From Candidatus Krumholzibacteriota bacterium (lineage in GTDB: Bacteria; Krumholzibacteriota; Krumholzibacteriia; JAJRXK01), in the NCBI GenBank assembly GCA_963727455.1, contig CAVSGG010000006.1, forward strand, positions 32,001-96,000: a stretch of DNA of 64,000 nucleotides. The letters run 5' to 3'. Shown here one piece after another: positions 1-64,000 of this stretch; the stretch's first letter is position 1, and each line of letters opens with the position of its first letter. A program made the translations under genes and the position numbers. Under the pieces are notes generated by a model. It saw nothing but the letters and a program-made list of their open reading frames with translations. It was not told where the DNA came from and ran no database searches.

Positions 1-335
1 TGTGCGAGTTCGGTCCCGGGGAGATCGGCCGTGAATACGTTCCAGTGACGATCCGCGAACCAGTAGGCCCAACCGGGCTGTCCATCGACCGTGTTGAAGA
101 AGATAGTGGAGTTCAAGTTTTCCGGCGGAAGGAGAGAGAGTCGGCGCCCTTCCGCCAGGCCCCAGAAGAACCCGGTCAGGTGCATGGAGTAGCCATCACC
201 CGTATCGAATTCCCAAATCTTGTAGTCCTTGTCCTTCACCTCTCTGCTGTAGTCTATGGCCATGCTCGCGGACGCGAGGCAGCAGAGTAGCGCGCCGGCG
301 AGAACGCCGATCCAGGCAATGCGTGCTCGGGACAT
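1..335 (-). CDS. Partial secreted protein, probable alpha/beta-hydrolase fold (runs off window start)
   Basis: Not in the ORF track. Manual translation from ATG 335 (GAGGAG RBS): MSRARIAWIGVLAGALLCCLASASMA-IDYSREV...TVDGQPGWAYWFADRHWNVFTADLPGTEL. Has a signal peptide; 'DGxPGWAxxF...VxxxDLPG' resembles alpha/beta hydrolases. Confidence 0.6.
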   Translation of the reverse strand, partial: MSRARIAWIGVLAGALLCCLASASMAIDYSREVKDKDYKIWEFDTGDGYSMHLTGFFWGLAEGRRLSLLPPENLNSTIFFNTVDGQPGWAYWFADRHWNVFTADLPGTELA

Positions 336-569
336 CGATCGGTCTCCTCGAAGCTCGGATTCTTCAATCCCCGTGAGAATGGATGATTCTGGAGCCACAG
401 TCTAAGCCCTGGAGCCGGTCGCGGCGAGCGGGAATGGCCGATTCGCGGCGTCGCGAGGCCAAGGCCGCACAAAAGTGGGATAGGCGGGAATAGAGCGACC
501 CCCGTGAGGGTAGATTGAAACAGAGGGCGCAGCGAGCGCACCCGCCGAAAATCCAACCAGGGAGCTGAG

Positions 570-3500
570 ATGAACGCCAATGCCAGCCGAAGACCTCGAC
601 GAAGCTTCTGGGACTGATTCTGCTGCTGGGCGCAGTGGCTCTGCTCGGCGCAAAAAGTCCGTCGGCGGACTCGCGGCAGTCCAGCTCCGGCCGCTCTTCC
701 ATGAACTTGGCGGCGGCGAACACGCGCGCCGCGCAGTCCGCGGCGAAGTCGCCCGCCGATCTCTATGACGAGGGTCGTGCGAGCTTTGGCGAACAGCGTT
801 ATCGAGCTGCTCTCGATGCTTTCGAGACCCTGCGTAAGAATGCGCCCGACTGGCGCCCGCGCGAAAGTGAATCGTGGCGTCTGTCGGCCGCTCTGCGATG
901 GGCGCAGGAAAGTTTGGAGCATGGGGATCTCGATACGCTCGTACTCGAGGCGAAATTGTTTTTGAAGAGCGAAGAAATGGATCGCCCCGGTGCGCGCGTC
1001 GCGGCCGAGATCGTGAGAATCCAGGGTCCCGACGCCGACGGCGGCCAGATTTTCGATGAGGCGGCCACGTACTGGGAGAGCCAGAAAGTCGAGCGCGGAG
1101 AACACGGCGGCTTACGCGGAATTGTTTCGTGCCGCGCTCGGGGAGCGCACTCGCTGGGTGAATCCGGAGCGCCGCTCCTTGCGCATGTGGCGCAACCTGT
1201 ACCGCGCGCCCGCGCCACGCGAAGTCCTCTTCTCGCTGGCGGAGACTCTGCTGAGCGGTCGTCCTCCCAGGCCCATCCCATACGCGGCGGAGCAAATGCC
1301 CGCCCTTTCCGAAGAACTCGATACGCGACAGGAGATCGCGCGCGAGGTCCTGAAACTATCTCCTGAGGATGTGCTGGCCGCGCGCTGTCATCTGGTGCTG
1401 GCCGTCGCGGAGGAGACGGTCGGGTACTTACGAAGAGGCCGCGCGCCAGGCCCAACGCGCCGTCGATTTGGGGGAGAACAAGACCGCTGATGCGATTACG
1501 GCTCGGGAAATCTTGCGCCGGCTGCTAACGCCCGCGCTGAGCATCGAGGGCTCCCAGTTGTACCGGCCCGGCTCCTACCACAGCCTGCACATAAAGTGGC
1601 GCAATCTGCGCAAGTGGCGGCTCGAGCTGCGCCGGGTCGATCCGCTGCAGGATTTGCTCCCCCTCGGCAAGTGGGATCCGCAGAGCAGTCCGGGATTCAC
1701 CGGGCCGCGCTACCGCGACGACGCCGGAACGGTGGTCTACGAACTGGAGCGTCAGGACGGTGCGGAGCTCGCCGCGCGCGAGGGCGCAGGCGAAGCGCAC
1801 GTTCCGCGCGATACCGCGCTCGCGCTCGCGCCCCTGAAGATTGGTCTGTACTGGGCCGTGCTGCGGGGTTCGGGCTTTGCCCCTTCGGTCTCGGCGAGCG
1901 CGGACACCGCGGGCAACGCGGACGAATGGAAACCCGATGTCTCGCATCTCTTGATTCAGGTCACCGATCTGGGGCTCTTGGCCGAACCGATGTCCAACGG
2001 AGAGACGGAGTTCTGGCTGACGAAAATGGACGGCAGCCCCTTGAACGGAAGTCCGGAGCTGCTGGTGCGCCGGTACTTCAGCATGCGGGGACGAGAACGG
2101 TCCTCCCAAGAATCCAAGCTTCAACTCGACGATGAAGGATTGGGCCGCATCAAGTCCCTGTCCAAGGATCACTATCAAGAGCAGATCATTGCGGTGGGGG
2201 AACTCCGCGGGCATCCCGTCGTGTTCAACGCGCCCGTCTATTCGCGGGGGCCATCGATCGAACAAACCCCGCAGTGGCGGGGGTTCATCCTCACAGATCG
2301 TCCGCTCTACCGGCCGGGCGAGACGGTGCACCTGCAGGCTCTGCTGCGGCGCGCGAATCTGCCCCAGCGCAAGTTGGAATTGCCCAAACCACGGCAAGTC
2401 GAGCTGGTGGTGCGCGCGCCCGACGGCAGCGAGATCCTGCACGAAAACGAGACCCTCGATGCAAACGGCGCGCTGGAGACGGTCTTTCCTCTGTCTTCGC
2501 GCCCCCCGTTGGGAGCCTATTCGGTCCAAGTACGCTCGGGAGGGACGGGGCTCTGCTACGGGTCTTTCCAGGTCGACGAATACCGTTTGCCCGAATTTCG
2601 CGTGCAAGTGCAGCTCGATCAGGAGCAGCGCTACGTTCTGGGCGATTCTCTCCACGTGAAGGTGTCGGCCGAATATCTCTTCGGCGGAGCGGTGCAGGGC
2701 AGCGCCGAAGTCGTTGTGCGCCGAAGCCCCTACCTCGGAGGCTGGCGACCGACGCCCTTCTACGTCTTGGGATTCCGTAGGGATCGCACACTGCAGCCCT
2801 GGCCTGGCTACGCTGGCGGACAGGAAGTCCTTCGGCAGACGCTCATCCTGAACGAGAAGGGCGAGGCGGAGTTGATTCTTCCCACCGAGGCGCCGGCCGA
2901 TACGCCCAACGGCCGCTTCGAGTATTCCGTGGAAGCGCGAGTCACCGACGCCAGTCGCCGAGAAGAGTCGACGACATCAGAGGTGCGTGTGGGTGCGCAG
3001 GAGGTGTACGCCTCCCTGGCGCCGAAGCTCTACGTCGTGGCGCCCGGCGATTCAGCTCGCGTTCGCGTGCACGTGGAAGACCTCATGGGCCGTCCGGCCG
3101 CGATCGAAGGAGCTTGCACTCTCTGGTTCGTCCGCAGCGACGGCACCCGCGAACAGATACAAGAGAGTGAGCTGAAGGTGGGGGACAGCGGAGAGGTCTG
3201 GTACGACTTCCAGTCCAAGAAGCCGGGTCGCTACGAAGTACATTTCAGTGCGCAGGATACGCGCGGAAACGCGGTGGAAGCGGAGACCACGGTGTACTGC
3301 GCCGATCCGCGCGAGAAGCTGCTGGTGGGTGGGGGCACGGGCATCACCCTCATCGCCCAGGAAGACGCGTTCCTGGGGGATGTCGCGCGCGTCTTGCTCG
3401 TGAGCGAGCGTCCTGATGTCTCGGTCCACCTTACCCAGAGCTTCGGAACCGAGATCAAGACCCAGGTTCTGAAGTTGCGCGGGACCGCGCGCCTGCTGGA

Positions 3501-6306
3501 GATCCCTCTCGATGCCGCACACCGGCCGTATTTCTTTCTTCGAGCGATCACCGCGTGGGACTATCGCTTCCAGGAAGCTCAATTGCGCGTGGAAGCTCCC
3601 GCACCCGAACGGTTCTTGAAGCTGAAGCTCGACTTTGCCTCCGACGACTACCGTCCCGGCGACACCGCGAAGCTCCTCGTGAAGGCGACCGACCTCGAAG
3701 GCAGGCCGGTGCGGACGAGCTTCACGGTGGCGGTGGTGGACGACGCGATCCTGCAGCTCCGTCCGCGACCCGAGTTGGAGTTGGGCCCCATTCTGCAGAA
3801 TTTCCCGGTACTCACCCTGCGGCCCTCGACGCTCTCGCCTCAGTCCTACGGTTCGTTCCGCGAGTTCGCGGACGAGGACGACGCGATCGAACCCTTCGCA
3901 CGTTCCCCGCGGAGCCCGAGTTCCGAGGGCTTCGCCGTGGCAGGCTCGGCGATCATGCGATCGGGCCGGGCCGCCCAGGGCGTCGATCTGGCGGAGGCTC
4001 TTCCGGACAGTTGGGGCATGGCCAAGGACGCCGCGGCCGAGATGCCCAAACAGCCGCCCCTGTTCGTGCCCACGTCCACTCCCGCGCAGGCTCCCATCGA
4101 ATTGCGCCAGGATTTCCGCAGCACCGCGCTGTGGCGCACCATGGTGACGACCGACGAGGACGGCACCGCCCAACTCGAGGTCTCGCTGCCGGACAACCTC
4201 ACCACCTGGAACGCGTGGGCGCTCGCGCTGGACTCCGAGAACCGCGGCGGTCAGGCCGAGACCGAAACTCACACCCACAAAGAAGTGATGGTGCGTCTGA
4301 ACCACCCGCGGATCTTCCGCGAGGGCGATCGCTTTCACTTCACGGCCACGGTGCACAACGAAAGTGCGACTTCGATCGACGCGCGCCTGCAACTGAAGGC
4401 GGAGGGCCTGGAATTGCAGCAAGAGGATGCACAGGTCCACGTGCCCGCCGATGGGCAGGCCAGCGTCGATCTGGTGGCCACGGTGCCCAAGGACGCAGCC
4501 GGGCTCAGCCTGAGCCGTGACGACGAGAGCGGGAGTATCGTGGTCAGCCCGCGCCGGGTGAAGGTGACGATCGAAGCTCGCAGCGAGCAGGGATCGGATG
4601 CCTTCGTGCGCACCGTCGAAGTCTATCCCTGGGGCACGCCCTTGCGCGTGGTCACGGACGGCGAGCTAGGCAAGGGGAGCGAGCATGAGACCCTGGCCCT
4701 GAACCTGCCGACGCAACGCCGCGACGAATTGAGCCGCGCGGTGCTCACGGTTTCCCCCAGCGTGCTCGCGGCCTGCGTCGATGCCCTGCCCTATTTGGCC
4801 GACTACCCCTACGGCTGCACCGAGCAGACTCTCTCGCGTTTCGTGCCCGCTCTGGCGGTGCGCGCCGCGGCCCGAGAGCTCGGCGTGAAGAGTTCGCGCT
4901 TCGACCCCAAGCTCGACGAGAAGATCAGAGAGGGCCTGGCCCGCATCGCGAGCATGCAGCACTCCGACGGAGGTTGGGGATGGTGGTCGCAGGATGAGAG
5001 CCAGCCCTATCTGACGTCCTACGCACTCCTGGCCCTCGCGCAGGCTGAGGAAGGCGGCCAAGACGTGAACGCGAGCATGCTGCGGCGCGGGCGCGATCGT
5101 CTGCGTCAATTGCTGCCCTCACTGGAGAACAACCCGGACGATCTCAGCTACGCGCTGTACGCGCTGGCCGAGGTCGATGGGGCGGGGGCCGACTCGGGTT
5201 CGCAAGGCAAGGGCTTGAACGAAGACGAGACGATGGCGCGCCTGGCGCAAGGTCTCTTCAAGGAGCGCGATTCGCTACGCGACTACGCGCGCGCCCTGCT
5301 CGCCTCCTATCTGCAGCGCAGCGGACACCACGAACAGGCACTCCTGATGCTGGCAAAACTGCAAGAGGATGCACAGCAGGATAAGAAGTACGGCACCGCG
5401 CATTGGGGAAAGAGGCACGGCTATTGGTGGCGCGGCGACGGAGCGGTCGAGGCCACCTCCTTCGCCCTGCAGGCCCTGCTCGAGCTCGCTCCCGACGATC
5501 CTCTCACCCGCGCGTCCGCGCGCTGGCTCGTGGCGAATCGCGAGGGCGAGCGTTGGGACAGCACGCGCGCCTCGGCGCATGCCATCTTCGCGCTGTGCGC
5601 CTTCGCGCGGGCTCGGGGTGAGACCAATCCCTCCTTCACCCTCAGCGCCCAGGTGGGGCAGCAGGAAGTGTTGCGCATCGCGGTCACACGCGAGAACCTG
5701 CTCGACGCGGGCGGCTCGTGGCCGATCGATGTGGCGGCCCTCGCGCGTGCCAAGGGACGCGTCGATCTCGCACTCGAGGGAAGTGGAAGCGCCTACGCCA
5801 GCCTCTCCTTCGACACCTGGACCGCACAGGAGCGTCCGCGCAGCACCGAGAACTGGCTGAGCGTGAAGCGCGAGTATGCGCGACTGGTTCCAGAGCGCAC
5901 CTTGGGGGGCAGCGTGATTTTGCGCGAGGAAGCGTTGAAGGACGGCGCCGAGGTGGCGAGCGGCGAGCGCATTCGCGTGCACCTGAAGTTGAATGCGCAT
6001 CGCGAGCTGGACTATGTGGCGCTGGAGGATCCGCGTCCCGCCGGCTGCGAAGCGGTAGAGCGTCTGAGCGGCTGGTTCACGGGCGGCGGCCTCTCGGGCA
6101 GGCGCGAGCTGCGCGACGAGGGCAACGTCTTCTTCTTTGGCCATTTGAGCGAGGGGGAGCACGAATTCAGCTACGATTTGCGCGCGGAGAGTCCGGGAAG
6201 CTTCAGGGTGCCCGTGGCGCGGATCTTCGGCATGTATCTGCCGGACCTGAGTGGCAGCTCACAGAGCTTTCACCTGGGAATCAGCGCTGCGGCGCCACCG
6301 CGCTGA
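570..6306 (+). CDS. Bacterial alpha-2-macroglobulin (MG2) family protein, ~1900 aa; 5' part split by three 1-bp indels
   Basis: TDRPLYRPGETV, FQVDEYRLPEF, LRQDFRSTALW, LPDNLTTW, thioester YPYGCTEQ (4816-4827), DGGWGWW, YDLRAESPGSFRVP. N-terminus stitched from ATG 570 (GGAG RBS) through ORFs 635..1366, 1056..1490 and 1369..6306. Confidence 0.9.
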
Positions 6307-6348
6307 TCCAGCACGGCGCCGTAGGAATTCCGCTCGCGGCCGGCGAAT

Positions 6349-8382
6349 TCAGCGCCCCTTGAACTCCGGACGCCTGCGGCCCAGCGAGCTGAGACCTTCA
6401 TAGGCGTCCTCGCTGGCGAAGATCTCCTTCAGGTGGGCCAGCTCTTCCTTCAGGCCGGCCTGAAGCCCGGCCTCTTCCCCGCGCGCGATGGCGGCATCGA
6501 CCACGCGGCAGGCGAGCGGCGCCTTGCGCGCCACGCGCGCCGCGGCCTTTCCCACCGCGGAATCCTCAGCCTGCGCCTTGCCCGTGAGCAGAGCCTCGAG
6601 TTCGGCCGCGTCGAAGAAATCGCGCAGCGCCTTCAGGCGCAGTGGCAGCTCGGCCTTTGCCCTCGAGTTTGGCAGGGCGGACTTTCCCGCGGCGTGCAGG
6701 GACTTGATCCGCGAAGAGAGCTGTTCGACGGGAACGATCTCGTCCACCAATCCCATGGCCAGCGCGCTCTGAGCGTCCACGCTGTCGCCGGTGAGCAGCA
6801 GATAGCGCGTCATCTGGGGTCCGATGCGGCGCCGCGTGCGCTGCGTTCCGCCCAGTCCGGGGTAGATGCCGATGCCGGTCTCGGGGAAGCCCATGCTGCC
6901 CTTGTCGGTGGCCAGGATCCAGTCGGCGCACAACGCAAGCTCGCTGCCGCCGCCCAGGCTGAGTCCGTCCAGGCGCGCGATGACGAGCTTTTCGCTCTCG
7001 TCGATGCGCCGGTACAGCTCCTGTCCCTTCTCGGTGAAGTCCTGAATTCCTTGGAAGTCCTCGGCCTCGATGCGCTTCACGAAGTAGCGGATGTCGGCCC
7101 CGGCCACGAAGGCCTTGCCCGCGCCGCGCAGAACGATGGTGGACACGTCCTCACGGCGATCCATCTCGTCGAATTTCGCGGCCAGCTGGGCGACGAGTTC
7201 TTCGTTGAGCGCGTTGAGGGCGTCGGGGCGATTCAGGGTGATTTCGGCCAGCCCATCCTCTACTTCGGCTTTCACCAGCTCGAAGGCGAAGGGTCCCTTG
7301 GCCTGTTCCAGCAGCGCGGGCATCTTCAGGTCCGGATAGTGCGCCACCAGGGCCTCGACACGAGCCCGCGCCCGCTCCAGGCCGTCGCGGTTGATGAGTT
7401 GGAAGGGGCCCTCGCTCCAGCGCAGGCCCACCCGCGCGCCGATGTCGCAGTCCTCGATGCTGCACACCCCTTCGTCCACCATGGTGCAGGCGATCTGGAA
7501 GCTGACGCCCAGGAGGCGATCGGCCACCGCCTCGAACTTCGACTCGTCGACTTCTCCCTCCAGCTGCCAGTTTTCACCGCGCTCGCCCTTCTCGGCGAGC
7601 AGGGGGGCGGGCTCATAAAAGGAACCGAGTTCCTTTCCCAGAGTGGTGGCGGCGTGCCAGGCGATCGGCACTCCCGTGACGTTCATCAGCTCGAAGGGTC
7701 CCATGCCGATGCGGAAAGCTTTCTTGCTCGCGGCCTCGATGGTGGCCAGGGAGGCCACCTTCTCTTCCAGCAAGCGCACGGCCTCGTTGAGCCAGGGGAC
7801 GAAGTAGCGATTGACCACGAAGCCGGGGCGATCCGCGGAGTGAATGGGCGTCTTCCCGACGGTCTCGGCGAAGCTCCAGGCCCAGCTTCTGGTTTCCTCA
7901 CTGGTGCTCTCGTGGGGGATCACTTCCACCAGGCGATTCTTGGCCGGGTGGTAGAAGAAGTGCATTCCAACTACGCGGTCGGCTCTCTTGGTGGCGGCCG
8001 CGAGGTCCTTCACGTAGAAGGAGGAGGTGTTGGTGGCCAGGCGGGTCGAGGGAGCGCAGATCTCGTCCAACTGAGCGAAGAGCTTGCGCTTCAGCTCGAG
8101 CTCCTCGAACACGGCTTCGATCACGAGTTCGCAGCGGGAGCAGTCCTCCAGCCGGCAGCTGGGACGGATGCGGCTCAAGATGCGGGCGACCTCCTCCTCA
8201 CGGAAGATGCGGCGCTCCACCGCCTCCCCCAGCAAAGTCCGGATCCGTTCCATTCCGCGGTCCACCGCCGCCTGGTCCAGATCGACCAGAACCACCTCAC
8301 AGCCCTCCGTGGCCAGTTTTTGGGCGATTCCGCTGCCCATGTTGCCCGCGCCGATGACTCCGAAGCTTCGCTGCTGCTCCAT
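6349..8382 (-). CDS. Fused 3-hydroxyacyl-CoA dehydrogenase / enoyl-CoA hydratase
   Basis: N-terminal GVIGAGNMGSGIA, TNTSS, GMHFFYHP; C-terminal crotonase motifs LNRPDALNALN, AFVAGADI, GGGSELAL, PETGIGIYPGLGGTQR. Confidence 0.93.
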   Translation of the reverse strand: MEQQRSFGVIGAGNMGSGIAQKLATEGCEVVLVDLDQAAVDRGMERIRTLLGEAVERRIFREEEVARILSRIRPSCRLEDCSRCELVIEAVFEELELKRKLFAQLDEICAPSTRLATNTSSFYVKDLAAATKRADRVVGMHFFYHPAKNRLVEVIPHESTSEETRSWAWSFAETVGKTPIHSADRPGFVVNRYFVPWLNEAVRLLEEKVASLATIEAASKKAFRIGMGPFELMNVTGVPIAWHAATTLGKELGSFYEPAPLLAEKGERGENWQLEGEVDESKFEAVADRLLGVSFQIACTMVDEGVCSIEDCDIGARVGLRWSEGPFQLINRDGLERARARVEALVAHYPDLKMPALLEQAKGPFAFELVKAEVEDGLAEITLNRPDALNALNEELVAQLAAKFDEMDRREDVSTIVLRGAGKAFVAGADIRYFVKRIEAEDFQGIQDFTEKGQELYRRIDESEKLVIARLDGLSLGGGSELALCADWILATDKGSMGFPETGIGIYPGLGGTQRTRRRIGPQMTRYLLLTGDSVDAQSALAMGLVDEIVPVEQLSSRIKSLHAAGKSALPNSRAKAELPLRLKALRDFFDAAELEALLTGKAQAEDSAVGKAAARVARKAPLACRVVDAAIARGEEAGLQAGLKEELAHLKEIFASEDAYEGLSSLGRRRPEFKGR

Positions 8383-8514
8383 CCGGGACTCCCCCCTTGA
8401 GATGTCTAGAGCCTTAACTCTATGATATTCAATGGACTACGAGACTTGCCCGCCGCTTGCCCCGCATCATTGAATACTGCAAAGGCCCGGATGGGGCCAG
8501 CGGAATTCTCCCGC

Positions 8515-8549
8515 TTGAATCTTCACGGAGAAGTGCGGTATACTTCTCC
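8515..8549 (+). promoter_or_regulatory. sigma70-type promoter (TTGAAT-N18-TATACT) overlapped by inverted repeat GGAGAAGT-N7-ACTTCTCC
   Basis: -35 at 8515-8520, -10 at 8539-8544; 8-bp perfect arms at 8527-8534 and 8542-8549. Confidence 0.55.
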
Positions 8550-8865
8550 CGGCGACTCAGCAGCTTCGTTCCAGCCGTAATCTCGGTTGGAGCGATTACG
8601 GTCAAATGGAACGGGATGCATGTTTTTCCCTGAAATGTCGTTCCACCACTCTTTCAGGCCGGATCCTTACTCGACGCTGGAGAAGAGCGCTTCATTTCGG
8701 AAGAGCTAGTCTCCAATCCCGCACCTGAATCCCGCGGTTTCTGACCGCGGAATGTGGGCCCATTGGCCGTGCTTCTCATCGTGGGGTGTCGTGCTCGCAT
8801 CATGACGCTTTCACTCAGTTTGAAATCCAGACCGTCGTTGAGAAATCAACGTGGGAGGGACCAGC

Positions 8866-11800
8866 ATGAAGAGAATTAGCATTCTCGCGTTGTGCCTATT
8901 CCTCGCCGTTTTCGGTGTAAGCGCAGCTTTCGCCAATAACGGGGGGAACGATGGGCCGCTAAAGTATGCGGCTCAGGATGGCAAACAGATTTCCCAAGTT
9001 TTTACCGGTGTCAATGATGGCCTGTCCAAGGCCTCCACTGACACTTTCTATCTCTATGGAGGGCCGCCCTCCTTCGCCGATCCCAACGTCCATGCGTCCG
9101 TTTCGCCTTGGCCGCAGGGAATGTTCCAGACCTTCTTGGCGGGTGGATCCCCGCAGACGCAGGGATGGACCTCGGAAGACTTGACCGAGCCGCCGGTTCG
9201 CTGGCACGGTTCGACCATCAACGCCGAGGCCAGCCTGAATGGTCTGGTCGACAGCCTTTTCACTGGTAATCCTTTGACCAACCAGGCTGTCATCTCTCAC
9301 CACGAGGCCGCGACTGCCGTCGACTACACGGGTTATGGCAACCTGTGGAAAGACTGGCTCGTCTTCGACTATGACATGAACCAGGTTGCCGGTTGGAACA
9401 ACACCTTGGCGGCCAACGTTCAGCTCACAGCCGAATACAAGTGCGACCTCGAGTCCTGCTGCGACTTCCTGCAGTTCGAGTGGTACTCGGCCAGCACTGG
9501 CTGGAACACCGTTGCTGCTCTGGACGTTCAGACCTTCGACGGAACGCAGTACAACGCCAGGCTCTTCGACTCGGATGATCCGGCTCAAGACGGCGTTGCG
9601 GGCGGTATCGTGTATCAGCCCGCGGACTATGACTCCGACCACATCCGCCTGCGCATTCAGGTGAACTCCGACAGTGGTTGGTCGGATGAGGACGGTCGTC
9701 CTTCCGCGGGTCGCGGTGGTGCGATGGTCGACAACATCAACGTCTCCGTGAACGGCAACCTCGTCAGCAACGCTGACTGGGAAGGCGCCACGATCGTTGA
9801 TCAGCCCGAAGGTGACATCAGCGGACTGAACAATGGTGCAGTTCCTGGTAGCGCTGGCTGGACTCCGACGCCTTCCACCTTCAACGGTGACTTCTCGAAG
9901 GTCATTGCGGCCTTTGTCGAAGGCGACATCGACGTTTGCCGTGAGAACAACACTCCGCAGCTGGCGTTCATCAACAACGGTAGCGGTGCGAATAACTCCC
10001 CGACCCCGGTTCCGGCTTCGGTCGGAAGCACCACCTATGGTATTCCCTCGGGTCCCGGCGCGGGAACCGTGTTCGAGTATCAGGGCGGACTTCTGCCTGC
10101 CGGTGACGGCGGTGTCTACAACAAGTGGATTTCGCCCGTCATCGATGTGGCCCAGGGTCAGCCGGCCACGAATGGTGGGTTCTGGATGGGTTACACGATC
10201 TGGTCGGATCTGCCCCTCTTCCCGAACCTGATTTTCTGGCGCTGGAGTGTCCGCAGCCACGACCCCGTGTCTGGCGGTTGGAGCCCCTGGCAGGACTGCC
10301 CGTACCATTATTATGGTCCGTCCAGCTCCTGGGGTAACGGTGTTCTCAGCATCACCGACAAGATCGTTGCGAACGCAGACTCCGTGCAGGTGTCCTTCAT
10401 GGGTCGCGACGCTGCGGTTGCCTTTACCGGCGGCCCCAGCACGGACGCCACACCGGCTCCTGAGTTCGACAACGTCTGGGTGAAGAGGTTCGAGATTGGT
10501 GGACCGGCCATCACCGTTCCCGCCAACAGCCTCTTCAACGACGGCTTCCCGTCGAATGGTACGACCACTTCGGCTGTGCGCTTCGATCCGGGTGCCAACA
10601 TTGGTGGTACTGGTTCCACCACGGTCAACTATGTCCCGCAGGACTCCTTGGCTGTCAATGTGGTGTGCATCATCCCGGGGAGCAGCTTGCCTGACTTCGG
10701 TAAGATGTATGTCGCTCACCTGCAGAACCCGGTGTACGACCAGACGGATCGTGCGGCCGGTGCTGCCGACGTGAACAACTACGCGATGGCTGGCACCTCC
10801 ACCGATGCGGCTCACAACGGTTGGCCGATCTACACCTACGACGTTGATGGCCAGCAGTGCACGCTCAACGGCTCCGTGGTTCCTGATCAGTACTTCTTCG
10901 ATCTGCCGGACGGTCTGGGCTATGGCCTGTACCAGCACGCGGACGAAGATTCGCTGATCTTCCCCGGTGACGTTGTGCACTACTACCTGGAGTTCCAGGA
11001 TGATCAGCCGACTCCTGGCGTAAGCCGGACAGTTGCTGACATCAGCGACTTCTTGGACTTCAGCTTGACCACCACCTACAACCGTCAGTGGACCATGCGT
11101 GCTCTGCCGACGGTCGACGGCAGCGGCGGACAGCCGGGCCTGCTGTGGTGGAACGACGTCGACTCTCGTGGCAACGACAATGAGATCCTGCTCGGCTTCG
11201 CGCAGAACGGACTCTTGGAAGGCCGCGACTATGACACGTATGTGACGAAGGGTGCGTCCTCCGGGATGGGTAACGGTCTCGGTTCCGCCGGCGAGCACGG
11301 CGCGACTGCGGGCCAGCTGTCCGGTTACGATTGCCTCTTCTACACCATGCAAAACCTCACCGAGCCGGCTCTGAGCAACGGCAACAAGGGGGTCAACGGT
11401 AATGACTGGAGCGATGACGTCACTCTGCTGACGACCTGGCACAACCAGTCCGCTGATCGTTTCTCCGCGTACTTCGGTGAGAACTTCGCACAGGCCATGG
11501 ACAACCAGTTGAACGGCGCATTCCTGTCGAACGTGCTGGGTGTGCAGTTCAACAACGGTGACCTGAACAACGGCCACAACCTGGATGACCAGGTGGCCGC
11601 GCTTGTGAAGCCGACCGGAAACGGTAACTCCGCTGGATTCTTCGTGACCAACTACAGCCCCTATGGCGGCTGTCTCGCGATCAATGACTGGGATGACATT
11701 TCTCCCGTTGGCGGCGCGGTCGTGGCTCACGAGTTCACGGACCCGACCGGTAACTTCTACACACCGACTTCCCGCAACGCGAGCATCTACTGGGATCGCG

Positions 11801-12258
11801 ACCAAGGTGGCTTCCGCAAGGTTGACATCACCTTCCCGTACGATCCTCTGTACATTCGTGACCAGTTCACGAATCCCGAATCGACGGGTCCGAACACTGC
11901 TCGGGCTTATCTGTTCGGTGAGATTCTCGGTGCTTTCGGTAAGCCGACTGGAACGGCGACTGGCGCTGGCGTGCTTCCCAAGAAGCTCGTCGTGAGCCAG
12001 AACTACCCGAACCCGTTCAACCCCAGCACGACCATCAAGTACTCGATGCCGCTCCGTGGACAGGTCAGCATCAATGTGTACAACTTGCGTGGTGCTTTGG
12101 TTACGACTCTGGTCGATGGCGTCCAGGATGCCGGCGATCACAGCGTGATCTGGAACGGTAAGGACACCCGCGGCGCGTCCGTGTCCACCGGTATTTACCT
12201 GTACAAGGTGAAGACCCAGGATTCGGAGGTCGTGAAGAAGATGGCTCTGATCAAGTAA
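8866..12258 (+). CDS. Large secreted protein (~1130 aa) with C-terminal FlgD-Ig/T9SS-type sorting domain
   Basis: GGAGG RBS; signal peptide MKRISILALCLFLAVFGVSAAFA; C-terminus SQNYPNPFNPSTTIKY...VYNLRGALVTTLVDG...WNGKD...STGIYLY; rich in D/N/G/T. Confidence 0.85.
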   Translation: MKRISILALCLFLAVFGVSAAFANNGGNDGPLKYAAQDGKQISQVFTGVNDGLSKASTDTFYLYGGPPSFADPNVHASVSPWPQGMFQTFLAGGSPQTQGWTSEDLTEPPVRWHGSTINAEASLNGLVDSLFTGNPLTNQAVISHHEAATAVDYTGYGNLWKDWLVFDYDMNQVAGWNNTLAANVQLTAEYKCDLESCCDFLQFEWYSASTGWNTVAALDVQTFDGTQYNARLFDSDDPAQDGVAGGIVYQPADYDSDHIRLRIQVNSDSGWSDEDGRPSAGRGGAMVDNINVSVNGNLVSNADWEGATIVDQPEGDISGLNNGAVPGSAGWTPTPSTFNGDFSKVIAAFVEGDIDVCRENNTPQLAFINNGSGANNSPTPVPASVGSTTYGIPSGPGAGTVFEYQGGLLPAGDGGVYNKWISPVIDVAQGQPATNGGFWMGYTIWSDLPLFPNLIFWRWSVRSHDPVSGGWSPWQDCPYHYYGPSSSWGNGVLSITDKIVANADSVQVSFMGRDAAVAFTGGPSTDATPAPEFDNVWVKRFEIGGPAITVPANSLFNDGFPSNGTTTSAVRFDPGANIGGTGSTTVNYVPQDSLAVNVVCIIPGSSLPDFGKMYVAHLQNPVYDQTDRAAGAADVNNYAMAGTSTDAAHNGWPIYTYDVDGQQCTLNGSVVPDQYFFDLPDGLGYGLYQHADEDSLIFPGDVVHYYLEFQDDQPTPGVSRTVADISDFLDFSLTTTYNRQWTMRALPTVDGSGGQPGLLWWNDVDSRGNDNEILLGFAQNGLLEGRDYDTYVTKGASSGMGNGLGSAGEHGATAGQLSGYDCLFYTMQNLTEPALSNGNKGVNGNDWSDDVTLLTTWHNQSADRFSAYFGENFAQAMDNQLNGAFLSNVLGVQFNNGDLNNGHNLDDQVAALVKPTGNGNSAGFFVTNYSPYGGCLAINDWDDISPVGGAVVAHEFTDPTGNFYTPTSRNASIYWDRDQGGFRKVDITFPYDPLYIRDQFTNPESTGPNTARAYLFGEILGAFGKPTGTATGAGVLPKKLVVSQNYPNPFNPSTTIKYSMPLRGQVSINVYNLRGALVTTLVDGVQDAGDHSVIWNGKDTRGASVSTGIYLYKVKTQDSEVVKKMALIK

Positions 12259-12279
12259 TCAGATCCACTTCCGTTTGGA

Positions 12280-12315
12280 GGCCGGTCGGGCATTGCCCGG
12301 CCGGCCTTTTCTTTT
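12280..12315 (+). terminator. Intrinsic terminator
   Basis: GGCCGGTCGGGC-ATT-GCCCGGCCGGCC followed by TTTTCTTTT. Confidence 0.85.
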
Positions 12316-12376
12316 GTCCCCACGAGGTGCACACTGTCCAGGCAAACTTCTCACAACCCGGATGGAGTCACGCCAG

Positions 12377-13821
12377 ATGGACAAGGACGAGTACCTGGGA
12401 GATTTTTCCCCCGAAGAACTCACCCGGTATCTTCAAGCCACCGCGGAGTGGATCGGGGACTATTTCGCCAAGATCGAAGAGCAGGAGGTCTTTCCCCAGA
12501 TCGAGCCCGGCGATTTCACCCGACAGCTTCCCTCCAAACCTCCCACCAAGGGAGAGGACATGGAGGAGATCCTCGCGGACTTCGCACGCCTGATTCCGCC
12601 CGCCACCACGCACTGGAATCATCCGAATTTCCACGCCTGGTTCGCCAACACCGGGAGCGCTCCGGGAATCGTGGCGGAAACTCTCTCCGCCGCGCTCAAC
12701 AACAATGCAATGGTGTGGAGGAGTGGCCCGGCCTCGACCGAAATGGAGCTCGTGGTATGCGATTGGCTGCGCCAGATGCTGGGTCTACCGGACGGTCTCT
12801 TCGGCATGATCCACGACACCGCGAGCGTGGCGGTCGTCGCGACTCTGCCGCCGCGCGCCATCGCGCCACGCGAGGTGAGGTCCGCGAAAAGGGATTGCGC
12901 GGTCTTCCGCAACTTCGGGTTTACGCGAGCGAGGAAGCGCACTCCTCGGTGGAGCGGGCCGCCATCGTCTTGGGACTGGGCAGTAAGAACGTGGTGAAGA
13001 TCGCGGCCGACCGCGAGTTCCGCATGATCCCCGGGGCCCTGGAAGAAGCCATCGCCCAGGACAGGAAAGCGGGCTTCGTGCCCATGGCGGTGGTCGCCAC
13101 CGTGGGCACCACGGGAACGACCAGTATCGATCCCGTCGCCCAGATCGCCCCCTTGTGCAAAGAAGGCGAAGTGTGGCTGCACGTCGACGCGGCTTACGGC
13201 GGCGCGATGGCCACGATCCCGCAGTACCGTTGGGTACTCGACGGCTGCGAGCACGCCGATTCCCTGGTGGTGAACCCGCACAAGTGGCTCTTTGTCCCCA
13301 TGGATTGCAGCGTTCTCTTTTGCAAGAACGCCGAGGATCTCCGAAGGACATTCTCGCTGGTTCCATCTTACCTGGAGACGCCGGAGGACAAGATCGCCAG
13401 AAACCTCACCGACTACGGCCCCGCCATGGGCCGCCGCTTCCGCGCTCTGAAGTTGTGGATGGTGATGCGGGCCTACGGGAGCGAGGGCATCGCCGCTCGC
13501 GTGAACTATCACCTCCAACTCGCGCGGGAACTGCAGGATTGGATCGCAAGGGCCGAGAACTGGGAGCAGCTCGCTCCGGCGCCCATGAGTACCGTGCTCT
13601 TCCGCCACCATCCCCGAGGGTTGAGCGACGAAGAGGCGCTCGAGAGGCACAACCGGTCCGTCCTGGAGGAGATCAATCGCTCGGGACAGGCCTTTCTCTC
13701 GCACACGATCGTGAGGGGATCCTTCGCGCTGCGGCTGGCCATCGGAAACCTGCGCACTCAACGAAGCCATCTTCTGGCGACCTGGCGGCTCATCCAAGAG
13801 GTGGCAAGCCGTACTCCGTGA
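12377..13821 (+). CDS. Group II PLP-dependent (aromatic L-amino acid-type) decarboxylase, frameshifted near 12847
   Basis: THWNHPNFHAWF and SGPASTEME in ORF 12275..12997; continues in ORF 12448..13821 with AHSSVER, GTTGTTSIDP, WLHVDAAYGG, NPHKWL (PLP Lys), GRRFRALKLW. Confidence 0.88.
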
Positions 13822-13925
13822 GGGCGGCGGCGTTGCGCGGCCTTCGAGCTTTTGGATCCCTCGAGAGAGTGATACCCTCGGGATTCGCAGCCCGTCACCA
13901 CCGACTGGAAAGGAATGCGAGAGTC

Positions 13926-16013
13926 ATGCGTCAGTCTTCTCTTCGGACCGCATTGTGGATGGCATTGTCCCTCTTGATCATCTCGGCCATGCCGAGTCTC
14001 GCCGAACCCCTCAGCCCCGAACAGGTTGCCAATACGAAGTTGGTGGGCGAGGTCGAGGTTTCGCCGAGCGGCATTGATGTGGCCTACACACTCACCGTTC
14101 CGCGAATTCCTTTCGCAGATGACGACGGCCCGGCCTGGGTCGAGCTGCACGTACTCGACACACGCGACGGAAGCACGCGCCCCTACGTGGCAGGTCATGT
14201 GAGGGTCTCTGAGCCACAGTGGATTCTGGGACGGCGTGAGATCGCCTTTCTTGCCAAGCGCGAGGGCGACGAGACGACCAGCCTCTATGTCATTCCGCTA
14301 GATGGCGGCGAGGCTCAGCGTGTCCTCACGCACGAAACCAACATCCAATCCTACGCTTTCAACGGGGACGCATCGCGCGTGGCCTTCTTGGCCGAGGACC
14401 CGAAACCCAAACGACAAGAGGAACTGAAGAAGAAGGGAATCGCTCCGGAGATCTACGAGGAAGATCTGCGTTACACGCACGTCTACGTGGCCCCCTACGA
14501 TCCCGCGACCCGAACGGCAGGAGAAGCCAAGGAGTTGCCCGTGCAAGGGGACCTCTCGCTTCTGCGCTACAGTCCGGTGGACGAGCGGCTAGTCGTGGCC
14601 ATCGCGCCCACCCCTTTGATCGACGATCACTACATGAAGCGGCGCATTCGTATCGTGGACGCAAATACCGGCGAGATTCTGCAAAAGATCGAGAACCCGG
14701 GAAAGGTCGGCGAGGTAAAGTGGAGTCCGGACGGGACGCATCTGGCCATGATTCTCGCCAGTGATCTGCACGATCCCGCGCCGGGACGCTTGATGCTCGC
14801 CGACGCGAGCAGCGGGGAGTACAGCGATCTCCTTCCCGGACTGTTCGATACGGGCCAAGTCAATTCGATCGCCTGGAAGAGCACGCACGAAATCCTCTAC
14901 CTGGCCTCCAAAGGCGTGTGGACGCAGCTGGGGGAGGTCGGCCTGGACGGAAAGTTTAGAATTCTCGTCGATACCGGAGGGCCGATTCTGCACGGGGTGA
15001 AGGCTTCGAGCGATGGGAAGACCGTGGCCTTCACGGGGGATTCTCCCACCTTCCCGCGCGAGCTCTTCCTCATGGATCGCGGACACCGAAAGCCGACCCG
15101 GATGACCGAGTCGAACCCCTGGCTCGACGCAGTCGATCTGGCGCGACAAGAGGTGGTGCACTACGCCGCACGCGACAGCCAGGAAATAGAGGGCGTGCTC
15201 GTACATCCGCTGCACGAAAAGGCGGGACAGCGATATCCGCTGGTACTTTACGTCCACGGGGGTCCCGAATCGCATCATTCGAACGGCTGGGTGACTCGCT
15301 ACGTGAATCCGGGCCAGGTGCTGGCCGGACGCGACATGGCGGTGCTCATGCTCAATTACCGGGGCAGCACCGGATACGGGGTGCCCTTCTCCAAGGCTGA
15401 TCACGGAGATTTTGCCGGAGCGGAGTTCAACGACCTGGTCGACGGAGTCGATCACTTCGTCGCGGCCGGATTGGTCGACGAGGACAGGGTGGGAGTGACC
15501 GGAGGTTCCTACGGCGGTTACGCCACCGCGTGGCTGTGCACCCGCTATACGGACCACTTCGCGGCCGGTGTGATGTTCGCGGGGATCAGTGACAACATTT
15601 CCAAGTTCGGCACCAGTGACATTCCCGAGGAGATGTACCTGGTGCACCAGCGCAAGCGCACCTTCGACGACTGGGATTTCTTCCTGGAACGCAGTCCCAT
15701 CTACTATGCGGGACAGGCCAAGACCCCGCTTCTGATCGTGCACGGCAAGGACGATCCGCGCGTGAACGTGGGGCAGGCCCGTGAGCTGTACCGCCACATC
15801 AAGACGCGCACCAAGACCCCGGTGCGTCTGGTTCTGTATCCCGGCGAGGGGCACGGCAACAGAAAGTGCGCCGCGCGCTACGACTACAACCTGAGGATGC
15901 TGCGCTGGCTCACGAGCTATCTGGGCAAGGGCGCGCACTCCGAGCCGCCCACGCAAGTGGAGTACCCGCTCGAGCCGCAGCCCGCAGCGGAGATGCAGGG
16001 CGCGCAGCAGTAG
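13926..16013 (+). CDS. Secreted S9 family (prolyl oligopeptidase/acylaminoacyl) peptidase
   Basis: Signal peptide, beta-propeller repeats, VHGGP, NYRGSTGYG, GGSYGG, HGKDDPRV, YPGEGHG. Confidence 0.92.
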   Translation: MRQSSLRTALWMALSLLIISAMPSLAEPLSPEQVANTKLVGEVEVSPSGIDVAYTLTVPRIPFADDDGPAWVELHVLDTRDGSTRPYVAGHVRVSEPQWILGRREIAFLAKREGDETTSLYVIPLDGGEAQRVLTHETNIQSYAFNGDASRVAFLAEDPKPKRQEELKKKGIAPEIYEEDLRYTHVYVAPYDPATRTAGEAKELPVQGDLSLLRYSPVDERLVVAIAPTPLIDDHYMKRRIRIVDANTGEILQKIENPGKVGEVKWSPDGTHLAMILASDLHDPAPGRLMLADASSGEYSDLLPGLFDTGQVNSIAWKSTHEILYLASKGVWTQLGEVGLDGKFRILVDTGGPILHGVKASSDGKTVAFTGDSPTFPRELFLMDRGHRKPTRMTESNPWLDAVDLARQEVVHYAARDSQEIEGVLVHPLHEKAGQRYPLVLYVHGGPESHHSNGWVTRYVNPGQVLAGRDMAVLMLNYRGSTGYGVPFSKADHGDFAGAEFNDLVDGVDHFVAAGLVDEDRVGVTGGSYGGYATAWLCTRYTDHFAAGVMFAGISDNISKFGTSDIPEEMYLVHQRKRTFDDWDFFLERSPIYYAGQAKTPLLIVHGKDDPRVNVGQARELYRHIKTRTKTPVRLVLYPGEGHGNRKCAARYDYNLRMLRWLTSYLGKGAHSEPPTQVEYPLEPQPAAEMQGAQQ

Positions 16014-16130
16014 GTCTGAAGCACGCGGAAGCGTGAAATCTTGAACCCGGGCAGGGATCGTCTTACTCTGCTCGGGTTCTCCGTGAACGTTCGATGATCT
16101 CCTTTCCTCCAACCACTCTGGGAGCTGAAG

Positions 16131-18197
<2,067 letters not shown>

Positions 18198-18202
18198 TTT
18201 GC

Positions 18203-18433
18203 AAGAGCCCTCCTTCGCAGGAGCGGAGGGGCGCTTCTGTGCCCTGAGATAGAAGAGGCCCATCATCGGAGCCGAGGCTAAGCCGCGCCAAAGCGCGCGG
18301 AACCGCCTCTACACTCCGATGATGGGCCTCTTCCTACCCATTCCGCACAGCGAAGCCTCTCCGCTTCTGCGATGGAGGGCTCTTTCCTCCTTGTTCCGCG
18401 CGGTTCAGCCTCGGCTCCGATCGTGAGCCTCTC
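18203..18433. repeat. Structured REP/BIME-like element, copy A (nested inverted repeats plus one extra unit)
   Basis: Perfect 20-bp inverted repeat at 18252-18271/18314-18333; outer inverted repeat at 18203-18228/18359-18384 (24/26); homologous to the reverse complement of 21045-21210. Confidence 0.8.
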
Positions 18434-18607
18434 GCTTGTCTTTCGATCTCGAGAGCACCACCTGGCCCAGCAAGGCGATCCCAAGAAACCTGCGCAAGGG
18501 ACTTGTTCTCAACCACTTTGGACTGGCAACCCGTGTCCTGACCTGCGTACAATGAGCTCGCATGGTCCCCGGTTCCCTCCCTTTCAACGAGTAGTTTCGA
18601 GGCGCAT

Positions 18608-21040
18608 GTGATCGGAGAGACCCTCGCTCACTACACGATTACCGGCCAGCTCGGTCGGGGCGGCATGGGCGAGGTCTATCGCGCCCGGGACACCCGGCTC
18701 GACCGTGACGTTGCGCTGAAGATCCTCCCCGCCGAGTTCGCCGCCGACCCGTCCCGCCTGGAACGCTTCGAGCGCGAGGCGAAGACCGTCGCGGGGCTGA
18801 ATCACCCACACATCGTGCACATGTACTCGGTCGAGGAGGACCGGGGCATTCGCTTTTTGACGATGGAACTCGTGGAGGGCCGGAGCCTCGACGAAGGCCT
18901 CCCAACGGACGGTCTTCCCCTCTCCCAGGTCTTCGAGATCGGCATCGCTATCGCCGATGCCCTGGCCTCGGCTCACGCGAAGGGTATCGTCCACCGGGAC
19001 CTCAAACCGGCCAACGTCATGATGACCGAGGATGGTCGTGTGAAGGTTCTGGACTTTGGTCTGGCCAAGGTCGCCCAAGACACCTCGGGATCGGACGTCG
19101 ACGCCACCGAGATCGCGGGCCTGACCCAGCTGGGTGCGGTCATGGGAACGGTGCCCTACATGTCGCCGGAGCAGTTGCGGGGACAAACCGTCGACAGCCG
19201 CAGCGACATCTTCTCGCTCGGCACCCTCCTTTACGAGCTCGCCGCGGGCAGACGGCCCTTCGTCGGAGTGAGCAACGCCGACGTGACCTCAGCCATCCTG
19301 CGGGAGACTCCGCAGCTGCTGACCGAACTCAAGCCCGAGTTGCCGGGTCCGTTGAGTCGGATCGTGATGCGCTGCCTGGAGAAAGAGCAGGACAACCGCT
19401 ATCAGTCTGCCCTCGACATCCGCAACGATTTGCGAGAGCTGCGCCGGGAGGTGGACTCCGGAGTCAGTCGCTCCAGCAGTTGGATGTCGGAAACGGAGCC
19501 GGTGACGCGCGGCGCGCGCGTACGGTGGTGGATGGCCGTCTCTGCCGTCGCCTTGGTCTTCGTTGCGGCGTTTATTTTCCTGGAGGGTCGCGGTAAACAG
19601 ACCCCGGCCACGGAGCCCGTCCCGACGCCGCCCGCGCCGCCGGAGCAATCGATCGCGGTATTGCCGTTCGCGGACCTGTCTCCCCAGCAGGACAAGGAAT
19701 ACTTCTCCGATGGTATCGCGGAGGAACTTTTGAATCTGCTGGCGAGGGTGCATGGACTCAAGGTCACGGCGCGCACGTCGTCCTTCTCGTTCAAGGGAAA
19801 AGAGGTTGAGGTTCCGGAGATCGGGCGCCAGCTCGGGGTGTCCCACGTTCTCGAAGGGTCGGTGCGCATGGCTGGCGACCGGGTACGGATCACCGCGCAG
19901 CTGATCCAGACCGCGGACGGTTTCCAGGTCTGGTCACAGAACTGGGATCGCACACTCGACGACATCTTTGCGATCCAGGATGAAATCGCGGGCGAGGTCG
20001 TGAAGGAACTGAAAGTGACACTCCTGGGCGATGCGCCGAAGGTGCGCGCGACCGATCCGAAGGCCTACGCACTGTATCTACAGGCGGTGCAACTCGCAGG
20101 AATGCGCAGTGCCGGCGGATTCGCCCAGTCCGACTCCTTGTATCGCGCAGCGCTGGCCATCGATCCCGATTATGCGCCGGCGTGGGTCAACCTGGCGGGG
20201 AACCTCGTCAACGAGGTCTTCCTCGGGTTGAGCAGCGCCGATGAAGGATTTCCGCGCGCCCAAGAGGCCGCGAACAAGGCCCTTGCGATCGACCAGGAGT
20301 CGGCCGACGCCCACGGAGCCCTGGGCAGCATCGCCGTGGGCGAGGGCAAACTCGTCGACGCCGCCATGCATTTCAAGCGGGCCCTCGAACTCGATCCGGC
20401 GTCTCCGACCGTTCTGGGAAACAGCTCCGCGCTGCTCAAGTCCCTGGGGAGACTCGACGACGCGATCGCGCTCGACGAAGAAGCCGTCCGTCTCGATCCG
20501 ATCAACACCGCGTGGTTATTCAATCTGGCCGCTGCCAAGCACTGGGCCGGCCACGAAGACGAGGCGATCGCACTCTTTCGCACCGTGCTCAGTCTCAGTC
20601 CGGGATTCGGCGGGGCGCACCTCCTACTCGGCGAGGCACTGCTTGCAAAAGGTGATGCGGAAGCGGCGCTAACGGAGTTCAAACAGGAACAGTACGAGCT
20701 GTACCGCATGATCGGTTTGCCGCTGGCGTATCACGACCTGGGACGCGACGACGAGTTCCAGAGTGCACTCGACGAACTCGTTACCAAACTCGGTCCGGTG
20801 TCGCCCTACGACGCCGGCTCGGTGTTCGCTTACTGCGGCGATACGGATCGCGCATTCGAGTGGCTCGGCAAGTCCGTCGCGGCTAACGATGGCGGATCAC
20901 TGCTCATCCTCGTGGACAGTCTCTACAAGAGCGTCCACTCTGACCCGCGCTGGCTGCCGCTCCTGCGCAAACTCGGCAAGGCGCCCGAGCAGGTTGACAA
21001 GATCCAGTTCAAGGTGACGCTTCCGAGCTCGGAGTCATGA
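18608..21040 (+). CDS. Hanks-type Ser/Thr kinase with TM helix, TolB-N-like domain and TPR repeats
   Basis: LGRGGMGEVY, VALK, HRDLKPAN, DFGLAK, GTVPYMSPEQ; TM WWMAVSAVALVFVAAFIFL; SIAVLPFADLS...YFSDGIAEEL; TPRs. Confidence 0.93.
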   Translation: MIGETLAHYTITGQLGRGGMGEVYRARDTRLDRDVALKILPAEFAADPSRLERFEREAKTVAGLNHPHIVHMYSVEEDRGIRFLTMELVEGRSLDEGLPTDGLPLSQVFEIGIAIADALASAHAKGIVHRDLKPANVMMTEDGRVKVLDFGLAKVAQDTSGSDVDATEIAGLTQLGAVMGTVPYMSPEQLRGQTVDSRSDIFSLGTLLYELAAGRRPFVGVSNADVTSAILRETPQLLTELKPELPGPLSRIVMRCLEKEQDNRYQSALDIRNDLRELRREVDSGVSRSSSWMSETEPVTRGARVRWWMAVSAVALVFVAAFIFLEGRGKQTPATEPVPTPPAPPEQSIAVLPFADLSPQQDKEYFSDGIAEELLNLLARVHGLKVTARTSSFSFKGKEVEVPEIGRQLGVSHVLEGSVRMAGDRVRITAQLIQTADGFQVWSQNWDRTLDDIFAIQDEIAGEVVKELKVTLLGDAPKVRATDPKAYALYLQAVQLAGMRSAGGFAQSDSLYRAALAIDPDYAPAWVNLAGNLVNEVFLGLSSADEGFPRAQEAANKALAIDQESADAHGALGSIAVGEGKLVDAAMHFKRALELDPASPTVLGNSSALLKSLGRLDDAIALDEEAVRLDPINTAWLFNLAAAKHWAGHEDEAIALFRTVLSLSPGFGGAHLLLGEALLAKGDAEAALTEFKQEQYELYRMIGLPLAYHDLGRDDEFQSALDELVTKLGPVSPYDAGSVFAYCGDTDRAFEWLGKSVAANDGGSLLILVDSLYKSVHSDPRWLPLLRKLGKAPEQVDKIQFKVTLPSSES

Positions 21041-21044
21041 GATC

Positions 21045-21210
21045 GCCCTTTCACGAACTCGAGGCTTCGCTGTGCGGAAAGCGTAGGAAAAGGCCCTCCA
21101 TGTGAGCGGAGTGGCGGTTCCGCGCGCTTTGGCGCGGCTAAGCCACGAGCTCAGATGGAGGGCCTTTACCCTCTCAGGGCGCAGAAGCGCCTCTCCAATC
21201 GTGAAAAGGC
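21045..21210. repeat. Structured REP/BIME-like element, copy B (inverted relative to copy A)
   Basis: 27-mer at 21113-21139 = reverse complement of 18281-18307; 19-mer at 21061-21079 = reverse complement of 18341-18359; has its own internal stems. Confidence 0.8.
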
Positions 21211-21282
21211 GCCCCTATCAGTGTCTTGTTGCGCGGCCGAACTCCCTTATACTCTTCAGAAGATCTGCAACCGGGAGTTGCC

Positions 21283-21702
21283 ATGCGGCAGGAGCTCACC
21301 GAGTTCACGCTCACAACACAGGGCAAGAAGATGCTCGACTTTACCGAGGAAGTACGGGCCTGGGTCAAGTCGACCGGAGTGCGGCAGGGTCTGCTCACCC
21401 TGCAAATTCAGCACACCTCGGCCTCCCTGCTGGTGCAAGAGAACTACGATCCCACCGTGCAATCCGATCTCGAGCGCTTCTTGGCGCGGCTGGTCCCCGA
21501 CGGGGATCCCATCTTCCAGCACACCATCGAAGGCCCGGATGACATGCCGGCCCACGTCCGCAGCGCGCTCACCAGCACCACTCTCAGTCTGCCGGTCGAT
21601 GAGGGGGCGCCCACTCTGGGCACCTGGCAGGCCATCTATCTCTGCGAGCACCGTTCGCAGGGACACACCCGGCGCATCCGCGCGCACCTCCTTGGAGAGT
21701 GA
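21283..21702 (+). CDS. yjbQ: UPF0047 / YjbQ family protein
   Basis: HTSASLLVQENYDPTV, H..EGPDDMPAHVRS, LGTWQAIYLCEHR. Confidence 0.9.
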   Translation: MRQELTEFTLTTQGKKMLDFTEEVRAWVKSTGVRQGLLTLQIQHTSASLLVQENYDPTVQSDLERFLARLVPDGDPIFQHTIEGPDDMPAHVRSALTSTTLSLPVDEGAPTLGTWQAIYLCEHRSQGHTRRIRAHLLGE

Positions 21703-21705
21703 TCG

Positions 21706-22884
21706 ATGAAGGCCCAGGACCACGGGCTTTCGCGCGAGGAGATGCGCCGCTACGGGCGTCATCTCGTTCTGCCCGAGGTGGGACTCGAAGGACAGAACAA
21801 GCTCAAGGCCAGCAGCGTACTCGTGGTCGGCGCCGGCGGGCTCGGCTCTCCACTCGCCATTTACCTCGCAGCGGCCGGGGTGGGGCGCATCGGACTCGTC
21901 GACTTCGACACAGTGGAGATCTCCAATCTCCAGCGGCAGATTCTCTATACTGATGAGGATCTCGGCCACGCCAAACTCGACGCCGCAGTTCAGCATCTTC
22001 GGGGCATCAATCCGAATGTAGAGTTCATCAAGCATGCAGTGCGACTCTCCCGGGACAACGCACTGGAAATCCTCGCCTCCTACGATGTCATTGCCGACGG
22101 TTCGGACAACTTCGCCACCCGCTACCTGGTGAACGACGCCTGCGTGTTCCTGAAAAAACCGAACGTTCATGCCAGCATTCTGCGCTTCGAGGGACAGGCC
22201 TCGGTGTTCTGGACCGGTCACGGACCCTGCTACCGTTGCCTCTTCCCCGATCCACCGCCACCCGGAATGGTCGAGTCCTGCGCCGAGGGCGGGGTGCTCG
22301 GGGTGTTGCCGGGCATCATGGGCTCGATCCAGGGGATGGAGGTGATCAAGGTGATTCTCGCTATCGGAAGTCCCCTGATCGGACGGATGCTACTTTTTGA
22401 TGGCTTGCAGATGAACCTGCGAACCCTCAAGCTACAGCGCGATCCGAAGTGTCCGGTCTGTGGAGACGATCCGCGGATCACCGAGCTACTCGACTACGAT
22501 TCGATCTGTGGGATGCCGGTGGACCTGAGAGAGTCCGAGGCGAGCGAAACAAATGCCTCGGGTCCTCACGCCGACATTTCCGTGGACGAGCTGTTCGAGC
22601 GCCGGAAAGGTGAGAATCCTCCTTTGGTGCTGGACGTGCGGGAAGCTCAGGAACTCGAGATCTGCGCCCTGAAGGATGCCGTGCACATTCCTTTGGGACA
22701 GCTCGAGGCGCGTGTCGCGGAACTCGATCCGCGACGCGAAACGGTGCTTTTGTGTCACCACGGAATCCGTAGCGCGCACGCGGCTGCCTACTTGCGCCGG
22801 ACCGGTTTCCTCAACGCGCGAAATTTGGTGGGAGGAATCGAAGCCTGGGCAAAACGCATCGATCCCTCGATGGCACGTTATTAG
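21706..22884 (+). CDS. moeB: MoeB/MoeZ sulfur-carrier adenylyltransferase with C-terminal rhodanese domain
   Basis: RYGRHLVLPEVG, VVGAGGLGSP, SNLQRQ, GPCYRCLFP, CPVCG, rhodanese CHHGIRS. Confidence 0.93.
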   Translation: MKAQDHGLSREEMRRYGRHLVLPEVGLEGQNKLKASSVLVVGAGGLGSPLAIYLAAAGVGRIGLVDFDTVEISNLQRQILYTDEDLGHAKLDAAVQHLRGINPNVEFIKHAVRLSRDNALEILASYDVIADGSDNFATRYLVNDACVFLKKPNVHASILRFEGQASVFWTGHGPCYRCLFPDPPPPGMVESCAEGGVLGVLPGIMGSIQGMEVIKVILAIGSPLIGRMLLFDGLQMNLRTLKLQRDPKCPVCGDDPRITELLDYDSICGMPVDLRESEASETNASGPHADISVDELFERRKGENPPLVLDVREAQELEICALKDAVHIPLGQLEARVAELDPRRETVLLCHHGIRSAHAAAYLRRTGFLNARNLVGGIEAWAKRIDPSMARY

Positions 22885-22896
22885 GAGGCTTTAGAG

Positions 22897-23361
22897 ATGG
22901 CAAAGCGGCGCCTGGTTCGAAACGTGTTTCTCGCGCTCGTGGTCCTGCTCGTGCTTGCGCAGTTCATCCGGCCGGACCTGAGCAATCCGCCGGCGCCGGA
23001 TTCCAACGACATGATCCACCTCGTCTCACCTCCTCCAGAAGTGGCCAGCATGCTGCAGCGCTCGTGCTATGATTGCCACAGTCACCGCACCCGCTGGCCC
23101 TGGTACGCCCACGTGGCCCCGGCCTCCTGGCTGGTGACGCACGACGTCAACGAGGCGCGTCACCACATGAACTTCTCGCTCTGGGGCGACTACACCCAGG
23201 GAGCGGCGCGCCACAAGCTCCAGGAGGCCCAGGAACAGATTCACGAAGGTGAAATGCCGCTCTGGTATTATCTTCCGCTGCACCCGAAGGCGCGTCTCAG
23301 CGCGGCCGAGAAGGCGGCGTTCCAATCCTGGGTGGACAGCCTGACCGCGAATAAAGAGTGA
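22897..23361 (+). CDS. Haem-binding domain protein (c-type CxxCH)
   Basis: N-terminal anchor, RSCYDCHS, WPWYAHVAPASW, GEMPLWYY..LHP.ARLS. Confidence 0.85.
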   Translation: MAKRRLVRNVFLALVVLLVLAQFIRPDLSNPPAPDSNDMIHLVSPPPEVASMLQRSCYDCHSHRTRWPWYAHVAPASWLVTHDVNEARHHMNFSLWGDYTQGAARHKLQEAQEQIHEGEMPLWYYLPLHPKARLSAAEKAAFQSWVDSLTANKE

Positions 23362-23374
23362 AAATTAGGGCCCG

Positions 23375-24007
23375 ATGAACCCCAAGGCGCACGACGCACA
23401 TTCCAGTTCCAGCCCCGAAAGCGGCCCTGCGACGCCCTCCGATGAGTGGACGCGTGAGGAACTGGAGGGGGTGCGTCGCCGGGATCCGCAGGCACTGGGA
23501 CGTTTCTTCGAGCGGACCTTCGATTCGATCTACGGACTGAGCTTTCGTCTTTTGTCGGACCGCGCAGCGGCCGAGGATGCCACCCAGGAGGTATTTCTGA
23601 AGATCCACCGGGCGGCGCATCGCATCGACCCACAGCGCAATCCAACCCCCTGGATTCTGACCATCACCACCAACGTGTGCCGCGATCTTTTCCGCTCCAG
23701 CGGTCACAAGATGAGCAAAGCATCCGTTTCTATTGATGAGGAACCCGAACTGGGGGCCTCACTGGTGCGTGAGATTTCGACCCCGGAGGCAGAACTTCTA
23801 CAGAAGGAACAGCAGGGCCAGGTCCAGGCCGCCATTGATCGGCTGCCGGAGGCTTTGCGGGAAGTGATCCTGCTCCACGACTATCAGGGACTGGGACATC
23901 AAGAAATCGCGGAGATGGTGAACGTGAGCTACGGCGCGGTTCGCAAGCGCTACTCGCGCGCCCTCAGCGCACTGGGGGAAATTCTCGAGGAAATTGGGAA
24001 TGAGTAA
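23375..24007 (+). CDS. ECF sigma factor
   Basis: AEDATQEVFLKI (region 2); LPEALREVILL..YQGL..QEIA (region 4). Confidence 0.92.
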   Translation: MNPKAHDAHSSSSPESGPATPSDEWTREELEGVRRRDPQALGRFFERTFDSIYGLSFRLLSDRAAAEDATQEVFLKIHRAAHRIDPQRNPTPWILTITTNVCRDLFRSSGHKMSKASVSIDEEPELGASLVREISTPEAELLQKEQQGQVQAAIDRLPEALREVILLHDYQGLGHQEIAEMVNVSYGAVRKRYSRALSALGEILEEIGNE

Positions 24008-24803
24008 GGAAGAGAACAAGCAATTGAGTCCCGTACAGCAACGGGCGAAGGACGCGGTCGCGGGACTTTCCCGGCCCCAGGCCGATCCGACCTTCCGTGC
24101 CCGGCTCAAGCAGGACTTCGTGAAGGGAGAGCTGCGCTCGCGGGCTCCGGTCGCAACGGTACGTCCCTGGTACCTGCGCGCGGCCTTGCCCTTGGCGGCC
24201 GCTGCGGCACTCATCTTCATGCTCAACGTGCTAAATCGGGGACCGGCCTGGATCCTAGTCGAAGGAGCAGGAAGCGCCGTCATCGATGGCGAGACGGTCT
24301 CGCTCGATCAGCCGGAGAAAGTGGATGCGTTGCTGCACGGTGGCTCCAGGGTGGAGATCGCGCCCGACTCGCGCGCCGTCTTCAAACAGCGCGGCATCGT
24401 GATGGCCGAGCTGGAGGGCGGATCGGTCGTCTTGTTGCCCAAGGCGCCGGGCCGCTGGTTCAACCGCCGCATGGAGGGCACGATCGAGAAGGGCAACGTA
24501 GGCTGGATCACCGGATCCGGCTTCCCCGGGGCGCAACTCGTTCTGAACACGCCGGAGAGCATCATCGAGGTGGTGGGAACCTGCTTCAGGCTCATGTGTA
24601 CCGAAGATGGAACCTGCCTCTGTGTTCTTCATGGCGTGGTCCGCGCGGAGCGGCGCAACGGAAAGACCGACATGATCTCCGGCGGTCGCCGCAAGACCAT
24701 GTTCGCCGATGGATCCAAATCGGATCTGGGGGACATCCTCGATTCGAGCCGCACCGAACTTACCCAATTGACGGCCATGGCCGAAAAGGAAATGAACCGG
24801 TGA
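24000..24803 (+). CDS. Membrane-anchored anti-sigma factor, FecR-like
   Basis: Overlaps the ECF stop; single TM helix; LNTPESIIEVVGTCF...VLHGVV resembles the FecR domain. Confidence 0.7.
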   Translation: MSKEENKQLSPVQQRAKDAVAGLSRPQADPTFRARLKQDFVKGELRSRAPVATVRPWYLRAALPLAAAAALIFMLNVLNRGPAWILVEGAGSAVIDGETVSLDQPEKVDALLHGGSRVEIAPDSRAVFKQRGIVMAELEGGSVVLLPKAPGRWFNRRMEGTIEKGNVGWITGSGFPGAQLVLNTPESIIEVVGTCFRLMCTEDGTCLCVLHGVVRAERRNGKTDMISGGRRKTMFADGSKSDLGDILDSSRTELTQLTAMAEKEMNR

Positions 24804-25360
24804 AACTCCTGCTGACGATGCTTCTGTTGCTTCTTCCCGTGAGTGCGAGCGCCGCGCCCAAGGTCCAATTCGATGACTTCGGGAAGGCCCCCGAGATCAA
24901 ACTACCTCTGGTGGGGGAGAAGGGTTCGGCCAAGCTCTCGGAGATGCTGAAGGACGGCCCCGTCCTCGTCGACTTCTGGGCTACCTGGTGCGGACCCTGC
25001 CGTAAGCTCATGCCCGAATACGTGGAGCTCTATCAGCGCTACTCCAAGCGCGGATTCAAAATTCTGGCGGTCAGCCAGGACATGCCGCAGATGCTCGACA
25101 AGGTGGAGTCGTACCGGAAGGCCAACGGGATTCCCTTTCCCATCGTGCTCGACGGTGACAAGAAGGCTGCGAAGGCCTACGGGGTGTACAGCTTGCCGAC
25201 GGCGCTTTTGATCGACAAGCGGCAGCACGCAGTCTCGGTGGACGTCGGCTATCGGCCCGGGAACAAGGAGACTCTGGCCGCGAAGATCGAGGCTCTGCTG
25301 GGAGATTCTCCGCGCCCATCCAAGGAGGAACCCGGCGCCAGCGACGATACGATGCGCTGA
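24800..25360 (+). CDS. TlpA/ResA-type thiol-disulfide oxidoreductase
   Basis: GTGA overlap with the previous gene; signal peptide; VLVDFWATWCGPC; YGVYSLPT. Confidence 0.9.
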   Translation: MKLLLTMLLLLLPVSASAAPKVQFDDFGKAPEIKLPLVGEKGSAKLSEMLKDGPVLVDFWATWCGPCRKLMPEYVELYQRYSKRGFKILAVSQDMPQMLDKVESYRKANGIPFPIVLDGDKKAAKAYGVYSLPTALLIDKRQHAVSVDVGYRPGNKETLAAKIEALLGDSPRPSKEEPGASDDTMR

Positions 25361-25368
25361 GTGAGCGA

Positions 25369-26118
25369 ATGCAGGGAAAGTCTCAGCTCGCCATCCTCCT
25401 TTCCCTCTTCCTCGCGCTGTTCAGCGCGGCGCTCGCGCTCTTTTCGCTGGCCCTCTTGGGTCTACTCCTCCTGGGGGTATCGCCTCCGGGGGCGCCGCTG
25501 CTCGGGCCCTTCCCGTCCTTTCAGGAACGCATGGCTTTCGATCTCGCCCTCTGGGCGCTCTTCGGAGTGCAGCACAGTGTCATGGCACGCGCACCCTTCA
25601 AGAGCTGGCTCCACCGTGTTGCGCCATTCCTCTCCGAACGGACAGCCTACGTCTTTTTCTCTGCCGTAGTGACCTTGGCCCTGGTGCTTCTGTGGCAACC
25701 GCTTCCTACGAGCATCTGGAAGCTCTCCCCTCCATTCTCTTTTCTCGCCGACGGCATCGGGATTTTGGGCTTTCTTCTCGCCCTCATCTCCAGCAGCCTC
25801 ATCGATGGACTCGAACTCGTGGGCCTGCGCCGGCCACTCTTGGCGCTAGAGGGACGCTCCTATGAGGGGCCCCGGTTCGTGACACCGCTCTTCTATCGCG
25901 TGATTCGCCACCCCATCCAGGCCGGGGTGATTCTGCTCTTGTGGGGTATCGCCCGCATGAATGCCGATCGATTGTTCATGGCAATCTGTGGAACTCTGTA
26001 CATTCTCATCGCGCTTCCCCTGGAGGAGAGAGACCTGGAGGAGAAGCACGGGGAAGCCTACCGCAGCTATCGCGCACGGGTGCCGCGATTGATTCCGCGC
26101 ATTCGACGGGGAAACTGA
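25369..26118 (+). CDS. ICMT/nurim-family membrane methyltransferase, MddA-like
   Basis: FGVQHSVMARAPFKSW...ERTAYV...LWQP, FVTPLFYRVIRHP, LEERDL..HGEAY..YR..VP. Confidence 0.7.
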   Translation: MQGKSQLAILLSLFLALFSAALALFSLALLGLLLLGVSPPGAPLLGPFPSFQERMAFDLALWALFGVQHSVMARAPFKSWLHRVAPFLSERTAYVFFSAVVTLALVLLWQPLPTSIWKLSPPFSFLADGIGILGFLLALISSSLIDGLELVGLRRPLLALEGRSYEGPRFVTPLFYRVIRHPIQAGVILLLWGIARMNADRLFMAICGTLYILIALPLEERDLEEKHGEAYRSYRARVPRLIPRIRRGN

Positions 26119-26305
26119 GTGGCATTTCGAATGGATCCTTGCCTAATCGGGCTCCGAGGTTCAATATTTCCAGTTGTTTACCCGCCCCGGTGATGCAGGG
26201 TCGCGTGTCGTTTCCGCTCTTCATTCGCCGGCGAATTTCCGCACCTAACCCTCGGGGTTTCCGTCCTTTGGGTTACGGCGCCTTGCCTTTTCGTATGGAG
26301 TAGAA

Positions 26306-27001
26306 ATGCAGCGGGTGGTGAATCTTTACCGGTCTTCCATCGGGAAGAAGATCGTGATGGCGGTCACCGGGTTCATACTCGTGGCCTTTGTCGTCATCCA
26401 CATGCTCGGCAATCTGAAGGTCTTCTATCCCGCGCACGACGGCGTCTACAAGATCGACGCCTACGGAGAATTCTTGAGGACCGTGGGCTATCCGGTGTTC
26501 AGCCGGGGCAACGTTCTCTGGATCTTCCGCATCGGCCTTCTCGTCACTGCGATTTTGCACATCTGGTCCGCGATCGCGGTCTGGCGTATGAGCGCTCTGG
26601 CCCGTCCGCAGGATTACCAGAAGCGCGAATCGGTGGCTTCGACTCTGGCCTCGCGAACCATGCGCGTGGGCGGGATCATTCTGGCTGCGTTCATCATCTT
26701 CCACATTCTCAATCTCACCACGGGAAGCATCTTTCCGGGCGGAACCTTCGAGCACGGTCAAGTGCATCACAACATGGTGCTGACTTTCTCCGTCTGGTGG
26801 GTCGCCGCCTTTTACATCGTGGCGATGATCTTCCTCGGTCTGCACCTCTATCACGGTATCTGGAGCGCCTTCCAAACCTTGGGTGTGGCAAATCCGAGAT
26901 ACAAGCAGTGGCGGCGCACCTTAGCTTTGGTGATCGCTGTCCTCGTGAGCGCCGGGAATATTCTCATCCCTCTGGCGATCCTCATCGGCAGAGTTCACTA
27001 G
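26306..27001 (+). CDS. sdhC: Succinate dehydrogenase cytochrome b subunit
   Basis: SSIGKKIVMAVTG, HMLGNL, HLYHGIWSAFQTLG; first gene of the operon. Confidence 0.92.
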   Translation: MQRVVNLYRSSIGKKIVMAVTGFILVAFVVIHMLGNLKVFYPAHDGVYKIDAYGEFLRTVGYPVFSRGNVLWIFRIGLLVTAILHIWSAIAVWRMSALARPQDYQKRESVASTLASRTMRVGGIILAAFIIFHILNLTTGSIFPGGTFEHGQVHHNMVLTFSVWWVAAFYIVAMIFLGLHLYHGIWSAFQTLGVANPRYKQWRRTLALVIAVLVSAGNILIPLAILIGRVH

Positions 27002-27013
27002 GGAAGGGATGCC

Positions 27014-28924
27014 ATGAAACTCGACAGCAAAGTTCCAGGTGGGCCGATCGAGGAAAAGTGGGACCAGCATCGCTTCGACATGAAGCTGGTCAACCCGGCC
27101 AACAAACGGAAATTCTCGGTGATCGTGGTCGGCACCGGTCTGGCCGGCGCATCCGCCGCGGCATCCCTGGCCGAACTGGGATACGAAGTGAAGAGCTTCT
27201 GTTTCCAGGATTCTCCACGCCGCGCCCACAGCATCGCAGCGCAGGGCGGCATCAACGCGGCGAAGAACTATCCCAACGACGGCGATAGTATCTACCGGCT
27301 CTTCTACGACACGGTGAAGGGTGGAGACTTCCGTAGTCGCGAAGCCAACGTGTATCGCCTGGCGCAGGTGAGCAACAACATCATCGATCAGTGCGTGGCC
27401 CAAGGCGTGCCCTTCGCGCGCGAGTACGGCGGTATGTTGGCCACCCGCTCCTTCGGCGGCGCGCAGGTTTCTCGCACCTTCTACGCGCGGGGACAAACGG
27501 GGCAGCAACTGCTACTGGGAGCCTACGGCGCGCTGAATCGGCAGATCCGCGCCGGCAAGGTGAAGATGTATCCCCGCACCGAGATGCTCGATCTGGTGGT
27601 AGTGAACGGCAGGGCGCGCGGTATCGTGGTGCGCGACCTGGTAACGGGAAAAATCGAATGCCATGCAGCGCATGCGGTTCTCCTCGCCACTGGCGGCTAT
27701 TCGCCGGTGTTCTACCTCAGCACGAACGCAATGAACTGCAACGTGAACGCGGCCTTCCGTGCCCACAAGAAGGGCGCGGCTTTCGCCAATCCGTGCTACA
27801 CGCAAATCCATCCCACCTGCATTCCGGTGCACGGCGAACGTCAGAGTAAGCTGACGCTCATGAGCGAGTCGCTGCGCAACGATGGGCGGGTATGGGTGAG
27901 CAAGAAAGTAAACGACAACCGCAAGCCGGGCGAGATTCCCGAGAACGAACGCGACTATTATCTGGAGCGCAAGTACCCCAGCTTCGGCAACCTGGCGCCC
28001 CGCGACGTTTCCTCGCGCTCGGCGAAGGAAGTCTGTGACGAGGGAAGGGGCATCGGTGGAGGCAATGCGGTCTACCTCGACTTCAAGGACGCGATCGCCC
28101 GCCTGGGCAAGGACGTCATCGAGGCGCGCTACGGAAATCTTTTCGAGATGTACCAGCGCATCACCGACGAGAATCCCTACGAAGTGCCCATGCGCATCTT
28201 CCCCGCGCCCCACTACACCATGGGTGGACTTTGGGTGGACTACCATCTCATGAGCACCATTCCAGGCCTGCACGTGCTGGGCGAGGCGAACTTCTCCGAC
28301 CACGGCGCGAATCGTCTGGGAGCCAGCGCCCTCATGCAGGGACTGGCCGATGGTTACTTCGTCATTCCCTACACCCTGGGCCACTACCTGGCGTCGACCT
28401 CATTGGAAGAGGTGAACACTTCGCACCCAGCTTTCGCCGAGGCCGAAGGCGCGGCGCGTGATCGCCTGCTCAAGCTGCTGGGAATTGGCGGCAAGCGCAG
28501 CAGCGACGAGTTCCACAAGAAGCTGGGTCGCATCCTGTGGGAGTACTGCGGTCTCGCGCGCAGCGAAGAGGGATTGAAGAAGGCGCTTCAGCTCATTCCC
28601 GAGCTGCGAGGGGAATTCTGGGAAGACGTGCGCGTGCCGGGTGGAATCGACGAGTTCAATCAGTCGCTGGAGAAGGCGAATCGGGTGGCCGATTTCCTCG
28701 AATTCGCCGAGTTACTCTGCTACGACGCGCTGCAACGCGATGAATCGTGCGGAGCGCATCTCCGGGTGGAACATCAGAGCGACGAGGGAGAGGCCGTCCG
28801 CAACGATGAGGAGTACGCCTACGTCGCGGCCTGGGAATACAAGGGTCCGGGCGAGAGACCCGAGCTCCACAAGGAATCTCTCGAGTTCGAGAACGTGAAA
28901 CTCGCAACACGGAGTTACAAGTGA
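27014..28924 (+). CDS. sdhA: Succinate dehydrogenase/fumarate reductase flavoprotein
   Basis: [43 protein letters not shown]. Confidence 0.97.
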
Positions 28925-29673
28925 TGGACGTCAAGCTGAAGATCTGGCGGCAGAAGGGACCGAAGGAGAAGGGCGGCTTCGTCAGCTACGAAATGAAGAA
29001 CGTCTCTCCTGACCAGTCGTTTTTGGAAATGCTCGACGACCTGAACGTGAAACTCACGCACGAGGGCGAGGATCCGGTAGCCTTCGATCACGATTGCCGC
29101 GAGGGAATCTGTGGAATGTGTAGCCTGGTCATCAATGGCCGTCCTCATGGCCCCATGAAGGAGACCACCACCTGCCAGGTGCACATGCGCACCTACAAGG
29201 ATGGAGACACGATCACCATCGAGCCCTTTCGGGCACGCGGATTTCCCATCATCAAGGACCTCGTCATCGATCGGACTTCCTTCGATCGTATTCTGCAGGC
29301 TGGAGGCTACGTCTCCGTAGGCACCGGCAGTCCCCAGGACGCCAACGCCACGCCGATCCACAAGGACGAGAGCGACCTCGCAATGGACGCAGCCGCCTGT
29401 ATCGGCTGCGGAGCCTGTGTGGCCTCCTGCCCCAACGCGAGCGCGATGCTATTTGTGGCCGCCAAAGTGAGCCACTTGGGGCTCCTTCCGCAGGGCCAGC
29501 TCGAACGGAAGGAACGGGTGGCGAAAATGGTGGCCCAGATGGATGCGGAAGGCTTCGGGGCCTGCAGCAATCACACCGAATGCGAGGCCGTCTGCCCCAA
29601 GGGCATCAGCATCGACTTCATCGCCATGCTGAATCGCGAGCTCAGCAAGTCGAAACTGAGCGGAGTGAGCTAA
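28924..29673 (+). CDS. sdhB: Succinate dehydrogenase iron-sulfur subunit
   Basis: [34 protein letters not shown]. Confidence 0.96.
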
Positions 29674-29810
29674 TTCGGCGCCCGCAGCTCCAAAGGGGGT
29701 ATTTCCCCCGCCCGAGCGGCTAGCCTCCCCGCGAGCTTTGACTATTTTTAGCGGGACTCCCTGAGGGGTCCCGTCCTTCTTCTCCTCCCCGACTATTTAG
29801 CGTGGCTTGC

Positions 29811-30845
29811 ATGGCGAACGAACTACAGGCGATTACCGACGGCCTGGGACGCCCCCTGAAGGATCTTCGTATTTCCGTTACGGATCGTTGCAACTTCCGT
29901 TGCAGCTACTGCATGCCCAACGACGAGTACGACTGGACGCCCAAGAAGGACATTCTGAGCTATGAAGAGGTGGCGCGCCTGTGTTCTCTGCTCTGTCGTT
30001 TGGGGGTGGAGAAAGTTCGCCTGACCGGGGGCGAGCCACTCGTCCGCCAGGATCTGGAGAATCTGGTGGGCATGTTGCGCAAGATACCTGTCCTGAAAGA
30101 CATCAGCCTCACCACCAACGGTGCATTGCTCACCAAGGCGCGCGCGCGCCGGCTCAAGGAGGCAGGGCTAGGTCGCGTGAATATCAGCCTCGACAGCCTT
30201 CGTCCGGAACGTTTCGCGCAAATCAACCGTCGGGGTAAGCTCGCCCAGGTTCTGTCAGGAATCGAGGCCGCCAAAACGGCGGGACTCGGCCCCATCAAGA
30301 TCAACAGTGTCATTCTGCGGGGGATTAACGACGACGAAATCGTCGACCTCTTCGAGTTCGCCCGCCAAGAATCTCTCCAGTTGCGCTTCATCGAATACAT
30401 GGACGTGGGTCAGGCGAACCACTGGGATCTCAGTCGCACCATGACGCAGGCGGAGATTCTGCAGGTCCTCTCGACGCAATTGAAGCTACGCAAGAACGGA
30501 CGCCGGGAGGATCGCGCTCCCGCGATGGAGTTCGTCAGCGAAGAGGGGGATGCCTCCCTCGGGGTGATCGCCTCGGTGAGCGAACCTTTTTGCTCGAGTT
30601 GCTCCCGCGCTCGACTCACTGCCGAAGGACGGCTCGTCACCTGCCTCTTCGCACAGGATGGTTTCGATCTGCGCGGCCCCTTGCGGGAAGGGCAAAGCGA
30701 CGCCGAACTGATGCAGATGATCCAGACAGTTTGGAGTCGACGCGACGACCGCTACAGCGAGGAACGGCTGGAGGCCATTCTCAGCGAGAAGGGTTATGAT
30801 CCGAGCGATCGCAAGAAGATCGAGATGATCCGCCTGGGCGGCTGA
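29811..30845 (+). CDS. moaA: GTP 3',8-cyclase
   Basis: LRISVTDRCNFRCSYCMP, FCSSCSRARLTAEG..TCLF, C-terminal GG. Confidence 0.96.
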   Translation: MANELQAITDGLGRPLKDLRISVTDRCNFRCSYCMPNDEYDWTPKKDILSYEEVARLCSLLCRLGVEKVRLTGGEPLVRQDLENLVGMLRKIPVLKDISLTTNGALLTKARARRLKEAGLGRVNISLDSLRPERFAQINRRGKLAQVLSGIEAAKTAGLGPIKINSVILRGINDDEIVDLFEFARQESLQLRFIEYMDVGQANHWDLSRTMTQAEILQVLSTQLKLRKNGRREDRAPAMEFVSEEGDASLGVIASVSEPFCSSCSRARLTAEGRLVTCLFAQDGFDLRGPLREGQSDAELMQMIQTVWSRRDDRYSEERLEAILSEKGYDPSDRKKIEMIRLGG

Positions 30846-30879
30846 GCCTCACGCTCGCGAAACGCCGCCGCCACTCGCA

Positions 30880-32385
30880 TCACTCTTCGGGGAAGATCTC
30901 ATCCTCGCTACTGGTCACTTGGAAGGCGCGGTGGACACGCGCGAGCTTACGCCGAAGTCCCTTGTTGAGCACCGCGGCGCCGCGTCCGGTATGCGGACGC
31001 CACGCGGCGGAAACTTTCGCTAGGTCCCGGTCGAGTTGCCAGTCGTGACGGTAGCGTCGCCCTTCGAGCGCGATGATCCCCGCGAACTCCTCCGTCGAAA
31101 GCTCGTGACTCGAGAAGTAATCGCGCGCGCGGGTAGAACTGATGAAGGTCTCGTGGATTCTCGCCGCCGCGAAGATCCCATGCATACTTCCTTCTGCGCG
31201 GAGTCCCATGATGGCAAAGAGGGCAACCCGAAAATCGCGAGCACTGTCGAACTCCCTGCCCTGGAGGTCCGACAGACGCGAGGTATTCACGCCCAGTTCT
31301 TCGAGGTGCTGGATTACCTCGCCAGAGATTTCGTAGTGGACAGGACGTACAACCTCTTGCTCGAAGACATTTTGTACGAAGAACAACGAGACGTAGCATA
31401 CCGCGGCAGCCGCGATGGGGGTGATGATCCAACCTCCCGCGATTCCCCGCAGTAGTTTGAGGTTGACGCCGCGCGCTCCTTTCGACAGCCCGATTCCCAA
31501 TACGCCGCCCACCACTGCTTGCGAAGCGGAGACGGGCACCAGGGGCAGCGTGGGAAGGCCGTGCGCGGCCAGCAGATGCTCGAGCGACTCGGAGGCGAAA
31601 AGGTAGAGCACCAGAGCTTCAGAGACGACTACGACCAGCGCCGCCACCGGGGTGAGCCGGAAGATATCGTGCCCCACAGTCTGCATGGTGTGACGTGAAT
31701 ACGTGAAGATTCCTACCGAAATGGCCAAGGAGCCCAAGAGGAAGAGTTGCTGCGCGCTGTCGAGACGAATTCCCGGCAAGAAGGTGGCTGGCTTCAGTTG
31801 GAAGGCCGGAACGAACACTCCCACGACGTTGGCGATGTTGTTGGCGCCCAGTGCCCAAGCCCCCATGGCCCCCACCACGAGAAGCCCCCAGCGCGTGCGA
31901 GAATGGATGGCCAACAAGTGGGTTCGCGTGCTTGACGACCAGCGACGCGCCAGGGTGAAGAGCACCATGGAGAAAAGAGCGGCCAACATGGGACAGACCA
32001 CCCAGGTGCTCATGATGGTCGCAAGTGAGGAGAGATCCGTGGGAACGCCAGTGAAGATGTTCCAGCCCACGATGGCGCCCACGATGGCCTGCGAAGTGGA
32101 TACCGGCAAATGAAGACGTACCATCCAGGCCACGCTGAGGCCGGCCGCCAGGGCTACCGTGAAAGAGCCCGCCAGGGCGTTCACCGATCCGAGCTTGCCC
32201 AGGGTGTGCGTGGTGCCAGCCCCTCCGATCACTGCGCCTAGGACTACGAAGATGCTCGCCACGAGGGCGGCGGTGCGAAACCGCAACATACGGGTACCCA
32301 CCGCAGTGCCGAAGATGCTTGCGGCATCGTTTGCACCCAGCGACCAACCCATGAAAAGACCACTGAGAAGAAAGAACCAGGGCAC
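30880..32385 (-). CDS. PiT-family inorganic phosphate transporter with C-terminal soluble extension
   Basis: GWSLGANDA, PVSTSQAIVG, GANNIANV, PVSASQAVVG; GTG start at 32385 after GAGGA. Confidence 0.88.
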   Translation of the reverse strand: MPWFFLLSGLFMGWSLGANDAASIFGTAVGTRMLRFRTAALVASIFVVLGAVIGGAGTTHTLGKLGSVNALAGSFTVALAAGLSVAWMVRLHLPVSTSQAIVGAIVGWNIFTGVPTDLSSLATIMSTWVVCPMLAALFSMVLFTLARRWSSSTRTHLLAIHSRTRWGLLVVGAMGAWALGANNIANVVGVFVPAFQLKPATFLPGIRLDSAQQLFLLGSLAISVGIFTYSRHTMQTVGHDIFRLTPVAALVVVVSEALVLYLFASESLEHLLAAHGLPTLPLVPVSASQAVVGGVLGIGLSKGARGVNLKLLRGIAGGWIITPIAAAAVCYVSLFFVQNVFEQEVVRPVHYEISGEVIQHLEELGVNTSRLSDLQGREFDSARDFRVALFAIMGLRAEGSMHGIFAAARIHETFISSTRARDYFSSHELSTEEFAGIIALEGRRYRHDWQLDRDLAKVSAAWRPHTGRGAAVLNKGLRRKLARVHRAFQVTSSEDEIFPEE

Positions 32386-32442
32386 TTGACCAGTCCTCAC
32401 TCGTTCGCGATGAAGTCACCGTCGAATTGCGGGTCCCATTGC

Positions 32443-33087
32443 TTAGAGGGAGCGCTTGATGTTCGCGATTGCGAGGCGATCGCAAACATCTTCGGCTCCG
32501 TCGGCGATTCGATCGATACGCACCGAGAAATCACGTTGGTGCAGCTTGGACGCCAGATCGATGTCCGCGGCGAAGAGTTGGCGCCGGATCTTGCCTCCAA
32601 CGCGATCGCTCGCCTGCTCGTGGAAACGCGCGCGGGCAATGTGGTCCCGGACTGCCTTGGGGTCGCGAAAGTATGACCTTGCCGCCATGACCATTTCGTC
32701 CACGCAATCCACAGTAGAGGCAATCAGCTCGCGGAAATCCGTCAGGAGCACGGGCAGGATGTCCGGCCTCTCTACCGCGAAATCCTGAAGACTCTCTTCG
32801 CAACGGTTGATGACCTTGTCGATGGTCTCCAGCAATCCCAGGATGTCGCCGCGCGACTCGGGTAGAAGGGTCTCCGTATAGAGTCGGGTCTCGATTTCTC
32901 GACGCAGCTCGTCGGCTTTCGACTCCAGTCTCTGCAGCTCGTGGAGGCGATCACTGAAGTCGTCGTGGCGATCCTCCGTGTAGTGGTCGACCGCAGCGCG
33001 ATAGATCAGTCCGCCCTGCACGACCAGATCGAGATATTCGTCGATCTGCCGCTCCAGCCTGCGAGTGCGGTGGAAGAGGATATCCAT
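32443..33087 (-). CDS. DUF47/PhoU-like phosphate transport regulator
   Basis: ESKADELRR..E..LY..TLLPESRGD, EQASD, IADGAEDVCDRL; adjacent to PiT. Confidence 0.9.
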   Translation of the reverse strand: MDILFHRTRRLERQIDEYLDLVVQGGLIYRAAVDHYTEDRHDDFSDRLHELQRLESKADELRREIETRLYTETLLPESRGDILGLLETIDKVINRCEESLQDFAVERPDILPVLLTDFRELIASTVDCVDEMVMAARSYFRDPKAVRDHIARARFHEQASDRVGGKIRRQLFAADIDLASKLHQRDFSVRIDRIADGAEDVCDRLAIANIKRSL

Positions 33088-33119
33088 GATGCTCTCCGGG
33101 AATGAGATCAGTGTGTGGT

Positions 33120-34085
33120 TCAGTCTCCCGATCCGAGCGGGAGCAGGAATCGATCGTGGAAGAGACCGTGGCGCAAGCCTCGTTCGCTCACGGAGAGAGA
33201 ACGAAGGCCCGATAGCTCGAAGACCTCGGCCACGATACAAGCCCCGGCCAGGATGACGTCGGCCCGGTCCGCGGCGAGTCCGTCGATTTCCTGGCGCTCC
33301 TTCAGGGGAAGCCGGGCGTAGAGTTCAATTTGCCGCTCGACTTCCTCCCTGCACACAACTGTATTTCGGATTCTGTGGGGGTCAAAGCTTTTCATGCCGA
33401 GTTGCACGGCGGCCAGGGTGGTGATGGTGCCCCCGATCCCGACCAGCCGCCGGACCGGCCCGGTCTGAGAGAGGAGCTTTCCAACCCGCGCCAGAGACTC
33501 AGCAACATTGGCCCGCAGTTCCTCGAGCTCGCTTAGGGTGGGGGGATCGCTGCGCAGATACTCCTCGCTGGGACGGCGTACACCCAAATTGATGCTGGTG
33601 CGGCCGGCGATCGAGGAAGTGTCACCTAGAATGAACTCGGTGCTCCCCCCGCCGATGTCGAAGACGCAGATCATCTCCGCGAGAGTGTGTAGACCGGTGA
33701 GCACGCCCAGGAAGGAGAGGCGGGCCTCCTCCTCGCCAGGGATGATCTCGACCTCGATCCCGCAACGCTCCCTCGCCGCCTGCACGAACTCGTCGGCATT
33801 GCGCGCTTCCCGTAGAGCCATCGTGCCGGCGACCACGAAATCGACGGCACCTTTAGCACGCGCACGTGAGACGAAGCGGTCCAGTTGTTCGAGGTTACGG
33901 TTGATGGCAGCTTGGCTGAGGAGACCCGTGGCGGCGAGTCCTTCGCCGAGCCGGGTGATCGCCAGATCTTCCAGCGCGGGTGAGACCACTTGGGTTCCCG
34001 TGCTGGAAGATGCCGGCGTGCGCGTGTCTCCCACGAAGAGCTTCATCGAGTTGGTGCCGATGTCGATCGCAGCGCAAATGGGCAC
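33120..34085 (-). CDS. ppx: Ppx/GppA family phosphatase
   Basis: AAIDIGTNS, ITRLGEG, EEEARLSFLG, DIGGGSTE, RADVILAG. Confidence 0.92.
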   Translation of the reverse strand: MPICAAIDIGTNSMKLFVGDTRTPASSSTGTQVVSPALEDLAITRLGEGLAATGLLSQAAINRNLEQLDRFVSRARAKGAVDFVVAGTMALREARNADEFVQAARERCGIEVEIIPGEEEARLSFLGVLTGLHTLAEMICVFDIGGGSTEFILGDTSSIAGRTSINLGVRRPSEEYLRSDPPTLSELEELRANVAESLARVGKLLSQTGPVRRLVGIGGTITTLAAVQLGMKSFDPHRIRNTVVCREEVERQIELYARLPLKERQEIDGLAADRADVILAGACIVAEVFELSGLRSLSVSERGLRHGLFHDRFLLPLGSGD

Positions 34086-34137
34086 GAACTCAACGCTCCT
34101 GGCGGGAGACTACGAGCTGCATTCCCCGGATTTCAGC

Positions 34138-34581
34138 TTAGAGTTTGGTGACTTGCGGGTTCTCCAATTTGACCAGATCGCCGTCGTGGTGAACGGTACC
34201 CGTGACCTTCAGATCGAGGCCGTCGTAGCGGTTCTGGAACCACTCGGAATCCTCCGCCACGTCGAGCACGTAGATCCCGCCGTCGGCGGTCTGAACCGCG
34301 GCACTGCAGCTGGTGCCCACGTGATAGTTACAGTGGCCACAACCCAGCTTGCCGGAGATCGTGACTTCCTGGCCCTCGGGCATCGAAGCGAGCTCGGTCT
34401 TGGCCGCTGCTTCCTGCGCGGAATCGATCGCGTCCTTGGGAGTTTCAGCCATTTGCGTCTGGTCCGCGGTCGTGTTGCCGCTAGCGGCGTTGTCCGCGGC
34501 CTGATCCTTGGATCCTCCTTGCGAACATCCAGCGATCAGAAGAAGAGTGAGTGCGGCGAAAGTGGTTAGGTACTTCATCAT
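34138..34581 (-). CDS. Lipoprotein with CGHC...C motif, unknown function
   Basis: GAGGAG RBS; lipobox LIAGC; GKLGCGHCNYHVGTSC. Confidence 0.75.
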   Translation of the reverse strand: MMKYLTTFAALTLLLIAGCSQGGSKDQAADNAASGNTTADQTQMAETPKDAIDSAQEAAAKTELASMPEGQEVTISGKLGCGHCNYHVGTSCSAAVQTADGGIYVLDVAEDSEWFQNRYDGLDLKVTGTVHHDGDLVKLENPQVTKL

Positions 34582-34789
34582 AAGATGCTCCTCTGAAAAA
34601 TACACGGGGAAGCAAGAGTTCCATCGACTCAGCACTCCACACTATGATGACCTCCCGACGAGTCCGCCACTGAAAAAGGGGACTCGGGGGCCTGGCGGGC
34701 GCGCAAACGTCCAAACTCGCTTCTTTGGTGGACAGAGCTGCCCGATGGGCTACTCTGGGACCGGTTGTCCGTGAAGACCTCAGAAAACC

Positions 34790-36208
34790 ATGTGGAAACC
34801 AAGTCGAATCCTCGCTTCGTTCCGGCGCCTCATGCGCAAGCCGGAGGCTGATCTCTCCGATCGAGAGCGCTCATTACGTTGGTGGCTCGATTTGGCGCGT
34901 CACTGCACCGTCGAGTTGCGACGGGACCGCGCCTCGACCATGGCGGCCGCGCTTACCTACCACACCATCTTCTCTCTCATGCCCACCTTGGTCCTGAGTC
35001 TCGTGGTCATGCACTCCTTCGTGGGGCCCGAGGACATGGCACAATTCAAGGAAGGGATCGTGAATTGGATCCTGCAGCCGGTGCAGCAGGACGATTTCAT
35101 TCCGGGCCTACCCACTCCGCATTGGAAGGTCGAGGGGGAGAGCCTGCGCCGCCATGAGAACTTCATGGAAGTGCGCAAGACGCTGGGGGATCAGGTGGAG
35201 AGGATTTTGACCGAACTGGAGACGGTCGATTTCCGTGGGGTGGGCCTGGTGGGCATCCTCATCTTCATCTGGGCGGCGACGGGACTTTTGGCCACAGTGG
35301 AAGGCTCCTTCAACCATATATACAAGGCCGGTCCCGGCCGGCCCGCGTATCTACGATTACCGATCTACTACAGCGTGATCACCCTGAGCCCCCTGGTCAT
35401 CTTCATCGGCCAGGTGGCGCAGAGGCGCATGCTCAACAACATCGATGCGCTGGGAATCGGTTCCACGCTCATGGCGGTGTTGGCGATCGTGGTTCCCCTG
35501 CTCACGATCTGGATCGTTTTCTTTTTCCTGTACGTATCTCTGCCCAACACGCGCGTGCAGTGGAAGGCAGCCCTCATCGGCTCCTCGGTGGCGGCAGTGC
35601 TGTGGTGGCTAGGCGAGCAGCTGTTCTCGCTATACGTGCGCCGCACCGCCATCTCCACTCTGTACGGCGCCCTGGGTCTCTTGCCCCTCTTTTTGCTGTG
35701 GTTGTGGATCACTTGGCTCATCATCCTCTTCGGCTTGGAATTGGCCTACGCGCTGCAGGCCATGCGCGAGGGGCGCTTCGCCTGGCGGAGCTTCTTCGAG
35801 GGTGAACTCATCGTCATCGATCGCACGCTTGTGCTCCCTTTGGCCACCCGCATCGCGGAGTGCTTCAAGAACGGACAGCTGGCGACGGTCGGGGTGCTCT
35901 CACGCTCCCTGCGCTTGCCGCCTTCGGCCGTGTTGCGGCTACTACGCCCTCTGCTCAAGGCGAGTTTGGTGCACGAGGTTCGCGAAGGAGCAAGGAGCGG
36001 TTACACCCTCGCTCGGCCCGCCAAGCAAATCACCGCTCGCGAAGTGCTCGAATTGAGCCGTACTGCCATGCCCCTGGAGGGTGCGGAGGGCTCGGCGCGC
36101 CCCTGGGACGTGGTCAATGAACTCTATGCGGAATTGCAGGAGAGGGTGTCCGAAGTGAGCCTGGAAGATCTGAGTGCTGCCCAGCCCGCTTCCGGCGCCA
36201 GTTCATAA
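34790..36208 (+). CDS. YihY/BrkB family membrane protein with C-terminal Rrf2-like winged helix
   Basis: MAAALTYHTIFSLMP, LYGALG.LPLFLLWLWITWLIILFG, GYTLARP..QIT. Confidence 0.9.
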   Translation: MWKPSRILASFRRLMRKPEADLSDRERSLRWWLDLARHCTVELRRDRASTMAAALTYHTIFSLMPTLVLSLVVMHSFVGPEDMAQFKEGIVNWILQPVQQDDFIPGLPTPHWKVEGESLRRHENFMEVRKTLGDQVERILTELETVDFRGVGLVGILIFIWAATGLLATVEGSFNHIYKAGPGRPAYLRLPIYYSVITLSPLVIFIGQVAQRRMLNNIDALGIGSTLMAVLAIVVPLLTIWIVFFFLYVSLPNTRVQWKAALIGSSVAAVLWWLGEQLFSLYVRRTAISTLYGALGLLPLFLLWLWITWLIILFGLELAYALQAMREGRFAWRSFFEGELIVIDRTLVLPLATRIAECFKNGQLATVGVLSRSLRLPPSAVLRLLRPLLKASLVHEVREGARSGYTLARPAKQITAREVLELSRTAMPLEGAEGSARPWDVVNELYAELQERVSEVSLEDLSAAQPASGASS

Positions 36209-36261
36209 GTGCTATACTGACGCGTAGCTCCCGCCCTCATCTCATCACTGGAGGTGCGGAA

Positions 36262-38022
36262 ATGACTGCATTGCGCACGTTCTTCGTGGATTGGACTGGA
36301 CACCCCCGTGCTCTGGCCGCACTTCTTGTGGCACTGGCGAGCGCAATTTCTCTCCCGAGTTTCGCCACCACTCTGCTCGTTCCCGAGAACTACAGCCTCG
36401 AGGGGGCCCTGAGCGCCGCGGCATCCGGCGACAGCATCAGCGTGGCGGCCTACACTCTCGACGGCACGCTCGTGGATCTCACCCAGAGCATCACGCTGAT
36501 TTCGCGGGAGATCGGAGCGAATCGGCTCATTGGCGTGAGCGTGGACAGTTTGCAGCAGGTCCGAGTCGAGGGGTTTCTCGTCGGCTCTACGGATTATATC
36601 GGTGATACCTACGAGGGAGGCGTGACCATTCGTGACTCGAAGGTCGTATTTACCGACTGTGAGTTCTCGTATCTCCGGACGGTATCGGGTCCCCCGATCG
36701 CCTATGCCGCGGACTGCGAGCTACTCTTCGAAGGATGCACCTTCCACGACAATTACTGGGAACGTATCACGGAGGGAGCTGCCTCGGAAGGCAACTGTAT
36801 GGCCACCTACAACTACTCCGAGACTGACGAAGGAACACTTACGATCCGAGATTGCGATTTCCAGAACCAATCCAGTCCTGTCGCCTCTTGGATCCCCGTA
36901 ACGATCGAAAACACGCGATTCTCAGGCTGCGGCCCATTCTTGGTCTCCGCTCACGAATCCCTGGAAATGGTTGGCTGCCTCGTTGCGAATTTCCAACAGT
37001 ACATGAGCGGAGATTGGCTCGTCGTGGAGTGCCTTGGCGTAACAGATTGCATTCAAGCTTTCGGCAATGTCACGATCCAGGGGAATACTTTCGTCGACAC
37101 CGTTATTCCTCCTGGCCCTGTGATCGGTCCCTGCGGATACGGCACGGTATACCCTCCAGAGGAGATCCCCGCCTCCATCAAAGTCTCCGACAGCGGTAGC
37201 GGAGTCATCGAAAACAACCTCTTCATCGGCCTGCCGGCAGCTGCAGTTGAAGCGCCTGCCAGCGTATCCGTAGGCTGCAACGACTTCTGGGAAATCGATG
37301 GTCCAAACACGCGCGGCGGTATCGGGGACGTCACCAAGAGCGACGACAACATCAACGCGGCGCCGCTTTTCTGCGCCCGTTATGCCGGGGACTATACCTT
37401 GAGCACGCATTCTCCGGCGTCGGCCGAACACAGCTCCTGTGGACGCATGGGCGCCTTCGACACGGCCTGTGAGATCACTCCGGTACTTGTGCAGGACTTC
37501 ACCGGGACGAGGGTGGAGCATGGCGTCCAGCTTCAATGGTCGCTGAGCGAGGCCAGGAGGTTCTCCTTCGCAGATTGGAGCAGGGGAGCTTCCGCCGAAC
37601 TCTATCGTGGCCAAGGCGCGAGTGGGGTGTATGTCGACACCGCCGCTCCTGCCGGCGTACTGCGCTACGGTCTGGGCATCGTGCAGAATGGACAGGAGAT
37701 CTTCCCCCTGGAGACGCTGAGCGTGGTGGCATCCGAAGTCCCCGCACGCACCACTCTATTGGGTATGTTTCCAAATCCTTTCAATCCCAGTACGACCATC
37801 AAGTATGAACTGGATCGGACCCAAGCGGTGACACTGCGCATCTTCGATCGGGCTGGCCGCCTAGTGACGACCCTGGTGGACGAGCAGCAAGTCGCCGGCA
37901 AGCACGAACTCGAGTGGCGTGGTACGGATCGTGAAGGTCGTCAGCTCGCATCGGGCGTCTATCTCTGCCAACTTCGAGCCGGAAGCCATTCGCAGAGCTT
38001 GCGCATGGTACTTCTTCGATGA
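36262..38022 (+). CDS. Secreted beta-helix (pectin-lyase-like) protein with C-terminal FlgD-Ig/T9SS-type domain
   Basis: Signal peptide; ALSAAASGDSI; C.F..N repeats; PLFC...DY.L...SP...GAF; FPNPFNPSTTI...SGVYL. Confidence 0.8.
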   Translation: MTALRTFFVDWTGHPRALAALLVALASAISLPSFATTLLVPENYSLEGALSAAASGDSISVAAYTLDGTLVDLTQSITLISREIGANRLIGVSVDSLQQVRVEGFLVGSTDYIGDTYEGGVTIRDSKVVFTDCEFSYLRTVSGPPIAYAADCELLFEGCTFHDNYWERITEGAASEGNCMATYNYSETDEGTLTIRDCDFQNQSSPVASWIPVTIENTRFSGCGPFLVSAHESLEMVGCLVANFQQYMSGDWLVVECLGVTDCIQAFGNVTIQGNTFVDTVIPPGPVIGPCGYGTVYPPEEIPASIKVSDSGSGVIENNLFIGLPAAAVEAPASVSVGCNDFWEIDGPNTRGGIGDVTKSDDNINAAPLFCARYAGDYTLSTHSPASAEHSSCGRMGAFDTACEITPVLVQDFTGTRVEHGVQLQWSLSEARRFSFADWSRGASAELYRGQGASGVYVDTAAPAGVLRYGLGIVQNGQEIFPLETLSVVASEVPARTTLLGMFPNPFNPSTTIKYELDRTQAVTLRIFDRAGRLVTTLVDEQQVAGKHELEWRGTDREGRQLASGVYLCQLRAGSHSQSLRMVLLR

Positions 38023-38033
38023 GGATGGCAACG

Positions 38034-39356
38034 ATGAGCACATGGAAGACCAAGTTTCTTTTGATCCTCGTTTGTTGGACCACGGCGGCAACGGCACTAG
38101 CCAAGGACAAGGTTCTTTTCGACTGGAACAAGGGGGAGGTGGGGAATTTCGGTGGAGTTGGCTTTGCTCTGGGCGACATCAACGGAGACGGTGCGGACGA
38201 CATCGCCCTCAGACTGGATGATGAGATCGACGTCTTTTTCGGGGGGGAGAACGCCGATGAGGTGGCCGATCTGGTGATCGCACCCCCGAGTGGCCCGCAT
38301 CCCGGGTTCCCTCTGCAAGGGCCGATCGATCTCAATGGTGACGGGCACGATGATCTGATCGTGGCTGCCAACGGTGCCACGCGTGAGGGTCCCATCTACT
38401 GCTACTGGGGCGGAGCGGCCGTGGACGATGTCCCGGATTACGTCGTTCACGGCTCCTGGACCGCGGCCAGTGCCTGCCGAGCAGGAGAGTTCATGCCGAA
38501 CGACACGTTCGACGACTTGGCCGTCGCCAAGACGGGGACCAACTACAACTACGTCGATGTGTACGAGGGGGGAGAGGCCCCCGCCGAGGAGCGATCCTGG
38601 AGCCGCATCGAATACTTGATATTCACGCTATGGGAGTACCACTTCTGCTATGCGGGTGACTTCAACAATGACGGCTACGGAGATATTGTAACGGGCGCGC
38701 CTTTAGCCACGAGTGTCTGTCTGCGTTATGGAACCGTCCAAGCTTCGTGCTCAGAGGGCGGGCAGGTGTATCTGTATTGGGGCGGACCGGAGCGTTTTCG
38801 CGGCGCCCTGATAGCCCATGGCGACGAGGACAATATCCGTCTGGGCTTCCAGACGTCGGCGGATTGCGATTTGAACGCGGACGGTTACTCCGACGTTATT
38901 TCGACAGCGGATAGTGCTGACGAGACCTGGGCGATCTTCGGCCGTCCCGGCTATCCTTCCAGAATCTTGCAGCCGAGCCGGCTGCTCGCCGGGGGGAAGA
39001 GCGCAACTGCATTGGGAGACATCAATGGTGATGGCGCGGACGACGTGGCAACCAGGGACTCCTCGGGGCAGCTTCGGATCTTCCTAGGAAGCGCGACGTT
39101 CGATACGACGGAGGATGCATTTCTCACCCTCCCTGCGGAGGATACGCGGGCGTTCAAGTGGCTGTTCCGCGTCAACGATTTCGACGGCGACGGTTATGAC
39201 GACATCGGCGTCACTCTTAGTGAATCGGTCTCCGGCCAGGAACCCATCACGAGCTACCGCATCTACAGTGGCTTCAACGCTCTCGCCGTCCCCGTACAGG
39301 ATCAAACGGTTGGCAGACTCAAGTCGCTGTTCCAGGGAATCAAAAGGAATAGGTGA
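38034..39356 (+). CDS. Secreted FG-GAP/integrin-alpha repeat protein (alternative starts at 38019 and 38025)
   Basis: Repeated GDINGDGADDI, DLNGDGHDDL, GDFNNDGYGDI, DLNADGYSDV, DFDGDGYDDI. Confidence 0.85.
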   Translation: MSTWKTKFLLILVCWTTAATALAKDKVLFDWNKGEVGNFGGVGFALGDINGDGADDIALRLDDEIDVFFGGENADEVADLVIAPPSGPHPGFPLQGPIDLNGDGHDDLIVAANGATREGPIYCYWGGAAVDDVPDYVVHGSWTAASACRAGEFMPNDTFDDLAVAKTGTNYNYVDVYEGGEAPAEERSWSRIEYLIFTLWEYHFCYAGDFNNDGYGDIVTGAPLATSVCLRYGTVQASCSEGGQVYLYWGGPERFRGALIAHGDEDNIRLGFQTSADCDLNADGYSDVISTADSADETWAIFGRPGYPSRILQPSRLLAGGKSATALGDINGDGADDVATRDSSGQLRIFLGSATFDTTEDAFLTLPAEDTRAFKWLFRVNDFDGDGYDDIGVTLSESVSGQEPITSYRIYSGFNALAVPVQDQTVGRLKSLFQGIKRNR

Positions 39357-40062
39357 AGGTCGCGCCACCCGGGGCGACACGGAAGTGGGAAAGTAAGGTG
39401 GTGCTGGTGCGTTCGTGCACCACGGTGCGCCCCACGGCCATCCCTAGAGTCGCGCCGAACACCACGTCTGAGAGGTAGTGGTAGCGGTCCTCCATTCTCC
39501 CCATGGCGGTGGCGCCGACGAGGGCGTAAGCACAGGCCCCCACGAGCGGTCCGAAGTGATGGGCCAGAACCGGCGCGGCGGACATCGCTACGCCCACGTG
39601 TCCGGAGGGGAAAGAGTAGCTGCCGCCGTTGGGCCGCGTGCGTCCTGCCGCCGTCTTGATCGCCACGATCAAAGCTCCGCTCAACAGGAAGGAATGGGCC
39701 AGGTCAACGCCGGCTGCGAGGAGTCGAGGGGAATGGGCGAGCGCGCCCGTGGTCACCAGGCCGAGCGCGCCCCCCGCAATGGTCAGACCGTTACCGTAGA
39801 CGTTCCCCAAATCCGATACGCCATCCAGGTTCCGGGTGTCCAAAAAGCGCTCTTCGTCATGAGCGCTCTCCACCTGATGGCCCGCGATCGTGAGCGCTCC
39901 CCCCAGGGCGAAGAGTCGCAGATTTTCCCGACTGACCAGTCCGGCAGCATCGCTCTGGAGTATGGTCTTCGCGCCGTTGAGGGGGGCGGCCGAGGCCGCG
40001 GCGCTGCAGAGCAATGCGCCAATGCTCAGGCCAAGCCAGAGAAGGAGTCGGCCTCTCTTCAA
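39340..40062 (-). CDS. PAP2 family phosphatase
   Basis: K...GRTRP, SFPSGH, RM...HYLSDV. Confidence 0.88.
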   Translation of the reverse strand: MKRGRLLLWLGLSIGALLCSAAASAAPLNGAKTILQSDAAGLVSRENLRLFALGGALTIAGHQVESAHDEERFLDTRNLDGVSDLGNVYGNGLTIAGGALGLVTTGALAHSPRLLAAGVDLAHSFLLSGALIVAIKTAAGRTRPNGGSYSFPSGHVGVAMSAAPVLAHHFGPLVGACAYALVGATAMGRMEDRYHYLSDVVFGATLGMAVGRTVVHERTSTTLLSHFRVAPGGATFTYSF

Positions 40063-40152
40063 GTTCGGATGCCTCTGGGGTGGGGGAACGCCCGGGGCGT
40101 GGGGTACCCCGGGTATGTTCTATTTACACCCGCGTGAGGCATTGGTTCCGGC

Positions 40153-42015
40153 TCAGGCTTCCGTGTCGGGCGCCACCTGGAGATGTCGCTCGAGAAAACT
40201 CTCCAGTGCACGATAGAAATCGAAGACGTTTTCCTCGTTGTGAAAACCGTGGCCCTCATCGTCCTTGACGAGGTACTCCACTTCGACGCCCCGCTCGCGA
40301 AGGGCAGAGACCATCTGGTCCGATTCCTCCTTGCGTACCCGGGGATCGTTGGCTCCCTGGGCCACGAGCAGGGGCACGCGGATACGATCGGCATGAAAGA
40401 AGGGAGAGGTCTCCTTCAGTCGCTCGGCATCGTTTTCGGGATCTCCCACCATCTCATGGATCATTCCCAGCAGGGGCTTCCAGTAGTCGGGGATGGCGGC
40501 AATCCAGGTGAAGATGTTCGAGACGCCGCAGTAGCTCACTCCGCACGCGTAGAGTTCTGGGGTTTGGGTCAAGCCGGAAAGAGCCGCATAGCCTCCGTAG
40601 CTTCCACCGTAAATTGCGATCTGTCCCGGATCGGCGATGCCGCTCTCCACCGCCCAGGCCACCCCGTCGGTTACGTCGTTTTGCATCGTGAGCCCCCACT
40701 GTCCGTAGCCGGCCTCCTTGAACTTGCGACCGTATCCGGTCGACCCGCGGAAGTTCATGCGGAGCACGGCATAGCCTCGGTTGGCGAGGAACTGTACCTC
40801 GGGATCGAAGCCCCAGGTGTCGCGGTGCCAGGGCCCGCCATGGGGGATGACGACCATCGGCACCCTCGCATCATTCCCGGCCACCGGTTGGGTGAGATAA
40901 CCCTCGATAACCAGTCCGTCGCGCGAGCGGTAGGTGATGGGTTCGAGCGGAGCCATTTCCTTTTCATCGAGCCAGGGAGAGACATCGAAGAGCTTGCGCA
41001 GGGACAGGGTTCCATCTCGCCGCGACTCCAGTAGATGATAGTCACCGAGGGAGCGGTCGCTGCGGGAGTGCACCACGTAACGCGATTCGTCCTTGGAGTG
41101 CGAGACGATACGGTTGAAGCGCTCCGGGAGATGATCGTCGAGGAAGCGCTGGAGTTTCTTGTCGTACTCCTCGAAGTACTCGTAGGCGGGCTTCGCGGTG
41201 TGGTACAGCACGCCGGTGATGGTGCGACGATATTTGGAGTACAGTAGAGCGGAGACGTCGACCTTCGGATGCTCGAAGATCAGGCCCCCCTCTCGGCCGC
41301 TCTGCAGGTCGTACTCGAAGATCGCGTAGTGATCACGGCCGACGTTCGATGCGACATAGAGGCCCTGATCGTCGAAAGTGAAGCAGAGGGGACTCGCTGC
41401 CTCCTTGAAATCGTAGGTCGCGATCGTCTTCCAGGCCGCGACTTCGGTTTCGCGGTACAGAATGCTCGTGTTCACACCGTCGGTCGTGGTGGCGAGGCGC
41501 AATCGGCCGGCGTGGTCGGTGAGCCAACCCTGCACGTTGCCCGGATTCTCGGCGACGATCGTCGTATCGCCCGTCGTGACGTTCAGCCGATAGACATCGA
41601 ACACCTCCGGGTTTCTGCGATTCATCTCGAAGAGGATTTCGTCGTCGATTTCCTCGAGATCGTCCACGATCGAGCACTTGACGCCTTCGTATGGCGTGAG
41701 GTCGAGGGGATGGGAGCCGTCGCGCCCAACGCCGTAGAGCCGGTAGTTCTCGTCACCGCCGCGGTCCTGTACATAGATCAGACGCTCGTCGCTTGCCCAG
41801 AGATAGCCGGCAATGTCGCGCTCGGTGGCATCGGTCACTCGAAGCTCCTTGCCCGTTTTGAGCTCGCGCACCCAGAGGTTCAGACGCCGCTCGTGGGGAG
41901 CAAGAAACGCGAGATAGTGCCCGGAAGGGGAGAGCTCGAGACCGGCACGTTCGGGTTTGCGGAAAAAATCTTCTAGTGGGATGCGCCGGACCGATGAACT
42001 CACGCGATTCTCCAA
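40153..42015 (-). CDS. Cytoplasmic S9 family peptidase (start uncertain, 42003-42015)
   Basis: [44 protein letters not shown]; no signal peptide. Confidence 0.92.
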
Positions 42016-42060
42016 ATCTTTTCGAGGGTTGTTTCTGCACCAATCAAAGCAAAAAGCTCC

Positions 42061-42630
42061 CTACTCGCAGAAGACGTGGACCGTGTCGCCATTCTCCGAG
42101 TCGACGTCGACGCTGAGTTCGCGCAGCGCATCCATCAGCTCTTCGCCGTCGAGGTTCTTCAGATGCGAGAGGTCGATCCCCTGCTGGGCGAGACGATCGC
42201 TGGCCCGAGGTGGGAGCAGAGTCGTTAGCTTGATCCCGGTCCGGAGGAGCCCGATGGGTACGCGAACGTTGACCTTGTCCTTGCCGTCGACCACCACGCG
42301 CAGGTACTTCAGGGGACCGGCCTTCCCATCGTGGGTTCTCTCGTCCTCTTCCGCCCGGGGGGCATTGAAGCTCTCGTCGAGCGCATGAGCGATCGAGTTG
42401 AGGCGGTTCTTGACCGTGGGATAGCTGATCCCGAACAGGCTCTCCATCCTCTTGATGGAGCCGTGGTGACGCAGGAAGGCCACCACGAATGCCTGATCCT
42501 CCATCGAAAGACGGGCCAGGGCCGGAATCTCGAAATTCCCCTCCAGGCGCACCTCACAGCGTGGGCAGATCATTCTCTCGACCTTCATGGGGCGCTGGCA
42601 TTCCGCGCAGCGAGCCTTCGAAATATCCAT
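42061..42630 (-). CDS. DUF2089 (Zn-ribbon + HTH) protein with C-terminal 'KVNVRVP' domain
   Basis: CAEC...CPRC..EG.F, GSIK.M..LFGISYPTVKNRL; AAAGGA RBS. Confidence 0.8.
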   Translation of the reverse strand: MDISKARCAECQRPMKVERMICPRCEVRLEGNFEIPALARLSMEDQAFVVAFLRHHGSIKRMESLFGISYPTVKNRLNSIAHALDESFNAPRAEEDERTHDGKAGPLKYLRVVVDGKDKVNVRVPIGLLRTGIKLTTLLPPRASDRLAQQGIDLSHLKNLDGEELMDALRELSVDVDSENGDTVHVFCE

Positions 42631-42667
42631 AGATATCTTTCCTTTCAGAAGGATAGTAGTATAGATA

Positions 42668-42682
42668 ATTGATAATATCAAT
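42668..42682. promoter_or_regulatory. Palindromic operator ATTGATA-A-TATCAAT upstream of the DUF2089 gene
   Basis: Perfect 7-bp arms in the AT-rich divergent region. Confidence 0.5.
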
Positions 42683-42738
42683 AGTGGACTTAAATAAATG
42701 ATAGTGTGGCTGGCTGGCAGGGGCGTTCGGATGCAATC

Positions 42739-42767
42739 TTGTAAATACGAATCAGAATTCTTATTCT
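42739..42767 (+). promoter_or_regulatory. Promoter TTGTAA-N17-TATTCT with TetR-type operator GAATCAGAATTCTTATTC
   Basis: Near-perfect 18-bp palindrome at 42749-42766; ATG only 9 nt after the -10, so probably leaderless. Confidence 0.6.
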
Positions 42768-42776
42768 TAAAATATC

Positions 42777-43418
42777 ATGACAATTCCAGTGCAGGAACGC
42801 AGCCGCGCCACCCAGCGGAAGATCCTCGACGCCGCCGAGCGCTTGCTGCAGACGCGACGTTTCGACGAGATCGCGATGAGCGACCTCGCCCGCGAGGCCG
42901 CCGTGTCCATCGGTGGTCTCTATGCGCGCTTTGGGGCGAAAGAGGAGCTGCTCGAATCCTTGTACGCGCGCTACGAAGCCCGTCGTAGCGAACGTCTCGC
43001 GCGTACCCTCGAACCAAGCCGTTGGGAGGGAATTGATCTCGTTCGTCGGGTGCGGGGGGTGGTGACGACTCTCGTCGGTCTGATGAGCAAAGAGCGCCAC
43101 ATCTTGCGCAGCTTCCTCTTGCACCACTGGTCCCATCCCCAAGAGATCGGGGGACCCTTCGCGCAACGACTCGAGACGATTTACGAGAACGCGGCGGCCG
43201 TGATCGCGCTGGATCCCGGAAGGATCGGAGCGTCCGACCCGCAACTTGCCGCGCGCGCGGCCGTCGCCGTGGTGGCCGGGGCGTGTCGCGACATGGTGGT
43301 GATGAAGCCCGCGCCTGCACCGGGCGCAGTCGAGATGACGCAGGAAGAAATCATCGAAACCCTCACCCGCGCCGCGCTCGGTATCCTCCAGTATCATGAA
43401 GGAGATACTTCCGCATGA
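42777..43418 (+). CDS. TetR/AcrR family regulator
   Basis: QERSRATQRKILDAA...DLAREAAVSIGGLYARFGAKEELL. Confidence 0.93.
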   Translation: MTIPVQERSRATQRKILDAAERLLQTRRFDEIAMSDLAREAAVSIGGLYARFGAKEELLESLYARYEARRSERLARTLEPSRWEGIDLVRRVRGVVTTLVGLMSKERHILRSFLLHHWSHPQEIGGPFAQRLETIYENAAAVIALDPGRIGASDPQLAARAAVAVVAGACRDMVVMKPAPAPGAVEMTQEEIIETLTRAALGILQYHEGDTSA

Positions 43419-43525
43419 GGAGTCGTGTGAGCTTTGTGGCATTATTGGCACTGATCCCCCTCGTGCTCACGGATGCACACGCCGCATCGACTCCCGTGGC
43501 AAGGAATCAACCCGCTTGGAAGTGA
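43415..43525 (+). pseudogene. 36-aa ORF that is almost entirely a signal peptide (gene remnant or small secreted peptide)
   Basis: AAGGAG RBS; ATGA overlap with the tetR stop; MRSRVSFVALLALIPLVLTDAHA-ASTPVARNQPAWK*. Confidence 0.5.
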
Positions 43526-43562
43526 AGTTCCACCATCTTCGATCTTTCCGGGGGGACGATTG

Positions 43563-44273
43563 ATGAACCTGACACCACAAAAAAGTGAACGAACCGTCCT
43601 GGTCACCGGCGCCAACCGCGGAATCGGTCTGGAGACCGTCCGTCAGCTCTGCGCCAAGGGCTATCGGGTGCTCCTCGGTAGCCGCGACCCGCACAAGGGT
43701 GAAAGGGCGCGCGCGCGGCTTCTTCCCCAGGCCGATCCGACGGTGGTCGAGCTCGACGTGGCTGCGCCGAAGCTCGAGGAACAGACCCAGGCCATCCTGC
43801 AACGCCACGGAAGCATCGACATCCTCGTCAACAACGCGGGTGTCCACTACGACGATTGGCAGACGGCGAGCACAGTGGACTGGAAGATCGTGCGCGAGGC
43901 CTTCGAGACCAACTTCTTCGGGGCATGGAGACTCGCGGCATTGCTGGCGCCGCCCATGCGCGAGCGCGGTTGGGGGCGCATCGTGAACGTCTCCAGCGAA
44001 GTGGGGGCCATTGCAAGCCTGGGCAAGTCCACCCCGGCCTACGCCATTTCCAAGACGGCCCTGAATGCTCTCACCGTTTGTCTGGCAGAGGAGTATCGCA
44101 ATACCGGCGTACTCATCGACGCAGTGTGTCCCGGATGGGTCGCCACCGACATGGGGGGCGAGGGGGGACGGCCAACTCCCGAGGGTGCGCGCAGCGTCGT
44201 ACTCGCCGTCGAGCTTCCCGACGACGGACCCAGTGGAATCTTCCTCCGTGACGGGAAGCGAATCGACTGGTAA
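43563..44273 (+). CDS. SDR family oxidoreductase
   Basis: TGANRGIG, LVNNAG, NVSS, YAISK, CPGWVATDMGG. Confidence 0.93.
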   Translation: MNLTPQKSERTVLVTGANRGIGLETVRQLCAKGYRVLLGSRDPHKGERARARLLPQADPTVVELDVAAPKLEEQTQAILQRHGSIDILVNNAGVHYDDWQTASTVDWKIVREAFETNFFGAWRLAALLAPPMRERGWGRIVNVSSEVGAIASLGKSTPAYAISKTALNALTVCLAEEYRNTGVLIDAVCPGWVATDMGGEGGRPTPEGARSVVLAVELPDDGPSGIFLRDGKRIDW

Positions 44274-44341
44274 GCGGACGCTGCGACCGCTGGTATACAT
44301 CTTGCCCTTTGCGCAGTGGGGAATGGCGCAAAGGATTGATC

Positions 44342-44995
44342 ATGAAGACTCGCTTGGGAAGCATGAGCAGCGCTTTGGCTCTGTCGGTCCTTCTGGTGGT
44401 TGCGATGGTCCCGCAGTCCACACGGGCCGGCCTCGACATTTCTTTCGGTGCCGCGGTCCACACCGGGGACGATACGGACGTCTATCTCGCGGTTTCCACC
44501 CGCTACTTCGATCGCGACCGCGCGGATGTCGATCGCTGGAATCGGGAATGCCGAAATCCCGACGATTTGGCGGTGGCGCTTTTCATCGCCAGCCATTGTG
44601 GCAAGGGGCCCGATGCCATCTTCGCGATGCACAAGGGCGGTCTGAGCTGGTGGGAGGTGAGCATGCGCCTGGGAGTACAGCCCGACGTATGGTTCGTTCC
44701 AGTGCAGCGCGATCCGGGACCGCCCTACGGTAAGGCCTACGGTTACCACAAAAAGCACGGTCACAATGCGGCCAAGATGCATCTGAGTGATGCAGACCTG
44801 CGCAATCTGGTCGCGGTGCGCATGCTCCACGATTACTACGGTGTGAGCGCCGAAGTCGCGATGGACTGGCGTTCATCCGGACGCAGCTTGCGCGAGATCG
44901 CAGCAAACGAGTACCGCGCGCGTCATGGCAAGAGCCAGCATGCCAACGGCAAATCGCCGAGTCACGGACACGGCAAAGCCAAGCACAGGCGGTAG
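44342..44995 (+). CDS. Secreted hypothetical protein with H/K-rich tail
   Basis: Signal peptide ending STRA; GPPYGKAYGY motif; C-terminal HGHGKAKH. Confidence 0.7.
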   Translation: MKTRLGSMSSALALSVLLVVAMVPQSTRAGLDISFGAAVHTGDDTDVYLAVSTRYFDRDRADVDRWNRECRNPDDLAVALFIASHCGKGPDAIFAMHKGGLSWWEVSMRLGVQPDVWFVPVQRDPGPPYGKAYGYHKKHGHNAAKMHLSDADLRNLVAVRMLHDYYGVSAEVAMDWRSSGRSLREIAANEYRARHGKSQHANGKSPSHGHGKAKHRR

Positions 44996-45060
44996 TCCTC
45001 ATCGAAGCCGCTCTGACGGAGAAGCCAGCGGGATCATCGGTCTCGGTGGCCTTGTCGGAT

Positions 45061-45088
45061 TTGACATCGGCGTTCAATCCGATATGAT
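45061..45088 (+). promoter_or_regulatory. sigma70 promoter TTGACA-N16-TATGAT
   Basis: Near-consensus boxes upstream of the 45193 lipoprotein; overlapping inverted repeat TCGGATT...AATCCGA. Confidence 0.6.
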
Positions 45089-45192
45089 CGCGACCTTCCC
45101 CCGCGTGCGGCCTCCGCTCGTCTTCAGCCGACGATCAGTTCTTCGAGTATTCAGAACTCATTGTCGCATGAATAGCCCTCAAGGAGAAAACC

Positions 45193-45672
45193 GTGAAGAG
45201 GACACTTCTAGCTGCATTCATCCTAACCCTCTTGGCCGTGGGTTGCGGCGACAACTCGACTTCGCCCACGGCGAACACCACACCGACGAGCTACAAGATC
45301 AAGGCCACCACGAATTGGTTCGTCACCTCTCCCGACGCCGATCTTTCCAAGTTCTCGAGCGCGCACATCGTGGTGACGTACACGAGTAATGTTCCGGATG
45401 ACTGCGTCTTCAATTCTTCGCCACAGTTCCAGCTCTGGTCGGATCCCGACGTTTACGATTTCCCCGCCGAGGGTGCCGTCACCATCAACTCAGAGCCAGC
45501 GGGCACGGTAAGCCCGGGCGACACCTTCTCCTACGATCTAACCCTCGACCTCACGAACTTGCCGCCCGGCCAGGACCACATCGGCATGCGGCCCAAAGAG
45601 AACAATCTCTACGGGAATCTCGGTCCACCCCGATCCACGGTGTTCTCTTCCGATGTGACCTTCACGCCCTGA
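45193..45672 (+). CDS. Lipoprotein, unknown function
   Basis: AAGGAG RBS, GTG start, lipobox LAVGC-GDNSTSP. Confidence 0.75.
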   Translation: MKRTLLAAFILTLLAVGCGDNSTSPTANTTPTSYKIKATTNWFVTSPDADLSKFSSAHIVVTYTSNVPDDCVFNSSPQFQLWSDPDVYDFPAEGAVTINSEPAGTVSPGDTFSYDLTLDLTNLPPGQDHIGMRPKENNLYGNLGPPRSTVFSSDVTFTP

Positions 45673-45799
45673 GTTGCAGTGGCGACGAACCTGCGCGGCG
45701 CGTGGACGAAGTCGCGGAAGTGGTCGAGTGGAGACTCTCCGGTTTCCTTTTTATCCTAGAGGCGTGAACGAACGATCTCAGGGAGGAGAGGAACAGGTC

Positions 45800-46423
45800 A
45801 TGAAAATCGGAATTATCGGAGCGGGCCATATCGGTGGAACCCTCGCCAGTCTTTTGACTAAAGCCGGACACGAAGTGATCCTCGCGAACTCGAGGGGCCC
45901 GGAGACGCTGCGCGAGCAAGTCGAGAAACTGGGACCGAAAGCCAGCGCCGCTACAGCCTCCGAAGCCGCCACGCGGGGAGAGATCGTCATCGAGGCCGTT
46001 CCCTTCGGTAAACTCAGCGAGTTGCCGCGCGAGGAGCTCAAGGGCAAGGTGCTGCTGACGGCCTCCAACTACTATCCTTCACGCGACGGCGCCATCGACC
46101 TTCAGGGACTCACCCAGAGCGAGTACTTGCACCGGCTCCTTCCCGAGACGCACCTGGCCAAGGTCTTCAACACCATCTTCTGGGAGCATCTGCGCGACCA
46201 GGGCGATCCGAGCAAGCCGCTCGAAGAGAGGCGCGTGCTTCCTTTTGTCGCCTCGGACGAGCAGGCCAAGAAGGTGGCCCAGGGGCTCATCGAGGAGCTG
46301 GGCTTCGGCCCCCTGTATTTGGGCAAGCTCTCCATGGCGCGTGGATTGAGTGAGACCGAGGACCGCCTCTACAACAAGCAGCTGACGCTGGCGCAGGCGA
46401 GAGGGATGGTGGAGACGAAGTAG
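45800..46423 (+). CDS. NADPH-dependent F420-reductase-like dinucleotide-binding oxidoreductase
   Basis: MKIGIIGAGHIGGTLA, ANSRGPETL, SNYYPSRDG, KVFNTI. Confidence 0.9.
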   Translation: MKIGIIGAGHIGGTLASLLTKAGHEVILANSRGPETLREQVEKLGPKASAATASEAATRGEIVIEAVPFGKLSELPREELKGKVLLTASNYYPSRDGAIDLQGLTQSEYLHRLLPETHLAKVFNTIFWEHLRDQGDPSKPLEERRVLPFVASDEQAKKVAQGLIEELGFGPLYLGKLSMARGLSETEDRLYNKQLTLAQARGMVETK

Positions 46424-46427
46424 CTTT

Positions 46428-46511
46428 TCTACCCGGGTATACAAGTCAAGTTTTTGTCGTTTATAGCCGGCTATAAAAGTCCAGATGCTGTCGAGTCTAC
46501 CCGGGTATACA
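46428..46511. repeat. Three palindromes at exact 34-bp spacing
   Basis: TCTACCCGGGTATACA at 46428 and 46496; TTTATAGCCGGCTATAAA at 46460. Confidence 0.8.
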
Positions 46512-46547
46512 GATCAAAATTGCGCAGCCAGTCTATCCGCGCGCGGC

Positions 46548-48983
46548 CTAGCCCTTGGCTTCCTTGTCGAGCGCGATCCCCAGGCGTTGCATCTTCTCGT
46601 AGAGCGTGTTGCGTCCGATTCCCAGATATCGAGCGGCTTCAGAACGCGAGTTCTTGCACTTGCGCAAGGCGTAAAGAATGATCCGGCGCTCCTCGACTTC
46701 CAAATGCTGTTGGAGGGAGAGAACGGGAGGCGGTTTCTTGCCGCGCGACTCTCGTAGAGAGTGGGGGAGGTGCTTCACGCGCACGCAGCCTCGCTCCAGA
46801 GCGCGAGTCGCCCCTGCACGGACGGCAGACTGCAGCTCCCGCACGTTGCCGGGCCACGGGTAGCGCTCGAAAAGTCTCCGCGCCTGCTTATCCATCCAAA
46901 ATTCGATGCCATACTCCTGGGATTGCTCCTCGAGGAAGAGATCGGTGAGTGGTGCGATATCCTCGGTACGCTCGCGCAGCGGCGGAACCCTTACTTCAAA
47001 AGCATTGATGCGGTACCAGAGATCTTCTCTGAAGGTTCTCTCCTCAACTTGGCGCTTGAGGTCACAATTCGTGGCGGCCAAAACACGGATATCGGCCGTA
47101 TACTCCACAACATCCCCGACCCGACGATAAGTGCCTTCCTGCAGTAATCGAAGCAACTTCGCCTGCATCGGCATCGGAAGCTCTCCGATCTCATCCAAGA
47201 AGAGTGTTCCTCTGGTGGCGGCAGCGACGACACCAGCCGCATCGCGGTCAGCACCCGTGAATGCGCCCTTCTTGTGTCCAAAGAGCTCGCGTTCGAAAAG
47301 AGACTCCGGGAGAGCAGCACAATTTACTGCCACGAAGGGTCCATCCGAGAAGGTGCTATGTTCGTGGATGTAGCGAGCAACAACCTCCTTCCCAACTCCG
47401 GTTGCTCCCATGATCACAGCAGGGGAAGCTGAGCGAGCGATGAGTTCACAGTCAGCAAGGACCGCCTTCATGCTAGGGGATACTGCGATGAGCGTGCCTT
47501 CCTTACGCACTGTTTGCTTCTTCTCCTCCGTGCATTGGGAGGCTTGTGCGCGGAGGCGGGCAAGATCCCGGGCCTCACGCGCGTCGTGTGCCAAAGTCGT
47601 AAGCTGGAGACGGGAAAAAATGGCGAGTGCTTCTTCGGCCGCATCAGCTGCCTGATCCGGCTCCAGGATCGCCGCGAGTTGGACGAGTGTCTTACCGAGT
47701 TCCAGGGGATTGTTGCGACGTCGCAACTCCGAAGCGGCTTCGTCGAGAAGTGGAATTGCCTCATCGGGGCGCGCAAGCTGCGCCAGGGCGGTAGCTTTAA
47801 CGCGAAGAATCTGGCCATACTCGCGAGGGTTTCCGCATGTGTGGATTACTTCGAGAGCATCGTTGGCAAGGTCCAAGGCGATTCGGGGGTTGTGCATGGC
47901 AAGATGAACTTCAGCCTCTTGCCAATAGACTTCGGCGAGTTCATAAGTTGTTGTTCCGGACGCCGCGAGGCACTTCTTGGCCTCCTCGAAAGATGCTAGG
48001 GCCGCCATGTAATCGAGTCGCTGGGCTTGTGCAATACCTTGGTACTCGTGCCACATGGCGGCGGCCGAGGCGTCCATATGCGAAAGATTATCTCGAACCT
48101 CATCAAGTCTACTGGAGGCAGACGTAACATTTCCAAGCAGCAGCTCAAGCCTGGTAAGTGCCACGAGTGTTTTCAACTTGAAGGGAGTCACTCTGCTCTC
48201 AAATTCGGTATGGAGCTCCAGCGCATGAATCAAGAGGGTTTGAGCCCTTGCGAACTTGGCCTGGTGGTAGCAGAAGATGCCAATCTGACGAAGCGCGGCC
48301 GTTGCAGTTCTGTAATTTCCAAGACGTGCCGCAAGTCTCAAAGAGGCGGTAGATAGTTGTTCAGCGTATCCCGCATTCCCAAGCCCCCATTGAATCTCGG
48401 CACGAGCCTGGAGCGCGTGAGCGAGTAGCAGCTGTTCTGACTGGAGGCGGAAGAGACCACAGGCAAGATCGATTTGTTCCTCGGCTTGCATTAAGTCACC
48501 AGAGCGGGAAAACGACCTGTAGCCCTCAAGATACATGATTTCTGCCAAAACAAGCTGGGAGTCCTCTGGATTACAGATTCGTCGAGCAGAACTTACCGCA
48601 GCACGTGACTTACGGTCGTTGCCACTCATTAGTTCGGACCACGCTACCTTGATTCGGATGCGCGCTTGAGCTTCTACACTCAAGCTCCTAGCTGGTCCCG
48701 AGAGGAACTCGGCTAGCTTTTCCCGATTCCCGGTGACATGAAGCGAAAGGGCGTAGTGTACCCCTATCTCGTTGCGGAGATCAGGCTCAAGAGAATCCAA
48801 GTCAAGAAGTGCCTTCTCCGCATAAACTATTGCAGTATCGAAACGCCCGGCCGCCGTGAGTGGTACTACGAGGGAGGCACTCTCTCGCGCCGAGATTGGG
48901 TGTCTGTGGTCTTCGAGTCCAGGAGTAAGCGCCAGTGAGGTCGCTTTCAGGCGTTGAATAGTGCGCTTGAGGTCGGCGTTCAT
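46548..48983 (-). CDS. sigma54-dependent enhancer-binding protein: N-terminal TPR array, AAA+ domain, Fis HTH
   Basis: GATGVGKE, VNCAAL, ELFGHKKGAFTGA, LFLDEIGE, FREDLWYR, WPGNVREL, AARYLGIGRNTLYEK; ~480-aa helical-repeat N-terminus with no REC, GAF or PAS motif visible. Confidence 0.92.
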   Translation of the reverse strand: MNADLKRTIQRLKATSLALTPGLEDHRHPISARESASLVVPLTAAGRFDTAIVYAEKALLDLDSLEPDLRNEIGVHYALSLHVTGNREKLAEFLSGPARSLSVEAQARIRIKVAWSELMSGNDRKSRAAVSSARRICNPEDSQLVLAEIMYLEGYRSFSRSGDLMQAEEQIDLACGLFRLQSEQLLLAHALQARAEIQWGLGNAGYAEQLSTASLRLAARLGNYRTATAALRQIGIFCYHQAKFARAQTLLIHALELHTEFESRVTPFKLKTLVALTRLELLLGNVTSASSRLDEVRDNLSHMDASAAAMWHEYQGIAQAQRLDYMAALASFEEAKKCLAASGTTTYELAEVYWQEAEVHLAMHNPRIALDLANDALEVIHTCGNPREYGQILRVKATALAQLARPDEAIPLLDEAASELRRRNNPLELGKTLVQLAAILEPDQAADAAEEALAIFSRLQLTTLAHDAREARDLARLRAQASQCTEEKKQTVRKEGTLIAVSPSMKAVLADCELIARSASPAVIMGATGVGKEVVARYIHEHSTFSDGPFVAVNCAALPESLFERELFGHKKGAFTGADRDAAGVVAAATRGTLFLDEIGELPMPMQAKLLRLLQEGTYRRVGDVVEYTADIRVLAATNCDLKRQVEERTFREDLWYRINAFEVRVPPLRERTEDIAPLTDLFLEEQSQEYGIEFWMDKQARRLFERYPWPGNVRELQSAVRAGATRALERGCVRVKHLPHSLRESRGKKPPPVLSLQQHLEVEERRIILYALRKCKNSRSEAARYLGIGRNTLYEKMQRLGIALDKEAKG

Positions 48984-49379
48984 CTAGCGCTCCATTCCGT
49001 GCATGTGAACGAATCCGGAGAACTCGCGTAGGAGATGATGCAACCACCGCGAACCAAAGCGTGTAAATTTTGCGAAAGCAAAATCACCAGAGTCGGCGGA
49101 GATGCTGCGATCACGAGTGTTAGTACTTGGCAGGATCGTTGGAGCCAGTGTGTCTGTTCGTCCGATGAGTAGCTCACCACCACCCGGATCCCCCCCACTC
49201 GAGCTGCCCGAACTTGCCTCGATGTCTCCTTGGAAGGTGCCGAGCCTGGATATGACCTTGGCGTGGCTCGCGGACGGAACCGTACAGAGAGCAAAACTGC
49301 AAAGGAGAAGAAAACTCAGGATTGTGCAAAACCAGTAGCTGCGAAAAGTCGTCTTCACCGTTGAACGGGAAGAATTCAT
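48984..49379 (-). CDS. Small secreted low-complexity protein (131 aa), candidate pro-peptide
   Basis: AGGAGG RBS; signal peptide ending ASHA; SSGSSSGGDPGGG segment; its TAG directly abuts the activator ATG. Confidence 0.65.
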   Translation of the reverse strand: MNSSRSTVKTTFRSYWFCTILSFLLLCSFALCTVPSASHAKVISRLGTFQGDIEASSGSSSGGDPGGGELLIGRTDTLAPTILPSTNTRDRSISADSGDFAFAKFTRFGSRWLHHLLREFSGFVHMHGMER

Positions 49380-49659
49380 CGGTGCCTCCTGGACCTCAAA
49401 TCGATACAACCCTGAGCACGGCAACCGACGTCCGTCGCGTGCTAACTGGTCGTAGTGGCCAGAGCATGGCCTTTTTGGGAGGGGTCTCGGCTGGGAGCGA
49501 GCCATGACCGAGAGTGTCAACCACGATTAGACACTATGCGGCAAGTCGATGTCAAGGGGACCGGGAAATCCAGACAAATACCTCAACTCGCACACAGAAA
49601 AAACAGAGTGAAAGATTCAATTCTCAAGTTGAAGCAGTGAGAACTCAACTCCTTGAGTA

Positions 49660-50793
49660 TTACTCCAACCCCACCACATGAAAAGTCGACAGCTGACTCC
49701 CCGGAAGACTCACATAGGACTGAGCGGCGTACCAGAACTTGGCTCCATCGAAAGCGAGGCCCTCGGGAAACGGCCCGTTGACTTCGTCAGGCAGGTGATA
49801 CACGGCCACCGTCTTCCCCGTGTGGTCGATCTGGTAGAGGTTACTCAGGAACCAACCCACGCTCCAAAAATAGCCGTTGGCGTATTCGAGGTGGCTGAGA
49901 TCGCAAACCGAAATGGGAACGGTTTCCACCACGCTGCCCGAAGCATCCAGACGATACAGCGCCTCGCTGCCCGGCCCGAGGTTCCACACCGAACTGCCGT
50001 CGTAGGTCAGACCCGAGGAGCGCATGGGAATCCCAACTCTTTGCGTGATCGTTCCATCAGGGGTGAAGCGGATGAGGTCGGCCTCGTTGCGCGTTCCCGT
50101 TCCGTCGGTAATGGAGGTAGGCAGCGTGCCCCACAACTCGCTGCTACTTGCGGCGAGATCATGGCTCGTCCAGAAGGCATCGTTTTCCAGCAGCACCAAG
50201 ACGGTGTCATCGAACGCGTCCGCGGTTAGGGGCATCGTGAAATAGCCATATCCCAAAGTGCTGATCCACAGATGATCACCCATGACCGCCAGCCCCTTGA
50301 TGTCGTTGGGAACTTCTCGATTGGAATCGAGGGCGAGTTCACCGAGCTGTTGCTTCTCCGCCTGCATCGACGCTTCGAGTCCAGCGGTTGGCAGACTGAA
50401 GGTGCCGTTGAATCTCGTCGAGGCACCGGACACCTCTCCCGCCAATGCAAATGTGAACAGGTAGGGATGGGAATCGTAATCGAGCGCCAGGTGCAAGCTG
50501 TCACCATCGCTCGTGCCACTGAGATCGAAGAAGTGCCAGCTATCATTCCCTCCTCGATCGCGCAGTACGATTTGACCCTTCACCACGCTTCCGGTGCGCG
50601 TGAGGTCCAGCAGCAGCCCTCCGTTCTGCGTGTGATCGAGGCTTTCGTAAGTGCCCTGCCAGAACTCGGCCGTGGTTGGGTAGCTGAAGTTCTCGGGTCC
50701 GGTGCCGTCGTCGTCGCACCCGAACTGTAGCAGGCTGAAAATGAGAATCAGTGGTAGGTAGGTGAGACTAAAATTACGGCGGGCGAAAAGCAT
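49660..50793 (-). CDS. Lipoprotein with C-terminal beta-propeller
   Basis: Lipobox LQFGC-DDDGTGP; GLTYDG..W and GLAFDG.KFW repeats. Confidence 0.75.
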   Translation of the reverse strand: MLFARRNFSLTYLPLILIFSLLQFGCDDDGTGPENFSYPTTAEFWQGTYESLDHTQNGGLLLDLTRTGSVVKGQIVLRDRGGNDSWHFFDLSGTSDGDSLHLALDYDSHPYLFTFALAGEVSGASTRFNGTFSLPTAGLEASMQAEKQQLGELALDSNREVPNDIKGLAVMGDHLWISTLGYGYFTMPLTADAFDDTVLVLLENDAFWTSHDLAASSSELWGTLPTSITDGTGTRNEADLIRFTPDGTITQRVGIPMRSSGLTYDGSSVWNLGPGSEALYRLDASGSVVETVPISVCDLSHLEYANGYFWSVGWFLSNLYQIDHTGKTVAVYHLPDEVNGPFPEGLAFDGAKFWYAAQSYVSLPGSQLSTFHVVGLE

Positions 50794-50988
50794 GGCGCGT
50801 CCTTCTTGTTGAGGAAGCGTCGACCAGGGACTCGATTCTAGCGAAAATCCCGCGCGGCAGGCAAGCCGACAGTTCAAAGCCAGCTTATGGCCCAGGAATC
50901 GGCCAATCCTTGCTCGAAGACCAGCAGAACCCCTATCATTGCGTACACACGCGGCAGCCGTCCTTCATCCTAGATTTTGGGAGAGCCC

Positions 50989-52152
50989 ATGCGACGCCCC
51001 CCCAAGCTGCTTTCGATCCTGACGGCCGCCCTCTTCGGCTCGCTCTTCGCTGCGAGTTGTTCCAACGACTCCACGACGACTCCTCCCACACCCGAGTTCG
51101 TCAGCCCCTGGGTCGAGATCGCCCTTCCCGACACACTTCCCAAGAGCGTATTGATGGGCATTGCCTTTTCGGGAACACGCGGACTCGCGTTGGGTGCGCA
51201 GGGAAGCTCTCAGGGATACGTGCTCGAATTCAACGGGACGAGTTGGCAGCCGCAGCAACTTCCCACCGACGTGAACGATTTTCCTCTGGCCGTGGCCATG
51301 GACTCCGCGGGCAAAGGTGTGGTCGTCGGCGCCCGCTCCGACGGAGGAGGTTCTCCGGTTGTCTTCGCGGAGCGCCCCGATTGGACTCGCGTGGATCTGC
51401 CGATGGTCTTCGGTGGACTGCAGTGCGTCGCGGTCGACGCCTCCGGCACTTTTCTGGCCGCGGGACCCGGAGGCTCCACCGTGCTCGCCCTCAGTGGCAC
51501 CGCGACCGGAAGCTGGACGCAACTCTCCATTCCCTTGCCAGGGGATCCCCAGGAGAAGGCCCTGGTGGATCTCGCCTCGCGCGACGGCACCTGGGCGGGC
51601 TGTGGATTCGACGACGGGGGACAGGGCGACGAGAATTCCCCCTTCTCCGTCGTGCTCATGAATGACGGAACGGGCTGGGATCTGCTCCCTGGCCCAGGTT
51701 GTGGAGCCTGCGGCAGCCGCGAATACCGCGCGGTGGCTCTCAACGCGCAGGGCGCTCTTCTGCTGGGAGGCGCCATCACCGATTTCTCCGCCGGGGCCGA
51801 CGATGAATACACCGCGTTCCTCGCGCTCTACGATCCCGGCAGCGAAAGCTGGACGGAGATCGTCCTTCCCGCCCCGGGCGTGCTCGATCGAGTCAACGAC
51901 ATCCTGGTGACGTCCACCGGCGATGTCTATCTGGCCTGTGGGCTGGCCCACCAGTCCTTGATCCATCACGAGCCGACGGGCAAGACCACCGTCGAATGGA
52001 GCAGCAGTGAGGAGTCGATCACGAGCCTGGCCGAGGACGCCTTGGGAAACGTCTACGCGGTCGGCGTGCACAATGAGAGAGTCGTGGGTGACCCGCCCGG
52101 CACCTATCGCATCGGCCCCCCGTTCATGCTGCAACGGCCGGCCGAACTCTGA
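50989..52152 (+). CDS. Beta-propeller-like lipoprotein, paralog 1
   Basis: Lipobox AASC-SNDSTT; W-anchored repeats; GCGACGSR. Confidence 0.78.
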   Translation: MRRPPKLLSILTAALFGSLFAASCSNDSTTTPPTPEFVSPWVEIALPDTLPKSVLMGIAFSGTRGLALGAQGSSQGYVLEFNGTSWQPQQLPTDVNDFPLAVAMDSAGKGVVVGARSDGGGSPVVFAERPDWTRVDLPMVFGGLQCVAVDASGTFLAAGPGGSTVLALSGTATGSWTQLSIPLPGDPQEKALVDLASRDGTWAGCGFDDGGQGDENSPFSVVLMNDGTGWDLLPGPGCGACGSREYRAVALNAQGALLLGGAITDFSAGADDEYTAFLALYDPGSESWTEIVLPAPGVLDRVNDILVTSTGDVYLACGLAHQSLIHHEPTGKTTVEWSSSEESITSLAEDALGNVYAVGVHNERVVGDPPGTYRIGPPFMLQRPAEL

Positions 52153-52166
52153 TCCGGAGGCAGTTC

Positions 52167-53318
52167 ATGCGCACGGCCAGCAAGTACTTGATCCTTCTCA
52201 TCACGATCCTGCTGGCCTCGGTCCTTGGGCTGGCCTGTTCCGATGACGGGACCGGTCCGGGGTCCGAGAAAAGTCCCTGGAAAGCGTTCGCTCTTCCCGA
52301 CAGCCTCCCTCCGAGCAATCTCACGAGTATCGCAGTCACAGATGCTCGGGTTCTCGTGCTAGGTGCTACCGGAACGAGCGGCACGAAGCCGGACTACCTG
52401 CTCGAGTCCGACATTTCCCACTGGACCGCGCACACGCTCCCCGTCGACTCGAACGACTTCCTCTTCGGCGTGGCCATGGATGCCGCGGGCAAGGGAGTCA
52501 TCGTCGGCGCCAACGCTTCCGGCGGCGGTTCGCCCGTTGTCATGGCGGAACGTCCTGGCTGGACGCGGGTGACTCTCCCCGTGACGAGCCACGACCTACG
52601 CGCGGTGGCGGTCGACCCAAGCTCGGGCACCTTTCGAGCCACCGGGTCGACTGGTTCGAACCTGCTCGTGCTCTCCGGAACAGCAGATGGAAGCTGGACG
52701 ACAGTCTTGACCCCGTCGCTCGGCGATCCCCAAGACAAGAGCCTGGTCGATGTGGCATATGGTTCGGGAACCTGGGTGGCCTGCGGATTCGACGACGGTG
52801 CCGACGGTACGGAAGATTCTCCCTTCTCATTGGTGCTCATGGACGACGGCAGCGGTTGGACGCTGCTCAAAGGGATCGGATGCGGCGCCTGTGGATCTCG
52901 TAAGTATTACGCAGTCGCCGTCAACCAGGCCGGCGCCATTCTGCTGGGTGGGGCGATCACCGACAATTCCGCCGGGGCCGCCGACGAGTTGGTGGCCTTT
53001 CTCTCGCAGTACGACCCCGCGCACGATAAGTGGAGCGAGATCTGGCTGCCCGAGGCGGGCGCCCTCGACCAGGTCAATGACATCCTGGTGGCCGAGAGCG
53101 GCGACATCTATCTGGCCTGCGGGGAGTCCTCGGCGGCGCTGGTCCGGATCGCCGCAGCGGGCGGAGCCACCATCGAGTGGCACAGCAGCGAGGTGATCCT
53201 GCAGGCCCTCGCCGAAAGTTGGAGAGGGGACATCTTCGCGGTGGGTTCCAAGGGACCCGCCAACGAGTTTCCGCGAGACCCGTACATGCTCTGGCGCCCG
53301 CTGCGGCTCGTGTACTGA
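52167..53318 (+). CDS. Beta-propeller-like lipoprotein, paralog 2
   Basis: Lipobox GLAC-SDDGTGP; colinear with paralog 1 along its length. Confidence 0.78.
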   Translation: MRTASKYLILLITILLASVLGLACSDDGTGPGSEKSPWKAFALPDSLPPSNLTSIAVTDARVLVLGATGTSGTKPDYLLESDISHWTAHTLPVDSNDFLFGVAMDAAGKGVIVGANASGGGSPVVMAERPGWTRVTLPVTSHDLRAVAVDPSSGTFRATGSTGSNLLVLSGTADGSWTTVLTPSLGDPQDKSLVDVAYGSGTWVACGFDDGADGTEDSPFSLVLMDDGSGWTLLKGIGCGACGSRKYYAVAVNQAGAILLGGAITDNSAGAADELVAFLSQYDPAHDKWSEIWLPEAGALDQVNDILVAESGDIYLACGESSAALVRIAAAGGATIEWHSSEVILQALAESWRGDIFAVGSKGPANEFPRDPYMLWRPLRLVY

Positions 53319-53404
53319 CGCCCGGACGCTCCGAGTGAAAATGAAAACCCAAGCCAAGGAAAACGTAAAAGTGAACGGAAATTTTACGAACGCTCGTTCA
53401 CTTT

Positions 53405-53616
53405 GCGGGCAAATCTTTCGCGAACAGACGTCCTGCCTGTTCTTGCCCGCCGAATCGCTGGAGTTTCAGACCCTTGAAGTTGCATTATCCTTGGGCACGT
53501 GCAACTTCCCCCGAGCGGGTTCGACTCGGGAGCCGTCGGATTCGTCGTCACGGGATATCGTGCAATTGGGGCCCCTCGGTGGGAGTTTGGCGACTCCTGC
53601 CGAGGGGTGTTCTTTT
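53405..53616 (+). ncRNA. Candidate structured non-coding RNA ending in an intrinsic terminator
   Basis: Hairpins at 53405-53450, 53476-53508 and 53510-53530, then terminator stem 53571-53608 + GTTCTTTT, in an intergenic region between convergent genes. Confidence 0.4.
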
Positions 53617-53700
53617 GTCAGTTCCAGAGAGTTTGATGCGCGAGGCTGGAAAGGAGCACCCAGCCGAGAACCGGGGCGAAAACCTGACTGAAAGCCTAAC

Positions 53701-55326
53701 TCAGTGCTGGCTGATGAGTTGGGGGACGACGCCGCCCATGACCTCGTCGAAGCGCGGGCCGCGCAACAGTTCGATTTGCTTTTCGAGCAGCTGCTCCATG
53801 CTCGCGAAATCGAGTCCAATCTTCCTCCACACGAAATCGTCGTGATCTTCGACCGAGAGACCGTGGCCCGGTTGGATCTCGCAGCCGTGGTAAAGATGGG
53901 CGAAGTAGGCGCGTTCGTTTTCCTGACCCCCGCCGTACACGAGCACGTTCAAGAGCCCGTTGGTGGGAGACCAGTCGCGATCCTGGATGGGGCGCACCGC
54001 GAGGCGCGGATCCTCGAAGTACTTCTCCAGGGGACGCACCGCAGGGAGAAGCACCCGGAACAGGGCACCTTCTCCCTTTTTATTCCACATGCAGGTTGAG
54101 GCTGCTCCGTCCTCCATCTCGGGCTCGAGCACGGTGAGGTCGGGCCGGTTGAGCGCGTTGTCCGTGCCTGCGCAGAGAATTTCGGGCTTTCCATCCTCGG
54201 AGAGGTCGGCGAGGTAAGGTTGGTACATGTGCCCCGGATGTGTGTAGTGGGACAGTGGTGCTCCACTCTCACGATCGACGATCAAAAGGAAGCATGGACT
54301 GTAAAACTGTTGGTAGCAGATCGCGAGTCGCGAACCCAAAGTGAGTTTCCCCGTGCGCCAGGCCACCGAACTCACTCCCCACCCCTGATCGTAGACCGTG
54401 GTATCGAGCGTACTGTGCGTGAAGATCTCCGCGCGCGGGGGGCGCCACTTTAGCTTCCACACGAAGGAATCGGCCTCAGCGTCCCAGAGCCAGACTCTTC
54501 CTCCTTGGCTGCCACCGCGCTGGCTGGTCAAGAGCAGCCGAGGATCATCATTTGAAGGTCCCGGGAGCAACATCAGACAACCCAGCGGCGCGCCCAAGCT
54601 CGGCAGGCGAAGCGCCGGCACGAGTTGTTTCAGTGGAGGGTTCCCTTCCTCGGATTTTTGGTCCAGGCGCAAGGGGACGCCGATATAGCGCGCGTCGATG
54701 CGGCGTAGCTGAGTATTCAGGTCCATGGATGCGGAAGCTAACTGCGAAGCCTGCCGGAGTTGCTTCAGTTGAGGTAAACCCCAAATCGCGAGGGCGAGGA
54801 GCATCACGATGCCACCGGCGAAGGCTGCGCGCTTCAGCTGTTGTTTGCGCCGGTGGAAGGGAAGATCGAGCTGGGGAAGCTCGGGGAGAGTTTCGCTCTG
54901 CGCCCAGCGGAGGATGAGTCGATAGGCCTCGTGCTGGCGGTTCTTCAACGTGCGCTCGGAAAGACGAACCAGGCCCGTTTCTTTGCGCTGCGCGGAGATG
55001 ACGTCCCAGGTATCCCCGTCGAGCACGTGCCGTTTCAAGAGGGTGATGGGCGAGACATCGTCCATCATGGCGGGATGTCGTGACTCGAGTTCCTCGACTG
55101 CGATCTCGAGGGCGGTGCGGCAGATCTGCCGCACGAATTCGGGCTTGGCGGGATCGAGCCGATCCAGCCCGAGATTGCGAAAGCGCGGATAGACGCCCCA
55201 GTCGAACTCCAGCACGATCTCATAACTGCGCCGATTGAAGCGGCGCACGAGTTCGCACATCTGGCTCATTGCGGCCTGCGGCTGCAATGGCCGGACGTCG
55301 TTCCCGTCTCCCGAGGAACGGGGCAT
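53701..55326 (-). CDS. Membrane-anchored regulator: sigma4-like HTH, TM helix, extracytoplasmic propeller/FG-GAP-like domain
   Basis: LLKRHVLDGDTWDVIS...LSERTLKNRQHEAY; TM AAFAGGIVMLLALAIWGL; HPGH...DLSEDGKPEILCAG. Confidence 0.65.
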   Translation of the reverse strand: MPRSSGDGNDVRPLQPQAAMSQMCELVRRFNRRSYEIVLEFDWGVYPRFRNLGLDRLDPAKPEFVRQICRTALEIAVEELESRHPAMMDDVSPITLLKRHVLDGDTWDVISAQRKETGLVRLSERTLKNRQHEAYRLILRWAQSETLPELPQLDLPFHRRKQQLKRAAFAGGIVMLLALAIWGLPQLKQLRQASQLASASMDLNTQLRRIDARYIGVPLRLDQKSEEGNPPLKQLVPALRLPSLGAPLGCLMLLPGPSNDDPRLLLTSQRGGSQGGRVWLWDAEADSFVWKLKWRPPRAEIFTHSTLDTTVYDQGWGVSSVAWRTGKLTLGSRLAICYQQFYSPCFLLIVDRESGAPLSHYTHPGHMYQPYLADLSEDGKPEILCAGTDNALNRPDLTVLEPEMEDGAASTCMWNKKGEGALFRVLLPAVRPLEKYFEDPRLAVRPIQDRDWSPTNGLLNVLVYGGGQENERAYFAHLYHGCEIQPGHGLSVEDHDDFVWRKIGLDFASMEQLLEKQIELLRGPRFDEVMGGVVPQLISQH

Positions 55327-55499
55327 GCGCTCACACCTTCCTTGCCGCGCTGGTCCCTTCGCGACGGCTGATGGACCTGGGAGAGCATTGACTGTGAGAT
55401 TCCCTGGGAGCTTAGCTCCATTGTAAAGGTCGAGGGACGGACTACAAGGGAAAGATCGGGATCAACCGCGAGAACACCGTCTTGGGGCCGTCTTCGGGC

Positions 55500-56195
55500 C
55501 TATTGCTGGTTGCTGAGATAGACCGAACCGGCCACCACCAAGTTGAGATCAATGCCCTGGATCCAGAAACTCAGCATGGGCTGGTTGAGCGCATTGCCCA
55601 CGAGGCGCGGGGGACCGTCCTTGCCCGGACTACGGCCTTCCCGCGCGGGAAACATGGCCATGCGCCGGGGGATGGCGTCTTCGCGATCGCCGGTGGCGAA
55701 GGCGCGCAGTAACTCCAGGTTCCACACCCGTGCGGGCTTGGGATCTTTGTCCAGCGGGAGCAAGAAGAGCGCGTCTCGCCAACGCTCGTGCACCGGCGCG
55801 GCCGGATCGGCCTGAATCAGCGCGTAGCGCAGGGTATAGAGCCCCAATTTCACGGGTTGATCCCGGTAGTCGAACCAGGACGCGCACACCTCGGCCACGC
55901 CGACCAGCGATCCCTCGGCAATCTCGCCGTAGGCGACATCACTGAATTTCAGCGGGGTTTTCGCCTTGTTTAGTTCCCGTACGGACCAGATGCGCAGCAC
56001 ATCCTCGCCCAGGCTGCGCACGACCATACAGCCCGGGCGCAAGGCGGCGACCAGGGCAGCCGAACATCTCGCAGGAGGGGGCGTATCGCGCAACTCGACC
56101 CCGGTAACCAGGGTGTGCGCCCGGCTCTCGGCGGACCATCCCAAAAGGCACGCGAGCAGGACCCAGAAAACGCGATACCGAAGGTGATTGCGCAT
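55500..56195 (-). CDS. Secreted hypothetical protein
   Basis: Signal peptide; DYRDQPVK.GLYTLRY...H..RD..FLLP. Confidence 0.7.
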   Translation of the reverse strand: MRNHLRYRVFWVLLACLLGWSAESRAHTLVTGVELRDTPPPARCSAALVAALRPGCMVVRSLGEDVLRIWSVRELNKAKTPLKFSDVAYGEIAEGSLVGVAEVCASWFDYRDQPVKLGLYTLRYALIQADPAAPVHERWRDALFLLPLDKDPKPARVWNLELLRAFATGDREDAIPRRMAMFPAREGRSPGKDGPPRLVGNALNQPMLSFWIQGIDLNLVVAGSVYLSNQQ

Positions 56196-56366
56196 GATTG
56201 GTCGCCGGGGTTGCTAGAGGGTGGAGGGAATCAGAGCATTGCCACGCTTTGCGTTCAAGTGGCGATTGCCAGAGCCCAGGGATTCGTGTCACTCTGGGTC
56301 GTTCTCGGGAGATGGCGCATTCCCCGGGATTGACCTTCATCTTCTCCCGAGCAAGGCGTTTGACGC

Positions 56367-57926
56367 ATGGTTTCCCTTCCGCTCCTCTATTTCCTCGTCT
56401 CCGTCTCCGGTGCGAGCGTTCTCTCTCTGGAAATTCTCGGCACCCGCATCCTCGGTCCCTTCTTCGGAGTCTCCCTGTACCTGTGGTCCGCGCTGATTAC
56501 GGTTACTCTCGCCGCCCTCAGTCTGGGCTACGCTCTGGGCGGGCGCTACGCCGACCGTGGGCCCAAGTTGTCGCGCATGGCCGGGCTCCTGGCCCTGGCC
56601 GGGCTTTGGTTGCTGCTGATTCCCTGGATCAAACAACCGCTGCTGCAACTCGTAGAGCCCTTCGATCTTCGCGCCGCGGTTCTGGGCTCGGCGCTGGTAC
56701 TCTTCGCGCCACCTCTGGTTCTTCTGGGAATGGTCACTCCCTATGCCCTGCGGCTCAAAGCGCGCTCGGTGGAGCGCGTGGGGCGGGACGCAGGCAACCT
56801 CTACGCCGTCTCCACCATTGCCAGCGTGATCTCGGCCTTGGCCACCGGATTCTGGCTCATTCCGTATCTTGGCGTGCTCAGGCTCACGATTGTGGTGGCA
56901 GTGGTTCTTTTGCTGAGCGCTTCCTACGCCTTTTGGCGGGCACGCAAGGAAGGGGCGCGGGCGGATGCCGTTCTCGCCGCCACGCTTTCTCTGCTCGCAG
57001 CCCTGGGGGGAGGGACGAGTTTGACCCACGCACGAACTCTCCCGCCGGGCCTCTTGTGGGTGCACGATTCCCCGTACTCGGAAATCCGAGTCCTGGATCG
57101 TCCGGACGGAACCTATCTGCTGCTCGACGGAGGGGTGCACACGATCGCCGGCTTCGGGATGGGCGAGAGTCACCACCGCTACGTTCCTGTGCTGGAATCC
57201 TGCGAACTCATGCATCCCGAGCCGGGACGCATGCTTCTCTTGGGACTCGGAGGCGGCGTGGTCGTCCAGGCCTACCACCAGGCGGGGTGGAAGATCGACG
57301 CGGTGGAGATCGATCCTAACGTGGTGGAGGCGGCGCGAGAGTTCTTCGGACTGCGTCCCCACGACGCCAAGATCGTGGTCGATGACGCGCGGCATTTCCT
57401 ACGCGAGAGTGAAGAAAAGTGGGACCTCATTCTGGTCGACGCCTTCGGCTCGTCCTCTATTCCCTTCCACCTGGTGAGCGAGGAGTTCTTCGCGCTGGCC
57501 AAGGCGCATCTCGCCAGCAATGGCCTCCTGGCCATGAACGTCGAATGCCGGCAGTGGTACGACCCCTTGGTGGCTTCGGTGGGTCTGACCATGAAACAGG
57601 AGTTCCCGAAGGTCTGGGCACTTCCCACCCAAGAGCCACCCAACACTCTGGGAAACGTGGTGCTCTTGAGCGCGGTGGACCCGAATTTTGAGCTTCCCGA
57701 GGACAAGCTCCCCAGGCCGCTGAATTTCGTCAACGACGATTACGAGCACTGGCGCGTGGTCCAGATGAACCACGCCTGGGACAATCGCTTCGATCCGGCG
57801 AAGCTCGAGGGGGCGGAGGTCCTGAGCGACGATCGCAATCCAGTGGATCTGTGGTCCAACGCAGTCAATCGCGAAGCGCGCGTGGAATTGCGGGAGTTCT
57901 TCGGAGATTCTCCGCAGCTGCGCTGA
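56367..57926 (+). CDS. Fused MFS-like / spermidine-synthase-like protein
   Basis: Hydrophobic N-terminal half (LEILGTRILGPFFG, GNLYAVST); LLGLGGG, VEIDP, DDAR.FL, DLILVDAF. Confidence 0.9.
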   Translation: MVSLPLLYFLVSVSGASVLSLEILGTRILGPFFGVSLYLWSALITVTLAALSLGYALGGRYADRGPKLSRMAGLLALAGLWLLLIPWIKQPLLQLVEPFDLRAAVLGSALVLFAPPLVLLGMVTPYALRLKARSVERVGRDAGNLYAVSTIASVISALATGFWLIPYLGVLRLTIVVAVVLLLSASYAFWRARKEGARADAVLAATLSLLAALGGGTSLTHARTLPPGLLWVHDSPYSEIRVLDRPDGTYLLLDGGVHTIAGFGMGESHHRYVPVLESCELMHPEPGRMLLLGLGGGVVVQAYHQAGWKIDAVEIDPNVVEAAREFFGLRPHDAKIVVDDARHFLRESEEKWDLILVDAFGSSSIPFHLVSEEFFALAKAHLASNGLLAMNVECRQWYDPLVASVGLTMKQEFPKVWALPTQEPPNTLGNVVLLSAVDPNFELPEDKLPRPLNFVNDDYEHWRVVQMNHAWDNRFDPAKLEGAEVLSDDRNPVDLWSNAVNREARVELREFFGDSPQLR

Positions 57927-57963
57927 TCGAGAAGGCGAAGCGTTCACGCCGGGCGGAACGGGC

Positions 57964-58335
57964 TCAGTGCAGGGGTTTGATCTCGCCGGTTTCCTCGATC
58001 TCCACCGTCCAGCCTTCCAGCACCCTGGGAATTCTCTCCTCCACCTCCGGCGTCGCCGTGACCACGCCCACCTTGATGCAGGCCTCGCCCTCCGAATCGA
58101 CCCCCGCGTAGATCATGGTGACGCCGGGAATGGCCAGGATTTCTTGGTCGTGATCCGCCAGGACCTCGTTGATGGGGCGTCGCTGGGTCATCTTGACCTC
58201 CTGCGCTGGATTGGATGAGCCTCGACTCGTGTCCTCCTTCGATCCGCAGGCACCGCACACCACAGCTAGCGCGGATAGGACGAAGATCCACCGAATCGAG
58301 CTTCGTGCGCGCGCAGCCGTTGCCAAAGTCCTCAT
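57964..58335 (-). CDS. Small lipoprotein consisting of a stand-alone protease pro-domain homologue
   Basis: Hydrophobic stretch ending VVCGAC; ILAIPGV...GVD..G...IP..LEG..V...TG.I. Confidence 0.7.
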   Translation of the reverse strand: MRTLATAARARSSIRWIFVLSALAVVCGACGSKEDTSRGSSNPAQEVKMTQRRPINEVLADHDQEILAIPGVTMIYAGVDSEGEACIKVGVVTATPEVEERIPRVLEGWTVEIEETGEIKPLH

Positions 58336-58376
58336 GGACAACCTCTTGGGTGGGAGCCTCTGCACGGAAGCATAGC

Positions 58377-58407
58377 AGAACGCCTGCCCCGAGGGGACAG
58401 GCGTTCT
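58377..58407. terminator. Hairpin between the protease and pro-domain genes
   Basis: AGAACGCCTG-CCCC-GAG-GGG-A-CAGGCGTTCT; weak U-tract. Confidence 0.5.
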
Positions 58408-58454
58408 TGCGCTTGGGAGCCACGCTGGGCGTGGCGCGTATCATTCGACCTGGT

Positions 58455-59612
58455 TTAGTTGCCGACCATCGTCGCGTTCAAGAAGCTTAGCACATCGCCG
58501 ATGGGGTTGGCAATCGCCGCAGTCCGGCTACCCGCAAACAGCAAACCCACCGCGCGCGGGTTGTTGCTGACGTCTTCGACCATGAGAGAACCGCTGTCCC
58601 CGCTGTCGAGGAAGCTCGAGTGCTTCTGGCCAACGACGATCTGGCCGGTGAAGGTCTTGGTGAAGGCCGTACCGCCAGCGCACTCGTTCTCGTAGCTGAT
58701 GCTCACGCTCGCGTTGAGACCGCTCACGCTGGAACGCGAGAGACCCGTCGTGCGACCGCTCTTCTTGACATTTTGGCCCACGAACGCGGCCACGGTCTGG
58801 CTGCTCAGGGTCCCGATCTCGAGGATCGACCCGTCGCTCGACACCATGCCCGGGATGACCTGCGCCACTGCGCAGTCCACGTTGTTGTTGGGCAAGGAAT
58901 GCTTGAGCGAGAGGGTGGCGACGGCCTGTGCGCTTCCGGCGCTGCAGTTCACGTCGATCAGACCCGGCTGAATGATGGGATCGCCATTGCTGGCGGTGCG
59001 GTTGTTACCGCCGCTGACGATGTCGGCCTCAAATACATGCCAGTTCGAGAGTACGTACTGGCTGCCACCGATCTGGATCAAGGAGCCCAGAGTGCCGCCG
59101 CAGCAGTAACCGTTGGCCAGGTCATAGGACCAGCCACCCGAAGTGCCGAGTTCGATGGGAGGAGTCTGGATGGCCGTGTGGCTCACACCGCCGCCGCCGC
59201 CCCCGCCGTGTCCGCCGCCGCCGCCGCCACCGCCCGGAGGGCCTTTCATGGCGACGAGATGACCCACCACCATCTGCTTCACCTTCAAGCCCTGGATGCG
59301 GGCGGGGAAGGTGGCGGAGGGTACGGCAGTCTCAGTGAGCACGAGGAGCACGGGTGCGCCGTTGTCATCCACGCCCGTCGCCGTTCCCACGACCTGATTG
59401 GTCGCCATGAGGACCGGTGTGTTCTTGAGCTGAACGTCCATCGCAGCCTGCATGGCCGTGTTGGAACGGCTATACAGCTGCGAGAGTTCGGCTTGATTCT
59501 GGGTTTGCGGTCCGGTGAGGGTGCTCGAGTCGTTCGAGCAGCCAACCCAGGCCAAGGAAATGATGAGCAGAACAGCGAGAATTCCACTCATCCTGCGACG
59601 GTTCATCTGCAT
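58455..59612 (-). CDS. Trypsin-like (S1/PA clan, Nal1-type) serine protease lipoprotein with pro-domain and Gly-rich linker
   Basis: GGAGG RBS; lipobox WVGC; GTLG, LSNWHV, VDCA, KSGRTTG, GDSGS, GLLFAGS. Confidence 0.88.
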   Translation of the reverse strand: MQMNRRRMSGILAVLLIISLAWVGCSNDSSTLTGPQTQNQAELSQLYSRSNTAMQAAMDVQLKNTPVLMATNQVVGTATGVDDNGAPVLLVLTETAVPSATFPARIQGLKVKQMVVGHLVAMKGPPGGGGGGGGHGGGGGGGVSHTAIQTPPIELGTSGGWSYDLANGYCCGGTLGSLIQIGGSQYVLSNWHVFEADIVSGGNNRTASNGDPIIQPGLIDVNCSAGSAQAVATLSLKHSLPNNNVDCAVAQVIPGMVSSDGSILEIGTLSSQTVAAFVGQNVKKSGRTTGLSRSSVSGLNASVSISYENECAGGTAFTKTFTGQIVVGQKHSSFLDSGDSGSLMVEDVSNNPRAVGLLFAGSRTAAIANPIGDVLSFLNATMVGN

Positions 59613-59887
59613 GGAGTCATCCTCCTCCAGTGGCGAGAGAGTAGTTGTTCTGAAGGAATACGAGATTTCGATTAGATCACTTGTTCGAAATCGCTGTCAA
59701 GGGCTCTACTCCGTTTAAATACACTCCGCCAGTGAATTTAAACCGGATCCGAATCTTTTCCTTTTCGTTCTCTGCGCTTCAGGGCAATCTTGGGAACGCG
59801 GTGTGAGGGATGCGGAGGCCCGTCTCCTCGCGCGGCGCATACAGATCGTTTTGGCAGGAAAACCCCACGCGCAAGGGGCATACGCTC

Positions 59888-61357
59888 ATGAATCGCTCAC
59901 ACCGTCTCGGACTCTTTCTCCTTGTCGGGATACTCCTGTTGGCCCCGGCGGCCTTTGCCCAAGTAGAGGGCCCTCATCTCGGGTTTTCCGTCCAGGGAGG
60001 GCGAAACTTCTGGACCGGGGGCAAGCCTCTCGAGAGCGATTTCATCTATGGTGGCCGCCTCGCGCTGATGCCCTGGTCACGGGTGGGGGTCGAGGGCACG
60101 CTCGAGTTGCATCCGACGCAGAATGCCGGGGGCGATGACTTCCGGGTGACGCATCTCAGCGCGAACGCCATCGTCGAGATTCTTCCCTTTCAACGTTTCA
60201 ATCCTTATGTCACGGCGGGTCTCGTGCGTCTTCATGTCGATGATTTGAGTGCGGGCGAGGAAAACTGGAACGGATGGGAATTCGGAGGCGGCGTCCTGGT
60301 GGCTCTCGCGAACGCCGAGGGACGTCGCGTCGATTTGAGAGTGGATTTGCGGCGCGTGGTAACTGAGCGCAAGAATGCTGGACCCAACGACGACAACTTT
60401 CCCACGAATTGGATTGCCACCCTCGGCTTGCGCTTCGCATTCGGCGCCAATGCCGCCGACGGTGACGCGGACGGGGTGCCCGACCGCAAAGATCGCTGCG
60501 CCGGAACTCCCCGCATGGCATCCGTCGACGAATACGGTTGTCCGACCGATGGCGACAACGACGGCGTCTTCGATGGTCTCGACCGCTGCCCGGACACGCC
60601 CCAGGGCGCGAAAGTGGACGAGGACGGCTGTCCGGTCGACAGCGACGGGGACGGTGTCTACGACCTCTTGGATCGTTGCCCCAATACCACTCCCGGCGTA
60701 CCGGTGGACGAGATGGGATGCGCGCTCGACGCGGATCAAGATGGTGTACCCGACGGGATCGATCGTTGTCCCGACACCAAAGAGGGCGAAAAGGTCGACA
60801 AGTGGGGCTGCGAAGTGGACAACGACGGCGACGGCGTGCCCGACCGCATCGACCGCTGTCCGGGTACCCCGCCCAAGGTCGCGGTGGACGAGCGGGGATG
60901 TCCCATTCCTCAGAGCGCGCGTGAAATTCAGTTACTCGATACAGGGCTGCTGCGTTTGAACAATGTGCAGTTCGAGAGCGCGAAAGCAGAGATCAAGCCG
61001 GAATCGTATCCCGCTCTGACCGACGTCGCCAAGATCCTGGTGAAGTGGCCTAGCCTGCGGATCGAGATTGGTGGACACACCGATTCGAGAGGTTCGGCCG
61101 AGTTCAATCAGAAACTGAGCGAGGCGCGCGCGCAAGCGGTCTTCAATTGGCTGACGGAAAACTTTCCTCAGCTGCGCGCGGAGCAGTTCTTGATTCGCGG
61201 CTACGGTGAGAGCCAGAGTATCGCAGACAACGCAACGGCAGAGGGTCGCGCACTCAACCGTCGCGTGGAATTCAAGGTTCTCAATCGGGAGGTTTTGCGC
61301 CACGAGGTTCCGTTGAACCCCGAGGAAGGCTCGAAAATCAACCCTAAGAAGCCTTGA
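59888..61357 (+). CDS. OmpA-family protein: beta-barrel, TSP3 Ca-binding repeats, peptidoglycan-binding domain
   Basis: Five D.DGDGV.D..DRCP.T repeats; IEIGGHTD, NQKLSEARA, NRRVEF. Confidence 0.92.
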   Translation: MNRSHRLGLFLLVGILLLAPAAFAQVEGPHLGFSVQGGRNFWTGGKPLESDFIYGGRLALMPWSRVGVEGTLELHPTQNAGGDDFRVTHLSANAIVEILPFQRFNPYVTAGLVRLHVDDLSAGEENWNGWEFGGGVLVALANAEGRRVDLRVDLRRVVTERKNAGPNDDNFPTNWIATLGLRFAFGANAADGDADGVPDRKDRCAGTPRMASVDEYGCPTDGDNDGVFDGLDRCPDTPQGAKVDEDGCPVDSDGDGVYDLLDRCPNTTPGVPVDEMGCALDADQDGVPDGIDRCPDTKEGEKVDKWGCEVDNDGDGVPDRIDRCPGTPPKVAVDERGCPIPQSAREIQLLDTGLLRLNNVQFESAKAEIKPESYPALTDVAKILVKWPSLRIEIGGHTDSRGSAEFNQKLSEARAQAVFNWLTENFPQLRAEQFLIRGYGESQSIADNATAEGRALNRRVEFKVLNREVLRHEVPLNPEEGSKINPKKP

Positions 61358-61410
61358 TCGTGGAGAATTGAGCGCGACGGGAGTTCTTGATTTCTAAAAG
61401 GAGATCTGCC

Positions 61411-61824
61411 ATGACCGTTCAGATTTCTCGCGTCGATTATTACTATGCCAGCACCGAGGATCGACCGGGTGCGACCTACCAGATCTTGCACGCCTTGGCG
61501 GAAGCCGGTGTGAGCATGCTGGCGTTCAGCGCGATGCCGGTAGGACCGAGCAGGGCCCAGCTCACGCTCTTTCCCGCCGAGAGCGACGGGCTTCTGCGCG
61601 TGGCTCCACGTTTGGGTCTGAGTCTCTCACAGCCGCAGCGAGCAATTCTGGTGGAAGGTGAAGACGAGCTGGGCGCGCTGGGTGAGGTACACCGCAAACT
61701 CTACGATGCCAAGGTGAACGTCTTTGCTTCCAGCGGAGTCACCGCGGGACAGGGGCGCTTCGGCTATCTCTTGTACGTGAGACCGGAAGACTACGAACGC
61801 GCGGCCAGCGTGCTGGGGATCTAG
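61411..61824 (+). CDS. Tandem ACT-domain-like protein
   Basis: AAGGAG RBS; EDRPG...LAEAGVSM; D..GAL.....L..AKVNV. Confidence 0.7.
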   Translation: MTVQISRVDYYYASTEDRPGATYQILHALAEAGVSMLAFSAMPVGPSRAQLTLFPAESDGLLRVAPRLGLSLSQPQRAILVEGEDELGALGEVHRKLYDAKVNVFASSGVTAGQGRFGYLLYVRPEDYERAASVLGI

Positions 61825-61843
61825 AACGCGAGGCCATCGCGCG

Positions 61844-62182
61844 TCAGAAGGAGGCGAGTGCCTCTTTCTCGCTCGGGTAGATCCCGATGACTTTGTCGAA
61901 GCGCGTGGTGGCGAAGATGTGCGCGATGCGCTCGTTGGGTTGACACATCTTGATCGTGCCCCCCTCATCGCGAATGGCGTGATAGACGGCCACGATGAAT
62001 CCCAGGCCTGTAGAGTTGATCCACCTGAGCTCAGAGAGATTCAAGAGGATGCGCCGCGTACCGGCGTCGATGGTCTTCTGTACGCCCCCCTTGAAGGTCG
62101 CGTCGTCCGCCGGACCTCCCCGCAGTTCTCCCAAAAGGTCGAAGATGACGACGTCGCCTTCGTCGCGTTGCCGCATATCCAT
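61844..62182 (-). CDS. STAS-domain anti-sigma-factor antagonist
   Basis: ILLNLSELRWINSTGLG, EKEALASF; GGAGG RBS. Confidence 0.88.
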   Translation of the reverse strand: MDMRQRDEGDVVIFDLLGELRGGPADDATFKGGVQKTIDAGTRRILLNLSELRWINSTGLGFIVAVYHAIRDEGGTIKMCQPNERIAHIFATTRFDKVIGIYPSEKEALASF

Positions 62183-62234
62183 GGGATCGCCTCCCTGAAA
62201 CCAATTTCTTCCTCGAACCAAATAATAGTCCGCT

Positions 62235-62750
62235 CTACCGCCTCAAGCCAAGCTCACTCGACGCGCGTTCCCAGACTTGGAAGGTGAACGCGGGGCCGCC
62301 TTCGCTCTCGGCCCCGTGAGCTTCCTCCCACACCAGCTGCCATTCCCGCTTGGGGAGCTCGGGGAAGCTCGCGTCTCCCTCAACTACGCAATGCATGCGC
62401 GTGAGATGCACTTTCTCTGCATGCGGGAGGGCCAGGCGGTAGATCTGGGCTCCCCCCACCACGAAGACCTCGTCCTCCTCGGCCGCCTCGCAGACCGAAA
62501 CCAGCTCCGCCCAGCTCGTAGCCACGCGCGCGCCCTCGATGCTCAGATCCCGATCGCGCGTGAGCACCACGGTTCTTCGTCCGGGAAGGGGCCGCCCCAC
62601 CGAGTCGAAGGTCTTGCGGCCCATGAGCAGGCAGTGTCCCATGGTGATCTTCTTGAAGCGCTTGAGGTCGGAGGAAACGTGCCAGGGCAGCTCCCCGGCG
62701 TTTCCGATGATCCCATTTTCTGAGACTGCCACGACGATGGTGAATTTCAT
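62235..62750 (-). CDS. folA: Dihydrofolate reductase
   Basis: [44 protein letters not shown]. Confidence 0.95.
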
Positions 62751-63541
62751 ATGGCGACCGGAGCCGGGATGTGTGGATGCGGCTCGTATCCCTCGAGCTT
62801 GAAATCCCCGTACACGAAGTCGCCGAGCTTGCGCCTGGCGGGATTGAGGTTCATTCGAGGCAGCGCGCGGGGCACTCGTTCCAGTTGAAGACGGGCCTGA
62901 TCGAAGTGGTTGGCGTAGAGATGCACGTCTCCAAAAGTGTGGATGAATTCGCCCGGTTCGAGCTTCGAGACCTGCGCCACCATCAAGGTGAGCAAGGCAT
63001 AACTGGCGATGTTGAAAGGGACTCCGAGAAATACGTCGGCGCTGCGCTGATAGAGCTGGCAGGAAAGCTTGCCCCGCGCCACGTAGAACTGGAAGAGGCA
63101 GTGACAGGGAGGCAGGGCCATCTGCTCGATCTGGCCCACGTTCCAGGCACACACCAGATGCCGGCGGCTGTCCGGATTTTCTTCAAGCCCCCGCAAGAGT
63201 TGGCCGATCTGATCGATGTGCCGCCCATCCGGAGTGGGCCAGCTTCGCCACTGGTAGCCGTAGATGGGTCCGAGATCGCCGTTTTCATCGGCCCATTCGT
63301 CCCAGATTCTCACCCGGTTCTCGCGCAGATAGGCCACGTTCGTTTCGCCCCGCAAAAACCACAGCAGCTCGTGGATGATGCTGCGCAGATGCAGCTTCTT
63401 GGTCGTCAAGAGCGGAAAGCCCTCCGCCAGATCGAAGCGCATCTGATGTCCGAACAGACTTCGGGTGCCCGTGCCGGTGCGATCGGGCTTGTCCGTGCCT
63501 TCGTCGAGGATTTTTTGCAGCAATTCGAGATAGAGACGCAC
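62747..63541 (-). CDS. thyA: Thymidylate synthase
   Basis: [38 protein letters not shown]. Confidence 0.97.
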
Positions 63542-63633
63542 CGAAATTCTCGCAGACAAAACGAGGAACGAGGAAGCTCAGGCGTTGCTGGGCCCATGGT
63601 ACGCGGAATCGGCGGCGCCGGGCAAGCCGGCGA

Positions 63634-63662
63634 TTGACGCTTGCCGGAAGCGGGCGTAGGCT
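63634..63662 (+). promoter_or_regulatory. sigma70 promoter TTGACG-N17-TAGGCT
   Basis: Upstream of the ferredoxin gene. Confidence 0.5.
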
Positions 63663-63725
63663 TCGCCTTCGAAGCATCCGGCTCTGACCCGGGAGATCTC
63701 CAGCTCCGTCAAGGAGGACCATTCG

Positions 63726-64000
63726 ATGACCCACATCGTCACCGCTCGTTGCATAGACTGCCGCTACACCGACTGTGTCGAAGCTTGTCCGGTCGATTGT
63801 TTCTGGGAGATTCAGGATCCTCACATGCTGGTAATCGACCCCGATACGTGTATCGACTGTACTCTCTGCGTCGAGGAGTGCCCGATCCGGGCGATTTGGC
63901 CCGAGGACGATCTTCCCGAGGAATATGCGGAATGGACGGACAAGAACCGTGATCTTTTCGAGGGTGGAACGAACGTCACCGAAATGACGGGTCCGCTCGA
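63726..64000 (+). CDS. fdxA: FdxA-type dicluster ferredoxin (runs off window end)
   Basis: AAGGAGG RBS; MTHIVTARCIDCRYTDCVEACPVDCF...CIDCTLCVEECP. Confidence 0.9.
   Translation, partial: MTHIVTARCIDCRYTDCVEACPVDCFWEIQDPHMLVIDPDTCIDCTLCVEECPIRAIWPEDDLPEEYAEWTDKNRDLFEGGTNVTEMTGPL

What the first reader, a model, noticed from the sequence alone, without database searches (positions are those of the whole stretch)
46548..49379. Candidate peptide-signalling cassette: small secreted pro-peptide coupled to a TPR-sensor sigma54 activator
Seen: a 131-aa ORF with a strong AGGAGG RBS, a Sec-type signal (ASHA|K), a disordered S/G-rich segment (SSGSSSGGDPGGG) and an amphipathic C-terminus (RWLHHLLREFSGF). 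Its stop abuts (TAG-ATG) an 811-aa protein whose only visible input domain is a ~480-aa TPR-like array, followed by an intact GAFTGA AAA+ domain and Fis HTH. No kinase is adjacent. Established: in Gram-positive RRNPP systems (Rap/NprR/PlcR/AimR) a TPR domain binds a re-imported peptide processed from an adjacent small secreted pro-peptide. Inference: this may be an analogous module wired to sigma54 in a diderm candidate phylum, an arrangement I do not know to be described. The small protein could instead be a membrane-associated inhibitor.
Basis: partly seen in the sequence, partly recalled or inferred. Interest (0 to 1): 0.82.

Follow-up and report, generated by a model that had tools for sequence, protein, structure and literature searches.

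The report
Secreted small protein paired with TPR-sigma54 activator
A tiny exported protein and the sigma-54 gene activator encoded right after it form a two-gene unit kept together across a whole class of uncultured bacteria, and it looks like an undescribed signal-and-receptor pair.

Summary
On the minus strand, a 131-aa ORF (48984-49379) has an AGGAGG ribosome-binding site, a cleavable-looking signal peptide, a disordered middle with GDPGGG, and a C-terminal helix. Its stop abuts the ATG of an 811-aa activator (46548-48983) made of a TPR superhelix, an intact GAFTGA AAA+ domain and a Fis-type HTH.

The pairing is not chance:
- The organism is a Candidatus Krumholzibacteriota MAG.
- 42 of 45 assessable TPR-activator loci, from 7 of the 9 families searched in the class, have a small signal-peptide ORF with an acidic G-[D/E]-P-type motif directly upstream. 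The other 3 show it by other evidence.
- The background is 7 of 1251 large frames in the own genome, and 2 of those 7 are such cassettes.
- The motif type follows the TPR clade exactly, even for paralogous cassettes in one genome.
- One metagenome contig is 97-100% identical to a sister genome, except for a ~1.15-kb block. That block covers the small protein after the motif plus TPR residues 1-310. This resembles pherotype loci.

Binding, processing, uptake, expression and the regulon are untested. Best reading: a cognate exported signal and cytoplasmic receptor, analogous but not homologous to RRNPP systems. No description was found in the searched literature.

The parts
48984..49379 (-). Small ORF, 131 aa: an exported, mostly disordered partner protein (pro-signal).
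   Evidence: ORF and junction. Orthologues. Family alignment. dN/dS 0.35. AF2 model.
49260..49379 (-). Signal peptide, residues 1-40: basic n-region, hydrophobic core, SHA|K cleavage-type site.
   Evidence: Sequence. The -1 Ala is nearly invariant. Predicted helix 10-33. The judgement is heuristic.
49176..49193 (-). Conserved acidic motif GDPGGG, residues 63-68.
   Evidence: G63, P65, G67 and G68 are invariant in the 7- and 13-sequence alignments. Related G-[D/E]-P-type motifs occur in the other clades.
48987..49058 (-). C-terminal amphipathic helix, about residues 108-131. It lies in the allele-variable half of the small protein.
   Evidence: AF2 helix 97-130. dN/dS 0.14. It lies inside the block replaced in L115.
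49385..49390 (-). Shine-Dalgarno AGGAGG, 5 nt before the ATG.
   Evidence: Conserved in G003 and G001.
49526..49555 (-). Conserved promoter-like boxes: TTGACA (49550-49555), 18 nt, then TCTAAT (49526-49531). This implies a 5' leader of about 140 nt.
   Evidence: The alignment of 4 genomes keeps TTGACA and the downstream box. The tool's consensus scan did NOT call it. The leader does not fold significantly (z = -1.04) and has no Rfam match.
46548..48983 (-). TPR-sensor sigma-54 activator (bEBP), 811 aa.
48054..48983 (-). TPR residues 1-310: the allele-variable, putative specificity part.
   Evidence: 44% identity between L115 and G003, while the flanks are 99% identical. AF2 helical repeats.
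47529..48053 (-). TPR residues 311-485: the conserved part. It holds all six residues that are invariant in the 23-sequence class-level alignment (E313, E351, E388, R394, E428, A452).
46992..47489 (-). AAA+ sigma-54 interaction domain, residues 499-664. GAFTGA lies at 47250-47267.
   Evidence: Pfam E 7e-63. Invariant Walker A/B and GAFTGA columns.
46584..46703 (-). Fis-type HTH (HTH_8), residues 761-800.

Best explanation
The two genes form a self-contained cognate pair, and the cassette is transcribed as one unit.

How it most likely works:
- The first product is a Sec-exported, largely disordered small protein. The signal peptidase cuts it after Ala40.
- The second product is a soluble cytoplasmic sigma-54 activator. 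Its only input module is a TPR superhelix of about 485 aa.
- The variable half of the small protein, after the conserved GDPxGG motif and including the amphipathic C-terminal helix, is recognised in an allele-specific way by TPR repeats 1-310.
- The conserved TPR repeats 311-485 pass the signal to the AAA+ domain. That domain then switches sigma-54-dependent transcription of a regulon that is still unknown.
- The most likely route is export, proteolytic maturation (the conserved acidic motif may mark a processing or recognition site), and sensing after re-entry into the cell. That would make it a peptide or protein pheromone system with pherotype-like alleles.

Shown here: gene anatomy, TPR fold, intact AAA+ domain and HTH, rpoN in the genome, class-wide linkage, clade-specific motifs, and a co-replaced allele block.

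Inferred: export, cleavage, binding, re-entry, the direction of control and the targets.
For: (1) Anatomy.

(2) Cellular context:
- rpoN is present.
- Three family-5 peptide-binding proteins are present.
- The activators have no TM-like segment. The highest 19-aa hydropathy is 0.87-1.53.

(3) The orthologous cassette is present in 8 of the 9 other genomes of the family (G001, G003-G009). It was not found in G002. Synteny beyond the two genes is lost outside the genus.

(4) Linkage across the class:
- 42 of 45 assessable unique TPR-activator loci pass one scripted test: a hydrophobic N-terminus plus an acidic G-[D/E]-P-type motif in a small ORF that ends next to the activator's start.
- The other 3 loci (L044, L047, L055) show the ORF.
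- Background in the own genome is 7 of 1251 large frames, 2 of them being the two TPR-activator cassettes.
- The other 12 motif-recognised bEBPs of the own genome have no such ORF.

(5) The motif type maps onto the TPR tree with the minimum possible number of changes (9). None of 200 label shuffles was as low. Paralogous cassettes in G000, G022, G025 and G027 fall into different motif clades.

(6) Mosaic allele, L115 against G003:
- Small protein residues 1-68: 99% identical.
- Small protein residues 69 to the end: 26%.
- TPR residues 1-310: 44%.
- TPR residues 311-485: 99%.
- AAA+ domain: 99%.
- Flanking DNA: 97-100% identical.
- The junction-spanning small protein is on record in several sources.

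(7) Gradient of constraint, as dN/dS: small ORF 0.35, TPR 0.14, AAA+/HTH 0.04.
Against: - No binding, processing, uptake or expression datum exists.
- The post-motif region is about 65 aa. That is far longer than known imported pheromones, and no dedicated protease, exporter or importer gene is linked.
- Adjacent genes are co-inherited whatever they do, so the tree shows linkage, not contact.
- The mosaic rests on one metagenome contig, recorded on 1 contig. An assembly chimera is unlikely but not excluded.
- The C-terminal segment is not one conserved type across clades. It is an amphipathic basic helix in some, strand-like or acidic in family f2, and nearly TM-like in family f6.
- No sigma-54 promoter or target gene could be assigned.
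- The signal peptide was judged by rule of thumb only.
Confidence: 0.45

Rival explanations
1. Export-coupled partner. The small protein binds the TPR domain in the cytoplasm, or at the inner face of the membrane, BEFORE it is exported. It holds the activator off (or on), and Sec export removes it. The cassette would then report secretion or envelope state rather than cell density. The logic is that of FlgM or of the TPR chaperones of type III secretion (recalled).
For: - The same allele-specific co-variation fits contact before export equally well.
- The stop-start junction suggests 1:1 synthesis.
- A partner region of about 65 aa is easier to bind whole than to re-import.
- TPR matches in the PDB include chaperone-like binders of peptide tails.
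Against: - A classical cleavable signal peptide normally gives rapid export, which leaves little cytoplasmic dwell time.
- Pherotype-like allele replacement is expected for between-cell signals and has no obvious advantage for an internal sensor.
- There are no direct data.
Confidence: 0.22
2. The two genes are co-expressed but do not touch. The small protein is an envelope or periplasmic factor, for example an acidic metal-binding or matrix peptide. Its gene merely shares an operon with a regulator whose TPR domain senses something else.
For: - The acidic G/P/D motif has on average 3.5 acidic and 0.6 basic residues per 15 aa. This could be a cation-binding loop.
- No interaction has been shown.
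- Operon partners are co-inherited by default.
Against: - It does not explain why the replaced block in L115 begins inside the small gene and ends inside the TPR domain, with both flanks 99% identical.
- It does not explain why only these two genes stay linked across 7 families while all other synteny is lost.
Confidence: 0.15
3. Cis-acting leader. The small ORF is a secretion-monitoring arrest peptide of the SecM/VemP/MifM kind (recalled). Stalling of the ribosome at its C-terminus would control translation of the activator gene.
For: - It has a signal peptide, a variable middle and a constrained extreme C-terminus (dN/dS 0.14).
- It ends exactly at, or overlaps, the activator's start codon.
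Against: - The acidic motif is conserved class-wide, and this model gives it no role.
- The C-terminal sequences differ completely between clades.
- A cis-acting peptide need not co-vary with the first 310 residues of the downstream protein.
Confidence: 0.08
4. The small ORF is a chance open frame in GC-rich DNA, not a gene.
For: It has no Pfam or NCBIfam match. No RNA data are available.
Against: - dN/dS is 0.35.
- The SD and ATG are conserved.
- Motif and cleavage-site columns are invariant.
- It is present in 42 of 45 loci against 7 of 1251 in the background.
Confidence: 0.02

Closest known systems
RRNPP peptide quorum-sensing systems (Rap/NprR/PlcR/PrgX/AimR) of Firmicutes and their phages
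   Same: A small Sec-signal pro-protein gene sits directly next to the gene of a cytoplasmic TPR receptor that controls transcription. There is allelic co-diversification of signal and receptor. Three of the five signature criteria quoted from PMC10075063 are met: Sec tag, TPRs and adjacency (passages read).
   Different: - The receptor is 811 aa (others 785-1063 aa) and fused to an AAA+ sigma-54 activator plus a Fis HTH. RRNPP receptors are 250-500 aa.
- The pro-protein is 131 aa (73-143 aa in the 44 pairs extracted). Validated RRNPP propeptides are 21-50 aa.
- The small gene lies upstream and is translationally coupled.
- The host is a diderm candidate phylum.
- No sequence or fold match to RRNPP receptors ranked among the listed Foldseek hits.
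Pherotype loci comQXP(A) of Bacillus and agrBDC of Staphylococcus
   Same: There is a sharply bounded hyper-divergent block that covers the signal gene and the sensing part of the receptor. The output part and the rest of the genome are nearly identical. PMC4408185 describes striking comQXP polymorphism beside ~99-100% identical gyrA (passages read). That the block reaches only into the sensor part of comP/agrC is recalled, not read.
   Different: Those receptors are membrane histidine kinases that sense the peptide outside the cell, and they need a modifying or processing enzyme gene in the locus. Here the receptor is cytoplasmic and no processing gene is linked.
Partner-protein control of sigma-54 activators (PspA-PspF, HrpV-HrpS, NifL-NifA; recalled)
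   Same: A separately encoded protein would set the activity of an AAA+ sigma-54 activator that has no receiver domain.
   Different: Those partners are cytoplasmic or peripheral proteins without a cleavable signal peptide, and those activators have no TPR input domain. NCBIfam equivalogs for PspF, NifA, NorR and others all score far below their cut-offs.
MalT domain III / SUPR-TPR sensor domains of bacterial transcription activators
   Same: A helical-repeat sensor fused to an ATPase-driven transcription activator. PDB entry 1hz4 matches with TM 0.73 normalised to the target.
   Different: MalT is a STAND ATPase with a LuxR-type HTH that acts on sigma-70 promoters and senses maltotriose (recalled). 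It has no paired secreted protein.
Secretion-monitor leader peptides SecM, VemP, MifM (recalled)
   Same: A small signal-peptide ORF sits immediately upstream of the regulated gene, with a constrained C-terminus.
   Different: Here a conserved mid-protein acidic motif exists, and the ORF co-varies with the downstream protein's N-terminal domain.
PEP-CTERM regulatory set PrsK/PrsR/PrsT (PMC1569441, passages read)
   Same: It combines a sigma-54 activator, a TPR protein and signal-peptide proteins that carry a short acidic/Pro motif plus a C-terminal hydrophobic helix.
   Different: - PrsT is a separate TPR lipoprotein and PrsR is a response regulator with a kinase.
- The PEP motif sits directly before the C-terminal TM helix. 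Here the motif is about 20 aa after the signal peptide.
- TIGR02915 scores 289 bits against a cut-off of 503.

Membership tests
Bacterial enhancer-binding proteins (sigma-54 activators) | AAA+ sigma-54 interaction domain with a GAFTGA loop and Walker A/B motifs | tested here: met
   PF00158 at E 7e-63. GAFTGA, Walker A (G..GVGK) and Walker B (DE) columns are invariant in 7 orthologues.
Bacterial enhancer-binding proteins (sigma-54 activators) | C-terminal DNA-binding HTH, and sigma-54 present in the genome | tested here: met
   HTH_8 at residues 761-800. Sigma54_DBD at 217.8 bits on contig C8.
Bacterial enhancer-binding proteins (sigma-54 activators) | Activates a sigma-54 promoter from an upstream site | tested here: inconclusive
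   No target could be assigned. Promoter-like matches are not enriched. The one nearby candidate, at 44291-44305, is not conserved in G003.
TPR / helical-repeat domains | Tandem antiparallel helix pairs that form a superhelix | tested here: met
   TPR_12 at 40.8 bits, above the 30.1 cut-off. The AF2 model has pLDDT 92.6 and 25 helices. 301 PDB matches at E<=0.001, led by Tom71, LGN and APC subunits.
RRNPP quorum-sensing systems (signature of PMC10075063) | Propeptide is small (10-100 aa by default; validated examples 21-50 aa) | tested here: not met
   131 aa in the window. Other cassettes range from 73 to 143 aa, and some of those would pass.
RRNPP quorum-sensing systems (signature of PMC10075063) | Propeptide carries a Sec/SPI signal | tested here: inconclusive
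   It has a basic n-region, a hydrophobic core and a small-x-Ala site, and the -1 Ala is nearly invariant. This was judged by rule of thumb because SignalP was not available.
RRNPP quorum-sensing systems (signature of PMC10075063) | Receptor is 250-500 aa | tested here: not met
   811 aa here; 785-1063 aa in relatives.
RRNPP quorum-sensing systems (signature of PMC10075063) | Receptor has TPRs, and the two genes are direct neighbours | tested here: met
RRNPP quorum-sensing systems (signature of PMC10075063) | Mature peptide is re-imported and binds the TPR groove | not testable with these tools
   This needs biochemistry. Family-5 binding proteins exist in the genome, but they are not specific to this function.
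Pherotype-type signal/receptor loci | A divergent block confined to the signal gene and the sensing part of the receptor, with conserved flanks | tested here: met
   L115 against G003. This is one pair of strains only.
Secretion-monitor arrest peptides | Ribosome stalling at a C-terminal arrest sequence, released by export | not testable with these tools
   Only position and C-terminal constraint could be examined.

The most novel reading that the evidence does not exclude
Krumholzibacteria carry a previously unrecognised, lineage-wide family of pheromone systems for diderm bacteria. A Sec-exported disordered pro-protein with a conserved acidic G-[D/E]-P processing or recognition motif is matured outside the cytoplasm. 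Its variable, amphipathic C-terminal part re-enters the cell and is read by a cytoplasmic TPR domain that directly drives a sigma-54 AAA+ motor. There are several orthogonal cassettes per genome. Pherotype-like allele swaps of the unit [signal half + TPR repeats 1-310] would create private communication channels.
Probability: 0.35. Interest if true: 0.9.

Novelty: new variant of a known kind. Interest (0 to 1): 0.78.

Why it matters
Cytoplasmic TPR receptors paired with a secreted pro-peptide are treated as a Firmicutes and phage speciality. Detection tools are tuned to receptors of 250-500 aa (PMC10075063) and would therefore miss this cassette.

Here the same two-gene logic appears in a diderm candidate phylum. 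It is wired to the sigma-54 enhancer machinery, often in several orthogonal copies per genome, and it shows a natural allele swap that marks which parts specify each other.

If confirmed, the finding would do three things:
- It would widen the known range of peptide or protein signalling.
- It would give a new input type for sigma-54 activators.
- It would offer compact orthogonal ligand/activator pairs for synthetic biology.

The prediction is directly testable without culturing the organism: the allele-specific TPR 1-310 region should bind the post-motif peptide.

Tried and rejected
- Complex prediction of TPR(1-490) with the mature small protein (41-131) gave ipSAE 0.00 and 0.01, so there was no verdict and the controls were not run. 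This is neither support nor evidence against binding.
- No RNA holder was listed among public runs, so expression is untested.
- Laying contigs of 4 DNA runs on 45800-50900 showed pieces of the window's own sequence and diverged relatives, with no usable allele information. One relative's contig replaces 49051-49297 by 242 unlike letters.
- Sigma-54 promoter scans:
  - The window shows no enrichment: 54 matches against 58.6 expected.
  - The genome-wide list was too noisy to use.
  - Near the f1 cassettes only G004 and G007 have a good match upstream of the small ORF.
  - Across 44 cassettes there are 0.36 hits/kb upstream against 0.22/kb in controls.
  - General autoregulation was therefore rejected.
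- Rfam found nothing in the window or the leader. The leader fold has z = -1.04.
- The consensus promoter scan did not call the conserved TTGACA...TCTAAT boxes.
- The ESM Atlas search gave only generic TPR clusters, all under 0.9.
A 3-sequence alignment found only the three known relatives.
- The search for homologous proteins on the TPR region gave 5 proteins.
- The weak profile hit in G002 lies opposite a 401-aa ORF, away from any TPR activator, and is treated as spurious.
- Two readings were considered and dropped because the motif position does not fit: a PEP-CTERM-like sorting signal and a double-glycine leader.
PMC150144, a review of bEBP domain architectures, is not held.
Full report
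WHAT IS THERE

Both genes lie on the minus strand. The window is G000:C6:32001-96000. G000 is 88.85% complete with 6.68% contamination.

The small ORF (48984-49379, 131 aa):
- It is preceded by AGGAGG, 5 nt before the ATG. It ends in a TAG that directly abuts the ATG of the next gene.
- It starts with a basic n-region, a hydrophobic core and a small-x-Ala site (SHA|K).
- AF2 on a 13-sequence alignment predicts helix 10-33, no confident structure at 39-106, and a C-terminal helix at 97-130. The mean pLDDT is 57.
- It has no Pfam or NCBIfam match.

The second gene (46548-48983, 811 aa):
- Pfam finds TPR_12, Sigma54_activat (E 7e-63), AAA_lid_14 and HTH_8.
- GAFTGA and the Walker motifs are conserved.
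- No named NCBIfam equivalog reaches its cut-off.
- Residues 1-490 fold with pLDDT 92.6 into 25 helices.
- The Foldseek PDB matches are TPR superhelices: Tom71, LGN/Pins, APC subunits, APPBP2 and MalT domain III.
- None of the 44 activators examined has a TM-like segment.

Context:
- rpoN is present in the genome.
- None of the 9 neighbouring products scanned has a kinase domain.
- Record titles of close relatives name the organism Candidatus Krumholzibacteriota.

IS THE PAIRING MORE THAN CHANCE?

Within the family (f1, which is the whole order: 10 genomes):
- The orthologous activator sits next to a small signal-peptide ORF in G001, G003, G004, G005, G006 (two tandem small ORFs), G007, G008 (a partial contig) and G009.
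- It was not found in G002 (97% complete). The one weak hit there is spurious.
- G001's copy is broken into frames in both genes, as expected of an error-prone assembly.
- Alignments of 7 and then 13 small proteins keep G63, P65, G67 and G68 (GxPxGG) invariant. Ala40, the -1 position of the presumed cleavage site, is nearly invariant.
- The profile of this subfamily finds only 13 proteins at E<=0.001 among 1.84 billion representatives. I read 11 of them, and all have the same layout. The two I did not read, of 1139 and 379 aa, are probably unrelated.
- The same profile finds only family f1, plus one weak hit, in 208 genomes of the class.
- Synteny beyond the two genes holds only within the genus and is absent in G004, G005, G006 and G009.

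Across the class:
- I examined 47 locus rows that hold a TPR activator: 8 from family f1, 18 that I picked from the list for long N-terminal matches, and the 21 best loci the tool returned for the TPR profile.
- One row is a duplicate (L104 = L074). One has only 129 nt of upstream sequence (L077).
- Of the 45 assessable loci, 42 pass one scripted test. The test asks for a same-strand frame of at most 260 aa that ends next to the activator's start, has a 12-aa hydropathy window of at least 2.0, and has an acidic G-[D/E/N]-P..., [D/E]PGED or GDD[D/W] motif within 70 aa after it.
- The three failures (L044, L047, L055) have the ORF by other evidence.
- The same test on all 1251 frames of at least 450 aa in the own genome gives 7 positives. 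Two of these are TPR-activator cassettes.
- The second cassette of the own genome lies on contig C8 and codes a 1039-aa TPR activator.
- The other 12 motif-recognised bEBPs of the own genome have no such ORF.
- The motif definition was written after seeing examples, so the contrast is descriptive rather than a formal test.
- The loci come from 7 of the 9 families searched in the class. Families f5 and f9 were not examined.
- Relatives are not independent samples.

CO-VARIATION

- A maximum-likelihood tree of 44 TPR domains was built. Rows left out were L044, L047, L055, L077, the duplicate L104 and the second small ORF of L045.
- The ten motif types of the neighbouring small proteins need only 9 changes on this tree, the minimum possible. 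None of 200 label shuffles was as low.
- Paralogous cassettes in one genome fall into different motif clades, together with cassettes of other families. This holds for G000, G022, G025 and G027.
- This shows ancient, stable linkage of each small gene with its own activator lineage. Adjacent genes would be co-inherited anyway, so it is not proof of contact.

A sharper result came from a metagenome contig (L115):
- Its DNA is 97-100% identical to G003 on both sides, apart from two 60-nt windows at 80% and 87% inside the upstream propeller gene. A block of about 1150 nt (L115:5195-6346) is only about 25-73% identical per 60-nt window.
- In protein terms: small protein residues 1-68 are 99% identical and residues 69 to the end 26%. 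TPR residues 1-310 are 44% identical, TPR residues 311-485 99% and the AAA+ domain 99%.
- The left edge falls at the GDPxGG motif. The right edge falls inside the TPR domain.
- All six residues that are invariant in the 23-sequence class-level alignment (E313, E351, E388, R394, E428, A452) lie in the part that was NOT replaced.
- The junction-spanning small protein is recorded in several sources, though on one contig. A chimeric assembly is therefore unlikely but not excluded.
- G000 against G003 shows the same gradient more mildly: small protein 71% then 40%; TPR 70% then 87%; AAA+ 92%.
- dN/dS values are 0.35 for the small ORF, 0.14 for the TPR domain and 0.04 for AAA+/HTH.

This is the pattern of pherotype loci. 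Polymorphism of comQXP beside near-identical housekeeping genes is described in PMC4408185 (passages). That the block stops inside the sensor part of the receptor in those systems is recalled.

HOW IT MOST LIKELY WORKS

- The data argue for direct, allele-specific recognition between the post-motif half of the small protein and TPR repeats 1-310. The conserved repeats 311-485 would couple to the AAA+ motor.
- I rate a cognate, directly interacting pair at roughly 0.7.
- Within that, recognition after export, maturation and re-entry (a pheromone system) is rated 0.45. Contact before export, an export-coupled switch, is rated 0.22.
- For the pheromone route: allele replacement of this kind makes sense for signals between cells, and three family-5 peptide-binding proteins exist.
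- Against it: the partner region is about 65 aa, and no linked protease or transporter exists.
- The conserved acidic motif lies at the boundary between the conserved and variable halves. It may be a processing or docking site. That is inference.
- The C-terminal segments are basic amphipathic helices in many clades. In 28 of 44 tails the net charge is positive. They are strand-like or acidic in family f2 and almost TM-like in family f6, so one mechanism may not fit all clades.
- The other rivals are a cis-acting arrest peptide (0.08), co-expression without contact (0.15) and a spurious ORF (0.02). They are weighed in their own sections.

REGULATION AND TARGETS

- Upstream of the small ORF, four genomes share TTGACA and a TCTAAT-like box 18 nt further on. 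The tool's consensus scan did not call this.
- Sigma-54 promoter-like sites are not enriched upstream of the cassettes.
- No target gene could be assigned.
- A TGGTAT-N5-TTGC site lies at 44291-44305, before a secreted 228-aa ORF. That gene is absent next to the cassette in G003.

COMPARISON WITH WHAT IS KNOWN

- The closest analogue in logic is the RRNPP family. Its five-point signature (passages of PMC10075063) is met for TPRs and adjacency, plausibly met for the Sec tag, and not met for receptor length or, in this window, pro-peptide length.
- No homology to RRNPP receptors was seen among the listed fold matches. The cassette works like an RRNPP system but is not a member of the family.
- It is a bona fide sigma-54 activator with an input domain that I did not find described.
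- Seven full-text searches turned up no paper on a TPR-input sigma-54 activator paired with a secreted small protein, or on such signalling in Krumholzibacteriota.
- The library holds open-access papers and preprints only. Supplements were closed, and the 2003 review of bEBP architectures is not held.
- For most listed papers I saw only the search listing.

VERDICT

This is a real, strongly conserved, lineage-wide two-gene module with natural evidence for cognate specificity. Binding, export, uptake, expression and targets remain to be shown.

- Novelty: a new variant of a known kind (signal plus cytoplasmic TPR receptor), with a new output (sigma-54 AAA+), a new host group and a much larger pro-protein.
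- Interest: 0.78.

Noticed in passing
own genome G000:C8:121080-124608 (outside the window): A second cassette of the same kind: a 117-aa signal-peptide protein with NGDPDELTGG and a basic amphipathic tail, 52 nt upstream of a 1039-aa TPR sigma-54 activator. A response-regulator-type bEBP gene lies directly upstream on the same strand. G006 also has a PAS-type bEBP upstream of its cassette.
   Followed up: partly
L045:8167-8952 (G006): Two tandem small ORFs (104 and 118 aa), both with a signal peptide and SGDPDGG, precede one TPR activator. This is a duplicated signal gene.
   Followed up: partly
window 44291-44305 (+): The sigma-54 promoter-like site TGGTATACATCTTGC lies just before a 228-aa secreted-looking ORF (44309-44995). 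That ORF is absent from the syntenic region of G003.
   Followed up: partly
window 49660-53318: A 405-aa secreted beta-propeller-like protein (weak DUF6923 hit) sits beside two paralogous lipoprotein-like genes of 391 and 383 aa (about 51-55% identical to each other). They are conserved next to the cassette only within the genus, and none reaches a Pfam cut-off.
   Followed up: partly
window 49260-49379: The signal-peptide-coding 5' part of the small ORF has a much lower synonymous divergence from G003 (dS 0.21) than the rest of the gene (0.86-1.6). This hints at recent exchange or a nucleotide-level constraint there.
   Followed up: no
L044 (G001:C5:327023-329854): In G001 both cassette genes align to the window's proteins in shifting frames, although a long frame stays open. 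The likely cause is indel errors in a 9-contig assembly rather than decay.
   Followed up: partly
L043:10856-10870 and L046:3998-4012: G004 and G007 have good -24/-12 matches (CGGCAC-N5-TTGC and GGGCAC-N5-TTGC) 190-310 nt upstream of their small ORFs. This is not general across cassettes.
   Followed up: partly
window 53701-55326 (-): A 541-aa ORF without any Pfam match is conserved in G003 (85%) and G001 (about 74%).
   Followed up: no
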